Source of the DNA: a virus
Taxonomy: Duplodnaviria > Caudoviricetes
Reading direction: 5' to 3' (one strand)
IMG/VR virus record: IMGVR_UViG_3300011439_000001
Coordinates: 1 to 54,264 of that record
Length of the DNA stretch: 54,264 bases
Shown here: positions 1-54,264 of the stretch, piece after piece
How the letters are laid out: each line of letters opens with the position of its first letter
How positions within the stretch are numbered: position 1 is the first letter of the stretch
Notes under the pieces: model-generated
The model's input: the letters and a program-made list of their open reading frames with translations, nothing else
The model's database searches: none
Told to the model about the DNA's origin: nothing
Position numbers and translations under genes: made by a program

Positions 1-123
1 CGTCATCATCGCCTGTCTTACTCCTATTACTCCGTTTATATTTGCACTAATGTTTGGGAGGTGGAGTCTGTGAGGCTCTGGCTGCAAACTCGCGAAGGCT
101 CTTGGTGGGTCTGGCTTGGGAAC
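1..123. repeat. Terminal direct repeat, left copy (123 bp)
   Basis: Bases 1-123 (cgtcatcatc...cttgggaac) are identical to 54142-54264. Confidence 0.97.
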
Positions 124-192
124 CTATTTTCGCCTACGAAGGTCGTTATCGAAGAGGACGGAGCGAGGAAGGTTGGGGGGTGGAGTTTATGA
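70..192 (+). CDS. Small hypothetical protein (40 aa)
   Basis: GTG start after GGAGG and ATGA overlap with the next ORF; read manually as MRLWLQTREGSWWVWLGNLFSPTKVVIEEDGARKVGGWSL. Confidence 0.45.
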   Translation: MRLWLQTREGSWWVWLGNLFSPTKVVIEEDGARKVGGWSL

Positions 193-275
193 CCGATCTA
201 ATGACATTCGTAGTCATTTGTCTCGCGATTGCGGCCCTGTGTTTCATCTATGCATTCGAGAGGGCGTACTCATAG
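189..275 (+). CDS. Small membrane protein (28 aa)
   Basis: MTDLMTFVVICLAIAALCFIYAFERAYS, a single hydrophobic helix; last + strand gene before the convergent terminator. Confidence 0.5.
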   Translation: MTDLMTFVVICLAIAALCFIYAFERAYS

Positions 276-320
276 AAAAAATAGGGGCCAGTTCGCCCAG
301 GAGAAAACGAAACTGGCCCC
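276..320 (-). terminator. Intrinsic terminator at the convergence of the two arms
   Basis: On the - strand: GGGGCCAGTT...AACTGGCCCC stem followed by TATTTTTT. Confidence 0.75.
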
Positions 321-357
321 ATGCTGCGCGGGTGAGCGCAACTTTGTTGTTGCTAAA

Positions 358-453
358 CTAGAAGGTAATTTCGTCGCTAACCATTGCTAGGAACAACATG
401 ATGGTAATAGCGACCACACCAATAACTACGATTAGTCCTCCTTCGGTACTCAT
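358..453 (-). CDS. Small membrane protein (31 aa)
   Basis: Read manually as MSTEGGLIVVIGVVAITIMLFLAMVSDEITF; ATGA overlap with the holin stop. Confidence 0.55.
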   Translation of the reverse strand: MSTEGGLIVVIGVVAITIMLFLAMVSDEITF

Positions 454-710
454 AGATTGCTGTCCTGCGGAGCGGGTTCAATAACAGACTGACCGATAAG
501 AGAACCAGTATCATCTGTGCCCGTATTCTGGCCAATACTGACCTTTGCAATAGCAACTAGAACTGCCGTACCAACAGCAATAGCTGCACCCTTCCATGTA
601 AGCACACCCTCTCCTGACAGATAAAGAACAAGTGCGCCCGATGCAACCTGAATCGTTGTCCATCCAACTCTGTCAAGAAAGTCAAGCCACTTATTAACTC
701 TAGGGGTCAT
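450..710 (-). CDS. Holin (r1t-like)
   Basis: 86 aa with two TM helices; DRVGWTTIQ resembles the ERAxxTxxQ motif of actinophage holins; next to the endolysin. Confidence 0.75.
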   Translation of the reverse strand: MTPRVNKWLDFLDRVGWTTIQVASGALVLYLSGEGVLTWKGAAIAVGTAVLVAIAKVSIGQNTGTDDTGSLIGQSVIEPAPQDSNL

Positions 711-1330
711 GCAGCCTCCAAGTATGCGATGATTTGTTTACCAATACTAGGTGAACCGAAAGTATAGTTAGGCCCATTACCATTCTTGCCATATCTGAGT
801 TGTCTCCCGCGTCCCATCAACTCTTCAACGTTTATTCCAATATGGCAATGAGGCCCACCACCGATATTGTTCTCACATACTCTGCCAATCAGTTCTCCCT
901 TCTTGAATCTTTTACCTGCGGCGTGAGTACGATCAAGATGCCCGAACCAGTATTTTAGTTTCCATGACCCAATGGCATAGAATGCTAGACCTGGCTTGGA
1001 ACTAGAACTACGACTAACTAGCAAAGGTTCAGGAGCAAGGATTGCCATTCCTTCAGAGAACGCAGTATCGAATGCAGGGTAGTAATCAATGCCAGAAGTT
1101 TCGTGGGTTAGTTGATAGTGCAGTAATGAATCCCCACCGTTATATACTGGCCCAAAGATCGGTACTATAGGTTTAGGATCAGGCCGCAAATCCACAGCTA
1201 GCTTATTTAGCTTAGGCATTGCATTAGCCCAATGCGTACCTGCTACTAGCTTATTGGGATAGCCCTCCTTTGTGAGCTTAAGCTCTTTAATTGCAGCGAG
1301 CAATAGCGTTAGACGTTGCTTATCGGTCAT
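707..1330 (-). CDS. Endolysin, M23-like peptidase
   Basis: PAFD, YWFGHL, KKGELIG and GPHCHIG match the M23 layout; upstream of the holin. Confidence 0.75.
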   Translation of the reverse strand: MTDKQRLTLLLAAIKELKLTKEGYPNKLVAGTHWANAMPKLNKLAVDLRPDPKPIVPIFGPVYNGGDSLLHYQLTHETSGIDYYPAFDTAFSEGMAILAPEPLLVSRSSSSKPGLAFYAIGSWKLKYWFGHLDRTHAAGKRFKKGELIGRVCENNIGGGPHCHIGINVEELMGRGRQLRYGKNGNGPNYTFGSPSIGKQIIAYLEAA

Positions 1331-1815
1331 CGCTCAAATGAAGTTGGCGGATAGGGTGGCATAACTTTACCAGTTGGGCCAGTATAAGGATCGCACGGTT
1401 CTTTACCATCCATTGAGTTAGCATACTTCAACTCAGGAACAATAGTCTTAGTGCGACCACCTAGATCACGTCCTGCTTCATCATACTGAACTCCCATTGC
1501 ATCTCTATAACCAGCGCCGTCTCTAACAACTCCAAACTCACTCTTCATACAGAACCTAGCATCTGCCGCAGGATGAGAATTATATGTTCTCGGTGCATAC
1601 CTCTGTGGTGGTATTGGTGTGGGTTCCGGTTCCGGTGTAGGTTCGGGTGATGTACCTTCTAGAACGTCTACACGATTTTCTAGTGCTGTAAGATCAGCAG
1701 CCATTCTATTCAACAGTTTAGCTTGATCCGCCCATGCAGTAATAGGCGTAGTGGTATCCTTCTTATACGGCAGATGTTCTTTCAATCGGGCAGCTACATT
1801 ATCGAAGGCTGACAT
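1327..1815 (-). CDS. Hypothetical protein with PEPTP linker; N-terminus resembles that of the endolysin
   Basis: 162-aa ORF coupled to its neighbours, with a Pro/Glu/Thr linker. Confidence 0.7.
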   Translation of the reverse strand: MSAFDNVAARLKEHLPYKKDTTTPITAWADQAKLLNRMAADLTALENRVDVLEGTSPEPTPEPEPTPIPPQRYAPRTYNSHPAADARFCMKSEFGVVRDGAGYRDAMGVQYDEAGRDLGGRTKTIVPELKYANSMDGKEPCDPYTGPTGKVMPPYPPTSFER

Positions 1816-2467
1816 TCTGTCCTCCTGTCATTACTACTGGTTTCGGTTTTGGACAAGGCTTCTTCTTAGTTGGCTTACATGGTTTTGGCGGTGGTGGCCC
1901 TGGCGGAGGTGGTGGATTAGGTGGCGGTGGCCCTGGTGGTATAGGTTCGCCAGGTTCGCCACTATCACCGGGATCACCTTTGTCACCTTTGTCACCTTTT
2001 GGCCCTTGACATACTGTAGGATTAGCGGCGCAGAATATACGAATTGCTGCAATTAGTTCCTCCTGTGTAAATGTATGTCCGGGTGTGCCAGGAACTCCTT
2101 GATTACCTGTATAACCGCGCGGCCCTCTCTTTCCGCGTAGCCCTCTTGCACCCTTACTGCCTTTAGCACCTGTTGTACCTTTATTGCCCTTAGCACCTTT
2201 AGAACCTGTATTACCTTTATCACCTTTGGGGCCTTTTGGCCCTCTAATACCTACTTCTCCGGGTTTACCAGGTTGTCCTTTCAATCGTTTCTCTAGCGCG
2301 ATGATACAATCATCACGTTCGAGTCCGGCGCAAACTCCTGTACGAATAATCCTGTTAACAGTATTAACGTTTTGCTCTGTGTGCCACTGACGATATGAGC
2401 TAATACCCTGCGCGGTTGCAACCACGAAGAAGCATATTATAATTACCCATATAAGAACTTTATTCAT
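1799..2467 (-). CDS. Membrane-anchored collagen-like (Gly-X-Y) protein
   Basis: N-terminal hydrophobic helix, long GXY runs (GPKGPKGDKGNTG...), and a poly-Pro/Lys tail. Confidence 0.85.
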   Translation of the reverse strand: MNKVLIWVIIICFFVVATAQGISSYRQWHTEQNVNTVNRIIRTGVCAGLERDDCIIALEKRLKGQPGKPGEVGIRGPKGPKGDKGNTGSKGAKGNKGTTGAKGSKGARGLRGKRGPRGYTGNQGVPGTPGHTFTQEELIAAIRIFCAANPTVCQGPKGDKGDKGDPGDSGEPGEPIPPGPPPPNPPPPPGPPPPKPCKPTKKKPCPKPKPVVMTGGQNVSLR

Positions 2468-2654
2468 CTGTATTCTTGTTTGTCAGAACTCGCTCTAACG
2501 TATGAATACGATCAAGAGCAATTTCTAGATCGGCGCTTACCTTGGTCAGATTGGAGTTGACAAGCAGATGGATACTATCAAGTTGATTTGCAATCTGTCG
2601 CCAAACTACTACCAATACAGCGATCAAAATTACCAGAGAGATTATGGTAATCAT
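2460..2654 (-). CDS. Small membrane protein with coiled coil
   Basis: N-terminal TM helix followed by a heptad-like segment. Confidence 0.7.
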   Translation of the reverse strand: MITIISLVILIAVLVVVWRQIANQLDSIHLLVNSNLTKVSADLEIALDRIHTLERVLTNKNTDE

Positions 2655-3070
2655 TTGATACGCCTCCGAACTATCTCCATCGTGCGAACTCGATCATGCC
2701 AGTCTAGAATGCTGTTAATGGAAACTACGAGAGAGATAACAAACAGACCTACAGTTATAAGCAACCCCGCTACGCTGACTCTTGCAGGACCGGGAATAGC
2801 AGGATCGGTTAGTACGGAGTAGACGCCGATAAGTGTAATAGCCAAGGCTGTCACTATACGGAGGGTTTCGCGGCGTAGATAACCTCGCGCGATAATACAC
2901 AAGTCTGCGTCACCCACACGTTTACTGAGTTCATAATCTACCCACAATGGGCGTATACGTAGACTAGCGAAAGTGAGCGCCATTAACCCTGAAGCCAACC
3001 ACAGAACTTCGATTAGGTTAATGGTTCCCCATTCAGGGATTTCGATTAGAGAGTTATGGAAGGCAATCAT
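2651..3070 (-). CDS. Membrane protein (3 TM)
   Basis: 139 aa with three hydrophobic segments; coupled to its neighbours. Confidence 0.75.
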   Translation of the reverse strand: MIAFHNSLIEIPEWGTINLIEVLWLASGLMALTFASLRIRPLWVDYELSKRVGDADLCIIARGYLRRETLRIVTALAITLIGVYSVLTDPAIPGPARVSVAGLLITVGLFVISLVVSINSILDWHDRVRTMEIVRRRIK

Positions 3071-3240
3071 TCGACTACCCTCTTATGCCGTTTGTCATAC
3101 AATTCTCTCTCGCGTCTTAGATGTTCGATACGCATTTCGTATCGCCTAACTTTTTCTTCCATAGCATCTAGCTCCCCCTGTGTGCGTACAGAATTCTCTT
3201 TGCCCTCGCGACCAAGTAACCGTTTTATCCAATTTCTCAT
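3067..3240 (-). CDS. Small coiled-coil protein (57 aa)
   Basis: Read manually as MRNWIKRLLGREGKENSVRTQGELDAMEEKVRRYEMRIEHLRR...; fills the gap with ATGA overlaps on both sides. Confidence 0.7.
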   Translation of the reverse strand: MRNWIKRLLGREGKENSVRTQGELDAMEEKVRRYEMRIEHLRRERELYDKRHKRVVE

Positions 3241-3455
3241 GGCTTTCGTTCCGCAGCTTCCAGAGCTTTTTGCGTAACATCAGCTTGCTTATAAACAAGC
3301 TCCAATGCGCGATCCTTCTCGGCAAGTGCGCGCTCATACGTTGCTCGCGGAACAATCCATCCTTTAAGAAAAGCAACACAAGCAGCAGCAAGAATACCTA
3401 ATGCGCCAGCATTAGATAGCCATTGAAGAAGTGGGTCTGTACTGTTCTGCATCAT
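3237..3455 (-). CDS. Membrane protein (holin-like)
   Basis: TM helix followed by GWIVPRATYER, a pattern typical of actinophage membrane proteins near lysis genes. Confidence 0.7.
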   Translation of the reverse strand: MMQNSTDPLLQWLSNAGALGILAAACVAFLKGWIVPRATYERALAEKDRALELVYKQADVTQKALEAAERKP

Positions 3456-4117
3456 TCATTTGGTCGTCTATATATTTGTGGAAGTTCATCTTCCGCGCCA
3501 GCACCAAAGTTCTGCCAACCAAGTTGTTGACCACCGAAGTTAGATACAACGCCAATACCACCATAGAGACTTGTTGTATAAGTAGTGTCAGCGGCGCTTA
3601 CAACAAGTGTCCAAGTACCTCCTACGGGATCACCACCAGGGCAAACCCATCCTTCGACGTTACTTCCATTTCGACGAATAAGCATCCACTCATTAGCTGG
3701 CCCTGTAGGTGTTGTGTCAATAAACGAACCAGGATAACTTCCATCGTGGCGTCGAAGTGTATATAGGTCGCCTACTGATTCCCAACGGAAACGATACCCA
3801 ACGGGGCCAGAGCCAGGACTAGGATTTTGTAGTAATGTAATCTGCCAAGCAGTACCATTAACATCACCGCCACCTACTGTTCTACCCCATGCTTCAGCGT
3901 CATCACCATCCATCGACAGTGATTTCCAATACGTCATCGAGTTCGTAAAGAACTCTTGGTGAGTAACACTAGCATCATGGGCGACTTCATTATCACACCA
4001 AAATCCCGAATGTACTCTTCCCCATAGAGTAGGAGCCGCTTCACCAGCTAGCAGATCACCTTGTGCATATGAGGTAAAGTCATCAAGAATATCTGATGAT
4101 TGTCTAATATCTGCCAT
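3452..4117 (-). CDS. Minor tail or receptor-binding protein, lectin-like beta-sandwich
   Basis: ILDDFT...W...DTTY...GIG...NFGAG pattern, paralogous to three proteins at 20.7-27.3 kb. Confidence 0.65.
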   Translation of the reverse strand: MADIRQSSDILDDFTSYAQGDLLAGEAAPTLWGRVHSGFWCDNEVAHDASVTHQEFFTNSMTYWKSLSMDGDDAEAWGRTVGGGDVNGTAWQITLLQNPSPGSGPVGYRFRWESVGDLYTLRRHDGSYPGSFIDTTPTGPANEWMLIRRNGSNVEGWVCPGGDPVGGTWTLVVSAADTTYTTSLYGGIGVVSNFGGQQLGWQNFGAGAEDELPQIYRRPNE

Positions 4118-4773
4118 TAGTCAATCACCGGATTGAATACGAGAATCACACCTAAACCCATTCCACCTGCTGCATCAATATTAATCCAGATTTGATCTTT
4201 CCAGTTAACAACACTATCGACTGGATCAATGACCCTCGTTCCGTCATCATGTAGACCGGAGATAACTAGAGGACTAGAGAGAAGATCATTTCCTTGAGTA
4301 TTGTTCCAAAGTGACACAGTACAACTACCTGATGTAGTTAGATATGCTTCTGCATCATATAGATAGAATGAGGGATAGGGCTCGCCAACAGCAGGGGTGA
4401 ATCCACCCATGTCTCTTGATATTGCAAACTTGAATCTACCGTCACCAGCAACAACGGGTTTATCATCTTTGAATAGTTTGATATGATAAGTAGGTGGAGC
4501 TAGAGGACGCCATTTATCATGGTGATGAATATAACCGCGCTGGAACTGAAAGTCCCATAGAACTTCACCCTGGGTAGCATCAATATATGGAGCGCGATCA
4601 AAAGCATGAATGGTAGTAGTTTGCATACTCTGACGTAGCAAACGTAGTTCATGCTCAACCTGTACAAGTCGTTCTTTAAGAACTTCTTCGGTGGTAACAG
4701 CGTCAGGAGAAAACTTCTGCTTACGATCAACTGTACCTTTACGGCGTTCAGTCATGCTTACCAACCAATACAA
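4117..4773 (-). CDS. Minor tail protein
   Basis: Follows the tail hub gene; N-terminal coiled coil then a beta-rich domain. Confidence 0.65.
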   Translation of the reverse strand: MYWLVSMTERRKGTVDRKQKFSPDAVTTEEVLKERLVQVEHELRLLRQSMQTTTIHAFDRAPYIDATQGEVLWDFQFQRGYIHHHDKWRPLAPPTYHIKLFKDDKPVVAGDGRFKFAISRDMGGFTPAVGEPYPSFYLYDAEAYLTTSGSCTVSLWNNTQGNDLLSSPLVISGLHDDGTRVIDPVDSVVNWKDQIWINIDAAGGMGLGVILVFNPVID

Positions 4774-4791
4774 TCATGCATAGCAACATAA

Positions 4792-6033
4792 TCATGCAGG
4801 TTCACTTCCTCCACCGCTGCCGCCGAAATCAGGATTCGATTCTGGCGTATTAATCATTTCAGCTTCAAAACTAACTTTCTCATTACCGTGGTTATCAACT
4901 GAGATGTTTAATTTCATAACGCGATAATCTGCATTCACCGTATGGAAGCTAGTAAAGGGATGAACAACTCTTACACGATTACCAACTAGAGATCGAGGTC
5001 GACCACCAGTCCAAAAGTTCGGACTAAGCAATTCAGGATCATGGATTGCAAAGCTAGCTCTCTTACGAGGGAACCTATCTTCAAACTGATGCCCTTGTGC
5101 TGCCTGTTCCAATGCAGCCTGTGAAGCAATCTGACCAACTTGACCGATACGATCTGTCCAACGATAACGGATTACGCTCTCTAGATCAGTACGAATAACA
5201 CCACGTTTAATGCTACTACCAGTACCTAGAACTGTTGTGACTGTAGCAAGTGGGCCTTCGTTAGTCCAATCAAGTTCAACGAGTCTATCGTTAGCTAAAT
5301 TGTTAAGAGGATTCTCAGGATCACCTTTGCGGAACCGATATACTGGACTACCTTGATCCCTATGGGGGCTATAGATTTTAAACTCTAGATTATGTGGTAG
5401 CACATCGAATTCAAAACCTTCTGAGTTCTCCGCTATCTTCTTAATATGATCTAGGATAGTAGATTCATCAGCAGGCAAAATCTTGTAACGACCAGTTTGC
5501 CCTGTGCCGGGGTTAGCGAAGATAAATGGTGGAGTATTGAATGGGCCAGCAACACTACCGACATTGGCGTTAACCATAAATTCTAGAATGCCCTCAACAA
5601 TTACTGTTAGGTCAACACCTGTAGCGGCTCCAACTCCCCATTGCTTAGGCCAAGATTCCCAATCTCGATCATTGACATATGCTTCGGGATCGAATGGAAA
5701 TGTACGATGTTCAAGATAGCCAAGCCAGTTCATACCAGCAACTAGTACACTATCTCTATCGTCAGTAAGGTTGATAGAAGTAACGATACCGCTTTCGCGT
5801 AGTGTATTACCTCTATACAGATACCAGTCAGTATGCCACGGAACGATACTATCCCGTCTTATGGGGGTACCATCATACTGTTCCATTCCGAGAGGAAGTT
5901 CACAAGTCATCTCTCCCTTCTCGGAATTAGCAATAGACCAATTTAGTTCTGGCGGTTTAACCCATGCTCTGAGTCTCGCGTTAGCGGTATTCTCGCGGAA
6001 CTCGATTACCCATTCTCCTGGATCGTATGCCAT
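4792..6033 (-). CDS. Minor tail / baseplate hub protein (actinophage gp37-like)
   Basis: 413 aa, second gene after the tape measure; size and synteny fit. Confidence 0.7.
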   Translation of the reverse strand: MAYDPGEWVIEFRENTANARLRAWVKPPELNWSIANSEKGEMTCELPLGMEQYDGTPIRRDSIVPWHTDWYLYRGNTLRESGIVTSINLTDDRDSVLVAGMNWLGYLEHRTFPFDPEAYVNDRDWESWPKQWGVGAATGVDLTVIVEGILEFMVNANVGSVAGPFNTPPFIFANPGTGQTGRYKILPADESTILDHIKKIAENSEGFEFDVLPHNLEFKIYSPHRDQGSPVYRFRKGDPENPLNNLANDRLVELDWTNEGPLATVTTVLGTGSSIKRGVIRTDLESVIRYRWTDRIGQVGQIASQAALEQAAQGHQFEDRFPRKRASFAIHDPELLSPNFWTGGRPRSLVGNRVRVVHPFTSFHTVNADYRVMKLNISVDNHGNEKVSFEAEMINTPESNPDFGGSGGGSEPA

Positions 6034-6057
6034 TCGTAGCCTTTAGTCTACCTTGGC

Positions 6058-6564
6058 TTATGGTAACAATATGGTTGTTGTGTCAAGTCCCAAAAAGTAT
6101 GGAGTAAACCCTTTCAGGTTTATGAAGTATTGAAAGCGGCCAGGACTCAACGCTTTTAGTGGAATCCTAACTAGCACACAATGGTAATCTACTTCACCAT
6201 CTTGTGCCCAATGATCGTAGCGTACCCGAAGGGTACCATGTTTACGAGAAGTCAAAGTTGTATTCAACGAAGGCATACATACGTCTGTTAGGGTCTGTCG
6301 CTTAGTCATTGCATCGACACTCTGTGCAGCGTCATTAGCGCCAAGACCTAATATCTCTCCTGACATAACAATCGTCATATGTCCAGGATATGCGAAGGTC
6401 GGCCACACACCTGGCGCTTGCATTCTCTTAAAAGCTGTATCGGGCATCTCAGGTTCAGGTTCAAACTCGTGCAATGGATAAAGATGATTACCTGAGATAT
6501 CAGTAGTATTAACTTCTAGATTCGATCCTACAACTGGACGGAATTCTACTTTAGTCAATGACAT
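6058..6564 (-). CDS. Distal tail protein (putative)
   Basis: Immediately follows the tape measure gene. Confidence 0.6.
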   Translation of the reverse strand: MSLTKVEFRPVVGSNLEVNTTDISGNHLYPLHEFEPEPEMPDTAFKRMQAPGVWPTFAYPGHMTIVMSGEILGLGANDAAQSVDAMTKRQTLTDVCMPSLNTTLTSRKHGTLRVRYDHWAQDGEVDYHCVLVRIPLKALSPGRFQYFINLKGFTPYFLGLDTTTILLP

Positions 6565-6567
6565 TAG

Positions 6568-9500
6568 TTATCCTCTAAGATCGCCCGGCCCACCTGGGCC
6601 TGTTCGTCCACGCCTCCGCTGCCGTTGCACTCTTACATTTGCACCCTTTGGTGGTGGCCCTGTATGCTCACCATGTCCACTACGCGGGCCTTTGGCATAT
6701 TCCCATGCGCCACGCTTAAGCGCATGAATCGTAGTCTCACCTTCACGCGGGTAAACGATAACTGTGACGTTACTAGAGTTGTCATTACCACCGCCACTAC
6801 CACTACCGCCACTACCAGTAGTACCAGTTTTCGGGGGATCAGGATGAGTTCTCTTATATTCCTTGCGCGCTGCTGCTTCCGCTTCCTTCACAATGTTGGG
6901 GAACTTGTCTGTAATGTACTTACGGAATGCTGCATCAAGCGCGACGTTCTCACTACGCAGACCAAGAATAATCTGTTGTGCAATACCTTTACCGTACTTG
7001 AACCATCCCTGCAACTTCTTATCGAAGTCGATCTGAGTAGCTCTAGTAATCTCTGCGTTCTTAGACTTAGAGAGCGTGATGAACTTATTCCATGCTGGCC
7101 CGGAACTATTCCCAAGTACCTCTAGGAACTTCATTGCACCTGGCCCAAGAGAACGCAACTCTTCAACCATTTCAGGTGTTACGCCCTTCTTCCTACCAAT
7201 CTTAGCAAGCGTATTACGCCACTTCTTAAAGGCCGCAATCTGCTGTTGCAAGTCTTTATTGATTTCCTTCATTGTGGGTTTAACGTCCCACTCTTCAGCA
7301 AGCGACCATGTTTCCGACTGGAAGAATGGCCCACTAAACAGTTCACCGAAAGCCTGAGTATTCTCTTGTCGGAACTGTTCCCATATTTGTGACATACGCT
7401 GAGCAGCTTGATCTATAGACTGTTCTGCTTGTTCTGCTGCTGCGGATATTGCGTCAGCCATTCCACTTGCCGATTCACCAGCATCACCAAACATATCCTC
7501 TAGTTCAGGAATGGTTTGACGCAATTTATTCCACTCATCCAAAGCCGTGGTATCTCCAGCTCTCTTAAGAGTACGAGCTATCGAATCTCCCCATGATTCT
7601 GTGGATTTCTTAAGCGCGGGAATTTGATCCTTGTACTTAGCGAACAGGGCTTTAACAGCGGGATCAATAGGCATATTGACATTAGGTGGCAACGTGCCCA
7701 TAGCTTTGGCAATCAAAGTCTGCCACTGTTGAGTAAATGCAGCTTCATCGAATGAAGGCTTACCGAAGTCAACTCCCGTAAGTGACGGAAGAGTAAGTCC
7801 TCTACCGATCTGCTGCCATAGTGGTTTGGCTTCTCCTGCTGCTCTCTTAGCATCATCCATAGCCTGCTGCAAAGGCGTCTTATCTTGTGCCATAACCTTC
7901 ATAATAATCGGAACAGTAATAGCACCAGTTACGATACCAGCGGGGCCAAGTCTTGCTCCTGCCAATGCTCCTGACATTGCGCCAATAAGGAAATCAATAG
8001 CAGAAGGATTACCACTCCACTTGGCAAGTAGGATAATTCCGATAACACCGATGCCCTTAAGAAGTGCGGCTGCGCGTGCTACGTTGAAAATTGTAGAAGC
8101 GCCCCCACTTTTGCTAAGCAATCCAAGACTACCAATTAGTGAGATTACGCCACCAGCAAGACTGGAAATAATGCCGAGTAGAAGGGTTCCTGCTCCACCC
8201 CATACGCCTATCTTAACAATCAAATCTTGTGTAGCAGGACTCAGTTCGTGGAACTTATTAATTAGCCATTGGACACCATCGGCAAGTTGCAAAATAACTG
8301 GCAATGCAGCAGTACCAATTTCCAACACCAAGGCTCTCATCTGAGAGAGAAAAACTCGCCATTGCACACCGGGGTCTTGCATCATCACTTGGAATGATTT
8401 TTCTAGTTCACCATTGTTAGCGAGAATAGCTGCTTGCAGTTCTTCAACTTGACCGAAGTTCTGAACGAGAGCTTCAAACACTCTTCGCTGCTGAATAGTG
8501 AATTCTCTACCTTGTGTATCTCTACCCGTAAGAGATTGCATACCAGCACGAGTTACTAGCTTGAAGAATCTACGAGTTTCAAGTCCACCCCTACCAAGTT
8601 CAGGAAAGATGGTAAGTAGTTCGCGTAGAATTTCAAGTGGTGCTTTAAGTTTTCCGGCATTGGTAATATCGAGAGTTTGTCCGAGACGTGCTTTACTAAG
8701 AACACGAACACCTTCCTGGAAATTACGATCTGCAAATGTTGACAATAGCTGAGAGAAACCAGCAGATACGGTTCCTGCGGGAAGAGTACGAGTAGCCTGT
8801 GCAAGCGCACCTGCAACATCTTCAAGACTCAGACCAACTGCTTTTGCAGCAGGAGCAACCTTACTCATAATACCAGTAAGGTCTGAGAAATGAATATTAC
8901 CGAAGCGCACGATATCGAACATCGTGTCAAGTGTTGGTGTTAGATTATCTAGGTTTGCATCGAAGTTGTTAAGAGTAATGATGAGTCCCTTCATTGAATC
9001 ATCAAGAGACACACCACCAGCTACAGCAGCTTTATTAGCAAGATCAAGAACTTTCAATCCCTTATTAACATCAACGATTCCCTTGCTGCTCATCAAATCA
9101 AGAGATGAGAAAATCTCGTAAGTTGCATTAGACATTTCTTCAGCAGTATTAGAATATTTCTGCATCTGCTCAATAATAGCAGCCTGCAACCGCTCTGATT
9201 TTCTCAGAACTTCTGCTGTACCACCGATATTCCGACCTAAGTTTCTCGCCTGAGTTGCAGCTAGCGTAGTAGAAGCCGAGAATTCGGCTGCTTTATTACT
9301 GGCCGCCACAAACGCACCAGTAGCCACAAGCCCTGTAAGTTGCATAACGCGACCAAAGCGGGAAACTGTTTGTCCGGCTTGATGGATATTATCCCATCTT
9401 AGCTGGCTCATCGCTTGTTTAGTAACAGCGATATCAGCTTGTGCGACTCGCAATTTCCTACTTACGAATCCTAACTCTCGTTCCATACGTTTTAACTCTG

Positions 9501-9987
9501 CTGTAGCTTTGGCCGTACTCATGCCATTAAGCGCAGAGTTAGTTAAACCTATTTCTTTAGTTAATCTCCGCTGCTGGATTCGGAGTTGTTCTTCCTTAGC
9601 TATCAACTTCTGCATACCAGCTTGGGCCTGAGCAATGATAGGTGCAGACTTACCAATAAATCTACCACCTGGGCCTTGTAGCTGTCCTGTTGCAGTAGTT
9701 GCAGCTTGCGTTCTACTGATACCACGTTCAACCATACGTCTATCACGCATAGTACGGGTAAGCTGCTGCTCTAGATTTAGCCTTTGCTTGATAAGTCCTA
9801 CATCACGCGCTAGCGTATCTCTACGAGCAGCAAGCCTATCCGCCTGAATACCCTGCGTTTGTAGACGTCGCTGCAATTGCTGCGTCTTAGAAAGTTTACC
9901 GAGATTTTGAGAAAGGCGATTGAGGTTACGAGACGCATAATCCTGCGTCCTGATAACGAGTACCATTTCTCCAAATCGCATCGGCAT
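6568..9987 (-). CDS. Tape measure protein
   Basis: 1139 aa, helical and Ala/Gly/Leu-rich, with a TP901-like core (VAPAAKAVGLSLEDVAGALA) and TM segments; follows the tail chaperones. Confidence 0.92.
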   Translation of the reverse strand: MPMRFGEMVLVIRTQDYASRNLNRLSQNLGKLSKTQQLQRRLQTQGIQADRLAARRDTLARDVGLIKQRLNLEQQLTRTMRDRRMVERGISRTQAATTATGQLQGPGGRFIGKSAPIIAQAQAGMQKLIAKEEQLRIQQRRLTKEIGLTNSALNGMSTAKATAELKRMERELGFVSRKLRVAQADIAVTKQAMSQLRWDNIHQAGQTVSRFGRVMQLTGLVATGAFVAASNKAAEFSASTTLAATQARNLGRNIGGTAEVLRKSERLQAAIIEQMQKYSNTAEEMSNATYEIFSSLDLMSSKGIVDVNKGLKVLDLANKAAVAGGVSLDDSMKGLIITLNNFDANLDNLTPTLDTMFDIVRFGNIHFSDLTGIMSKVAPAAKAVGLSLEDVAGALAQATRTLPAGTVSAGFSQLLSTFADRNFQEGVRVLSKARLGQTLDITNAGKLKAPLEILRELLTIFPELGRGGLETRRFFKLVTRAGMQSLTGRDTQGREFTIQQRRVFEALVQNFGQVEELQAAILANNGELEKSFQVMMQDPGVQWRVFLSQMRALVLEIGTAALPVILQLADGVQWLINKFHELSPATQDLIVKIGVWGGAGTLLLGIISSLAGGVISLIGSLGLLSKSGGASTIFNVARAAALLKGIGVIGIILLAKWSGNPSAIDFLIGAMSGALAGARLGPAGIVTGAITVPIIMKVMAQDKTPLQQAMDDAKRAAGEAKPLWQQIGRGLTLPSLTGVDFGKPSFDEAAFTQQWQTLIAKAMGTLPPNVNMPIDPAVKALFAKYKDQIPALKKSTESWGDSIARTLKRAGDTTALDEWNKLRQTIPELEDMFGDAGESASGMADAISAAAEQAEQSIDQAAQRMSQIWEQFRQENTQAFGELFSGPFFQSETWSLAEEWDVKPTMKEINKDLQQQIAAFKKWRNTLAKIGRKKGVTPEMVEELRSLGPGAMKFLEVLGNSSGPAWNKFITLSKSKNAEITRATQIDFDKKLQGWFKYGKGIAQQIILGLRSENVALDAAFRKYITDKFPNIVKEAEAAARKEYKRTHPDPPKTGTTGSGGSGSGGGNDNSSNVTVIVYPREGETTIHALKRGAWEYAKGPRSGHGEHTGPPPKGANVRVQRQRRRGRTGPGGPGDLRG

Positions 9988-10001
9988 TTAAATACCTACT
10001 G

Positions 10002-10283
10002 TTACCCTTCTACCTTATGCCTATCTCTATTACGCTTGCGAGTTTTCTCTTTCTCTTCAACACGCTTCTGATGTTCGTCGCTTGCTTCAAACACTTTTTC
10101 AAGCAGCGAAATTTCGTGGGCTGGCTGATCCAGTATCCCACCACCTCTAGGAGTAATATGAAGCTCTTTACACAACCGAGCTATCCGCATCCAGTCTACA
10201 CATTTGCGGACTAGCTCTCTTCCGAAATAGAACTCAGCTTCTCGGGGGTTGTTTCTCCATAAGAGGGCTTGGACGCAGTTGGA
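10002..10283 (-). CDS. Tail assembly chaperone, -1 frameshift extension (gpT-like)
   Basis: Open -1 frame from slippery A-AAT-TTT (10289-10283) runs without a stop into ORF 10002..10190. Confidence 0.8.
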   Translation of the reverse strand, partial: SNCVQALLWRNNPREAEFYFGRELVRKCVDWMRIARLCKELHITPRGGGILDQPAHEISLLEKVFEASDEHQKRVEEKEKTRKRNRDRHKVEG

Positions 10284-10702
10284 AAATTTTCCAATTCGTC
10301 ATCCTCAAACTCTTGATTGAGGTCGTCGATATACTTTCCAATTTCTGCGCCGATCTTAGGATGAAGATTCCTGAATGATTCAGGATTATCGAAGTTAAGG
10401 AGATTTCCGCCACTATCTTCAAGATTGTGTTCAACGATACTATGCTTGAACTCATACTCCATCGTGGCAACATTCATAACTTCCATCATTGCCTTGATAG
10501 TCTCGTCACCCTTCTTCTGTTGTCTACCCGTCGAACGACGTTCCTCCCATCCAATCTTAGCGGCGATATCGCGGCGCTGCATCATCTGATGATAACTAAG
10601 ACGACGTAGTACAACGAATCCACCCATGTCACCATTCTCGGAGGGAAGAGTCTTGAGATCGTAGCGGAAAGTCTCTTCTCTATCAATTGTAGCGCGGGGC
10701 AT
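10211..10702 (-). CDS. Tail assembly chaperone (gpG-like)
   Basis: Lies between tail tube and tape measure and contains an X XXY YYZ slippery heptamer. Confidence 0.85.
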   Translation of the reverse strand: MPRATIDREETFRYDLKTLPSENGDMGGFVVLRRLSYHQMMQRRDIAAKIGWEERRSTGRQQKKGDETIKAMMEVMNVATMEYEFKHSIVEHNLEDSGGNLLNFDNPESFRNLHPKIGAEIGKYIDDLNQEFEDDELENFPTASKPSYGETTPEKLSSISEES

Positions 10703-10725
10703 AACTGTCTCCTGTTCTTTCCTAT

Positions 10726-11715
10726 TTAAGCAATATTGGTAGGTGACTTAACCTTGATGCTATAGGCGTCGCCACCAGCAATACCGATGATGCGTCCCGT
10801 AAAGTCAGCCATAATCAAATCACCCATACCTTCAAGGTTAGGCTCATATGCGTCATAGCTAACACGGTTCGCCTGAAGTGCAACTGCGGAAGTAGCGGCT
10901 GCGAAGTTAGCGCCTCCATTAGTAGACTCTAGCTTGATAGCCCTCGTGGTATTGTTAATCATGTTATCGTAGTCGGTACGATCAATGAAGTCCAGCTCCG
11001 ACTCGATTTCTGCTTCAGTGATTCCGTAGCTGATGTAGCTAGCAGAACGCTGTGCATGAATTCTATTCTGTGCTTCTGCATTGTGATTAGCACGGAACGT
11101 GAATCCATTGAAGTTAACATCGACAGCACCGAACGTAGGCGAAACAGCCGACGCTGCAAGGTAGATACGGTGAGCATCTGCACCAAGCAGATCGGATGCA
11201 ACCCACGTTTCTGTAGGATTAGCCTGAGTTGCTTCAGCTAGACCAAGTGCTTCCATATTGCACCTGAGAATACCATCTTCAACGGTAAACTCAAAGTTAC
11301 CAATCACACAGCCCGTATATCCGAAAACAACTTCGTTACGAACAATTGTGATTGACATAGTACGAGGAACCGCACCGGATGCTGCTGTACTAGCACTACC
11401 CGCAGATGAAGGAGTAAACGTATATTCATACGGGCCAGCACCGGACTTCGCAATGTTATGCCTAGAGGCATAAAGGAAGTATGGAAGGAATCGAGGATCG
11501 GCCTCCATATTAATTGGCCCCTCGATATGATAGTACGATGACTTTACATCGGAGACAATCGACGTTTGCCTAATCTGCTCCGAGTAATACTTTGATTCTG
11601 TGTAAATAAAGTCCTCATCCAAAATGGGGACAAAGACGGTAGGAGCAACATAGGTGCCCATCGTAGACTCTAGAGCAAGACCTACGCTACCACCACCGCC
11701 CAATCCTGCTGGCAT
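10726..11715 (-). CDS. Major tail tube protein
   Basis: 329 aa with VGLALESTMGTYVAP and YTGCVIGNFEF; synteny fits. Confidence 0.85.
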   Translation of the reverse strand: MPAGLGGGGSVGLALESTMGTYVAPTVFVPILDEDFIYTESKYYSEQIRQTSIVSDVKSSYYHIEGPINMEADPRFLPYFLYASRHNIAKSGAGPYEYTFTPSSAGSASTAASGAVPRTMSITIVRNEVVFGYTGCVIGNFEFTVEDGILRCNMEALGLAEATQANPTETWVASDLLGADAHRIYLAASAVSPTFGAVDVNFNGFTFRANHNAEAQNRIHAQRSASYISYGITEAEIESELDFIDRTDYDNMINNTTRAIKLESTNGGANFAAATSAVALQANRVSYDAYEPNLEGMGDLIMADFTGRIIGIAGGDAYSIKVKSPTNIA

Positions 11716-12032
11716 TAGTTATCATCCTCCTCGACAAGTGCTAGGTTGGATTCTTCCGCTTCCTCTGCAACTACAGAACGATCAGGGCCAGTGTTACTCT
11801 CAACAATGATCCCTTCAAGGTCTTTGCTACTAAGTGTAGAACTACCAGTAACCTTAACGAACTGATTACCCTCAAGAACCTGTCTCGTAGGCATCTGTCG
11901 TTTGGAGACTAGCAATCGCTCCTGTTCTTCGGTGAGTTCAACCTTACCCTTGTTCTTAATCGAAATACCAGCAAGATCAAACTCTACATCTTTCTCGAAT
12001 TCAGGATGGTCGATTTCAACAGTTAGAGTCAT
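11715..12032 (-). CDS. Hypothetical virion protein
   Basis: Strong RBS, coupled to the tail tube gene. Confidence 0.7.
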   Translation of the reverse strand: MTLTVEIDHPEFEKDVEFDLAGISIKNKGKVELTEEQERLLVSKRQMPTRQVLEGNQFVKVTGSSTLSSKDLEGIIVESNTGPDRSVVAEEAEESNLALVEEDDN

Positions 12033-12044
12033 TCCTCCCTCCCG

Positions 12045-12503
12045 TTAACCGATTTCATATGGAACACGGTTTTCACCAGTCCATACTAGTCGGGTTGCAA
12101 TAACAGCATTACCCTTCGACGAAGATACACGACCGATCACAATAGGCGTCATACTTTCTACCCAACACTGAATCATATGACCACCACAGCTACGATCGTC
12201 ATTCAAGAACTTCTCCAGATTCCTGGCGAGAACCATATCTTCTCTAGTACGGATTCTTCTACCACGGTTGAGGTTTGCGTGGAACACCCACAGATCGCAA
12301 GCGAACTCTCTACGATATTGTCGAGTAGCATGGAGAGTCGTGTTAACGGGACGCTCTGCTGTGAGTACACAAGCCGGGTACTGAGGTAAAAGTTGCTCGT
12401 CTCCATAAGTAACGTGTTTAAGACCTAGCTCCGTTTTGTTATTGTCGATTCGATCATGGAGATAGTCGAGTACCTGTAGAATATCATAAAAGTCTTGTGC
12501 CAT
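12045..12503 (-). CDS. Tail terminator / completion protein (putative)
   Basis: 152 aa with YPACVL; positioned before the tail tube. Confidence 0.6.
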   Translation of the reverse strand: MAQDFYDILQVLDYLHDRIDNNKTELGLKHVTYGDEQLLPQYPACVLTAERPVNTTLHATRQYRREFACDLWVFHANLNRGRRIRTREDMVLARNLEKFLNDDRSCGGHMIQCWVESMTPIVIGRVSSSKGNAVIATRLVWTGENRVPYEIG

Positions 12504-13231
12504 TAGTTATTAGGCATGAACCGACCAGCACCAGGCTGACCTTTAGGAATTCTACGACGGCCAAATGTGCGGCCTTTCGACGACGTGAATGTTTCTACCG
12601 TAGCATGCTTCTCTAGAATGTCATTGAACCACTCTTCAAATACTTCAAGTACCTGAAGTTCTGCTTCACCTGACATTCCAAGGAATTGTCGTTGTGGTAG
12701 AGGCTGCTCTCTATCTGGCAAACCATCTTGGTGCCATTCCCAATAGGGAGGCATTCCTGCTGTAGTAAAATAAAGCGAATCGTTATTGACTCCACGTTCC
12801 GCCTCAATGATGAATCTATTTTCATCGGTAGCAGCAGCTTTAAGAATGCCCCGCCAATTGAGAATTTTACCACTGTGTCCTGGCGGCAGATTTTCTGCAT
12901 AACCTCTTAGTTGCATTGATCTTCCTGTTGCGGGATCAGTATAAACGTCTCTAACTCTTCTACCTGTGGCCTCTTGAATATGTGTTGCACTAGACCAAGG
13001 TGTCCACGGCTGTCCCTGTGGATCATGTTCACCTTCAAAGTTCGCTTCAATATCCCTAGCAATAACGCCTCTTGAAATTGCAAGCGGAATAGTACGATTC
13101 TCTAGATCGTCTCTGACTTCAAGAACCTTCTCACTAAATACAAGAGGATCAGGAACCCACTCAAATTCAACTACGGCACCAGCCTGCGTACCATACTTGG
13201 ATAGTTGTGCGCCACTGAATGTTCTAGGCAT
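12503..13231 (-). CDS. Virion morphogenesis protein (Mu gpG / tail S-like)
   Basis: NFEGEHDPQGQPWTPWS, KILNWRGILK, HQDG and LPQRQFLGMS motifs. Confidence 0.8.
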   Translation of the reverse strand: MPRTFSGAQLSKYGTQAGAVVEFEWVPDPLVFSEKVLEVRDDLENRTIPLAISRGVIARDIEANFEGEHDPQGQPWTPWSSATHIQEATGRRVRDVYTDPATGRSMQLRGYAENLPPGHSGKILNWRGILKAAATDENRFIIEAERGVNNDSLYFTTAGMPPYWEWHQDGLPDREQPLPQRQFLGMSGEAELQVLEVFEEWFNDILEKHATVETFTSSKGRTFGRRRIPKGQPGAGRFMPNN

Positions 13232-13235
13232 GAAG

Positions 13236-13676
13236 TTAGAACCTTGAACTCATAGTGAACTTAGGAGGATCAGTATTAGGATCATTCGGATAGAACAAAT
13301 CGGTAGTTAGAGCAACACCACCGGGAGGTGCATCAGGATCAACTACAATATCACCATTAATGATCGACTGTAGCATCATCATAGCTTCATTGTACTTGAA
13401 CTGTGCATACTGTGGATCGTCGAGTGAATCTTCTGAGTAACGCCGACGATAGATAAATGCAGCACCAAGGCGTCCCCCGATAGCACGAATTATACTAGGT
13501 GTGCTATCGGGGTCTACCCACAATGCCATTTCTACTGCATCGACATGACCTGCTAGATATCCTCTAATGATGCGTTCGATATCTTCCCTGATTTCTTCAA
13601 GTAGATCACCTTCTTCTGCCGAGATTTTATCGGTTGGAAGATGAACATTGATATCGTTATCATCAACGAGGCTCAT
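13236..13676 (-). CDS. Head-tail adaptor (Mu gp36/DUF1320-like)
   Basis: IRGYL...PSIIRAI...YNEAMMMLQSIING pattern; synteny fits. Confidence 0.7.
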   Translation of the reverse strand: MSLVDDNDINVHLPTDKISAEEGDLLEEIREDIERIIRGYLAGHVDAVEMALWVDPDSTPSIIRAIGGRLGAAFIYRRRYSEDSLDDPQYAQFKYNEAMMMLQSIINGDIVVDPDAPPGGVALTTDLFYPNDPNTDPPKFTMSSRF

Positions 13677-13680
13677 TTAT

Positions 13681-14151
13681 CTACTTTGCTTCCTCTTCAC
13701 TAACTTCCTCTACACCTTCGGGAAGTAGTGCATCATCATTACCTAGCAGCACATCTTCAGGATTCGGGCCAAAGACCTGAGTTCCCACAACGCTCGCTCT
13801 TACCAGTCTATCTTCAACGGACTCAGCAGCAATATCACTCTCTGCTGCTTCCAGTTCTGCTCTTGCCTTTTCGATGACGAAGGTAACAGGAGACATACCT
13901 CTAGCAACGTCACCTTCGTAACCATCAGGAAGAGGATAGTTACGAACAGAACCATTTTTCTTCCATTCGTCAAACTCTTCCTCACTAACACCGAACGCTT
14001 CAACATCACTCGCAGAAACTTCGCTGCCTCTACTAATGATGTTTCTACTGTGGATGATTCGACGGCCCAAACGTGTTTCCTCTGACTCTCCGCCACAATA
14101 GAGGTCAGACCATGCGTAGAACTTTTCTGCTGCTTTCCTTGGACGTGCCAT
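13681..14151 (-). CDS. Hypothetical head-associated protein
   Basis: Strong RBS directly after the major capsid gene. Confidence 0.75.
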   Translation of the reverse strand: MARPRKAAEKFYAWSDLYCGGESEETRLGRRIIHSRNIISRGSEVSASDVEAFGVSEEEFDEWKKNGSVRNYPLPDGYEGDVARGMSPVTFVIEKARAELEAAESDIAAESVEDRLVRASVVGTQVFGPNPEDVLLGNDDALLPEGVEEVSEEEAK

Positions 14152-14172
14152 GTTGTTCGTCTAACCTCCTTC

Positions 14173-15186
14173 CTAGAATGCCGTCGCGCTAAATGCGGTC
14201 TTGATGAGATAACCAGCCATAGAAGTAGTGATCTTGGGATCGTACTGCCAAGTAGTGCGAACGAGGTCGCTCTTACGAGACTCTTCCCTCCATCTTTCCG
14301 TAGGCATTAGTTCTCCACCAGGGCCGCTAGGCGGCCACATGAAGGTCTTACCAAATGAGAGGTCACGACGCGAAAGTCCAGGCTTGACATATCCAAGCCA
14401 AACGTCCTTACCCCACATAGACACAAGGTTTTCCGTTGCATCAATGTTGTTAACGTCGTTATAGACAACATCGCCGAAAACGACTTTGCCCTCAAAACCA
14501 GTCAACTGGCCAAAAGCGTTTTCATTCGTCAATGCGAAGTTGGAGAAACGAGCAACAACATCAGGATGATTCTCAAGCCACGTTACACCAAGTCGCGGAA
14601 TGAGCATTGTGTTCGGGGCAATACCAATCGAGGAAGTAATCTCGATGATCGCTGCACGAATGATATCAATAGGATTGGAAGTTGCACCTGCATAGTTATC
14701 CCACTGATCGGCAGCGGCCAGAGTAACAGTGTTCCCTGTGGTGTAGTTGGCTGCATTGCGAACCAACGTCGAAATGAGAAGTTCGGCCTTCAGACTAAGG
14801 CTAGACTTAACGAGTGCCGCTGCATCCTCTTCCGGGTCAATATCCAAAGCACCCGTAGTAGAGTTGTTAGCATTGACACCGCCAAGTGCTCTTGCGTATG
14901 CCTCCTCTTCATCGGCAACAGCGGCCTGTAGAGAACGCTGAACAGTCTTGAATGTATCAGCACTCCACTTTCCACCACGAACTTCATTAGCAACCGTTCC
15001 CGGCTCACGTCTATCGGGGAAGATTACGCGGTTAGAACGATCGAACGTCCTATATGAACCAAAAGGACTACCTGCTTCGACCTGCGGCATAATCTCGAAA
15101 CCTACGAGATTTTCCGGCTCAAAGCCTGTCGAGAACTCGGTAAGGTATGCATCAACTACCAAGCCGCTCGGATCGTACATTGGCAT
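14173..15186 (-). CDS. Major capsid protein (capsid E-like)
   Basis: 337 aa with WDNYAGATSNPIDII, PNTML, SFGKTF and AGYLIK; follows the protease and decoration genes. Confidence 0.88.
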   Translation of the reverse strand: MPMYDPSGLVVDAYLTEFSTGFEPENLVGFEIMPQVEAGSPFGSYRTFDRSNRVIFPDRREPGTVANEVRGGKWSADTFKTVQRSLQAAVADEEEAYARALGGVNANNSTTGALDIDPEEDAAALVKSSLSLKAELLISTLVRNAANYTTGNTVTLAAADQWDNYAGATSNPIDIIRAAIIEITSSIGIAPNTMLIPRLGVTWLENHPDVVARFSNFALTNENAFGQLTGFEGKVVFGDVVYNDVNNIDATENLVSMWGKDVWLGYVKPGLSRRDLSFGKTFMWPPSGPGGELMPTERWREESRKSDLVRTTWQYDPKITTSMAGYLIKTAFSATAF

Positions 15187-15204
15187 TAGTTGTAACCCTC
15201 CCTT

Positions 15205-15594
15205 CTAAGCCGTAGGATCGCCGTTAAGTGACAGATGAACTCTTGCGCGCTGACCAGTTGCAGTAGTAGGTTCAACAACCCACCCATGAATCTTCTCGCC
15301 TGCACCAGCAGCATTGATCGTGCCGTTGTTGCCAATTGTAACTCTAGTACCAACTGCGAGAGCTTCAGTACACTCCCACTCAGTATCGCCTTCAACAGCA
15401 ATAACACAACCCTTACCCTCAAGGATTTCTCCTGCTGTAACATCGACCTGTGCAACACCAGCAACAATGTCAGCAGCAGCAGTAACAGGAGTTACAGTCT
15501 CTTCAGCAGAGAACTTAACTGCACGAAACTTCGTGATAGCTGCGGCAGCATCGTAACCCTTGTCCTGCATGTAGTTCCTAGTTCTTGCGGTCAT
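15205..15594 (-). CDS. Capsid cement/decoration protein (DUF2190-like)
   Basis: 129 aa, Ala/Gly/Val-rich (AAAAITKFRAVK...GVAQ), upstream of the major capsid gene. Confidence 0.75.
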   Translation of the reverse strand: MTARTRNYMQDKGYDAAAAITKFRAVKFSAEETVTPVTAAADIVAGVAQVDVTAGEILEGKGCVIAVEGDTEWECTEALAVGTRVTIGNNGTINAAGAGEKIHGWVVEPTTATGQRARVHLSLNGDPTA

Positions 15595-15618
15595 ATCTAA
15601 GTATACCCTCCCTTCAAC

Positions 15619-17403
15619 TTACCGACGGATATGGCCGGTCTTATATGCTTCGGCCAATTCGGGATTACGCTGACCCAAGAGCTTAATAGCAGCCTTGCGA
15701 TCAACACCGTCATCTTCCATAATCGTCTTGATCTGCTCTGCAAACGTATCACGGATTTCCTTAACACCCATCTGTGCAACGCTTGCAACAGGACGATCAT
15801 CGCTACGAGCGGAACCACGTTCGCTGTAATCAACTGCACCAGTCTCGGCAATTGAATCAAGCAGACTTGCAACGTCACTTTCCTGAAGCTGCTTACGAGA
15901 CATTTTCAGATGAATGTCCTCAATGTTGCTAAGGACACGTCCCGAGAATCCATGAGTGGACTTCTTAACGGTATCGTTCTCCTTGATTTCAAACCGTTCC
16001 CAACGCGATGCGAATGCGCGAGCCTCATTCTCTTCATCACGCTCAAGAAGTTCACGGAACTTATCGTACTCTGCGGGATAATCCTTTGCGAAACTTCTAC
16101 GCTTTTCAGCTTCCGCTGCTGCCTCATTAAGAGGAACAACAACTTCGCTTACTTCACTAGTAATCGACGCAAACAACTCAGCATCCTCAACATTCTCATG
16201 CGGGACACCGAGAAGATTTGCGAGTGCTACTAGCTGTGTACGATCCATAGCACTCCCTTTCAAGCTAGACTTACTGCCTTTTTGATTAGGTGGAGGTTGA
16301 TCTGTAATAGGCGGAAATGAAGGTTGCAAGTTGCCTGGAACTCTCCAGCCACCTGTAACTGCGGGATCATCTTCCATTTGTGGTGTCCTAGGAATAGGCT
16401 CGCCTTGCGTCCCAGGATCAGCATGTTCCAAATCTGGCTCAAACGTATTATTACTGTTACTGTCTGTAGCAATATCAAGTAGAGTACCAAGAGCTTTAAA
16501 TTGTACTCCCTTTCGACTGAGCGCAGACATTGCTGCTACGGCTGAAGCGTTACCAACAACACCCCCATTCTCGGACATTTCTCCGATAAGAGATTCATAT
16601 GTCTTAATGCCGTCAACCATTCCAACTCTGACGGCTTCTCTTGGTGATACAATACCACCATCACCAAAATTTTGTCTAACATCATCAAAGCTCTTGCCGC
16701 GACCCATTGCAACTTCGTTAACGAAATCAAGATAACAGTCATCGACCATATCCTGAAGGTTCTTACGAGTCGTATCATTAAGAGGTTCTTCGCCGGCTGC
16801 TTTTGCAGAACCAGCTTTAATAACAGTCTTGGTAATACCCTTACTCTTCTCCTGTTCACTATAGTCCATATGAACTTGATAGACTCCTAGTGAACCAGTT
16901 AGACCTGAATCAGTAATGTAGAACTCACTACCCTGTGACGCAATCCACAAAGCAGCAGATGCAGCCATTGTATTGGCAATAGTAATAACTGGCTTAACAT
17001 CGCGCGCCTCTCTAATCTCACGCGCTGTCTCCATTACTAGATCAGCCACACCACCAGGAGAATCAATATTAACCAAAATGCTACCGACGCTAGGATTGCT
17101 AACAAGAGTCCGAAATTCATTACGGAACGTCTCCAATGAAGTTGCGCCACTTAGCTCTGTCATCAAGTTGGCTTTAGGAAAGATTGGCCCTTCAAGACTA
17201 AGGACGCCGACACCATCAATAATCTGTGGGCCGTTTTCTATTGACGAGTCATCTAAATCAAGCAAACTAATATGACGTTTAATCTCATCTTCATCTTCGT
17301 GCATATGACGTTCAAGAATTCCAAGAACGCCACGAATAGCATCCTCCGTCATAAGCCACGGAGTGCTATTAATCTTACTGACGATGCGGGCGAAGTTTCT
17401 CAC
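15619..17403 (-). CDS. S49 (SppA/ClpP-like) prohead protease fused to a scaffold domain
   Basis: IDSPGG, MAASAALWIAS, GSLGV, KAGSAKA and GMVDGI, followed by a long helical C-terminus. Confidence 0.9.
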   Translation of the reverse strand: MRNFARIVSKINSTPWLMTEDAIRGVLGILERHMHEDEDEIKRHISLLDLDDSSIENGPQIIDGVGVLSLEGPIFPKANLMTELSGATSLETFRNEFRTLVSNPSVGSILVNIDSPGGVADLVMETAREIREARDVKPVITIANTMAASAALWIASQGSEFYITDSGLTGSLGVYQVHMDYSEQEKSKGITKTVIKAGSAKAAGEEPLNDTTRKNLQDMVDDCYLDFVNEVAMGRGKSFDDVRQNFGDGGIVSPREAVRVGMVDGIKTYESLIGEMSENGGVVGNASAVAAMSALSRKGVQFKALGTLLDIATDSNSNNTFEPDLEHADPGTQGEPIPRTPQMEDDPAVTGGWRVPGNLQPSFPPITDQPPPNQKGSKSSLKGSAMDRTQLVALANLLGVPHENVEDAELFASITSEVSEVVVPLNEAAAEAEKRRSFAKDYPAEYDKFRELLERDEENEARAFASRWERFEIKENDTVKKSTHGFSGRVLSNIEDIHLKMSRKQLQESDVASLLDSIAETGAVDYSERGSARSDDRPVASVAQMGVKEIRDTFAEQIKTIMEDDGVDRKAAIKLLGQRNPELAEAYKTGHIRR

Positions 17404-17540
17404 TTCTTACCCTTACCCTTTTGGCTAGCTTTGATAGCCCGACCTTGCTTAGCAGCCTTTGCTTTGGCTCCACTTCCATAATAGGTCTTACCTTTCTTTC
17501 CATATCTATAGCCACCACCTTTAGTCCGTTTAACAGGCAT
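17400..17540 (-). CDS. Small very basic protein (46 aa)
   Basis: Read manually as MPVKRTKGGGYRYGKKGKTYYGSGAKAKAAKQGRAIKASQKGKGKK; GTGA overlap with the protease start. Confidence 0.75.
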   Translation of the reverse strand: MPVKRTKGGGYRYGKKGKTYYGSGAKAKAAKQGRAIKASQKGKGKK

Positions 17541-17545
17541 ATCTA

Positions 17546-19021
17546 TCAACCCGAATCATCCGTTGGCGCACCCATATTGCCTCCATCGGATGCATCTTCT
17601 GAACCTTGAACATCACCCTTATTAGCTTGTGTATCAGAAGTATTATTAGCTTCGGGAGTTTGCCGTCCGCCCGTCTTAGGTGGAGCATCAACAATAGAAC
17701 GAACCCATTGCTCAAACTCTAGATCAACAGTAATTGCATTACGAGCAATGAGGTTTGCCATACCGGATGCCCACTGTTGCATATCCTTCGTCTCACCAAT
17801 GTTCTTGACCTGCAACGTTGGGAATCTATCAGTATCGAAGTTGTATGCGACAAGCTGTGGAATAAGATAGAAGTTAATCCACTCACAGATTAGATTGCCA
17901 ACGTAACGTAGTGACTTAGTAAACGTGTCCTGATGTGAACCTGCGGTAGCTCTACCTCCACCGCCTCCTGTAACTGATAGACCCATGAGAAGGAACTGAA
18001 CCATCACGTTAAGCATAATCATGCCATTGTGATGTTCAATCGACTTCATCACGTCAACGGGCTGTCCCGGCAATTCTGCAAATCGGAAAACAAAGCCAGG
18101 AGGTAGAACCATCCCGCCGAATTCATTAGTGCGAACATTCTGCACTAGCAGCTTGGCGGCAACAATTTCACTAGCACTAGCTCCGGGGGGAGCTTCAACA
18201 ACTGGAAAGCCCATACCGTGACGTTCCTTCTGAATACCGTCAATCTTGTATAGGTTATCCTTGTAGTACCAAGGCTGATACGCAGTACGCAACAGAGACT
18301 TACCTTCTAGATTCCCACCCTTTTTATTGAAGCTAAAGATGACCAACTTATCAATAGCAATTTCTACCTCTTCAAACTTGCGATCAGCTCTTACAGCACG
18401 ATGGATAACACCAGTAGGACCACCGTTGTCATCATACTTAATCTCTTTAATAGTAGGACTCGGACGCGGAGCAAGTTTCTTGAGCATAGTATATTTGCGT
18501 CTGTTCGCCCTGTTACGGTCAGGCGCCCATTCGCGTAGCTCATAAACTTTCTCAAAGACGCTGAATCCGTACTCATACATACGAAGGATATCTTCAAGAA
18601 TCAAAAGGAATGGTGCGGAAGTTCCTTTGAGTAGATTAAACTCAACGAACCTCGCAATGTCCATGTTCTCTGGATCATCATTAAATGGCTGGATGAAGAA
18701 CATGGCGCCCATAATGGGCATCTTACCTGCACGAAGAGATACGTCAATGGCAGGATCAGAGTTAGCCATTGTATCGTAGATACCAACGGCTTGTGCAAGA
18801 CTGCCGAGTTGTGGAACGGCGTCTCTAGTTAGTCCACCACGCGATGATCCCGACTCATTATAAGAGCTTGCATCTACTTCGATTGAACCTTTGCCCTCAG
18901 TAGTAAGAGTGGTACCGGACTCTCTCTTACGAGGATCAGGTTCAGCTAGTTGACGGACGGGAGACGTATACACCGACAAGTCGGTTTCTTTACGAAGTTT
19001 GAATCTATCAGTTAGGGCCAT
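17546..19021 (-). CDS. Portal protein (DUF935/Mu gp29-like)
   Basis: YGFSVFEKVY, GKSLLRTAY, ERHGMGFPV and LIPQLVAYNF; follows the terminase. Confidence 0.9.
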   Translation of the reverse strand: MALTDRFKLRKETDLSVYTSPVRQLAEPDPRKRESGTTLTTEGKGSIEVDASSYNESGSSRGGLTRDAVPQLGSLAQAVGIYDTMANSDPAIDVSLRAGKMPIMGAMFFIQPFNDDPENMDIARFVEFNLLKGTSAPFLLILEDILRMYEYGFSVFEKVYELREWAPDRNRANRRKYTMLKKLAPRPSPTIKEIKYDDNGGPTGVIHRAVRADRKFEEVEIAIDKLVIFSFNKKGGNLEGKSLLRTAYQPWYYKDNLYKIDGIQKERHGMGFPVVEAPPGASASEIVAAKLLVQNVRTNEFGGMVLPPGFVFRFAELPGQPVDVMKSIEHHNGMIMLNVMVQFLLMGLSVTGGGGGRATAGSHQDTFTKSLRYVGNLICEWINFYLIPQLVAYNFDTDRFPTLQVKNIGETKDMQQWASGMANLIARNAITVDLEFEQWVRSIVDAPPKTGGRQTPEANNTSDTQANKGDVQGSEDASDGGNMGAPTDDSG

Positions 19022-19024
19022 ATA

Positions 19025-20440
19025 TCAGTATCCGATATTACTTGGAGTTCTAATGAACGGAGTATTCTGCTGAAAATACGTCAATCCCGAACTTTGTAGA
19101 TCATGGTGAGAGTACACGTCACTAAGGCGGGAACCGTAACCATGCACAAAGAAGTAGGTAAAGAAATATCGAAGTGCATCAGGGCCGTGATCGTCGTAAT
19201 CGTGCTGCACTTCAGGAGCATTCTTTCCGTCTTTAGCTTCTTTCAAGTGTAGATTTTCCATCTGTCTAATGAGTTCGATACACGATGAATCTATAAACAA
19301 CTTAGGACGACCATTAGACTGTGGCTTCAACCATCTTCTGATAGCTTCATAACCTTCATTACGATCAACGTCCTGAGAAAAGACTTGTCCAAGAACTAGA
19401 GCCAAAGTAGCTTCTGCATCCGCACCGCGAGGATCACCATACATAGCATCTACTCTGAAGTTCTCTGGATTCTGCCTACCAGGGATACCCTTATCGGGAA
19501 CGCCAACACCCTTAAGAACCATGCCATGTTCCCATGAGGAAAGATAACGCTGCTGATACTCTCTCCACACATAGACATTATCGTCAGGATCGACCATGAT
19601 ATCTAGACAAACAAATGGGTCTGCGTAACCATAGTCGAATACCCAGAAGTTACGCCACTGTGGATTGTAGTTGATCTTATCGAGAACATGAATTTTCGGA
19701 GAGAAGTCACCATAGATTTTACCAACGAAGGAAGTGAACTCGGCAGCAATCTCCTGTGAAAAGTATGGAGTAGATACTGTGGACTCAATTAGTTTAATCT
19801 CAGGATCATCCCTACCACCAGGGTAAACATGATTGTTAGTCCAGGATGGTAGTCTCCAAGATTCATAATCGGGATGCAATGATTTAATCTGACCCATCAA
19901 CCATAGCCCCTGATACCAATTGTGGCCTTTGGGTGTTGATGTAAATATTGCCCATCCACGATGGTCAGCCAATGCAGGACGTACAAACATTTCCCATGTA
20001 TCTACATCGTGTCGAGCTGCCTCTGCCATGATGACACCTTTAAGACCTTCACCCAAGAGTCCATCTTTTCTATCTGCCGACTTCACTTCAACGATGGTTC
20101 CCCAAGGCATCTCAATTCGCATCTGTCCCTGAGAAACGTTATATGACTTCTTGATCTTGCTACCGAGTCCGAGCTTAGTAACTAGGTTGTGATAAAGTAC
20201 CCTGAACTCTTTTTCACCCTGAACATAGTTTGGCCCAACGATCCAATAATACCCAGGATCAGTAGCATCCATTACAGCGGCCGTAAGTTCATTTCCACCG
20301 AATGTCGTTTTACCCCAACGGCGCCCACAGCAAAGAATCCTGAACCGCTGTTCGGAGTTGTGACATTCCCACTGTTCCGTGGAATGAGGGCGGTAATCTA
20401 GCTTTTTAAATAACCACTCCCGCTTCCCCGCGTCAATCAT
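19025..20440 (-). CDS. terL: Terminase large subunit
   Basis: Walker A CGRRWGKT, Walker B-like VIMAEAA, STPKG, and nuclease motifs FDYGYADP and DHGPDALRY. Confidence 0.95.
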   Translation of the reverse strand: MIDAGKREWLFKKLDYRPHSTEQWECHNSEQRFRILCCGRRWGKTTFGGNELTAAVMDATDPGYYWIVGPNYVQGEKEFRVLYHNLVTKLGLGSKIKKSYNVSQGQMRIEMPWGTIVEVKSADRKDGLLGEGLKGVIMAEAARHDVDTWEMFVRPALADHRGWAIFTSTPKGHNWYQGLWLMGQIKSLHPDYESWRLPSWTNNHVYPGGRDDPEIKLIESTVSTPYFSQEIAAEFTSFVGKIYGDFSPKIHVLDKINYNPQWRNFWVFDYGYADPFVCLDIMVDPDDNVYVWREYQQRYLSSWEHGMVLKGVGVPDKGIPGRQNPENFRVDAMYGDPRGADAEATLALVLGQVFSQDVDRNEGYEAIRRWLKPQSNGRPKLFIDSSCIELIRQMENLHLKEAKDGKNAPEVQHDYDDHGPDALRYFFTYFFVHGYGSRLSDVYSHHDLQSSGLTYFQQNTPFIRTPSNIGY

Positions 20441-20765
20441 CTTCTACACGAAACTTTCCAATGAGCAACAACGGAGTAGCGGAACCATCTACGAAAGTAA
20501 TATACAATCTGTATTCGTCGCCTTGAACGCCGGATGCAACTAAGTCTTGATCCCACGATGCGCCAGTTGTATCAATGAGACAGATTACTTTCATACCGTC
20601 CGTACTTGGAGTACCACTTGCAACCTCAACATTACCGGCTGAATCCTTGATACTAAATCTAAGGTTGCTAACTGTACTCATATCGGTGAGAGTTTCAAGC
20701 CTGTCTCGCATATCGACTATGAGAGGTTCAACCGTGTTCTTCTGCAATACACCTAGGAAGTTCAT
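20433..20765 (-). CDS. BppU-N-like adaptor protein; paralog of 26075..26392
   Basis: Shares G-V-x-Q, DR, CL[IV]DT, W and EYRL[YF] with 26075..26392. Confidence 0.65.
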   Translation of the reverse strand: MNFLGVLQKNTVEPLIVDMRDRLETLTDMSTVSNLRFSIKDSAGNVEVASGTPSTDGMKVICLIDTTGASWDQDLVASGVQGDEYRLYITFVDGSATPLLLIGKFRVEDD

Positions 20766-22468
20766 TTAAATGCATACCTCCTTGCTCCTGTAAGTGCTTC
20801 ATATCGCTTGTAACCAGTGTGTGCCCATCGAAACGTAGCACCAGCAACATACAAGCTCATCGTTGGGGCAATGAACAGAATTACTTGAAGATCAAAGTAA
20901 ACTGTAGCTGAATCGGTATAAGTAAATTCTTCACTACTTGTAATAGTAAGTAGCAGCGGAACTGTAGTGGAATCTACATACTCGGCAGTATCCACACTAG
21001 AGGGTTGAAGATCGAGATAAACTTGGGCGGTATCAATAAATTCACTAACATCAACCGACTGAAGGCTAATATCAAGATAGACCTCCGCTGAGTCTATATA
21101 TTCGGTTCCGCCTCCACCACCTGAAGTGTATTCGTCAACACCACTAGGCTGAAGATCAAAGTAAACTTCTGTGGAATCTACAAAGTCTGCTACATCGACC
21201 GACGAAGGTACAAGTGCCAGAGGTACTGTTGCTGCATCTGTGAATTCGGCGATATCACTAGTTGTGATGGATATGTCGAAGTAGATTGTTTCAGTGTCGG
21301 AGTAATCTGTGGACTCCACACTGGTAACTGATAGTTCAAGATATACCTCCGCACTATCTAGATACTCACGTTCCTGTACTTCAGTACCGCTGGCAGTTAG
21401 ATCAAGATAAACTTCAGCAGCATCATAAGTAGTATGTTCTTCAACTGTGGTGCTAGGAGTTAGAGTAAAAGGAACTGTAGCAGCGTCTACAAAGTCTGCT
21501 ACATCTGTTGCCGAAGGTGTGAGAAGCAGATATACGGTTGCAGAATCAACGAACTGTGCGTGTTCAGTTGCAGGAACATAAGTACCGCCACCAAAGTCAT
21601 CAAAAGTTGCGATAGTGCCGTTGATCTCAACACCGATATATCCGGCAGCGGAGATTGAGTCATCAGTGGTGCTGATCCGTCGAGTCCATGATCCACTGGA
21701 ATACGTCCATAGTTCGATTTGTGAATTAATACAACGAATTCCGATCTTGTCCCCGGTATCAAGAGCGATCCCGAAGCTCGATCCGATCTGTGACCATCCG
21801 CCGTTTATATATCTGCCGAGTCGTACCGACGTTCCATCTGTAGTTGCTAGATAGCCGTCTATGGTTGCGCTACTGCCAGGTTGCTGGATACGGGCGAGAA
21901 CGCTACATGAGGCCCCTATAGGGACACCTATCGTTACATAGGCTTCACAATCGGGGCCGTATGTAGTAGGATTCCACCAGGCGTTATTGAAATCTGCAAC
22001 GGTACCTGCAATTACGTTGGAGACCAATTGTATATCGTTTGCGGCTGTACCGCCAGTTGGCGTACTCCAGTTTCCGGTGATTGGGTTCTGATCGGCTCTT
22101 GTAAAGGTGTCGAGAATTTCTGTAGTTGGAAAGAAGGGCGCAATTTCAGCAACTGTAAGATTGAGATAGACTTCTGCTGCATCAACCTTCTCATGTATTT
22201 CTGTCCCTGACGCTTGAAGATCAAGATATACCTCTGCGCTATCTACGAAGTCTGCAGTTTCAGTTGCACTTACTGTAAGGTCAAGATAAACAGTGGCGCT
22301 ATCGACGTAATCAGCAACGTCGGTTGTTGTAACTGTAAGGTCAAGATAAACAGTGGCGCTATCTACATATTCAACGGGAGGAGTATATGCGCCACCTACG
22401 ACAAAGACAGAACGAAACAGCCCTTTTCGTAGCGGTCGCCGTCTAGCTCTTATTGGATAACGTGGCAT
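20762..22468 (-). CDS. Fibre-like virion protein with about 15 20-aa repeats and an inserted lectin-like domain
   Basis: Repeat consensus [DE][FY]VDSA[TE]VYLDLxxS; central ILDTFTRADQNP...DDFGGG domain. Confidence 0.8.
   Translation of the reverse strand: MPRYPIRARRRPLRKGLFRSVFVVGGAYTPPVEYVDSATVYLDLTVTTTDVADYVDSATVYLDLTVSATETADFVDSAEVYLDLQASGTEIHEKVDAAEVYLNLTVAEIAPFFPTTEILDTFTRADQNPITGNWSTPTGGTAANDIQLVSNVIAGTVADFNNAWWNPTTYGPDCEAYVTIGVPIGASCSVLARIQQPGSSATIDGYLATTDGTSVRLGRYINGGWSQIGSSFGIALDTGDKIGIRCINSQIELWTYSSGSWTRRISTTDDSISAAGYIGVEINGTIATFDDFGGGTYVPATEHAQFVDSATVYLLLTPSATDVADFVDAATVPFTLTPSTTVEEHTTYDAAEVYLDLTASGTEVQEREYLDSAEVYLELSVTSVESTDYSDTETIYFDISITTSDIAEFTDAATVPLALVPSSVDVADFVDSTEVYFDLQPSGVDEYTSGGGGGTEYIDSAEVYLDISLQSVDVSEFIDTAQVYLDLQPSSVDTAEYVDSTTVPLLLTITSSEEFTYTDSATVYFDLQVILFIAPTMSLYVAGATFRWAHTGYKRYEALTGARRYAFK
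22272..22363. repeat. Two identical 32-bp copies at 60-bp period (coding repeat)
   Basis: actgtaaggtcaagataaacagtggcgctatc at 22272-22303 and 22332-22363. Confidence 0.9.
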
Positions 22469-22487
22469 TTACTAATAGACTGATAGA

Positions 22488-22967
22488 CTAAACAGATTCA
22501 AGAACCCAAAGAGTTGCGGTCATAGATACATCGTCTGTAGGCGCAGCTAGAAGTCTTAGAACTAGCAAATCTCCTCCCGAAGTTTGTGGCCCCATATTTT
22601 CAGGATAGAAGAATTCATAACCTGCACGAACATTGAATGCTAATGATTCCAAGTTAAGAGCTGTACCTGCTGAAGCAATGGTTGTATTGTAAGCTTCACA
22701 AGTAAATCCCGCAGCAGCATCAGCAGGAGAAACAGGACGAGGCGTAGGTGTTGAGTTAGGCGTAGAACCTGAAGTAGTATGTCCACGAATCCAACGAAGT
22801 CGTAGCCATTCTTCCTGTGCTTCCTGAAGTTCTGATATGGTATAAATCTTCATACCTACAACTTCAATAGGTTTATCTGTTGCAGCATCTAACTCAAAAA
22901 GGTCTGCATCACCACCAGCAGTTGTGACAGTAACGTTTTCAAACTCAACAGTATAGAGTCGTGACAT
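22488..22967 (-). CDS. Putative virion beta-sandwich protein
   Basis: 159 aa, beta-strand rich, within the virion cassette. Confidence 0.65.
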   Translation of the reverse strand: MSRLYTVEFENVTVTTAGGDADLFELDAATDKPIEVVGMKIYTISELQEAQEEWLRLRWIRGHTTSGSTPNSTPTPRPVSPADAAAGFTCEAYNTTIASAGTALNLESLAFNVRAGYEFFYPENMGPQTSGGDLLVLRLLAAPTDDVSMTATLWVLESV

Positions 22968-22975
22968 ATAACCAA

Positions 22976-23692
22976 TTACCTCCTAGTAAGAAAACGATCA
23001 CCCGAACGTCTACGCATAGTCTCATATACAGAACCCGGTACACCCGGAATAACCTCAGCAATACAGCAAGCTACAAAAGCAAGGTCATCTGAAGTTAGTG
23101 TTGACCAACCTATTGTATGATCGGCAGTATCAATAGTTGTCTCATGACACGCTTGTGAATTGAAAGCTGTATGATCGGCGGTACCATCAAGTGTATTACC
23201 TGCTGCTAGTGTTCCACCAGGCGCAGCACCACCACCGTACATTTGACAAACACATGATCCAGAACGGCCACCTTTCGTAAGTGTTACTGTCGGGTTAGCT
23301 GCATTTTCAGAGATGCCCTCAGAATCAATAACTTCTAGATCAGCACTCGTATCACTACCACGATACCAAACATTGATATGGATATCATCACCTGTTGCAG
23401 ATGTAAGGTCAACTACGAGAGTGCCTGCACCTGAAGTAAACGTACCACCTAACTTTGCGCCAAAGTAGAGAATCGCGTCACCGAATTCGGTCACGGTGTC
23501 AGTAGCACGGATTACGCGAGTAAATGTTACTCCATCAAACGTAATTTGATTAATATGATCTGTAACCGTTGCACCATGACTTAGACCAACTGCAATACCT
23601 CGTGTATTAGCTGGCACCGTGATTGCCATGTTGTACGGATCGCTTGTATCAGTACGAGTTGCAGCTTGATCGCCTAGATCAGTGACAGCCAT
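22976..23692 (-). CDS. Putative virion/fibre protein
   Basis: Thr/Gly/Ala-rich, 238 aa, Arg-rich C-terminal tail. Confidence 0.65.
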   Translation of the reverse strand: MAVTDLGDQAATRTDTSDPYNMAITVPANTRGIAVGLSHGATVTDHINQITFDGVTFTRVIRATDTVTEFGDAILYFGAKLGGTFTSGAGTLVVDLTSATGDDIHINVWYRGSDTSADLEVIDSEGISENAANPTVTLTKGGRSGSCVCQMYGGGAAPGGTLAAGNTLDGTADHTAFNSQACHETTIDTADHTIGWSTLTSDDLAFVACCIAEVIPGVPGSVYETMRRRSGDRFLTRR

Positions 23693-23952
23693 TAATCCAC
23701 GATCCTGAAGTAGCGATCTTTCCGGTTAGGTCGATCTGGCGTACCATCACCATCTGAGTATTCTTTCCATGCATGGAATTCATTGTCATTCATTCGTTCA
23801 ATATCCCAACCATGCAAATCTGCGCCATTCATCTTTCGTTCAAGCGTTTTACTTACGCTTTCATTCTTCAACTTAGGAATAACAATTGGCGGAGCATCAT
23901 CTTTCACACCGTCACGATACTGTTCGCAAATTACTTTCATCATTAACGCCAA
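23692..23952 (-). CDS. Hypothetical protein
   Basis: 86-aa ORF coupled on both sides. Confidence 0.65.
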   Translation of the reverse strand: MALMMKVICEQYRDGVKDDAPPIVIPKLKNESVSKTLERKMNGADLHGWDIERMNDNEFHAWKEYSDGDGTPDRPNRKDRYFRIVD

Positions 23953-24581
23953 GACCTTCTACGTGATACGTAAAGAGATTGTTTCTCTGCTGCAGCTGTA
24001 ACTTCTCCACCACCGAAATCATCTACACGAGCTTGGTCATCTTCAAGATATATTCCGATCTTACCCGCCCCTACAACGCTGCTATCTGTGACAGTTACAA
24101 CAGATACCCAATCAGAAGCACCTGCTTTATGGAATAACTCAAGACTCGTTCCATTCACTGTAAGCCAAACACCATCTCCGTTCGTGAAAGTCCCTGCGGA
24201 AAAGGCGAGAACTGCGCCACTGGAAGAGTGCCTACCAATCTCAAATCGTCCTAGGTTGTTGCACCAGCCACCGAAGTAACCTATGTAAGATGCTGTATTC
24301 TCATTTTGGATACGACATAGAACTATAGAGCGCAAGTCACCCAACCCGGATCGAGGTTGAATAGGGATAAACATAAACGCTTCTTGTATCTCATTGTAGT
24401 TAGTATCCCATACTCCCTCAGAAACTCCTAAAGTTACGTGCCGAGCACATTGGTTAGAAACACGCCTAAGCCGGGAACTAGAAGGTTGCATTGGATTAGG
24501 TTGCCACGTCCCACCCTCAGACAATGGATCTTCGTCTGACCCTGTAAAGGTTGTTAGAATAGAATTTATGGGAGCTGGCAT
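23943..24581 (-). CDS. Lectin-like beta-sandwich virion protein
   Basis: ILTTFTGSDEDPLSEGGTW...GKIGI...VDDFGGG, one of four paralogs. Confidence 0.7.
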   Translation of the reverse strand: MPAPINSILTTFTGSDEDPLSEGGTWQPNPMQPSSSRLRRVSNQCARHVTLGVSEGVWDTNYNEIQEAFMFIPIQPRSGLGDLRSIVLCRIQNENTASYIGYFGGWCNNLGRFEIGRHSSSGAVLAFSAGTFTNGDGVWLTVNGTSLELFHKAGASDWVSVVTVTDSSVVGAGKIGIYLEDDQARVDDFGGGEVTAAAEKQSLYVSRRRSWR

Positions 24582-24590
24582 TTAAATCAA

Positions 24591-25667
24591 TTACCAACGC
24601 AATGATGCAGGTACAGGAACTTTGCCACCATCTACATTCGGAATTGTAGTTATAGTACCGGGATTTCCGGGTAGCTGTCCCTTCCCTGCTCGCACAAATA
24701 CAACAGGCTTATCATTGAAACATTCTTGTGGAGTCTTACCGATACGTCTTGCAGCCACTTCTACCTCTGCACGAGAAGGCATACCATTAGAATTATATCC
24801 GCCCTCCCATAGTGTTGAGAAATGCTGCTCAAACCAATGCGTGTTGATATTGAATGCTTCTACGCGAGGCGCATCTTCTCCTGCAAGCCAAGCTCTTACT
24901 GATCCCTGATGTGGCATCCATTGTGCTCCCCATACAACTTCCATCCAAATCCAAATCCACTGTCCAAGTCGTTGTTGCATTTCAGCATGGCTCAATAGTT
25001 TATAGTGGTAGTCTCCTGAACCCGGATCGTAGGGACTCCAATCTTCAGCTTGACAGATAACTTGCAAACCATCTGCATTGGCCCAATAATCAATAGCAAG
25101 TGAAGCAACACCTGTGCGGTTAGGATCGCCAGGGTATGCAGGTAGTGCCCAACCATGCGGCTTGTCCGACGGAGCTGTGTGATAATCAATCATACGACCG
25201 GGAATGCCTTGAATAACACGAATACCATGCAACGCATACATTTTCTGTGGTGGTGCATAACGTGGTGGCGATGTAAGATAGGGCGACGATGGTGCCCATG
25301 CAACAATATTGTGCTTGTCTCCGTTCGGATCACCTACGGGAGCTTGCTGTGTTGTTGGTGAATCACAAATCATCCATGCGGCTATCTCACCTGATTCAAT
25401 CACGACCTTACTTGCAGGCAACATATTTGTAATAGGATCAGGTTCGGGTTCGGGCGTAGTACCTGCACGAATGTTATCTTCAAGTCCAACGAGCACTCTA
25501 CCCATCTTTGAGTAGTTTGTAGTGTTAGCTGGACGAGTACCACCACTCATATATTGTGCAATAGCAAGGTACTCACTATTGTACTGTGTCTTATATGACT
25601 TAGTAGGATTCTTCTGAACGTAGTCTGAATCCCATAGATTTTCAAGAATCTGATCTAGTGTATCCAT
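24591..25667 (-). CDS. Putative polysaccharide lyase-like (beta-jelly-roll) protein
   Basis: N-terminal helical domain, PEPEPDP linker, then GQWIWIWMEVVWG...GSVRAWL...WEGGY, reminiscent of the polysaccharide lyase/ConA fold. Confidence 0.5.
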   Translation of the reverse strand: MDTLDQILENLWDSDYVQKNPTKSYKTQYNSEYLAIAQYMSGGTRPANTTNYSKMGRVLVGLEDNIRAGTTPEPEPDPITNMLPASKVVIESGEIAAWMICDSPTTQQAPVGDPNGDKHNIVAWAPSSPYLTSPPRYAPPQKMYALHGIRVIQGIPGRMIDYHTAPSDKPHGWALPAYPGDPNRTGVASLAIDYWANADGLQVICQAEDWSPYDPGSGDYHYKLLSHAEMQQRLGQWIWIWMEVVWGAQWMPHQGSVRAWLAGEDAPRVEAFNINTHWFEQHFSTLWEGGYNSNGMPSRAEVEVAARRIGKTPQECFNDKPVVFVRAGKGQLPGNPGTITTIPNVDGGKVPVPASLRW

Positions 25668-25739
25668 ATCTCGTATCCCCTAACTACTACTCTTTACGAT
25701 CATCAAACAATTGTTCTATTGCAACAGCTAACTTAAATG

Positions 25740-26078
25740 TCAACCCTTCATAGCTTGCTTCAAGAGTTCTTCCAGTTCTGCGTTCAACGCGTTCCCGTAT
25801 TTGTTTATCAACATTTTCAAACGGTAGTTCAGTCTTACCTGTGAGATAGTTTTTTGCCCTTCTATCTTTGGTACTTCTCCTAGCAGATGCATCGCTACTG
25901 CATGAGTCATATTTCTGGCATTCATTTTCGCTAGGATGTGTTTCCTGTGAGTCTTTACCGTCTCCGATTCTATGTGTAATATTTTTCCTATCTCTTTTGT
26001 GGAGTACCCCTCACCCGCGAGATTAAGCACTTCTCTCTCGCGATCAGTTATATAGAGAACGGATGATGGTCGATTCAT
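25740..26078 (-). CDS. LuxR/GerE-type HTH DNA-binding protein
   Basis: ITDREREVLNLAGEGYSTKEIGKILHIESETVKTHRKHILAKM. Confidence 0.9.
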   Translation of the reverse strand: MNRPSSVLYITDREREVLNLAGEGYSTKEIGKILHIESETVKTHRKHILAKMNARNMTHAVAMHLLGEVPKIEGQKTISQVRLNYRLKMLINKYGNALNAELEELLKQAMKG

Positions 26079-26392
26079 TCCACTACATCAAAGAAGAATG
26101 GCCCTTTCCGTACAACCTCTGACCCAACTGTAAACCACACGAATAATCGGTACTCACCTTCAGCCCAAGCACCGCCGAGAAGAGTATCTACCAAACAGTT
26201 GATAACCATTAGAACTGCTGTAGCTGAAGATGCACCAGCATAAGTTCCATCACCGTACTTAAAAGCATCAGCTTCGTCCATTACGTCAAATTTAGGGCCA
26301 GCCGTAGCTAGTGTCGTAATGGAACCCTCTCGGTCAGTAATGATGACCTGAAAGTTTTCTTTCGATCCCTGAGATACAACACCAATTGGCAT
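26075..26392 (-). CDS. BppU-N-like adaptor protein; paralog of 20433..20765
   Basis: Motifs shared with 20433..20765. Confidence 0.65.
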   Translation of the reverse strand: MPIGVVSQGSKENFQVIITDREGSITTLATAGPKFDVMDEADAFKYGDGTYAGASSATAVLMVINCLVDTLLGGAWAEGEYRLFVWFTVGSEVVRKGPFFFDVVE

Positions 26393-26424
26393 CTACATAA
26401 CCCAACTTTCGTTAACAACAGAAA

Positions 26425-27315
26425 TCAGCATTGGCCGGTACCCAAACGCATAACAGCGTCCCATCGAAGATTAGCGTCATTACCTAGCCAACGCAATTGT
26501 TGGTCGCCAGCATTCCATCTAAGTTGTGCTTCACCATCACCAATAATGAAACAACCAGGAGTGTATTCGTCTACACCCGATGGAGTAAGTGTAAGGTAAA
26601 CAGTTTCACTATCATAGGTAGCAGTATCGGGTACAACTTCAAGATAACGTGGTGGCCGAAGTCGCTGCAACCCCTGTGGCTGATTGAGCATCCAAGTAGG
26701 TTGTAGCTTTATTGCGGTAGGAACGTTAATTGTTCCTGCAAAGAAGTCATCCCCGCGACAAACTGTATTACGTAGGAACAGAATTACGTGCCCTGGGTTC
26801 TTATATGTAGTATCTACAGCCGATACTATTAGTGACCAGGCGCCACCCGTATAATGCCACATTTCAATAGTTGAGCCATGTACACGAACGCCTATTTTAT
26901 CACCAGAAGTATAGTCCGTAGTATTGACCGTAACCAAGTTGGTAAGAGTACCATTATCTACGCGGGTAATAACCCAGCTATCTACTCCAACTTCTTTAAT
27001 AAAACGACAGCGATAACCTGAATAAGTAGCTAGAGTTACATCTTGAGTACGGAGCATGATATCGAAGTTATCACCATTACCAGGTTGTGTTGCAACAGTA
27101 ATATACGCTTCGCAATCAGGACCAAATACACTTGGTGTCCAATATCTCTGTGAAGTAGTAGAAATCGTACCAGCGACTTGATTACCTGTACGCTGTAGCT
27201 GATTTCCTCCACCAACAGCAGTACCCCAATTGCCACCCTCACTTAGAGGATTCTCGTTCGATCCCGTAAAGGATGATCTAAGTGGAATTTGCTCCCCGAA
27301 AGGTAGGTAGGACAT
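26425..27315 (-). CDS. Lectin-like virion protein with one D-S-x-T-V-Y-L repeat and a C-terminal 3x LRW repeat
   Basis: FTGSNENPLSEGGNW...GPDCEAYIT...GDKIGVR...DDFFAG, closely matching the domain inside 20762..22468. Confidence 0.75.
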   Translation of the reverse strand: MSYLPFGEQIPLRSSFTGSNENPLSEGGNWGTAVGGGNQLQRTGNQVAGTISTTSQRYWTPSVFGPDCEAYITVATQPGNGDNFDIMLRTQDVTLATYSGYRCRFIKEVGVDSWVITRVDNGTLTNLVTVNTTDYTSGDKIGVRVHGSTIEMWHYTGGAWSLIVSAVDTTYKNPGHVILFLRNTVCRGDDFFAGTINVPTAIKLQPTWMLNQPQGLQRLRPPRYLEVVPDTATYDSETVYLTLTPSGVDEYTPGCFIIGDGEAQLRWNAGDQQLRWLGNDANLRWDAVMRLGTGQC

Positions 27316-27332
27316 AGCCTACTAGCCTTCGC

Positions 27333-28106
27333 TTAGTTCAAACTTTCGAGAAGGGCAATACTATTAGTAAGCTGCGTTGTTGCAGTTGCCACTGAGAACT
27401 GTACAGTAGGTGACAACGCTTTTGCAGTAGTTGTATCAATTGAAACATCGGCAACAGCGGATACCGGAATAACTCCCATGTCCAAGTTACCCTTAAGTGT
27501 AGTCACCGTAGCATCGTCAAAGTCAACGATGTTCATGCGGCCCATTGTTCTCGCTGATCCAGTTGCTCCTGTACTCTTACAGATCATGTAATATTCAATC
27601 CAACCTGTAAGATCAGTTGATGCAGAAGTTGGATCAGGTGCATACGCTCCCGAAGCTGCGAGAACAACTCCGGCAACTCCACCCCAACGCAAACGGAAGG
27701 TAACTGTGCCAGGTGTAGTAATAACCGTCGAGATATCAAAGAACAACGTGTACTTAAGTACATCGCCGGCCTCAAGATAATCGGCAGCCAACGTAAAGTC
27801 GGGAACCATAATGGTTTCCGTAGTGGTATTCAGTACCTGAGCACCTTCAGCAACAAGTACACGACGCGGCGTTAGAAGATCACGCCAACCTACTGAACTC
27901 GCTTTTGGCTGATGTGCCCAATCTGCACCACCAGCTTTATCAAGTAGCTTTTTAATACTACTTGGCAAACGACTATGCTGCTTAAGTGACACTTGTGCTG
28001 CTGCTTGAATTTCAGGATCAAAAGGATTGTATGTATCGAGATGTGAATACAACAACCCAGGCGGACGCTTTTCTAGTTGTTCTGTTTCAGGATTGAGCCA
28101 CTTCAT
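27333..28106 (-). CDS. Putative virion protein
   Basis: 257 aa with a Thr/Ala-rich beta-sandwich-like C-terminus. Confidence 0.65.
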   Translation of the reverse strand: MKWLNPETEQLEKRPPGLLYSHLDTYNPFDPEIQAAAQVSLKQHSRLPSSIKKLLDKAGGADWAHQPKASSVGWRDLLTPRRVLVAEGAQVLNTTTETIMVPDFTLAADYLEAGDVLKYTLFFDISTVITTPGTVTFRLRWGGVAGVVLAASGAYAPDPTSASTDLTGWIEYYMICKSTGATGSARTMGRMNIVDFDDATVTTLKGNLDMGVIPVSAVADVSIDTTTAKALSPTVQFSVATATTQLTNSIALLESLN

Positions 28107-28107
28107 A

Positions 28108-28602
28108 CTAACCTGCCTTCAATGTTGCAGTAACCTTTTCAGTATCACCGTTAGCAAAGGTTCTTGTTGCAGCAGTATCAGCAGCAAAGAAAAGATCGCC
28201 AGTGTTCGGGCCTGCACCCTGAGTCATAACCCAGCTATTTGCACCGTTGGGGGAAGGTGCCCCGGAAAACGTAAATGTAACCTGATCGGCAGTAGCAGAC
28301 TGACCACCTGTAGCAAACGTGCTATCGAACACAGATGCAGCCCAATCAATACCGCCCTGAGCAATCGTTCTTGCAATAGTCTGTCGTGCATAACCAGCAG
28401 GAGTACCCGAACCAACTTCATTAACATTAGAGCCTGAGATAGTTACTGACCAAACTGAGTTTCTTGCCATATTTGCACCGGAACCGACAACTGTTGTACT
28501 GAGTCCCATAGTCCATGACGCCGGTGGCGTTTCTGTTCCTGAATTTCCGAGAATGTAATCAGAAACCAACTGCGACATTGGCTGAAATACGATAGTAGCC
28601 AT
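28108..28602 (-). CDS. Putative fibre subunit (GYARQ-type Ig-like protein)
   Basis: EVGSGTPAGYARQTI, VTFTFSGA and RTFANGDT, a pattern seen in phage fibre proteins. Confidence 0.65.
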   Translation of the reverse strand: MATIVFQPMSQLVSDYILGNSGTETPPASWTMGLSTTVVGSGANMARNSVWSVTISGSNVNEVGSGTPAGYARQTIARTIAQGGIDWAASVFDSTFATGGQSATADQVTFTFSGAPSPNGANSWVMTQGAGPNTGDLFFAADTAATRTFANGDTEKVTATLKAG

Positions 28603-29048
28603 TAGTTCGCGTCCCTATCCTTTTTAGCCTGAAGCTCGTCTGCCTTGGTATCAATATCACCCAAAGTAATTGTGCTCTTTTCTTCCATCAAGAAATTGCT
28701 GTCATGGATATCGTGTGACCTTTTCATAGGATGCGTCAAACCACGTACCTCGCTAGCCAAGCCCCCCACAGCCACTACGTCGTTATCGTCAGCTAGTCCA
28801 TCAATCAACTTAGGCAACACTTTCTTAAGTTCATCCTTAGTAAGCGTATCTCCAGCATTGAAATCATTAGGATGGTTGTCATAAACAAATGCCTGAACAA
28901 CTCTTTCAGCGGGACCACCTTGAGGGCCAGCCAATTCTCCACTCTTTGCACGTCGATGCTGTTCTGCCATAGCATTAAGTGCTTCTGCTTCGTCCACTAC
29001 GTTCATAACAGAACTTCGTCCTGTCTCATAAACAACTTCTACAAACAT
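28602..29048 (-). CDS. Hypothetical protein
   Basis: 148 aa with an AGGAG RBS upstream. Confidence 0.7.
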   Translation of the reverse strand: MFVEVVYETGRSSVMNVVDEAEALNAMAEQHRRAKSGELAGPQGGPAERVVQAFVYDNHPNDFNAGDTLTKDELKKVLPKLIDGLADDNDVVAVGGLASEVRGLTHPMKRSHDIHDSNFLMEEKSTITLGDIDTKADELQAKKDRDAN

Positions 29049-29079
29049 TAAGCCATAACTCCTTTCTAACTACTTGTAA

Positions 29080-29472
29080 TTACTTATTGGGCACGTCATC
29101 AACTGGCGCGCGTGGTGCTTCAAATCCTGCTTGAGATATCTCAGGATCGAAATAGAGATCGTCAATAGGATACACGCCTAGAGGAATTAAACGTACAGCG
29201 GCTTCAGGCGTCATTAGACGGCCAGTTCTAACGTGTTCAATATGCTGTTGTGGACTATGCTTCTTATTGTGATTAGTTGCCCACTCACGAATCAGAATAT
29301 CTACCGCTAGGCGTACCCCCTCATCGGAATCATAACTTGGTGACTTAGCAAGTTCCGGTTGGAAAGAATCACCACAGATACCACAATGTCTGGCTGGTCG
29401 CAACGGATCATAAGTTAGACCATCATCCTTACCGATGCCAAGTGGAGGTACATGAAGAAAGTGCTTGGACAT
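29080..29472 (-). CDS. Hypothetical protein with CxxC...H motif
   Basis: Likely start at ATG 29472 (MSKHFLH), just after the upstream stop. Confidence 0.65.
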   Translation of the reverse strand: MSKHFLHVPPLGIGKDDGLTYDPLRPARHCGICGDSFQPELAKSPSYDSDEGVRLAVDILIREWATNHNKKHSPQQHIEHVRTGRLMTPEAAVRLIPLGVYPIDDLYFDPEISQAGFEAPRAPVDDVPNK

Positions 29473-29473
29473 A

Positions 29474-29854
29474 TTACTCGGTGGTAATCTCTTTTGGTTT
29501 AGATTCAGATTCCATCTCTTCAAGCAATTCAGCAAGAGAATCCTTAGCTCCTGCACCACCGGGAAGTAGCGCGTTCTCTAGCAACCACTTAGTAGCCTGA
29601 AACTTTACACTATCGCTTCCAGCGCCAAGAGATAGACCTCGCATAGTTACGAGATAATCAGGAACGTGCTTAGCAATTTCTTCTTTCGTCTTTTTGGCAA
29701 TCTGGCGAATATTAGTAGGATCATTCTGTTCTGCAAATTCCTGCTCCAAAGCCTTCTTATAGAGAGCGAGCGATTCGCTGCTGTTACTGCTCTTGCTGTT
29801 ATCGCTTAAATCTTCAAACATTGGTTCTTCATTGCTTTTGTTGTTTTCTTCCAT
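29474..29854 (-). CDS. Putative terminase small subunit
   Basis: First gene of the late arm; helical, with SDSVKFQATKWLLE resembling TerS-like proteins. Confidence 0.5.
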   Translation of the reverse strand: MEENNKSNEEPMFEDLSDNSKSSNSSESLALYKKALEQEFAEQNDPTNIRQIAKKTKEEIAKHVPDYLVTMRGLSLGAGSDSVKFQATKWLLENALLPGGAGAKDSLAELLEEMESESKPKEITTE

Positions 29855-30046
29855 GCCGGAAGTGTAGGCGTAGAGGGGGCGAGAGCTAACTATCTACTTA
29901 TGGACAAGTGCATGTAACAATCCGCACATGCATTTTTATACGTTTGGAGGTAGTCGGCAACAGTCCACCAGTTTCTTCGCTCTAGGGAGTAAAGTACCTA
30001 GTGTTAGGTCATAGATACAGAGTCAATAAAGAAAGGTAGGTTAGAC

Positions 30047-30241
30047 ATGAAGCATATGTACAACTCAGACGGCATGATCCCCTACGCGGGCAAGCCAATG
30101 GCATCTAGACGATGGCAGTCTAGCCGATACAAGGCACCCTCAACTACAAGAGACAGAAGTGTCACTCTCACACTCGACGACAAGGCATCTATGCGAGACG
30201 CAGCGGTAGCGCGCGGAGCTAGGCTGAGGTACCGGGACTAG
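30047..30241 (+). CDS. Hypothetical early protein
   Basis: GAAAGGTAGG RBS; first + strand gene. Confidence 0.6.
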   Translation: MKHMYNSDGMIPYAGKPMASRRWQSSRYKAPSTTRDRSVTLTLDDKASMRDAAVARGARLRYRD

Positions 30242-30316
30242 GAATAACTAAGCCTAGTCCACTCCCGCCGCAATAGTGGCACAGGAGGCATACCGCACTA
30301 GGCTTAGTTATCCCTA
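30239..30316. repeat. 20-bp inverted repeat (one mismatch) enclosing an inner hairpin
   Basis: TAGGAATAACTAAGCCTAGT (30239-30258) / ACTAGGCTTAGTTATCCCTA (30297-30316). Confidence 0.85.
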
Positions 30317-30339
30317 CGCCCAACATGGAGGCATCATAA

Positions 30340-30630
30340 ATGAAGCGAGCTAAGTACAAAGCTAAGAACGTAGGCGAGTATAAGATACTCAGGCGATGTA
30401 CTCATTACGAGGGTTGCAATGAGTACGGTATCGTCAGCTATCGCAACGATCCTCCATCGGGTACTGTAAAGGTAGAGTTTCGTTGCATCGAGCATACCAA
30501 CGCAGAGAAGCCTAAGCGGGTAGCTAAGCCTAAGCCTAAAGGCTACACGAAATGCGACGATCCTACCCGGCTATTGTCCCTCGGAATCTACAACACAACT
30601 AGAAAGGTGTGGAAACATGAGAGTAACTAG
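30340..30630 (+). CDS. Hypothetical basic Cys/His protein
   Basis: GGAGG RBS; 96 aa. Confidence 0.65.
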   Translation: MKRAKYKAKNVGEYKILRRCTHYEGCNEYGIVSYRNDPPSGTVKVEFRCIEHTNAEKPKRVAKPKPKGYTKCDDPTRLLSLGIYNTTRKVWKHESN

Positions 30631-30694
30631 GTTCAATATCGTTTGGGTCATTGCAGTCGCTTCTGCGATTCTCTACACAATCACGCTAGCTTGA
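30617..30694 (+). CDS. Tiny membrane peptide (25 aa)
   Basis: MRVTRFNIVWVIAVASAILYTITLA after GAAAGGTG. Confidence 0.5.
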   Translation: MRVTRFNIVWVIAVASAILYTITLA

Positions 30695-30903
30695 GCACAG
30701 ATCGCGGAAATCGTACGAACACCTGTTCGGAGTATCTATCTATCTACTCCTTACTAGGTACTGAACTCTCGGAACTCTTTACTACTACTTACTACTACCT
30801 ACTACTACCTAATAAGACTAGAAACTCACAAAAAGTGTTCAGTATGGATATTCAAAAATAAAGCCGATCTTAGGAACTACGCCGAAAGGGTTAGGTTAGC
30901 CAA

Positions 30904-31128
30904 ATGAGCGTACAAATCCGCACAGAAGATGGTGTCACGGTAGGCGAAAATGATCGCGTCTATAACTACTACGATATGAAGCCAGGTTACATCAAACCTA
31001 ACAGTATCCGAATGATGCCCGATCCCTGGTTTGATGTAGTACATGATGACGGTACTACTTCGGTACTAAATGGTGAAAGGATTTGCTCCCTACAATACGC
31101 TAAGAGAAGGGGATTCAAAGATGCTTAG
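30904..31128 (+). CDS. Hypothetical protein
   Basis: 74-aa ORF with RBS. Confidence 0.7.
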   Translation: MSVQIRTEDGVTVGENDRVYNYYDMKPGYIKPNSIRMMPDPWFDVVHDDGTTSVLNGERICSLQYAKRRGFKDA

Positions 31129-31348
31129 CCTAATATCATCACAATCACTGTATGAATCGGTAGACTTTAGCCGATGTACTCATGATGAAATCGTAGGCAT
31201 TGCTCGTCTTGTACCTAAGATTCAACAGCTACGATCTGAAGAAAGAATCTGGCATGAGGATTTTAGGCAAGAATGTTTCATCATCCTAGATCATATCGAC
31301 TTTCTAATGTACACTACATTCCGAGAACATGAAAGGAAGTTGAGTTAG
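31121..31348 (+). CDS. Hypothetical protein
   Basis: Likely ATG start at 31121, overlapping the upstream gene end. Confidence 0.6.
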   Translation: MLSLISSQSLYESVDFSRCTHDEIVGIARLVPKIQQLRSEERIWHEDFRQECFIILDHIDFLMYTTFREHERKLS

Positions 31349-31349
31349 C

Positions 31350-31550
31350 ATGGTACTCATGGAAAGAATGATCGACGACGACCACGCCATTAGACTTGAT
31401 TACGCTAAGGAATCAGACCAGCGATTGCAGGTAATGGTAGTTGAGCGCGAGACTAAGCTAGCTATCTGGATCAAACGAACAGACGACGGTAAGCAGGCTA
31501 TCGAAATCTTCCATCATCCATTCTTCTACGGTTTCGGCCTTGACAGATAA
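31350..31550 (+). CDS. Hypothetical protein
   Basis: 66 aa ending AIEIFHHPFFYG. Confidence 0.7.
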   Translation: MVLMERMIDDDHAIRLDYAKESDQRLQVMVVERETKLAIWIKRTDDGKQAIEIFHHPFFYGFGLDR

Positions 31551-31568
31551 CCCAGGAAGGAGTACAAT
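31540..31568 (+). promoter_or_regulatory. sigma70-type promoter
   Basis: TTGACA-N17-TACAAT. Confidence 0.75.
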
Positions 31569-31652
31569 GCGGTGACAAAACTAGATGCTGCTAAGTACCT
31601 AAGTATGCAACATACATACCACGACCGCTCAGAAACGGAAAGGAGGCTAACT

Positions 31653-31988
31653 ATGAGCACACTTATGTTTGAGCCGATCACTGATGAGCAGGAGATCAAC
31701 GCTACTCTTACTAGTCGTAGTGGTAAGGGTGAGTCTGAGACTTTTCTCAAGGGTCTTGAGAATGCATATCAGGCATATATCGAAGAGCATCCCGATGGAC
31801 ATTTCATCGTCCCGTTGAATGAGAGGGAGGGTTCTAAGTTCTTCGGTAAGCGTACTGATTCTCTGTATGCTTCGATGTACGCTACGTTGAAGAGACTTGA
31901 TCTTACTTCAACATGGAGACTCGTCCGAGTCAAGAAGTCTCGTGATGACGGTACGGAAGAGTCTTTCCTGCGTATCGTTCGTCTGTAG
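31653..31988 (+). CDS. Hypothetical protein, paralog of 38175..38468
   Basis: GAAAGGAGG RBS before ATG 31653; MSTLMFEPITDE...RSGKGE...FFGKR. Confidence 0.8.
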   Translation: MSTLMFEPITDEQEINATLTSRSGKGESETFLKGLENAYQAYIEEHPDGHFIVPLNEREGSKFFGKRTDSLYASMYATLKRLDLTSTWRLVRVKKSRDDGTEESFLRIVRL

Positions 31989-31995
31989 TACAAAG

Positions 31996-32028
31996 TAGCC
32001 TAGTTACAGGTCATACTGGACTAGGCTA
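31996..32028 (+). terminator. Hairpin after 31653..31988 (putative terminator)
   Basis: TAGCCTAGTT...GACTAGGCTA. Confidence 0.5.
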
Positions 32029-32156
32029 ATGTGCAATACATTGAAATACATTGAAAGAGTGCGGAATGACGAATCCTGTTAGTAACTACCGCGCAATGCA
32101 GAGTGCCAGGGCTAAGAGTAGTTATTCATTCCGCCGAATCTAAACAGGAGGATAAG

Positions 32157-32357
32157 ATGACAGAACGATATGAAGTAACACTGAGAGATATGCGAACAGG
32201 CAATAGACGTTCGTTTATGTTTTCGGCTACTAGCTTTAGTCACGTCGAGGAAATGATTACGGATACTGATTTGACCCACCCATATTTCGATCCGGGTAAT
32301 GAAGAGATAATCAGTATTGATAAGGATTATGCAACTGATGAGGAAGGAGGTGAATAA
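32157..32357 (+). CDS. Hypothetical protein
   Basis: AGGAGG RBS before ATG 32157. Confidence 0.7.
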   Translation: MTERYEVTLRDMRTGNRRSFMFSATSFSHVEEMITDTDLTHPYFDPGNEEIISIDKDYATDEEGGE

Positions 32358-32359
32358 CC

Positions 32360-32749
32360 ATGAAGTATTCTGAGAGAGATGAGATGGTAGCTGATCTTCG
32401 AGCATTTGCAGATTTCATCGAAGAGAATGGACATAAGCTACCCGGTAATATTTACCTCGGATCATCTTACAATAGTTTGTGGGATGATGATAGGTCTACT
32501 GCTAAGGAGAAGGCAAAGCAGGTGGCTAAGATTCTGGCGAAGGGTGGACTGGTCGAGAAGAAGCATGATAACTATAGTCTCGACTTGATTCGCAAGTTTG
32601 GTCAGATCAAGCTATGTTTCAGTATCAATCGAGAGAAGTTTTGTCGTAAGGTAGTAAAAGGTACGAAGGAGATTCCAGCAGTTACATATGAAGTACGTAC
32701 AGAAGAGATCGTCGAGTGGGTATGTGATGATCCCGTACTTGCAGGTTAG
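32360..32749 (+). CDS. Hypothetical protein
   Basis: GGAGGTG RBS; 129 aa ending VEWVCDDPVLAG. Confidence 0.8.
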   Translation: MKYSERDEMVADLRAFADFIEENGHKLPGNIYLGSSYNSLWDDDRSTAKEKAKQVAKILAKGGLVEKKHDNYSLDLIRKFGQIKLCFSINREKFCRKVVKGTKEIPAVTYEVRTEEIVEWVCDDPVLAG

Positions 32750-32772
32750 CAGGTTAGCAGAAAGGAGAACTA

Positions 32773-32967
32773 ATGGCAAGTGTAGTTACAATTAAAATCG
32801 GCTATTATGATAAGAGTCACAGCTACACTGAGAGTTTTACTTGTGCTGATACGCACCCTTCGGCTGAAGTAATCGTTCAGCTAGAGCAGGAGATGCGTGA
32901 TAAGTATTGGAACATGAATCACAGAGGTAGTGGAATAAATTTGCACACGGTGGTGAAAATGTCATGA
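32773..32967 (+). CDS. Hypothetical protein
   Basis: AAAGGAG RBS. Confidence 0.65.
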   Translation: MASVVTIKIGYYDKSHSYTESFTCADTHPSAEVIVQLEQEMRDKYWNMNHRGSGINLHTVVKMS

Positions 32968-33164
32968 AGATATGGATTGACCTGGACTCAGGAACATGGG
33001 GTGATTTAGATACCCTGGTTACTGTTGACCTAGATGAAGTCGCAAAAGAATCCAGTATCGTAGCGACAGGTAATCTACTACTAGCACTAGAAAGTTCGTC
33101 AGATAGTCAGGTGTGGGACTTCGGTAAGAAGTATGGAAAGAAAGCACAACATGCCACTAGCTGA
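32964..33164 (+). CDS. Hypothetical protein
   Basis: ATGA overlap with the upstream gene. Confidence 0.65.
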   Translation: MKIWIDLDSGTWGDLDTLVTVDLDEVAKESSIVATGNLLLALESSSDSQVWDFGKKYGKKAQHATS

Positions 33165-33360
33165 TTACTCACATCATAATGAAGAAGCAGCAATGATTTG
33201 GTGGCAAGAGGAAGGTAAGCATAGTGTTCATGTAGATCATTATGATCCTGAAGATTGGGACGATGATCCGCCTACACTTTGGGACGAGCGTGATGATGAC
33301 GATTATGAACGGGAGGCTAAAGAAGATGAATGCGAGAGCGAGACGGAGCAAGAGACGTAA
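33151..33360 (+). CDS. Highly acidic hypothetical protein
   Basis: D/E-rich C-terminal half. Confidence 0.6.
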   Translation: MPLADYSHHNEEAAMIWWQEEGKHSVHVDHYDPEDWDDDPPTLWDERDDDDYEREAKEDECESETEQET

Positions 33361-33568
33361 AGATATCATTGCTATCTGTGATGAGATGCGAACGGATAGT
33401 ATGGATGGTAATGGACTTGATCCTAATAACTATGAGCCAGAAGATTTGAAAGACTGTATCAAGAACTGCCTTGGTTTGGATTACCTCAGTGATCCTGAAT
33501 ATAGGCTGGCTGTGGTGGCCTTTGAAGAAGGTACCGCCGCTGCTAAATCTAGTGTTTGGTACAAGTAA
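33326..33568 (+). CDS. Hypothetical protein
   Basis: GGAGG upstream of ATG 33326. Confidence 0.6.
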   Translation: MNARARRSKRRKDIIAICDEMRTDSMDGNGLDPNNYEPEDLKDCIKNCLGLDYLSDPEYRLAVVAFEEGTAAAKSSVWYK

Positions 33569-33622
33569 GGTAGTTACCCATGATACTAAAGCTGGATGGT
33601 TTAATGGATACGAGGAGGAAGA

Positions 33623-33964
33623 ATGAAGATAGTAGAAAACCATATTGCAGAAGAGGATAACGAACGAAGGTATCATCTGTCTGATCCAATGGTGTCAGAT
33701 ATTGACGATACAATCTTCGATCCTGAATCATCTACTCTAGTTGGGGATATCTTCCGGCATTCACAAAAAGAATTCGGTAGGTGTGTTTCCAAAGTGTACC
33801 AAGATACACCCGATGGAATGATAGCTTTGGGATGGGTATTTCAGAAGCGTATGCAGTATGAGGATGATACTTCAAAATCCTATATCCATGAGGTATGGGT
33901 ATCACTCTATGATGAGTGGCAACCTACAGTAATCAAGAAACCACACAAGATTGGGGTACTATAA
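33623..33964 (+). CDS. Hypothetical protein
   Basis: GAGGAGG RBS; EFGRCVSKVY...GWVFQKR. Confidence 0.75.
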   Translation: MKIVENHIAEEDNERRYHLSDPMVSDIDDTIFDPESSTLVGDIFRHSQKEFGRCVSKVYQDTPDGMIALGWVFQKRMQYEDDTSKSYIHEVWVSLYDEWQPTVIKKPHKIGVL

Positions 33965-34182
33965 TGCCAAGAGAGTTTACGGATGCACACAGTAGACAGT
34001 TGCTCAGACTTCTTGACCAATATCAAGAAGAGTTTGCTCCTGATCTACCGCAAACTATTCCCGCTCTAGCAGAGGACTTGGCTATGTCTCTTGACGAGAC
34101 TAGTAATGAGGATGATAAGATGCGCCAAGATATTTGTCAAGCATGGGAAGGTTGGCCTAAGCCACCTAACTTGGAGGGATAA
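33964..34182 (+). CDS. Hypothetical protein
   Basis: TAATG coupling to the upstream gene. Confidence 0.65.
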   Translation: MPREFTDAHSRQLLRLLDQYQEEFAPDLPQTIPALAEDLAMSLDETSNEDDKMRQDICQAWEGWPKPPNLEG

Positions 34183-34404
34183 ATGGCAGGTCTAACTCTA
34201 GATCAAGCTAGAAAACTGAAGTACGGTGACGTACTGATTGACCGTGAAGGTAAGCGGTGGAAAGTTAATGGTCAAGTTAAATTGTGGAAGCGTGATCCCG
34301 GTAGGATTCGTGTACCACTGAAGCATGGTCTGTATAGATACGATGCACTAACCGAGGCTGACTTTCTCGGTGGCCTATGTACTATGATCGACCATAAGGA
34401 GTGA
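34183..34404 (+). CDS. Hypothetical protein
   Basis: GGAGG RBS; WKVNGQVKLWKRDP...PLKHGL. Confidence 0.75.
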   Translation: MAGLTLDQARKLKYGDVLIDREGKRWKVNGQVKLWKRDPGRIRVPLKHGLYRYDALTEADFLGGLCTMIDHKE

Positions 34405-34598
34405 AGATGACCGTTGCAAAATGGTTGAACGAGAATAGGACTAAAGCTGTCATGTTGGATAGTGACGGTACCGTTAGTTTTATCCATCGAGAGAACTCAG
34501 GACAAATTTGGAGTCCACCTGAGAAGCTAGAGCCTTATGCTTTTGAAGTTAAACCAGATGACAGGTGTAATCTAGTCGGCGTAACTTGGCACAGATGA
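34401..34598 (+). CDS. Hypothetical protein
   Basis: Coupled ORF. Confidence 0.6.
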   Translation: MKMTVAKWLNENRTKAVMLDSDGTVSFIHRENSGQIWSPPEKLEPYAFEVKPDDRCNLVGVTWHR

Positions 34599-34990
34599 GA
34601 CTTGAACAGATACTAGAGAATAGAGAACCAGGCAAAACTAAGACAGCACACAATTGGTTTAGTTACTGCTGGAAAAATGATAATGATGAACTGATCCTGA
34701 ATGTAACGCATCACTATACGCAGATGATTCAGTTTAAGATTAGAAACAAGCCACCCTATTTTCCAGTACCTGAACGATCTATCATGCACATAGATATCGG
34801 TGAAGGATCGAAGTCAGATCAGAAGGGTATGAATAGAATCTTCGTGGCATTGGGACTACCCTTCTACTATGCGCGAAACAATCGTGATCCGCGTATACTT
34901 CGGTTGCTGAATCCCGACCATGTAAAGCAGCTACCTCGTAACCTACGAGACAGAGAAGTTAGGGTGAACATCTTTGGGTATACTGCCTGA
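34595..34990 (+). CDS. Hypothetical protein
   Basis: ATGA-coupled ORF of about 131 aa. Confidence 0.65.
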   Translation: MRLEQILENREPGKTKTAHNWFSYCWKNDNDELILNVTHHYTQMIQFKIRNKPPYFPVPERSIMHIDIGEGSKSDQKGMNRIFVALGLPFYYARNNRDPRILRLLNPDHVKQLPRNLRDREVRVNIFGYTA

Positions 34991-35138
34991 ACACAAAGTA
35001 GAAATCTTTAGAACTTTGCTTGGTAACTACGGTGTGCATTGTTATGTATGCGGTAGTCTAGGTACATACAAAACTTTAATGCGAGCAGAAGCTCGTAAAT
35101 TAACTCACGATAAGGAACAAGATGCCGGCTCAGAATAA
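34974..35138 (+). CDS. Small CxxC...H zinc-finger-like protein (54 aa)
   Basis: Read manually from TTG: ...GVHCYVCGSLGTYKTLMRAEARKLTHD...; fills the gap. Confidence 0.5.
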   Translation: MGILPEHKVEIFRTLLGNYGVHCYVCGSLGTYKTLMRAEARKLTHDKEQDAGSE

Positions 35139-35403
35139 CTCACCTAAGTTTCATGCACTACACTATAACTTCGTAGCTAAGCGATTGCGTGAAGCGTATG
35201 ATACTACTCGGGATCATCCCGGTAACGTCACCAAGGTCATGCAGCTATCTGCTAACGCTATGCTAACTGACCTAGCTGTATCATTTGCTCAGTCATTCAA
35301 GAAGGACAATCCAAACTTCGATCCGATTAGGTTTCTCGATGCGTGTTCACCCGATACGGAATTGTACCCGTTCAGTGAACTATGGGAATCCGCAGAAGGG
35401 TAG
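35122..35403 (+). CDS. Hypothetical protein
   Basis: FKKDNPNFDPIRFLDAC, a motif common in small phage early proteins. Confidence 0.75.
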   Translation: MPAQNNSPKFHALHYNFVAKRLREAYDTTRDHPGNVTKVMQLSANAMLTDLAVSFAQSFKKDNPNFDPIRFLDACSPDTELYPFSELWESAEG

Positions 35404-35420
35404 TAAAGTTAAGTACACCC

Positions 35421-35449
35421 TTGACTTCCTTCCCGTTTTGTGTTAATCT
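35421..35449 (+). promoter_or_regulatory. sigma70-type promoter with extended -10
   Basis: TTGACT-N17-TAATCT with TG upstream of the -10; intergenic. Confidence 0.7.
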
Positions 35450-35482
35450 GTTCCAACATATTTAGTAACTATGGGGGTGGCG

Positions 35483-35713
35483 ATGGACACTGTTAAAATG
35501 CGCGATGTTCGATTTATGCGCGATGAGTATATTCTAGTAATTGACGGTACCGACCACGCAACACAATTTATGGTAGCTTGTCGATCGGTGGCAGAAGCTA
35601 CTATTCGTAGTAACTTCCGATGGTGGTTTAAATCAGTCGAAGGAACTCTCTCACAAGAAGCCGTGCTAGTTAGCGATATGTCTTGGCACGTTGTAATTGA
35701 GTTTGGTGACTAA
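35483..35713 (+). CDS. Hypothetical protein
   Basis: GGGGGTG RBS before ATG 35483. Confidence 0.65.
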   Translation: MDTVKMRDVRFMRDEYILVIDGTDHATQFMVACRSVAEATIRSNFRWWFKSVEGTLSQEAVLVSDMSWHVVIEFGD

Positions 35714-36139
35714 ATGAACATCGGATTTACAGGTACTCGGGAAGGTATGACGTTTAACCAAAAGCGTACCCTCAGTAGCATTCTAGCTTGGTACGCTAGC
35801 AATCAGAATGCAGAACAGTTCCATCATGGTAACTGCGTAGGTTCTGATGAGCAAGCAGCACGAATAGCCGACGGTAAATCTTATGTCACTGTAGCTCACC
35901 CTGCTAAGGGAATGGTAGAGTGGCAAAGCAATTACAAATCTGACCTCAGTATGCCCGAGGACAAACCGCTGCAAAGAAACAAGACTATAGTACAACGGTC
36001 TGACCTATTGATTGCTTGTCCCAAAGAAGGATATGAACCACCCGCAGCAAGAGGACAAGGTACATGGTCTTGTATTAGATATGCGCGAGCTAAGAAGTTG
36101 AAGGTAATTATAATCTGGCCTAGTGGAAAGGCACAATGA
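35714..36139 (+). CDS. SLOG-superfamily (DprA/YspA-like) nucleotide-binding protein
   Basis: IGFTGTR, HHGNCVGSD, RNKTIV, LLIACP and GTWSCIRYA. Confidence 0.85.
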   Translation: MNIGFTGTREGMTFNQKRTLSSILAWYASNQNAEQFHHGNCVGSDEQAARIADGKSYVTVAHPAKGMVEWQSNYKSDLSMPEDKPLQRNKTIVQRSDLLIACPKEGYEPPAARGQGTWSCIRYARAKKLKVIIIWPSGKAQ

Positions 36140-36327
36140 TGACTGATAGTGACCAGTACACATTAACTACTACCGTCAAGAGTTATAGCCCTGGCACTAG
36201 AGTTCAGGTGCTTAACTTCACCAAGAGCAACACAGTATTTATTTCGGTTCTTGCAAGTAAAGAAGTTCTTGAAGTAACGCAGGATGATATCGTCAGACTA
36301 CGACCTCGTGTTCGTTATGCCTCTTGA
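36136..36327 (+). CDS. Hypothetical protein (SH3-like size)
   Basis: Coupled ORF. Confidence 0.6.
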   Translation: MMTDSDQYTLTTTVKSYSPGTRVQVLNFTKSNTVFISVLASKEVLEVTQDDIVRLRPRVRYAS

Positions 36328-36571
36328 TGATTTCGATATCACTAAAGATAGAGATTGGTTATCACCACTCAATGTACCTGTACTAGCTGAGGCAGTTAGA
36401 GATCGAATGCCATTCGTTGTACTAACTGGCAGGCGTTTTAATCTAACTTACGAAGAAGAACATGAGCGAGTGTTTGCAAGAGTGGATGGTAACTTTGCCC
36501 CTTGTGGTTGGTTTACATTTACTCAGCTAGAACAGTACGAATTTGAGAGTGACCATGATAAGCACCTATGA
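36317..36571 (+). CDS. Hypothetical protein
   Basis: Overlapping ATG at 36317. Confidence 0.6.
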   Translation: MPLDDFDITKDRDWLSPLNVPVLAEAVRDRMPFVVLTGRRFNLTYEEEHERVFARVDGNFAPCGWFTFTQLEQYEFESDHDKHL

Positions 36572-36579
36572 GGTAGGAA

Positions 36580-37116
36580 ATGAACTATAATGCAATAGAT
36601 ATTGACGAAGAGATTGCTTTTGTAAACCGCCGTAGTCGAGGTGGCCCATATCCTATGCACGCTAGGAAGGGCACGGTTCTCGATAAGCGTAAAGTTAAAC
36701 GGTGGCAGAATAAAAGTATGACGGGACAGGTTCTCGTTGAGACTAATCGACGACGCCATACTTACTATGCCGATGCGTATTCTAGAGAGGCACCGGAAGA
36801 ATACCCTGAGACTGAGGAAGTATGGATTGATGCATATACCGTCATAGACTTTTGGGATCGCTACGAACAAGAGCGAGAGCATCTATACGGTGAGCAATTG
36901 CGTCGTATGGCGCAAGCGGAGAAAGAACGTGCAGATAGAGAAGCCGCACGTCTAGAGGAAATCGAAAGGCGTAAGCGTAGAACTCTAGACTTGCAGGAAA
37001 AGATTGAATTTGGTTTTAGTCTACCGAAAGGTAGCGTACAGATCATGGATCATTCAGTTGTAATTAATCGTGACGTACTTGAAACCCGCTTCTTGGAAAA
37101 GGTGGTTGAGAATTAA
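36580..37116 (+). CDS. Hypothetical protein with charged coiled coil
   Basis: GAGGTAGG RBS; 178 aa. Confidence 0.75.
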   Translation: MNYNAIDIDEEIAFVNRRSRGGPYPMHARKGTVLDKRKVKRWQNKSMTGQVLVETNRRRHTYYADAYSREAPEEYPETEEVWIDAYTVIDFWDRYEQEREHLYGEQLRRMAQAEKERADREAARLEEIERRKRRTLDLQEKIEFGFSLPKGSVQIMDHSVVINRDVLETRFLEKVVEN

Positions 37117-37314
37117 ATGGATGAAGCAGGTATGATTAGTAAGATTGTATTCGATCTTCCAATCTATAGTTTCAATGTTGCTGATGATGAAGTTATCTTC
37201 AGACTACCGGGCCATGTACCTTCATCATCGGATTCGATTATTCCTATGAATTTTAAATCGTGGAACGACTTGGGTAAACCAATGAAAATTAGTATTGAGA
37301 TAATCCCGCTATGA
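37117..37314 (+). CDS. Hypothetical protein
   Basis: Adjacent ORF with WNDLGKP motif. Confidence 0.65.
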   Translation: MDEAGMISKIVFDLPIYSFNVADDEVIFRLPGHVPSSSDSIIPMNFKSWNDLGKPMKISIEIIPL

Positions 37315-37667
37315 GTGACTTCGCTTTTGAAGAAATCACAGAGGCAGAGCTACTCAAAGAAATCACCACACCCGTAGCCGGACGTAGAAATAAGAAGTAC
37401 GACGATACGATACGCACCCAAACAGGGTGGCATAAGTTGCCCCATGTTATGGGATTCTGCACAGTTCCAATACATGATGAATTGCAGAAATCAATATGTG
37501 CAGCATCCGAAGAGGCGAGACTTTTTCGGGAACAGAAGTATCCCAATCGTATGACGTATCTCATTGATCCATACCGCGTATGTCGTGATTGTTACGTTGC
37601 TGAGGCAGACATTGAATGTAGACAGAAAGGATTGCCACCGTTGGAATTGAGTGATCCCAATGTCTAG
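37311..37667 (+). CDS. Cys-containing hypothetical protein with FEEITEAEL N-terminus
   Basis: ATGA-coupled; C...H...CxxC. Confidence 0.7.
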   Translation: MSDFAFEEITEAELLKEITTPVAGRRNKKYDDTIRTQTGWHKLPHVMGFCTVPIHDELQKSICAASEEARLFREQKYPNRMTYLIDPYRVCRDCYVAEADIECRQKGLPPLELSDPNV

Positions 37668-38100
37668 CAAGGTCAATAAATCAAAGATGTACGGGTATGC
37701 TGTTCAGTTGTATGAAGCAATGGATAATCAGGCAGAGGATGGAATATATGTAGGTAAGGTGGTTGATACATTCAACTCACTTCATATATCCGGCTCACAT
37801 TATACTACACTATTCAATGCACTCAAAGAACTAGGTTGTATAGAACTTCTGGATCGTGGGGTACGCGGTAGGCCGACACGCTACCGTATGCATGGCCCTC
37901 CCGATGAAGCCGCATACGACACACGTTATGAATCAGGCTTGACAGCGGGGGAGAAACCTGCTACCGTGTCGGTTACAGAGTTGGAAAAACGGATAGCGAC
38001 ATTAGAAGGGAGGTTAAAAGGATTACAGATCAAGCAAGTGCTAGTGAATTACGAAGAGAGAATCGTAGCACTAGAGAAGTTGAAAGGGGGTAGCAAGTAA
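37660..38100 (+). CDS. Winged-HTH DNA-binding protein with C-terminal coiled coil
   Basis: YTTLFNALKELGCIELLDRGVRGRPTRY followed by a heptad tail. Confidence 0.7.
   Translation: MSSKVNKSKMYGYAVQLYEAMDNQAEDGIYVGKVVDTFNSLHISGSHYTTLFNALKELGCIELLDRGVRGRPTRYRMHGPPDEAAYDTRYESGLTAGEKPATVSVTELEKRIATLEGRLKGLQIKQVLVNYEERIVALEKLKGGSK
37939..37967 (+). promoter_or_regulatory. Intragenic sigma70-type promoter
   Basis: TTGACA-N17-TACCGT with TG extension; same -35 and -10 as the 38731 promoter. Confidence 0.65.
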
Positions 38101-38174
38101 AAATTATGGCAAGGCAACGCAATAAGAAATCCGATAATGATACTAATACACAAAACACAGGAGAACAGAATACA

Positions 38175-38468
38175 ATGACTGATCTTATGTTCGAGACGCT
38201 TAGTGATGATGAGTTGGGTGAGGCGCTTTCTTCGGCTCGCGCGAAGGGTGAGTATAAGTCTATCCTTCAGCAGATCGTTGATGGTGGAGTTCGTGCAGCT
38301 CGTATTCCTACTGATCGTGGCCCATTTGAGGGACGTAAGGCATCTACGGTCAAGACGGGATTTGAGAATGCTCGCAAGGCTGACGATGCACCTGAAGAGT
38401 TCAAGCAGCTTAAGGTGTCCAGCAAGAAGGGTAACGTGTACATCGTGAACCAGGCGGTTGCATCGTAA
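38175..38468 (+). CDS. Hypothetical protein, paralog of 31653..31988 (alternative start 38106)
   Basis: AGGAG upstream; MTDLMFETLSDDE...RAKGE...FEGRK. Confidence 0.8.
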   Translation: MTDLMFETLSDDELGEALSSARAKGEYKSILQQIVDGGVRAARIPTDRGPFEGRKASTVKTGFENARKADDAPEEFKQLKVSSKKGNVYIVNQAVAS

Positions 38469-38485
38469 GTAAGTACGTTTGGAAC

Positions 38486-38524
38486 GGGGTAGTTGTGGGT
38501 ATATATCACACTTGCAACTACCCC
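38486..38524 (+). terminator. 15-bp hairpin after 38468 (putative terminator or structured RNA)
   Basis: GGGGTAGTTGTGGGT / ACTTGCAACTACCCC, including G-U pairs. Confidence 0.6.
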
Positions 38525-38584
38525 CTCCATACTAAACGTCATATGAGAAGTACACCCTTCAATATGATGACGTTTAGTATGGAG
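38525..38584. repeat. Perfect 18-bp inverted repeat
   Basis: CTCCATACTAAACGTCAT (38525-38542) / ATGACGTTTAGTATGGAG (38567-38584). Confidence 0.9.
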
Positions 38585-38730
38585 AAGAGCTGGATATACA
38601 AGTATCATATGCATCCTGCGCTCGTTGCCAGTTTTTATACCGAGCAGGAGTTTGTCGATCATATGTTCATCTGGCTGATCTATGCTAACTATGGAGTTCT
38701 TCTATCAATGGAAGAACTATCGGTAGCAGC

Positions 38731-38759
38731 TTGACAGATCGGTAGTTTTATGCTACCGT
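38731..38759 (+). promoter_or_regulatory. sigma70-type promoter upstream of the structured non-coding region
   Basis: TTGACA-N17-TACCGT with TG extension; overlapped by the inverted repeat CGGTAG/CTACCG. Confidence 0.7.
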
Positions 38760-38765
38760 CTGCCG

Positions 38766-39400
38766 ATGAGTTGCTACCCCCATGTAGTTACTCAGAAATG
38801 CGGGGAGTGAAAGTTCAGCAGTTGTAGTGTGAGCTACAATCGCGTTCCGGTAGCTTCCCGCATTTCGTATTAATAGATCTTTGACAATCTAAGCAGGTAC
38901 AGAGATTTGCCCATATAGGGCAATTAAGTGTAGGGTAGAAATATCAATAAAGACCCACCAAGGTCACTACCCTACATAAGTGTGGAGTTAATGGTTGCGC
39001 TATAAGCGTAGGGGTGTAACTTAAAATGCGCCGCAGCATCCTCCCCAGAGGAAGTTACATTCCCACCCTCACCATTAACTCCACAATATAATTAAGCGTG
39101 CCACATGGCGGTCTACGGTACAAACCGCGATTGGTAGTACATTGTACATGCTACCGATTGAAATATACGCTGATGCGTAAATGCGGTGTAGATGAAACGG
39201 CGCTTGGGTATAGGTTGTAAATCAGCCATGTCCTATACCCGATATTACTGTAGAGAGTGCAAGCACTATGGTACTCCACTAGTCTACGGGCTAGCATAGT
39301 AAGAATCCATAGGCTGACAACTATAATAGCCCATCCACATAAGGGTGGGGACAGTAAGGTTAAACAACAAACAGGCACTCAGCCTTACTGGTATTCTTGT
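38766..39400 (+). ncRNA. Large, highly structured non-coding RNA or RNA array of unknown family
   Basis: No credible ORF. About ten consecutive helical domains with G-U pairs that favour the + strand, e.g. 38795-38807/38854-38866, 38928-38938/38967-38977, 38981-38995/39071-39085, 39204-39214/39232-39242 and 39352-39361/39381-39390. Confidence 0.7.
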
Positions 39401-39422
39401 AATCTACTAGGAGGTAGAAGTC

Positions 39423-40067
39423 CTGAGAGGACTAGCTGCCATACTAGCCATATCCGTTGCGTTACTACTTGTGGTGATGTTTACTACAGGTGCATCGGAG
39501 GCAACTAGCCAACAGCAAAGTACCACAGGAGATAGTAGGGTACTGGTACAAAAGTATGACAATGCTGTAGATAAGGTAACAGAAACTCTTTGGAATCTGA
39601 ATCACAAGAGTAATTGTAACCTTAATCGAGCTAGGAAGTATATTAGTAACAAGCGAAAAGCTACATGGGAATGGCAAGATAAAATTTTGGTACCACACAC
39701 CCGTACTAATTATGCAGAGCGAAAAGCTCACGGGTGTAAGTACATTAAGTGGTTAGGTAAAAGATGGGCAACTAATGCAGAGGGTGCTTTCAGAACTTAT
39801 GTTGATCTTCAAGACCCTGAAGCTGCCATATGTCATGTCTTTGGTAACTACTGTACTCAGGCACTAGCAGTTACAGCTTGTGAATCGGGACACAGTAGAA
39901 CACCGAGAGCTACCAATGGACAGTATCTAGGAATGTTTCAGATGGGTAGCTTTGCTCGTTCCACATATGGACATGGCAATACACCACTTGAACAGGCAAT
40001 TGCTGCATATAAATACTTTGTTGCATCGGGGCGAGATTGGTCGCCTTGGAGTTGCAAGCCTTATTAA
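39423..40067 (+). CDS. Secreted lysozyme-like (Rpf/SLT-type) transglycosylase; probable CUG start
   Basis: ACESG (catalytic Glu), NGQYLGMFQM, EQAIAA and WSPWSC. GGAGGT lies 7 nt before in-frame CTG 39423, which gives the signal peptide MRGLAAILAISVALLLVVMFTTGASEA. Confidence 0.8.
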   Translation: MRGLAAILAISVALLLVVMFTTGASEATSQQQSTTGDSRVLVQKYDNAVDKVTETLWNLNHKSNCNLNRARKYISNKRKATWEWQDKILVPHTRTNYAERKAHGCKYIKWLGKRWATNAEGAFRTYVDLQDPEAAICHVFGNYCTQALAVTACESGHSRTPRATNGQYLGMFQMGSFARSTYGHGNTPLEQAIAAYKYFVASGRDWSPWSCKPY

Positions 40068-40080
40068 GGAGAATCGGTGA

Positions 40081-40212
40081 ATGATGCAAATAAAAGTACT
40101 GACTCTCATTCTGATGGTGATTGTCTTTCTGACAATGCTAGTGAGTACAGCATCGGCACAGTGGGTACGAGTGAGCGGAAGCAACACGTTTCCGGGGTTC
40201 TGCCTAAAGTAG
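40081..40212 (+). CDS. Possible secreted peptide precursor (43 aa); competes with overlapping ORF 40077..40277
   Basis: MMQIKVLTLILMVIVFLTMLVSTASA|QWVRVSGSNTFPGFCLK, with AGGAG 9 nt upstream. Confidence 0.5.
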   Translation: MMQIKVLTLILMVIVFLTMLVSTASAQWVRVSGSNTFPGFCLK

Positions 40213-40279
40213 ATATCTCAGATGCACTAGATGTAGTTGCTAAAGCAAGACTCTACTATGCATTGGAGGGGAGGTAACA

Positions 40280-40366
40280 ATGCGTTGGGAAACTGAAGCA
40301 CCTGAGCCTACTGAGCCAGCACCCGATGACGGTGGTGGCGATGATGAACCTAGTGTGCCAGAGTAA
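40280..40366 (+). CDS. Tiny acidic Pro-rich peptide (28 aa)
   Basis: GGAGGT RBS; MRWETEAPEPTEPAPDDGGGDDEPSVPE. Confidence 0.55.
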   Translation: MRWETEAPEPTEPAPDDGGGDDEPSVPE

Positions 40367-40391
40367 GTAGTTAAAGAGTGCCGTGTATCGG

Positions 40392-40485
40392 CAGTAACGG
40401 TAATGGGTGTCGTGGCAGACGCAATCTATAGTGAATACTAGTTAGCCTAGCTATAGAGTAGGTTCGATTCCTACAACCGTTATTG
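40392..40485 (+). ncRNA. tRNA-like RNA with non-canonical anticodon arm and no encoded CCA
   Basis: T arm GTAGG-TTCGATT-CCTAC, D-like arm GTGTC-GTGGCA-GACGC, and closing stem CAGTAACGGT/ACCGTTATTG. Confidence 0.65.
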
Positions 40486-40543
40486 AGCTACGTGAGGAAG
40501 CTATAGCCCGTGGAATTCGGGTCAAGAGTTGAAGCGTAGCTCA
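40484..40543 (+). ncRNA. Stem / internal-loop / hairpin element
   Basis: TGAGCTACG/CGTAGCTCA enclosing GCCCG-TGGAATT-CGGGT. Confidence 0.45.
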
Positions 40544-40547
40544 TCTA

Positions 40548-40991
40548 TTGAGTGCCTGCTTAGATTATGAACCTTACATAGATATATGCCCCAATTGTGG
40601 GCATAATAAAGAACTCGTTGAGTCGAGTGGTTGGTGCATCCCTTGTACTAAAGCGCATAACTTATGCATTGATTGTGGAACAGAAATACCGGAATCTCAC
40701 CAACGTATACTATGTTGGGATTGCAAGGAAGAACGGTGGCTTAAAAAGTACGGTGATCTAATTGAGTACCTTATGTTAACAGGGCTAAGTTTTAACAAAG
40801 CTCGATTGATGGTAGCTAATGCAATCAGACCACTATGCGTAGTTTGCCAAGGCCCAATAAAAGGGGGCACACCGGGAGAATCCTTATTTTGCTCCGCAAC
40901 TATTAAGTGCAAGAGGATACGCAATAAGTATCGCCGTCTAATAGCAGGAGGTATGGCACCTAATCGTGCTATAGATCAAGCGTTCAAATAA
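40548..40991 (+). CDS. Multi-CxxC zinc-binding protein
   Basis: Five CxxC motifs plus CxxxxxC; start position uncertain. Confidence 0.7.
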   Translation: MSACLDYEPYIDICPNCGHNKELVESSGWCIPCTKAHNLCIDCGTEIPESHQRILCWDCKEERWLKKYGDLIEYLMLTGLSFNKARLMVANAIRPLCVVCQGPIKGGTPGESLFCSATIKCKRIRNKYRRLIAGGMAPNRAIDQAFK

Positions 40992-41004
40992 ACGGGGGTA
41001 GTAA

Positions 41005-42645
41005 ATGGAAACTGTTTTTGAAGCACTAGATGTAGTAGATACCTACTACGAAAGTACAGAGTGGCAAGATAAAGCTATTGAGACTATGCTGGATAAGAAC
41101 GGCGAACCCGTTACTTATTCGGCTGACTGGTCAGAGATGGGTTGCTACAAAACTACGACAGCTTTGTGGTTGTTACAGCAACGGGCCAAAAGATATAAGG
41201 ACGCCACAGTAAGCGAAGAGAATCCTAATGGCGTAACACCCGTTACTCTCATCATTACTAGTAAGGCTGGTAAAGGTACTTACTTCGATGCGATCCCAAA
41301 GGCGAAGATAAACGCTACAGTGTATAACATCGGAGTAGAGAAGTGCTACCGTCGTATCGGTGACTTGGAAATTCCGACAAAGATCACTGATATCAAGAGA
41401 GAGGGTGAGCATATCATCTTCCTTGCTCACTATGAGGTATTCTCTCCGAGAGTGGAGAAAACTCGTAGCACTACCGAAGTCACAGATATGGTAACTGGTG
41501 AGCTAGAAGTTATTGAAGATAAGAAGAAGGCACGACTAAGTATTAACGCGAAGTATTGCAAGCAGATCAACTGGACTAACATTGTGTGTGATGAAGCACA
41601 CAAGCTGAAGAATCCAGATACTAAGTGGACTCGGCAGATTAAAAGAATCCGTGGTCAGCATAAGCATATTATGACTGGTACTGGATTCGTTAATCGGCCA
41701 GATGAAATGTGGTCGTTGCTGCATTTCTTGAATGAAAAGGAATGGCCTAGCTACTGGTCATTTAGAGAAGAGTTCTGCGAGGAATACTTTGATGATAGTG
41801 CAGGTACTCGTATCGTGCTAGGTATCAAGCCTGAGAAGTTGCCTGAACTAATTGCACTACAGCAGAGTCTCGGGCCACGCTTCTTTATGTCCGATGTTCA
41901 TAGCTCAATTGGAGAGCCGGTGTTTAGTACACATACTGTAGACCTGTCACCTGTGCAGAGAAAGATGTTTGAGGAAATCAAGAATGAACTGTATACTTTG
42001 GATCAGCAAGGATTTCCAATTACTAGCCCGAACGTCTTGTCAGCACTCAACCGTCTACGTCAAATTAGTGTGGCTACACCCCGCGTTGTCAATACCGTAT
42101 ATGATGAGAAACTCCAGCGTTTGCGGTTGGAAATTGAGCTAGAGGAACCATCATCGAAACTCGATATGGCAATGCAGTTGATTGAAGAGATTAGATGGGA
42201 CGATGAAATCCGTAGACAAGTGGTAGTCTTTAGTTCATTCAAAGACCCACTCCGTCTGTTGGAGAAAAGATTGCAGAAGGCAGAGGTTCCTTATCTGCAT
42301 CTAGAGACTAAGGCTAATGAGGAACAGCGGTATGAAATGTGGCATGATACGTTCCCGAAGAAGGAGCATAAAGTATTCATGTCCACGTTGCAGCTAGGTG
42401 GAGAGTCAATTAACCTAGCCTGCGCTCAGTACATGATCTTCCTCGATAGAGACTGGTCGCCTAAGAATATGCTACAGGCTGTTGGTCGTATCTATAGGCC
42501 AGGACAAACTGGTATCCCGGAGATCATTAACATTGATGCTCGCAATAGTATTGATGCCAGGATGAAGGGTCTGCTGGATATTAAGGGTAAGTGGTTCAAG
42601 CAGGTGTTCGGTAAGAAAGATGAAAACGGCAACGGTGATGACTAA
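41005..42645 (+). CDS. SNF2-family DNA helicase
   Basis: EMGCYKT, CDEAH, MTGT, GGESINL and QAVGRIYRPGQ. Confidence 0.9.
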   Translation: METVFEALDVVDTYYESTEWQDKAIETMLDKNGEPVTYSADWSEMGCYKTTTALWLLQQRAKRYKDATVSEENPNGVTPVTLIITSKAGKGTYFDAIPKAKINATVYNIGVEKCYRRIGDLEIPTKITDIKREGEHIIFLAHYEVFSPRVEKTRSTTEVTDMVTGELEVIEDKKKARLSINAKYCKQINWTNIVCDEAHKLKNPDTKWTRQIKRIRGQHKHIMTGTGFVNRPDEMWSLLHFLNEKEWPSYWSFREEFCEEYFDDSAGTRIVLGIKPEKLPELIALQQSLGPRFFMSDVHSSIGEPVFSTHTVDLSPVQRKMFEEIKNELYTLDQQGFPITSPNVLSALNRLRQISVATPRVVNTVYDEKLQRLRLEIELEEPSSKLDMAMQLIEEIRWDDEIRRQVVVFSSFKDPLRLLEKRLQKAEVPYLHLETKANEEQRYEMWHDTFPKKEHKVFMSTLQLGGESINLACAQYMIFLDRDWSPKNMLQAVGRIYRPGQTGIPEIINIDARNSIDARMKGLLDIKGKWFKQVFGKKDENGNGDD

Positions 42646-42648
42646 CTT

Positions 42649-43320
42649 GTGAGCAAGATAACGACGCCCTCACTACAACAGATACGGAGCCGGCGATATA
42701 AACTTATCGACGGGGTATGGCACAAGCTATGTAGTGGTACTGCCCATGAAGAACCCGAATGGCTTCCAGCTACAGCAAAATACTATTACTTCCGTAAGAC
42801 GGGGCCAACCGCAGGTAGACCATCTTCTACTTGTCGCTTGTGTCATGTATGGGACAAAGTTAAGAACCCCGGTTCTCATCATGGTTTCGTACCTATTGAC
42901 ATTGCTCGCCCATTTTACATTGAAGCAGTTAATCGTGTAGGCGTAGCTGAACTATCACGTCGTTCAGGTCTATCTCTACATCATATACAAAGCATCTACT
43001 CTCGTCCTAATAAGAAGTACGTTAGGAAGATGAGTCTCCGAAAAGTAATGCTAGAACTTGTTTCCATGCAGCGTAAAAACGAGTACATAAATGATCCGCG
43101 CGTTCGGTGGCAAACAGATCGTCGTAACAATGGCGAGCTAGGTACCTGTGGTGGTTGTGGGGGTATTCTCCGTAACATCACTACTGGCTGTAAGGTCTGT
43201 TACGACCGACACTACAACTTGTTCCGTAAAAAGAAGATTACGAAGAAACAATGGAAGGCTTTAAAGGTACGATTCTCCATTAGTCCAGGCGATTGGATTA
43301 TGGGTAAGCCACCAAAATAG
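42649..43320 (+). CDS. Zinc-finger / HTH DNA-binding protein
   Basis: C...CRLC, HTH-like GVAELSRRSGLSLHHIQSI, then CGGC...CKVC. Confidence 0.65.
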   Translation: MSKITTPSLQQIRSRRYKLIDGVWHKLCSGTAHEEPEWLPATAKYYYFRKTGPTAGRPSSTCRLCHVWDKVKNPGSHHGFVPIDIARPFYIEAVNRVGVAELSRRSGLSLHHIQSIYSRPNKKYVRKMSLRKVMLELVSMQRKNEYINDPRVRWQTDRRNNGELGTCGGCGGILRNITTGCKVCYDRHYNLFRKKKITKKQWKALKVRFSISPGDWIMGKPPK

Positions 43321-43323
43321 CAC

Positions 43324-43352
43324 TTGACTTACCCGCCCGACTGTGATAGGGT
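43324..43352 (+). promoter_or_regulatory. sigma70-type promoter
   Basis: TTGACT-N17-TAGGGT with TG extension; intergenic, before the recombination genes. Confidence 0.7.
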
Positions 43353-43408
43353 AGTCGAACTCAACAGTCCACTTTAGAGACTTTGAGAAGAAACGGGGGT
43401 AGTACGGT

Positions 43409-44656
43409 ATGTCTAGTAGTGTAGAAGTCCAGCTTCGGCAACCGGATATTCCGTCGAAGTGGGACATTATACCAATCCACACGTCCGACATTGCTAACTT
43501 TAAGCGGTGTCGTAGATATTGGGATTGGTCATCACCGACAAGAACGAACCTTAGACATAAGGTGGAAATTTATGGTATCTCTTTTCCACTATGGTTCGGT
43601 ACTGGTATCCATTACGCATTGGAGAAGTTCTATGATCCGATGCTTAGACGTGATCCCGTTGAAACCTTCCTAACGTGGTTTAATTATCAATGGGAAGGTG
43701 GTATCGTAGGTGAAGAGTGGCTGAATCTTACTTATGACATTCATCCTCGTCTCGCAGATATTGATGGAAAGAAAAGTAAAGATCAGTGGAAGATTAAAGG
43801 TCTAAGGGATTTGTTGCCCGATCCTATCGAAGCTGAGTTCATTGAACATAAAGAACTTGGTATCGGTATGTTGGAATTCTACAAAGACTTTGCTGCAAGG
43901 AAGGATGATTTTGAAGTCGTCGCCGTGGAATCTACTTACAGCATCCCGTTGGAATTTGAGTCTATCGACCGACGGGAAGATTCACCTAATTACGGTAAAC
44001 TCATTGAAGTCCATGCGCGAGGTAAAAGAGATCAAATAGCATGGTATCCCGAACGTGAGAAGTTCGGTGTTATGGACTACAAAACAACGGCAAGAGTCGA
44101 TGAAGATTACTTTCTAAAGAATGAGAAGGATGAACAGTTCACCAACTATCTGTGGGCGACCAAGTACGAAGCTAAGTATTATGAACTGCCGTGGTACGCA
44201 CACGAAGTTGATAGAGTCATCGTCAACGCCATGCGTAAGAACTTTCCGAAACCTCCGACTATTCTTAAATCAGGACTTATCAGCGTTAACCGACAGACAG
44301 AAGGAACTACCGCTACGCTATTCATGCGGGCAGTTAAAGAACGTGGACTAGAGATGTGGTATGAAGATGACGAGAAGGCACAATCGTACTATAACTATCT
44401 CGTCAAGCAAGGCGATGACCTATTTGTACAGCGTGATGTAGTCTTTCGCAATGAACATGAAATTGAGAATGCTCACAAGCATATCACAATGATTGCGAAG
44501 GAAATGCTGCGCGACGATATCCCGCTTTATCCAACACCTACAGGTGCGAAGTCTTGTCTTAATTGTGCGTTCCGAGTACCTTGCATAGCGAAGGATGATG
44601 GTTCAGATTGGCAAGGTATGTTGGAAGATGGTTACGAATACAACAGGGATAGATAA
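43409..44656 (+). CDS. PD-(D/E)XK RecB/Cas4-like exonuclease
   Basis: RCRRYW, GTGIHYALE, GKRD, MDYKT, QxxxY and CLNCAFRVPC. Confidence 0.9.
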   Translation: MSSSVEVQLRQPDIPSKWDIIPIHTSDIANFKRCRRYWDWSSPTRTNLRHKVEIYGISFPLWFGTGIHYALEKFYDPMLRRDPVETFLTWFNYQWEGGIVGEEWLNLTYDIHPRLADIDGKKSKDQWKIKGLRDLLPDPIEAEFIEHKELGIGMLEFYKDFAARKDDFEVVAVESTYSIPLEFESIDRREDSPNYGKLIEVHARGKRDQIAWYPEREKFGVMDYKTTARVDEDYFLKNEKDEQFTNYLWATKYEAKYYELPWYAHEVDRVIVNAMRKNFPKPPTILKSGLISVNRQTEGTTATLFMRAVKERGLEMWYEDDEKAQSYYNYLVKQGDDLFVQRDVVFRNEHEIENAHKHITMIAKEMLRDDIPLYPTPTGAKSCLNCAFRVPCIAKDDGSDWQGMLEDGYEYNRDR

Positions 44657-44886
44657 TGGAAATTGAAGCAGGAAGAAAATACGTTAGGATTATCGGGTGT
44701 GATGATACTACCGAAATTCCAGCCGCGGAATTTAATGAATCTCAACTTGTGACATTAGAATTCCTTGCTAAGAAATCAGAAAAGTACAGTGAATCTGGTT
44801 GCCAACCTACTGTTCGTATCAGCAAGGCAATAGAAAAATCACGATCTATTGGTGGGACTTACCTTGGTTGGGACGACGATGAGTGA
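44656..44886 (+). CDS. Hypothetical protein
   Basis: GCDDTT...SESGCQPT; coupled ORF. Confidence 0.7.
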   Translation: MEIEAGRKYVRIIGCDDTTEIPAAEFNESQLVTLEFLAKKSEKYSESGCQPTVRISKAIEKSRSIGGTYLGWDDDE

Positions 44887-45040
44887 GTTTGCGTTTGAAG
44901 TTATAACAGATGAAGAACTACAAGAAGAAGTCAAAGAGCCGGAGTATGAAAAGGTTAGCAGAGAAGGAATGATCTATTGCGATTTCTGTAAAGGATGGTA
45001 CTTCCCTGAATATCATTATGGGGACGTGTCAAATGATTGA
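44879..45040 (+). CDS. Small CxxC...H protein with FEVITDEEL N-terminus
   Basis: Likely start at ATG 44879. Confidence 0.65.
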   Translation: MSEFAFEVITDEELQEEVKEPEYEKVSREGMIYCDFCKGWYFPEYHYGDVSND

Positions 45041-45122
45041 GCTAATCGCTGCTTTGCTAATCGGCACTTTTATCCTGATCTTCTTTATTCTTTATGTGTA
45101 CGGTACGTTCTTCAATAGATGA
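45033..45122 (+). CDS. Tiny membrane protein (29 aa)
   Basis: MIELIAALLIGTFILIFFILYVYGTFFNR. Confidence 0.5.
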   Translation: MIELIAALLIGTFILIFFILYVYGTFFNR

Positions 45123-45134
45123 GAGGGGGTGATT

Positions 45135-45917
45135 ATGGCGACAGCAACAACTACTACACTTGGTGAGAAGTTGGGTGCAAAGCCCCCTCAGCATTATGCT
45201 AAGTGGCTTAATGGAATGATCTTTGCAGAGTATGGTGCAGGTAAGACGCATCTACTTGGTACTGCACAGGATCATCCTATGACAGCACCGTTGCTTATCT
45301 TCGATATTGACGGAGGTATGCAGACTCTCTCTAATAGAGAAGGCATCGAGGTAGTACCCGTTCGTGACTATGAGACTATGATTGATAAGATTATGGTACT
45401 CAAAGATGGTATTGATTCCAAAGGTGAACTACCGTATAAGACCATTGGTGTTGATACCTTTAGTGAGTTCGCTAGTATTGATCTAGCACTCATCATGCGA
45501 ACGAGGGCAGAAGAGAATCCACGTCTTGATGAAGATGTAGCCGATCAGTATGGTTACAACAAGAGTGGTGCCCATCTTCGTAGAGTAGTAAGATTGCTAC
45601 GCGATCTTCCATGTAACGTGATTCTAACGTCTCATGTAGCAGACGTGCAAGACTCGCTAGGTAGGATTCAGTATTATCCTATGCTTGCAGGTAAATTGCG
45701 GAGGCAAATTCCTGGCTTCCTAGACTTTGTTGGTTACATGAAAGCAGAGGTTGAAGGCGATGAGATAGTTCGTAGCATTCAGTTCGTTAAGACGGATCGT
45801 GTAGCAGCAAAGCAACGCAATTGTGGATTCGATGATATTGAATTGAATCCTACAATTCCTACTCTATGGCAGAAGCGTCAAACAGTTACTACAGCAAAGG
45901 AGAATGGTAGCAAATGA
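45135..45917 (+). CDS. AAA_24 / Sak4-like ATPase (recombinase)
   Basis: AEYGAGKT, FDIDGG, IGVDTFSE, LTSH and DFVGYM. Confidence 0.88.
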   Translation: MATATTTTLGEKLGAKPPQHYAKWLNGMIFAEYGAGKTHLLGTAQDHPMTAPLLIFDIDGGMQTLSNREGIEVVPVRDYETMIDKIMVLKDGIDSKGELPYKTIGVDTFSEFASIDLALIMRTRAEENPRLDEDVADQYGYNKSGAHLRRVVRLLRDLPCNVILTSHVADVQDSLGRIQYYPMLAGKLRRQIPGFLDFVGYMKAEVEGDEIVRSIQFVKTDRVAAKQRNCGFDDIELNPTIPTLWQKRQTVTTAKENGSK

Positions 45918-46441
45918 GTGATATGGTTGAGTTCGACGGTGTAGTTGATCTTACCGATAGAGACGAATCTGTTGGTAGTGGTGGTTTCAATGCAGTTCCT
46001 TCAGGTTCTTACAAGTGTACTGTTGATGATGCCGATTGGACATACACGCAGAATGACGGTAAGATGCCTGCTGGTACTCCTGGCCTTAATGTTAGGTTCC
46101 GCGTTTCTCTAGATGAACCGGAGCGCAGAGGTCAGAAGGTTGCTAATCAGTGTTTCTTCAAGACGTATTGGATTCCGCCGAAGGATCACGAGAAGGAAGC
46201 AGCGCAGAAATTGCGTGGTGCGTTGACTAACTTCCTTAAGGCAGCAGGTGTTACCGATGAAAAGTTGAACAGCAAGAAGTTCAATCTCAATGATGAGAAG
46301 GATGACATTATCGGTAACGAGCTTACTGTTGTGGTTGGCAAGAAGTGGAACGACGTTAAAGAGATTGACGAGAATCCCGTTATGGGAGTTAAGCCTGCTG
46401 GTGCAAGTGCAAGTAGAGAACGAGCCGGTAGCGTCCTGTAA
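45914..46441 (+). CDS. Single-stranded DNA-binding protein (DUF669-like)
   Basis: FNAVPSGSYKCTV...FLKAAG...IIGNEL; follows the Sak4-like ATPase. Confidence 0.75.
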   Translation: MSDMVEFDGVVDLTDRDESVGSGGFNAVPSGSYKCTVDDADWTYTQNDGKMPAGTPGLNVRFRVSLDEPERRGQKVANQCFFKTYWIPPKDHEKEAAQKLRGALTNFLKAAGVTDEKLNSKKFNLNDEKDDIIGNELTVVVGKKWNDVKEIDENPVMGVKPAGASASRERAGSVL

Positions 46442-46453
46442 TTAGGGAATAAA

Positions 46454-46512
46454 TGTAGGGGGTGACGGACGGCGACCATACGCGACCTATCCGCACCCCC
46501 TACAAATTTCTT
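46454..46512 (+). terminator. Putative terminator after SSB
   Basis: TGTAGGGGGTG / CACCCCCTACA stem followed by a T-rich run. Confidence 0.65.
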
Positions 46513-46523
46513 CTCCCCCATAT

Positions 46524-48740
46524 ATGAGTTCCTTTACCGATATAGGTAGTGAAATGACTCTGCGCCTAGAGTTTTTTGACTACCTGTTTAGTGACGACGT
46601 TGGATACGTTTGCATATGTACGCAACGTCCCAATAAAAAAGAGACGTTCAATGAACACTACTTCAAGTGGCCTACTGAGAAGGCTAAGATGTTGGAGTTT
46701 ATTGACAAGGCTAGGATAGGTCACAACGTATGGTTCGGTGTTAATGTACTTTCGATTCCGAAACGATTGAAAGTTAACTGCATACCACAGAATCTAGTGT
46801 GGGCAGACCTTGAACATTGTACGCCTGACAAACTAGAGATACCACCGCAATGTGTATTGGAATCGTCACCAGGCAGATTCCAAGCTATATGGCGTCTAGA
46901 TAAGAAGATTGAACCTGAACGAGCAGAGGATTACTCACGTCGGATAGCATATAAGTATGCCGATCAAGGTGCAGACAAGAGTGGATATGATCTAACACAA
47001 CTCCTGCGTGTACCGGGTACGATTAACTACAAGTACGAGGGTCTACAGATAGTACCTGAAGTTAGATTGGTAACTAGCTTTGCTGCACTACTTGATCCGG
47101 CTGTATTTGAAGCACTTGAAGTAGCATACGCAGAAGAGGTAGATAACGGTGATGGGCCAGCTATACCTGATCCGAAGTCTTTACCTAATCCTGAGTTTGT
47201 TATCTATGAGTTTCGTGGTAAGCTACAAGGTACAGCCTTTGCACGCTTGTATGGTGAGGAACCCGGAGAAGATTGGTCGGATGATCTATGGGCACTAGAG
47301 AATATCTGCATCGAAGCGGGTATGAGTGTCGAAGAAACATTCGCCGTTTCTCTAAACGCTAAATGTAATAAGTACAAGCGCGATGGGCGTCCGATATCCC
47401 ATCTATGGCATGAGATACTTAAGGCTGATATCCAACAGAAGAAGATACTCGGTCTGTTTGGTAATACTGCACCACTTCATATGCCTCAGTTGCTTACGGA
47501 AGCAGAGAGTAACATCGTAGGTAACTCAATTATCCACGAGTATATGGAATGGGCAGGGCAAGCTACAGATGCGGTGCCTGAGTACCACGAGTTAGCTTGT
47601 GCGATGTTGTTATCTTCTCTCATGGCATCAGGACTCCACGTTAAGGTTGATTGGGGAAAGATCATTCCTAACCTGTGGGGCCTTTTGTTGGGCGATACGA
47701 CATTGACACGAAAGACTACTGCCGCAGATATGGCAATGGACTTCCTTATCGAAATTGATCCAGAAATCATAGTAGCTTCCGATGGAAGCCCTGAAGGAAT
47801 CCTAAGTGCAGTTAGTCGTAGACCTAAGATGACCTCGGTGTTCTATCGTGATGAAGTAGCTGGCTTGTTTGAAATGATGCAGAAGAGGGATTACCTAGCT
47901 GGTATCCATGAGACATTTACGAAGATGTACGATGTACCGAAGCATTGGCCTAAGCAGCTAAAGCGTGAGACTATTGTTCTTACGGAACCAGTGTTTATCT
48001 TCTTCGGAGCAGGTATTCTAGAGAAAGCATATAGTCTCATTAGCGAGCAGTTTGTTACTTCAGGTTTCATACCACGATTCCTTGTCGTAACTGGTTATGT
48101 AGACCTTGATCGTGTTAGACCTACTGGTCCACCAAAGCAGACTAGTACAGAGAAGCGGAATGAACTGAAGGTTCTTTTCCAGCATCTATACGATACATAT
48201 ACGTCAGCTACAGTTGAGGTAAAGGCTGGTAATACTTCTTTTGAAATGGAACGAGAAGTAGAAGCACAGCTAACAGATGATGCCTGGACTAAGGCAGTTG
48301 AGATAGAACAGAAGCTAGTGAGAACAGCATACGATTCTGATTACCGTGGTCTTGCTAGTCCAACATTTCAGCGTATGTACTTCTCGATGATTAAGCTAGC
48401 TGTTCTATTCGCAGCAGCTAGGCAAGACCCCACAGAAGATAGTAAGATTGAAGTTACGTTAACAGACGTATTGGAAGCTGCCTACTTCATTCAGAAGTGG
48501 GGCAAGCACATGGTTGAGCTACTTAAACACGCTGGTCGAAGTCCAGATGAAATGAAGCTCAATGCCGTGTATCGAACTATTGAGAATCACCCAGGTATTC
48601 TACGCGGTGAGATTATGAATCGTCACAAGATTCAATCACACCTAATGGATCAACTACAACGAACTCTAGAGGACAGGCTAATGGTTCGTTCGGAACGTAA
48701 GGGGAGGGGGTACAAATATTGGCCGATAGGACGTGGATAG
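46524..48740 (+). CDS. RepB-type primase-polymerase fused to a DUF3987 helicase-like domain
   Basis: WADLE, ESSPGRFQAIW and LLRVPGTINYKY; C-terminal GDTTLTRKTT, RDEV and SGFIPRF. Confidence 0.85.
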   Translation: MSSFTDIGSEMTLRLEFFDYLFSDDVGYVCICTQRPNKKETFNEHYFKWPTEKAKMLEFIDKARIGHNVWFGVNVLSIPKRLKVNCIPQNLVWADLEHCTPDKLEIPPQCVLESSPGRFQAIWRLDKKIEPERAEDYSRRIAYKYADQGADKSGYDLTQLLRVPGTINYKYEGLQIVPEVRLVTSFAALLDPAVFEALEVAYAEEVDNGDGPAIPDPKSLPNPEFVIYEFRGKLQGTAFARLYGEEPGEDWSDDLWALENICIEAGMSVEETFAVSLNAKCNKYKRDGRPISHLWHEILKADIQQKKILGLFGNTAPLHMPQLLTEAESNIVGNSIIHEYMEWAGQATDAVPEYHELACAMLLSSLMASGLHVKVDWGKIIPNLWGLLLGDTTLTRKTTAADMAMDFLIEIDPEIIVASDGSPEGILSAVSRRPKMTSVFYRDEVAGLFEMMQKRDYLAGIHETFTKMYDVPKHWPKQLKRETIVLTEPVFIFFGAGILEKAYSLISEQFVTSGFIPRFLVVTGYVDLDRVRPTGPPKQTSTEKRNELKVLFQHLYDTYTSATVEVKAGNTSFEMEREVEAQLTDDAWTKAVEIEQKLVRTAYDSDYRGLASPTFQRMYFSMIKLAVLFAAARQDPTEDSKIEVTLTDVLEAAYFIQKWGKHMVELLKHAGRSPDEMKLNAVYRTIENHPGILRGEIMNRHKIQSHLMDQLQRTLEDRLMVRSERKGRGYKYWPIGRG

Positions 48741-48922
48741 ATGCAGAAGGCAGAACAGGTAAGTTCAAACCTTCACGTATGCCGGAAGAAAATATTGGTC
48801 ACGTCTGTACCTACGTCAGAGATAGTGATGATCCTAACTTTAAGTATTGCATTTACTGTGGGCGCGTCAGGTATAGAACTAACGCCGAAATCCTAGGAAA
48901 GGAAGTAGATGGAACCAATTGA
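48719..48922 (+). CDS. Small zinc-binding hypothetical protein
   Basis: HVC...CIYC; GGAGG upstream of a TTG start. Confidence 0.55.
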   Translation: MADRTWIDAEGRTGKFKPSRMPEENIGHVCTYVRDSDDPNFKYCIYCGRVRYRTNAEILGKEVDGTN

Positions 48923-49301
48923 CACTAATCCTCCTGAGAAGCAAGTAGAGGGTAAGTACAAGAAGGATGACTATACTCTTAAAGAGTGGGATCGTAAGAT
49001 TGAGGAAGAGGATGCGCGTTGGCGACACGCTGGTATTAGTCTTGACCAAATGAATTACGCTGGCTCAGAACACTTCGCATTGCAATGTAAGGTGCAAGCT
49101 TTGATTAACATTATTCTTGAAGGTGATATGACTGAAGAGAACATGAACCTGAATCTTAAGATGCTACGAGTTGAGAACATGGAAAGAATTCGTGAGGTAG
49201 TTGAACCACAGATTGCACAAGCTAAGCTAATGCATGGTGTTCCTAATCCGAGTGTGATTCTACCTTGGATGCAGAAAGGCGCAGAAGGCAATGGTGGATA
49301 A
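48909..49301 (+). CDS. Hypothetical protein
   Basis: 130 aa with RBS. Confidence 0.7.
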   Translation: MEPIDTNPPEKQVEGKYKKDDYTLKEWDRKIEEEDARWRHAGISLDQMNYAGSEHFALQCKVQALINIILEGDMTEENMNLNLKMLRVENMERIREVVEPQIAQAKLMHGVPNPSVILPWMQKGAEGNGG

Positions 49302-49425
49302 GCGCGATCCCGAAAGATTGTATGAACAAATCAAACAGGTACAGAACAATCGTGGTATCTCGATTACTGAAGCAGCCGATCTCGTTGAAGAGGAACACAA
49401 AGTACAAATGAATGGTCACAAATGA
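49291..49425 (+). CDS. Small hypothetical protein (44 aa)
   Basis: Read manually as MVDKRDPERLYEQIKQVQNNRGISITEAADLV...; fills the gap with an ATGA overlap. Confidence 0.55.
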   Translation: MVDKRDPERLYEQIKQVQNNRGISITEAADLVEEEHKVQMNGHK

Positions 49426-49991
49426 TTATCGGATTCCACGGTTGTAAAGGTGTAGGTAAAGATACAGCCGCACAATTTCTCATTGACACATATGACTTCA
49501 ACAAAGTAGCGTTTGCTGACCCACTCAAAGAAGCTGTTGCTGCATTGTTTGATATGACTAAAGAACAAGTAGATACACTCAAAGAGAACAATGATGTTAA
49601 AGTAGCTATAATGACGGAGGTAAAAGGCTCTCTCCACGCTGGAAACATTATTTCATGGAGAGGATTCCTTCAGAGATTCGGTACTGAAATGGGTAGAGAA
49701 ACTTTCCATAGAGATTTTTGGGTTGACCTGTGGGAAGATCATCTATACAAAAATTCAATGCATGAAGATGACATAGTAGTTACCGACGTTCGTTTCAAGA
49801 ATGAAGCTGAGAAGATTCAGCATCTAGGTGGTGTAGTCGTTAGGATAACTAGGCCAGGTCACGAACCCGATGGGCATAAATCAGAAGAACCATTGCCGAC
49901 TATAATGATTGATGCAGAGATTCATAACAATAGTACACTTGATGACTTTCATGTTGACGTACATCATCTTTACAAAGGACTGAATAGATAA
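49422..49991 (+). CDS. Deoxynucleoside monophosphate kinase
   Basis: GCKGVGKDT, AFADPLKE, LQRFGTEMGR, TDVRFKNE and HKSE. Confidence 0.92.
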   Translation: MIIGFHGCKGVGKDTAAQFLIDTYDFNKVAFADPLKEAVAALFDMTKEQVDTLKENNDVKVAIMTEVKGSLHAGNIISWRGFLQRFGTEMGRETFHRDFWVDLWEDHLYKNSMHEDDIVVTDVRFKNEAEKIQHLGGVVVRITRPGHEPDGHKSEEPLPTIMIDAEIHNNSTLDDFHVDVHHLYKGLNR

Positions 49992-50314
49992 TGCACTTCA
50001 CTGATTATCAAGCCGCAGCAGAGAATACTGCTATCTATCCACGTTCGCAAGGTCTATACTACACTGTGCTTGGACTAACTAACGAAGCCGGCGAAGTAGC
50101 TGGTTTACTCAAGAAGTACATTCGTGATGGAGAAATGACTAATGAGGACTTGGCAAATAAAATTGCTGCTGAACTTGGCGACTGTTTGTGGTATCTTGCT
50201 ATGGTTGCGAGTGAGCTAGGTCTTAGCTTTGATAGTATTGCTGAGAAGAACGTTGATAAGTTGCTTGATCGACAAAGGCGTGGTGTTCTAACAGGATCAG
50301 GAGACGAGCGTTAA
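49991..50314 (+). CDS. MazG-like nucleotide pyrophosphohydrolase
   Basis: GLTNEAGEV, KKYIRD, ELGDCLWY, NVDKL and GSGDER. Confidence 0.92.
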   Translation: MHFTDYQAAAENTAIYPRSQGLYYTVLGLTNEAGEVAGLLKKYIRDGEMTNEDLANKIAAELGDCLWYLAMVASELGLSFDSIAEKNVDKLLDRQRRGVLTGSGDER

Positions 50315-50508
50315 TGCATATTGAAATCTTTCCATCGAAGTATCTTACGTTCCCAGGACGTAGACAGAAGTGGTACGTTCGTTTGATTGCTGACAATGGT
50401 GAAACACTTAACACTAGTCAAGGCTATGCTACTAGGTGGAATGCGACAAGAGCTGCTAAGACAGTGTTTCCTAATCTCGGAAGGAAATATTTCGACGGTG
50501 TTCGCTAA
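50314..50508 (+). CDS. DUF1508/YegP-like protein
   Basis: WYVRLIADNGETLNTSQGY. Confidence 0.75.
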   Translation: MHIEIFPSKYLTFPGRRQKWYVRLIADNGETLNTSQGYATRWNATRAAKTVFPNLGRKYFDGVR

Positions 50509-50668
50509 CGTAGCACTTACTATTATTCTTGCTCTAGTGTCGTTGGCACTACTATCGGATATCTTTGCATTCTGGCATGATCGAACCGTGTTCGGAAATG
50601 CGATGATGGTAGCTGCTGTTGCATTTACGATTAGTTGGTTCTTCGTTGGTATGAAAGGTGCTTGGTAA
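50498..50668 (+). CDS. Small membrane protein (2 TM)
   Basis: Hydrophobic ORF from GTG 50498. Confidence 0.55.
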   Translation: MFANVALTIILALVSLALLSDIFAFWHDRTVFGNAMMVAAVAFTISWFFVGMKGAW

Positions 50669-50781
50669 TGGACTTAATGGATAGAGTATTTGTAGTGTTC
50701 ATAGCTTGTGGCTGCCTAGCGTTCCTAACGTTGACAGTCTTTATGATCTGGATTATGTTTAACGCAGATAAATTGAATTAA
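50668..50781 (+). CDS. Small membrane protein (37 aa)
   Basis: TAATG coupling; single TM helix. Confidence 0.5.
   Translation: MDLMDRVFVVFIACGCLAFLTLTVFMIWIMFNADKLN
50731..50759 (+). promoter_or_regulatory. Possible promoter for the DNA polymerase
   Basis: TTGACA-N17-TATGTT, ending 23 nt before the polymerase ATG. Confidence 0.45.
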
Positions 50782-50782
50782 G

Positions 50783-53209
50783 ATGCCAGTTCGTAAGCAC
50801 CCATTAGCAGAATGCGAGAAATGTCCGTTGCAGCGTAAACGGTGTGCGCCCTCGATAAAACCACCACAGGCTACAACGGCAGTAGTTTCTAGATCACCGG
50901 GAAAATACGAAGGTATGGCAGGTAAGCCGTTTTCCGGCCCTAGTGGAAAAGTTCTAGACAATCTGCTGAAACGCAATGGTAAGACAAGAAGCGAGGTAAT
51001 GCTAACTAATGTTGTCCTATGTGAGATTGATGGTACTAAAGTACCGTCGGAAGCGATTAAAGCGTGCGCTCCAAGATTGCATGATGAGCTATCAGGGATT
51101 AGTCTTGTCATTGCCGCAGGAACAGAAGCAGTTAACTTTCTCTGCGGACGAGGGAACATTGATCGTTACCGAGGCTATCGTATTCAACAAGAGGGACGAA
51201 CAGTTGTCGCTACCAATAACCCTGCACTTGTTCTTCGCGACGATGCTACGTTTCCAAATCTTAAACGAGATTTCAAAAGAGCATTTAATCCAAACCCTCC
51301 AACACCATATCCCAACGTCGAGGTAATAGAGAATCTTAAAGATGCCAAGCTACTCATACAATCAATCGGAACCGGAAACGATAAGGTTGCGGCAGATATT
51401 GAATCTCGCGGAGGTCTTACCCACCGAGCGACTCTTATTTCGTTGCAATTCAGTGTTGACGGAGCTAATGCCTACGTTCTCGGAGAACGCGAGAAACTTT
51501 TTGACAACGAAGATTTCATTAGAGATTATCTACGACCCCTCTTTGAATCCCGACATATACGTTTTATCTGGCACAATGGAAAGTTCGATACCAAAATCCT
51601 CATACACACCTATCGAATCAAAGCCAGAGTTGACGAGGACACGATTCTCCTCTCTTATGCGTTGGATGAAAGATCGGGTGGGGATGACGCGATAGGTATT
51701 CATGGCCTTGAATATCTATTGATGGAAGAATTTGGTTGGCCGCACTATACTAGCGCAGCTATTGAGCGCGCTAAGAAAACAGGGGTAGTAGAGGACTATG
51801 ACGAATTTTACGAGTATGCTGGTAGGGATGTTGGTGGGACTCATTCTCTCTTCGATCTTTACCATCCTATGGCTGTTGCTGATGATGTTATACAACCCTA
51901 TAAGGACATACTCATTAAGGGAACTAACGATCTTGTTATTCCTGCCGAGCTTGCTGGCATCGTTTATGACGTTAATCGTGCTGCTGATCTACATGAGTTT
52001 GTAGTAGAACCGGAACTGCGTGATCTTAGAGAGAAGATGAGAGAGTGGGTAGACAAACCTGAACTCAATCCCAATAGTCCACAACAAATGGCAGCTATAC
52101 TATATGATGATTGGGGTATCGACCATGCAATGCGTAAGCGACCCGACAAGAAGAACAGTGTAGATGATGCAGCAAGACAAGAAATCCTGGCTGGACGTTT
52201 TACTTTCAAGAATCGTATGGTCACACGTCGAGAAGGTACGAAGGTTATTGCAGAGCCAGCGCATGATGAAGCAGAACGTAGAGAACACTACAGAGGCTTC
52301 GTTGAATTACACCATCGTTCTCAGGAACTCGTTAAACAAGATTCCACCTACCTGATTGGACTCATAAAGAATGCCGAGCAAGACCCCGAAAGTAGAATCT
52401 ACACTGATCTGCTCCTATTTGGTACTAATTCAGGACGACTATCCTCACGTAGGCCGAATCTACTCAATATCACACGACCGAAAGAAGGGCTACCAAATAT
52501 CAGAAACCTCTTTAGAGCGAGCAACGGCAGAAAGATTGTTAACGCCGATTTCTCTCAGGCTGAGCTACGGTGTATCGCTGCCTTCAGTGGTGATACTCTA
52601 CTATCGACCATCTACGAAGAGGGGCGCGACCTTCATTCTGAATGCGCTGAAAGATTCTATGGAAAAAGTTTCACAAAGCATAACAGAGACGTTGCCAAGA
52701 ACGTGAACTTCGGTGTGTTCTATAGACAGAGTGCTGCAACATTCCAGGAGAAGCACGACATTCCAGAGCGAGAGGCACAACCTTACATTGACTGGATATG
52801 GAAAACATTTACTGGTGTTGGAGCATGGGAAAAAAGTATCGAAACAGAGATTCACACTAAGGGAACACTTACTTCTCCATTTGGAAGGAAGCGACGTTTC
52901 CATCTTCTCACGGATTTCAATAAGGAAGGAATCTATCGAGAGGGAATTAACTTCTATCCTCAATCAACTGCGTCTGACCTCACATTCACATCTGCCATCA
53001 TCCTTGCAAATCAAGTTGATTCTAGAAGGGCAGTTCTATTACTCATCCCATATGATGCAATCTTGGCAGATGTTGAAGATGACTACGTTGATGAATACTC
53101 CATAATCTGCAAACAAGTAATGGAGTCAAGAGCCAAAGATGCATTGGGATGGACATTGCCATTTAAAGCAGAAATACAGATTGGCCCATCGTGGGGAGAA
53201 GCAATATGA
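50783..53209 (+). CDS. Family A DNA polymerase with N-terminal family-4 UDG-like domain and 3'-5' exonuclease
   Basis: UDG-like CEKCPL...PFSGPSG...TNVVLC; exonuclease DIE, HNGKFD and YAGRD; polymerase GRLSS, DFSQAELR, AKNVNFG and QSTASD. Confidence 0.93.
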   Translation: MPVRKHPLAECEKCPLQRKRCAPSIKPPQATTAVVSRSPGKYEGMAGKPFSGPSGKVLDNLLKRNGKTRSEVMLTNVVLCEIDGTKVPSEAIKACAPRLHDELSGISLVIAAGTEAVNFLCGRGNIDRYRGYRIQQEGRTVVATNNPALVLRDDATFPNLKRDFKRAFNPNPPTPYPNVEVIENLKDAKLLIQSIGTGNDKVAADIESRGGLTHRATLISLQFSVDGANAYVLGEREKLFDNEDFIRDYLRPLFESRHIRFIWHNGKFDTKILIHTYRIKARVDEDTILLSYALDERSGGDDAIGIHGLEYLLMEEFGWPHYTSAAIERAKKTGVVEDYDEFYEYAGRDVGGTHSLFDLYHPMAVADDVIQPYKDILIKGTNDLVIPAELAGIVYDVNRAADLHEFVVEPELRDLREKMREWVDKPELNPNSPQQMAAILYDDWGIDHAMRKRPDKKNSVDDAARQEILAGRFTFKNRMVTRREGTKVIAEPAHDEAERREHYRGFVELHHRSQELVKQDSTYLIGLIKNAEQDPESRIYTDLLLFGTNSGRLSSRRPNLLNITRPKEGLPNIRNLFRASNGRKIVNADFSQAELRCIAAFSGDTLLSTIYEEGRDLHSECAERFYGKSFTKHNRDVAKNVNFGVFYRQSAATFQEKHDIPEREAQPYIDWIWKTFTGVGAWEKSIETEIHTKGTLTSPFGRKRRFHLLTDFNKEGIYREGINFYPQSTASDLTFTSAIILANQVDSRRAVLLLIPYDAILADVEDDYVDEYSIICKQVMESRAKDALGWTLPFKAEIQIGPSWGEAI

Positions 53210-53520
53210 TTAAGGCACATATCGAACGTGATCCTGTTATGGATGGTTATAGATTCTACCTATGGGATGAAACGCCTCAGTATAAAGTACCGTTTAAATT
53301 TGAGAACGGCGACTTTATCCGAAGTCAGAATGATACACTTCAATGGGGTGAAGTAATGGCACCTGTTATGATTATTCATAGTGAACTGTATGAGGCCATT
53401 AGTAGAGCTATCATCGGTGACGCAATTGACGATGATGATGCATTACAAGATACTCGTAATGTTCGTGATCGTCTACTTTCGCTAATTGAGTGGAACTGGA
53501 AAAATGACCGTCCAGCCTGA
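53206..53520 (+). CDS. Hypothetical protein
   Basis: ATGA overlap with the polymerase stop. Confidence 0.7.
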   Translation: MIKAHIERDPVMDGYRFYLWDETPQYKVPFKFENGDFIRSQNDTLQWGEVMAPVMIIHSELYEAISRAIIGDAIDDDDALQDTRNVRDRLLSLIEWNWKNDRPA

Positions 53521-53625
53521 CCGCGCCGGATTCCGGCTCAGGAACTCATTTAGAAGCCAATCGGGGGGTTCGGTGACTCCCAGGCTACCCGTCTGAGAGA
53601 ACAGATTAGATGAGATTCAATAGAA

Positions 53626-54132
53626 ATGAGGCTCATGGGAAATATGCATTATATGTTGTCAGTTGATCCCGGTGGTACTACAGGTTATTGTAAAGCATCG
53701 TTTGACGGTACAACCCTAACACTACGACCAGGGCAAGAAAGATTCACAGGCGGTGCTTTGTTCAATTTCATCTTGGAAGAAATACAGGCAGCGCGTAAGG
53801 TTCAGGACAGTAAGTTTTACCTGATTTATGAGAAGTTTCACTATAGAAACAAAGCTCGCCCAGGTCTTGATTTAACTGCACCGAAATTGATTGGAGTAAT
53901 GGACTTGCTTGTGGAAGAAGAAGGATTACTAGCGTTTCCCCAGATGCCAGCAGAAGCTATGGGTTATTGGACTAATGACCAACTGAAGCGTTTTCAGATT
54001 TATGTGCCCGGTATGGAACATGGCCGCGATGCTATGCGTCACCTACTACAGTGGTGGCAGTTCAAGTTTGGTTTCGGTATCCATAAAATTACACCGTTCA
54101 CCAATTACAAGGTGATAAAAGATGGGGAGTGA
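53626..54132 (+). CDS. RuvC-like Holliday junction resolvase
   Basis: SVDPGGTTG, IYEKF and HGRDAMRH. Confidence 0.85.
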   Translation: MRLMGNMHYMLSVDPGGTTGYCKASFDGTTLTLRPGQERFTGGALFNFILEEIQAARKVQDSKFYLIYEKFHYRNKARPGLDLTAPKLIGVMDLLVEEEGLLAFPQMPAEAMGYWTNDQLKRFQIYVPGMEHGRDAMRHLLQWWQFKFGFGIHKITPFTNYKVIKDGE

Positions 54133-54141
54133 ATTCATGCT

Positions 54142-54264
54142 CGTCATCATCGCCTGTCTTACTCCTATTACTCCGTTTATATTTGCACTAATGTTTGGGA
54201 GGTGGAGTCTGTGAGGCTCTGGCTGCAAACTCGCGAAGGCTCTTGGTGGGTCTGGCTTGGGAAC
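54142..54264. repeat. Terminal direct repeat, right copy (123 bp)
   Basis: Identical to 1-123. Confidence 0.97.

Follow-up and report, generated by a model that had tools for sequence, protein, structure and literature searches.

What does the longest ORF-free stretch of this phage genome (38766-39400) encode, and what might it do for the phage? The first-pass annotation had proposed an ornate structured non-coding RNA, representing either a new large RNA class or an array of small RNAs processed at short linkers. Here, we found that the + strand of this stretch does encode a genuine and extensively folded non-coding RNA. We tentatively read it as a multi-domain regulatory leader RNA that is new to Rfam, an explanation to which we give somewhat less than an even chance.

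Genomic context

The window, that is, the whole stretch of DNA analyzed in this study, is a complete virus record of 54,264 bp with direct terminal repeats at its ends and belongs to a siphophage. The - strand carries the head, tail, and packaging genes, including those for the major head protein, the tape measure, and the large terminase. The + strand carries, from about 30 kb onward, the early and replication genes, which encode an SNF2 helicase, a PD-(D/E)XK nuclease, a RepB-primase/DUF3987 protein, and a family-A DNA polymerase fused to a UDG domain. The structured region sits in this + arm, with a small ORF on its 5ʹ side and a gene whose frame opens at 39411 on its 3ʹ side.

The small ORF (38495/38543-38734, + strand) is a real gene, the protein of which is conserved in three related phages, L033, L002, and L003. 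Relatives of this protein are encoded by 31 metagenome loci, and searches of Pfam, PHROG, and Atlas gave no lead. Neighbors of the locus in related phages fall into phrog_15934, whose function is unknown. A perfect 18-bp inverted repeat (38525-42/38567-84, + strand) is nearly invariant in three phages, with one double change. As both the inverted repeat and the small ORF lie upstream of the promoter described below, they are outside the RNA.

On the 3ʹ side, the ribosome-binding site (RBS) AGGAGG at 39409-14 is followed by a CTG start at 39423 and a gene extending to 40067 on the + strand. The encoded 214-aa protein has an N-terminal membrane helix and a lysozyme-like C-terminus, the latter matching Pfam SLT_3 at 21.2 bits, which is below the cut-off of 27. 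The arrangement is the same in all three phages analyzed: the CTG lies 7-8 nt 3ʹ of AGGAGG and is followed by (K/R)G(L/V)AA, and an in-frame stop is located closely 5ʹ of the CTG. The Shine-Dalgarno (SD) sequence and the CTG of this lysozyme-like gene are predicted to pair locally with 39438-45.

A strongly folded, non-coding + strand

From the stop codon of the small ORF at 38734 to the RBS/CTG at 39409/39423, a distance of about 675 nt, the + strand contains no ORF of at least 60 aa. According to the ORF list, the second-largest gap in the + arm is 271 nt (40277-40548), in agreement with the earlier description of the region as the longest ORF-free stretch.

The MFE of the + strand of 38766-39400 was -242.5 kcal/mol, compared to -173.4 +/- 4.3 kcal/mol for dinucleotide shuffles (z -15.96; 0 of 20 shuffles folded as well). 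That of the - strand was -217.3 kcal/mol (z -5.67), which places the + strand fold ahead by 25 kcal/mol. These scores substantiate the proposal of a structured RNA, for which a folding z-score had been suggested as a check. When sub-domains were analyzed with 200 shuffles each, the z-scores were -7.83 for 38766-38980, -8.58 for 38978-39090, -2.70 for 39091-39250 (2 of 200 shuffles as good), and -4.62 for 39251-39396. In a genome-wide, G+C-corrected scan with 200-nt windows, 38401-39500 held 14 of the 25 most over-folded + strand windows. No other region of the genome had more than three overlapping over-folded windows, making 38401-39500 the only sustained outlier. G-U pairs account for 24 of the 208 MFE pairs, and conserved G-U pairs are found in three of the helices described below (Ha, Hb, and P3).

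A search of the whole window with the 4227 families of Rfam 15 at gathering thresholds returned no match. At E <=10, 10 matches were obtained in 38300-39600, with neither GOLLD nor ROOL among them and all scores far from the gathering threshold (the best reached 21.8 bits against a threshold of 86). The covariance models thus agree with the earlier judgment that the sequence is neither GOLLD nor ROOL. ARAGORN detected no tRNA or tmRNA gene in the window, and blastn of the region against a phage collection gave no match.

A decayed gene was also considered as the origin of the stretch and rejected. When 3784 ORF fragments, taken from all loci, were compared to 38735-39410 by tblastn, matches resulted only from nucleotide homology within module C (see below) and fell in several frames and on both strands. 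No homolog of the 66/77/80-aa ORF appeared below E 0.6 in 38735-39410, and the substitutions in the sole overlapping micro-ORF were non-synonymous.

Predicted transcription unit

A sigma-70-type promoter is located at 38731-38759 on the + strand, with TTGACA, a 17-nt spacer containing TGn, and TACCGT. The RNA is predicted to start at about 38765-38768, 2-3 nt ahead of the first hairpin. Directly 3ʹ of the small ORF, the window shares conserved TTGAC and TGCTAnnGT elements with L033 and L002, in the layout CTTGACA, 14 nt, TGC, TAnnGT. The pattern TTGACN-N13-15-TGNTANNNT occurs four times in the window, compared to 0.41 expected, and 0 of 100 shuffles reached four. All four matches are on the + strand, three of them are intergenic according to the ORF map, and the motif is also present in many relatives.

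No terminator-like site (G+C-rich hairpin plus U-tract) was found on the + strand between 38000 and 40000, and the searches revealed no internal promoter or terminator delimiting the modules. Considering this promoter and the approximately 650 nt without a terminator-like site up to the RBS, we interpret the RNA as the 5ʹ leader of the lysozyme-like gene. It would start at about 38766, run for about 650 nt into the RBS of the CTG-initiated gene, and presumably serve as leader for the replication genes behind it as well.

Iterons or operator repeats were sought and rejected. GGTAGC/GCTACC occurs five times in the region, compared to 0.39 expected, but its copies are hairpin arms and the -10 region, and ATCGGTAG next to the -35 element is not conserved in L033 or L002.

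Conserved helices of the 5ʹ domain

The RNA would form a chain of self-folding modules, namely module A (38766-39085), the poorly conserved region B (39091-39250), and the pseudoknotted module C (39251-39396). Module A begins with the 5ʹ-terminal hairpin Ha (38768-38794, + strand), which has a 10-bp stem and the loop CCCCAU, and carries GCUACCCCC. Across the three phages, Ha hardly varies: a G-U pair is conserved, and the base of the hairpin shows one double change. Ha is followed by the long hairpin Hb (38795-38866, + strand), in which a basal stem of 14 bp is topped by an 8-bp apical hairpin. L033 and L002 retain the basal stem, with double changes; the apical sequences are unrelated, yet they form a hairpin in all three phages. 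Across Ha and Hb, 3 of 21 pairs were changed on both sides.

Downstream, the block CUUUGAYAAUCUWAGCRGGU lies in a small hairpin (38876-38907, + strand) and is conserved in the window, L033, and L002; a soil contig, X4, also aligns across 38881-38912. The MFE fold of the window then contains two hairpins at 38908-22 and 38928-77 (38908-38977, + strand), to which no counterpart aligns in L002 or L033.

The 3ʹ part of module A is the nested domain Hf (38981-39085, + strand), in which a 15-bp closing stem surrounds three or four helices and a single-stranded CCUCC. Its architecture is as described before, with a perfect 15-bp stem (38981-95/39071-85) around a hairpin and a 12-bp stem that itself carries two hairpins. 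L033 and L002 retain the closing stem, with both partners replaced in 3 of 12 pairs, and L040, a distant relative, has a 59-nt hairpin closed by a stem with identical outer letters. The interiors of Hf are unalignable among the phages, and each of the three contains CC[UC]CC.

A helix joining the 5ʹ and 3ʹ ends (Ha with the RBS region) appeared in the MFE of 38766-39425 and in the L002 fold, and was dropped as the main mechanism. When the folded sequence was extended by 45 nt into the gene, the SD paired with 39438-45 instead and the helix was lost; in L033, it was absent (-12.3 kcal/mol, rank 588 of 3045).

Module C and its pseudoknot

Region B (39091-39250, + strand) links modules A and C and contains several hairpins, one of which has the palindromic loop UGUACA at 39143-48. 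It folds weakly above chance (z -2.70), and neither a homolog in any locus (nhmmer) nor a protein remnant (tblastn) was found for it.

Module C (39251-39396, + strand) consists of the helices P2/P2a/P3, P4, and P5, together with P1 (39255-60 with 39375-80), which has its partner inside the P5 loop and is therefore a pseudoknot. Between the window and L033, all 36 tested pairs were kept and five had both partners replaced (two in P2 and a single one in each of P1, P4, and P5). In slid controls with partners shifted by 1-3 columns, there were no double changes and only 22-43% pairing, and in a shuffle control, 19 of 500 were as high. As there are only three full homologs in all, and module C was compared between two sequences, the covariation carries no proper P value in any of these helices, those of module A included. 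The 20 columns that differ comprise nine in P1-P4, seven in the P5 arms, and four unpaired ones, and none of them breaks a pair. P5 has 10 of 10 pairs in each phage, each in its own register, and the loop and junction sequences of the module are invariant.

X4, a 10.2-kb contig with the same layout as the window, shows how strongly module C is maintained. Its copy has six substitutions in 142 nt plus 11 gapped positions, mostly in P4, whereas the small ORF and promoter have 47 substitutions in 277 nt and are far less conserved. The P4 hairpin is about ten letters longer in X4 and in the short contig X10, with the flanks kept. A covariance model of module C (R1), applied to 59 sources, matched only in the window and L036. 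Diverged copies elsewhere were also sought with R1; the search gave only matches of E 2.2-2.8 in L029, one of them in coding sequence, and this candidate was rejected.

In all four known downstream contexts (window, L033, X4, and X10), module C stands 5ʹ of the lysozyme-like gene, as a riboswitch-like cis-regulatory leader would, which is the reason why we read it as a putative cis element of this weakly initiated gene. The distance between the module and the RBS region is 87 nt in X4. No conserved alternative pairing of module C with the RBS, of the kind that an expression platform would provide, was found, and the SD is predicted to pair locally with the coding sequence.

The first-pass annotation had also listed six pairings between domains, in a region of 635 nt where about 50 complementary 6-mer pairs are expected by chance. 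One of them, GAGTGC 39255/GCACTC 39375, is P1, in which a U-A pair is replaced by C-G in L033, so at least one of the suspected pseudoknots has comparative support. Two others, ACTATG/CATAGT and CCCACCCT/AGGGTGGG, did not hold, being displaced by the local covarying helices P2 and P4. The remaining three lie in sequence without an alignable homolog. GCGCCG 39028/CGGCGC 39198 and GTACAA 39118/TTGTAC 39142 were confirmed to be present in the sequence, and the arms of three further proposed pairings appear in the folds and alignments.

Modules in related phages

Related phages were identified through the proteins flanking the region, which yielded 29 related loci from 28 contigs. The nhmmer search for homologs, which had been recommended earlier, detected the 5ʹ domain in L002 and L033, and module C in one locus, L033 (= locus L025). 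L033/L036 aligns at both ends of the region, and L033 has a 77-aa ORF between modules A and C that is related to the ORF after the lysozyme-like gene of the window. L002, together with L013, L031, L032, and L046, aligns in the 5ʹ half only. Module C is nowhere in the 55-kb L002 genome, and another structured module of about 165 nt takes its place. This 3ʹ module recurs near-unchanged and with sharp ends in L060 and L061, in a different neighborhood, with five double changes that all fall in one hairpin. In L003, the small ORF is followed by 673 nt of different sequence that is also over-folded (z -6.46).

X4 aligns with the window at 38522-38798, 38881-38912, 39251-39392, and 39398-39452, with 85 unalignable letters in place of 82 and 352 in place of 338. 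In the short contigs X9, X10, and X11, which together with X4 stem from four public runs, the alignment sets in at precisely 39251, the sequence ahead of it is different in each, and evidence was taken from the contig-covered parts. X11 comes from a library with RNA on record, the RNA type of X10 is a guess, and X9 is probably DNA. The contigs from RNA-type libraries contain module C only; Logan contigs show no RNA ends and prove no transcription, as DNA may be present in RNA-type libraries. Pattern scans of viral, metagenome, and genome contigs retrieved only contigs that were already known.

Other relatives carry other RNAs here. L072 has a manA RNA in the same slot (3139-3319; 59.3 bits against a gathering threshold of 55.2). 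In further relatives, the slot after the small ORF is occupied by hairpin units of 90-110 nt that are arranged in arrays and share a conserved base, and T-arm-like hairpins are found in L058, L074, and L029. In the 27 related loci searched, ARAGORN found no tRNA or tmRNA gene and did not call the T-arm-like elements. A dispersed REP-like element was rejected, as exact copies of GAGCTACGTAG, the motif of the hairpin units, occur in the L003 genome only at this locus (3/3).

The comparison favors the view that the 5ʹ domain and the 145-nt module C are conserved separately and that the RNA would consist of modules rather than one indivisible fold. The earlier proposal of a new large RNA class is not supported in that form: the RNA is new to Rfam, but it does not behave as one conserved unit, considering the L002 genome without module C, the ORF in L033, the different sequences ahead of module C in X9-X11, and region B. 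Judged from these alignments, an array of smaller units would fit the modularity better than one large RNA class.

An array could mean independent small stable RNAs, cut at the A/U-rich linkers, in which modules of about 100-320 nt act in trans, for example, as sponges or decoys that counter host factors or defence systems, and the link to the downstream gene is incidental. The sharp module borders and separate travel agree with this explanation, as do the start of module C at exactly 39251 in four other contigs and the contigs X9-X11 from libraries of the types given above. So do the L002 3ʹ module, which is shared with L060 and L061 in a different context and has its five double changes in one hairpin, and the other autonomous RNAs at the locus (manA, the T-arm-like hairpins, and the 90-110-nt units). 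However, no internal promoter or terminator marks off the units, contigs cannot show RNA ends, and the gene behind module C is the same one in four of four known contexts. We therefore regard independent small RNAs as possible, although on the unlikely side.

One large ornate RNA with tertiary or quaternary architecture, in which long-range contacts and kissing loops tie the domains together, would be a functional analogue of GOLLD, ROOL, or the cage-forming manA. The size, the multibranch domains, the extreme z-score, and the supported pseudoknot P1 would suit such an RNA, and the palindromic loop in region B could serve it. In addition, the unalignable segments of X4 are close in length to those of the window (85/82 and 352/338 nt), and the syntenic RNA in L072 belongs to a family that is reported to form assemblies, namely decamers and 60-mers (bioRxiv 10.64898/2026.07.01.735769). 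Against it, L002 lacks module C entirely, an ORF separates A from C in L033, region B has no homolog and a z-score of only -2.7, five of the six proposed inter-domain pairings are unsupported or displaced by local helices, and Rfam gave no match. We consider a single large architecture quite improbable.

Even less probable, in our judgment, is hairpin clutter without a specific function, that is, scars or leftovers of recombination at a hot spot, with structure kept only as protection of a long untranslated stretch from Rho-dependent termination or nucleases. The varying content of the locus among relatives and the restriction of region B to the window would be expected of such clutter, but module C is far more conserved than the adjacent coding sequence in X4, the differences concentrate in helices with pairing preserved, and loop and junction sequences are invariant.

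The least likely explanation is a replication element at the DNA level or coupled to transcription (an origin transcript priming the family-A polymerase, comparable to ColE1 RNA II or T4 R-loop origins, or single-stranded DNA hairpins): a promoter and a long untranslated structured transcript do lie directly 5ʹ of the replication module, and the - strand also beats its shuffles (z -5.67), but the + strand is strongly favored, the conserved G-U pairs would turn into A-C mismatches in a - strand fold, the region has only short two- or three-copy repeat families and nothing iteron-like, the cumulative GC skew turns near 30 kb, away from the structured region, and module swapping is hard to square with an origin matched to one initiator.

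Complementarity to ribosome-binding sites

The regulatory leader, the reading that we prefer, draws its most concrete prediction from Ha, in which GCUACCCCC is the exact complement of the unusual extended SD GGGGGUAGC. In the window, GGGGGUAG is the SD of conserved syntenic + strand genes at 35473, 38086, 40994, and 43395. Syntenic genes of the L002 genome and of L036 are preceded by it as well, and Ha carries the complement without variation.

Genome-wide, the best predicted duplex of Ha was at 35462-35484 on the + strand, a candidate trans target comprising the RBS and start of the gene that comes first behind the promoter at 35421-35449. This duplex has 21 bp and an energy of -32.3 kcal/mol, ranking first of 13558 windows (background mean -9.3, sd 3.4). 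Of 16 dinucleotide shuffles of Ha, the best reached -29.3 (mean -26.5) and none reached -32.3. A weakness of the argument is that good scores against SD sequences are to be expected of any C-rich sequence. The top partner of Ha in the L002 genome was the syntenic RBS after the homologous promoter, with a different gene behind it; the L002 duplex (-27.1) is inside the shuffle range, and its location alone argues for it. The target comparison covers the window and L002, as the contig of the third phage stops short of the site.

The motif CC[UC]CC occurs twice in the RNA, compared to 0.27 expected from the + arm, and three of three phages have it at both places, in the loop of Ha and inside Hf. 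By comparison, 23.6 kb of + arm beyond the RNA contain only 10 copies. Two observations speak against an anti-SD role: the Ha stem sequesters half of GCUACCCCC, and related phages that share the small-ORF locus have quite different RNAs devoid of C-rich motifs, with none in the 673 nt of L003.

Taken together with the promoter, we propose that the RNA probably controls the translation of phage genes. Ha, 2-3 nt from the predicted 5ʹ end, would present GCUACCCCC in its stem and loop, and Hf could offer a second, single-stranded CCUCC. These C-rich motifs may mask ribosome-binding sites, the strongest case being the site at 35462-35484, which belongs to the gene that opens the preceding operon, and module C may act in cis on the gene directly downstream.

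A bolder version of this proposal, which we rate as improbable, takes the slot after the small ORF as a site of interchangeable self-folding RNA cassettes. The RNA of the window would then represent a new riboregulator class that titrates GGGGGUAGC ribosome-binding sites and reprograms translation from the early to the replication phase, possibly as a higher-order assembly.

Comparison with known RNAs

Full-text literature searches found no description of this RNA. A 2023 survey of IMG/VR intergenic regions reported 8495 short candidate structures (PMC10690425), and single hairpins or a sub-element of the RNA may already be among those candidates.

Several known RNAs resemble parts of the proposed leader. 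The ompA leader carries a 5ʹ-terminal stabilizer stem-loop, and Ha is similarly a stable hairpin 2-3 nt from the predicted 5ʹ end. However, a stabilizer of this type accounts for Ha only, and not for its invariant loop sequence or the other 600 nt. The RsaE/RoxS and RNAIII hairpins of Firmicutes have C-rich loops complementary to the G-rich SDs of several mRNAs, and by analogy, Ha may likewise direct a C-rich hairpin loop at SD sequences. These are short terminated sRNAs, whereas the motif in the window lies at the 5ʹ end of a 650-nt leader, has no sequence relationship to them, and has predicted targets. The phage antisense RNAs c4 of P1/P7 (Rfam C4) and CI RNA of P4 are made at the start of an operon, are complementary to an RBS elsewhere, and block its translation. 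The RNA of the window also stands at the start of an operon and is complementary to a phage RBS elsewhere, and a translation block is predicted for it; however, it has no Rfam match, to C4 or otherwise, and its phage shows no sign of lysogeny control.

Few large structured RNAs have been described from phages, and hardly any has been assigned a function. GOLLD (RF01998) and ROOL (RF03087) share with the RNA of the window a length of several hundred nucleotides, multibranch folds, a tailed-phage genome, and an unknown function. They differ from it in that no covariance model matches it, it is not one unit, and it lies directly 5ʹ of a gene as a putative leader. They often lie next to tRNA genes in phage or prophage DNA; the phage setting is shared, but the window has no tRNA gene. 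Against this background, the RNA is unusually testable, with a defined promoter, helices backed by covariation (including a pseudoknot), and a concrete anti-SD hypothesis.

A further parallel is manA RNA (RF01745), which is also a candidate cis-regulatory structured RNA in phage 5ʹ UTRs and occupies the same locus in L072. The covariance-model score sets the two apart, with no manA match in the window even at E <=10. With this catalogued family in the slot, the locus suggests that structured RNA modules are swapped between phages like gene cassettes, and it provides a genomic context for studying the still-unknown biology of such RNAs.

Promoter-proximal hairpins and translation signals

In relatives, several copies of the promoter motif of the leader RNA are followed directly by a small hairpin with an anti-Shine-Dalgarno-like CCUCCC loop (L004 3587, L040 5308, L054 3239, L058 3960, L069 3882, and L029 8156). 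This arrangement suggests that Ha, the 5ʹ-terminal hairpin of the leader RNA, is one instance of a recurrent promoter-proximal element. A promoter-like motif, CTTGACA...TGCTACCGT, is also located within the 149-aa gene of the window (37939-37967), with GAAGGGAGGTT, which codes for LEGRL, on its 3ʹ side (approximately 38003-38013), and both are conserved as nucleotide sequence in over a dozen distant relatives.

An unusual extended Shine-Dalgarno sequence, GGGGGU(A/G)G, was found upstream of a group of + strand genes in the window (35473, 38086, 40994, and 43395; also 176). This set, which contains the helicase and nuclease genes, is conserved and syntenic in all three related phages.

Upon comparing the sequences around the start of the lysozyme-like gene, we found AGGAGG followed after 7-8 nt by CTG in the window (39409-39425), L033 (approximately 2436-2452), and L002 (approximately 3954-3970), with an in-frame stop immediately 5ʹ of the CTG in each. 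Use of the next canonical start instead would truncate the membrane helix, and CTG appears to be the start codon in all three phages. In the relative L029, the homologous signal peptide begins with ATG.

At 38525-38584, two perfectly complementary 18-bp arms separated by 24 nt form an inverted repeat that overlaps the candidate start codons of the small ORF; in L033, it also overlaps the Shine-Dalgarno sequence of this ORF. The repeat was nearly unchanged across the three phages, with one double change, and may act as a translational operator hairpin or as a palindrome bound by a protein.

Other features of the window genome

A single ORF (50783-53209) encodes a family-A DNA polymerase with an N-terminal domain of the uracil-DNA-glycosylase superfamily. 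The identical 55 letters at 32-86 and 54173-54227 (around positions 57 and 54198) are consistent with the direct terminal repeats stated in the record.

Other structured RNAs in related phages

Arrays of 90-110-nt hairpin units were present in L003 (1700-2100) and L075 (2950-3230), and also in L076, L060, L050, and L066. The base of the units, GTAGTTGAATGAG ... CTCATTGAGCTAC, is conserved, while their interiors are unrelated; in the L003 genome, the motif occurs at a single locus, that of the array. T-arm-like hairpins of the GGGTTCAAATCCC type, one of which has a long acceptor-like closing stem in L058, were located in L058 (approximately 1428-1540), L074 (approximately 2680-2700), and L029 (3491-3512). 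Neither ARAGORN nor Rfam made a call for these hairpins; they may represent tRNA-like elements or the remains of attachment sites.

In L072, a manA RNA (RF01745; 3139-3319) scored 59.3 bits (gathering score, 55.2); it occupies a position syntenic to the leader RNA of the window and overlaps the end of the small ORF. The manA family was described from a marine and cyanophage setting; the manA RNA of L072, a soil or freshwater phage relative, lies outside that setting.
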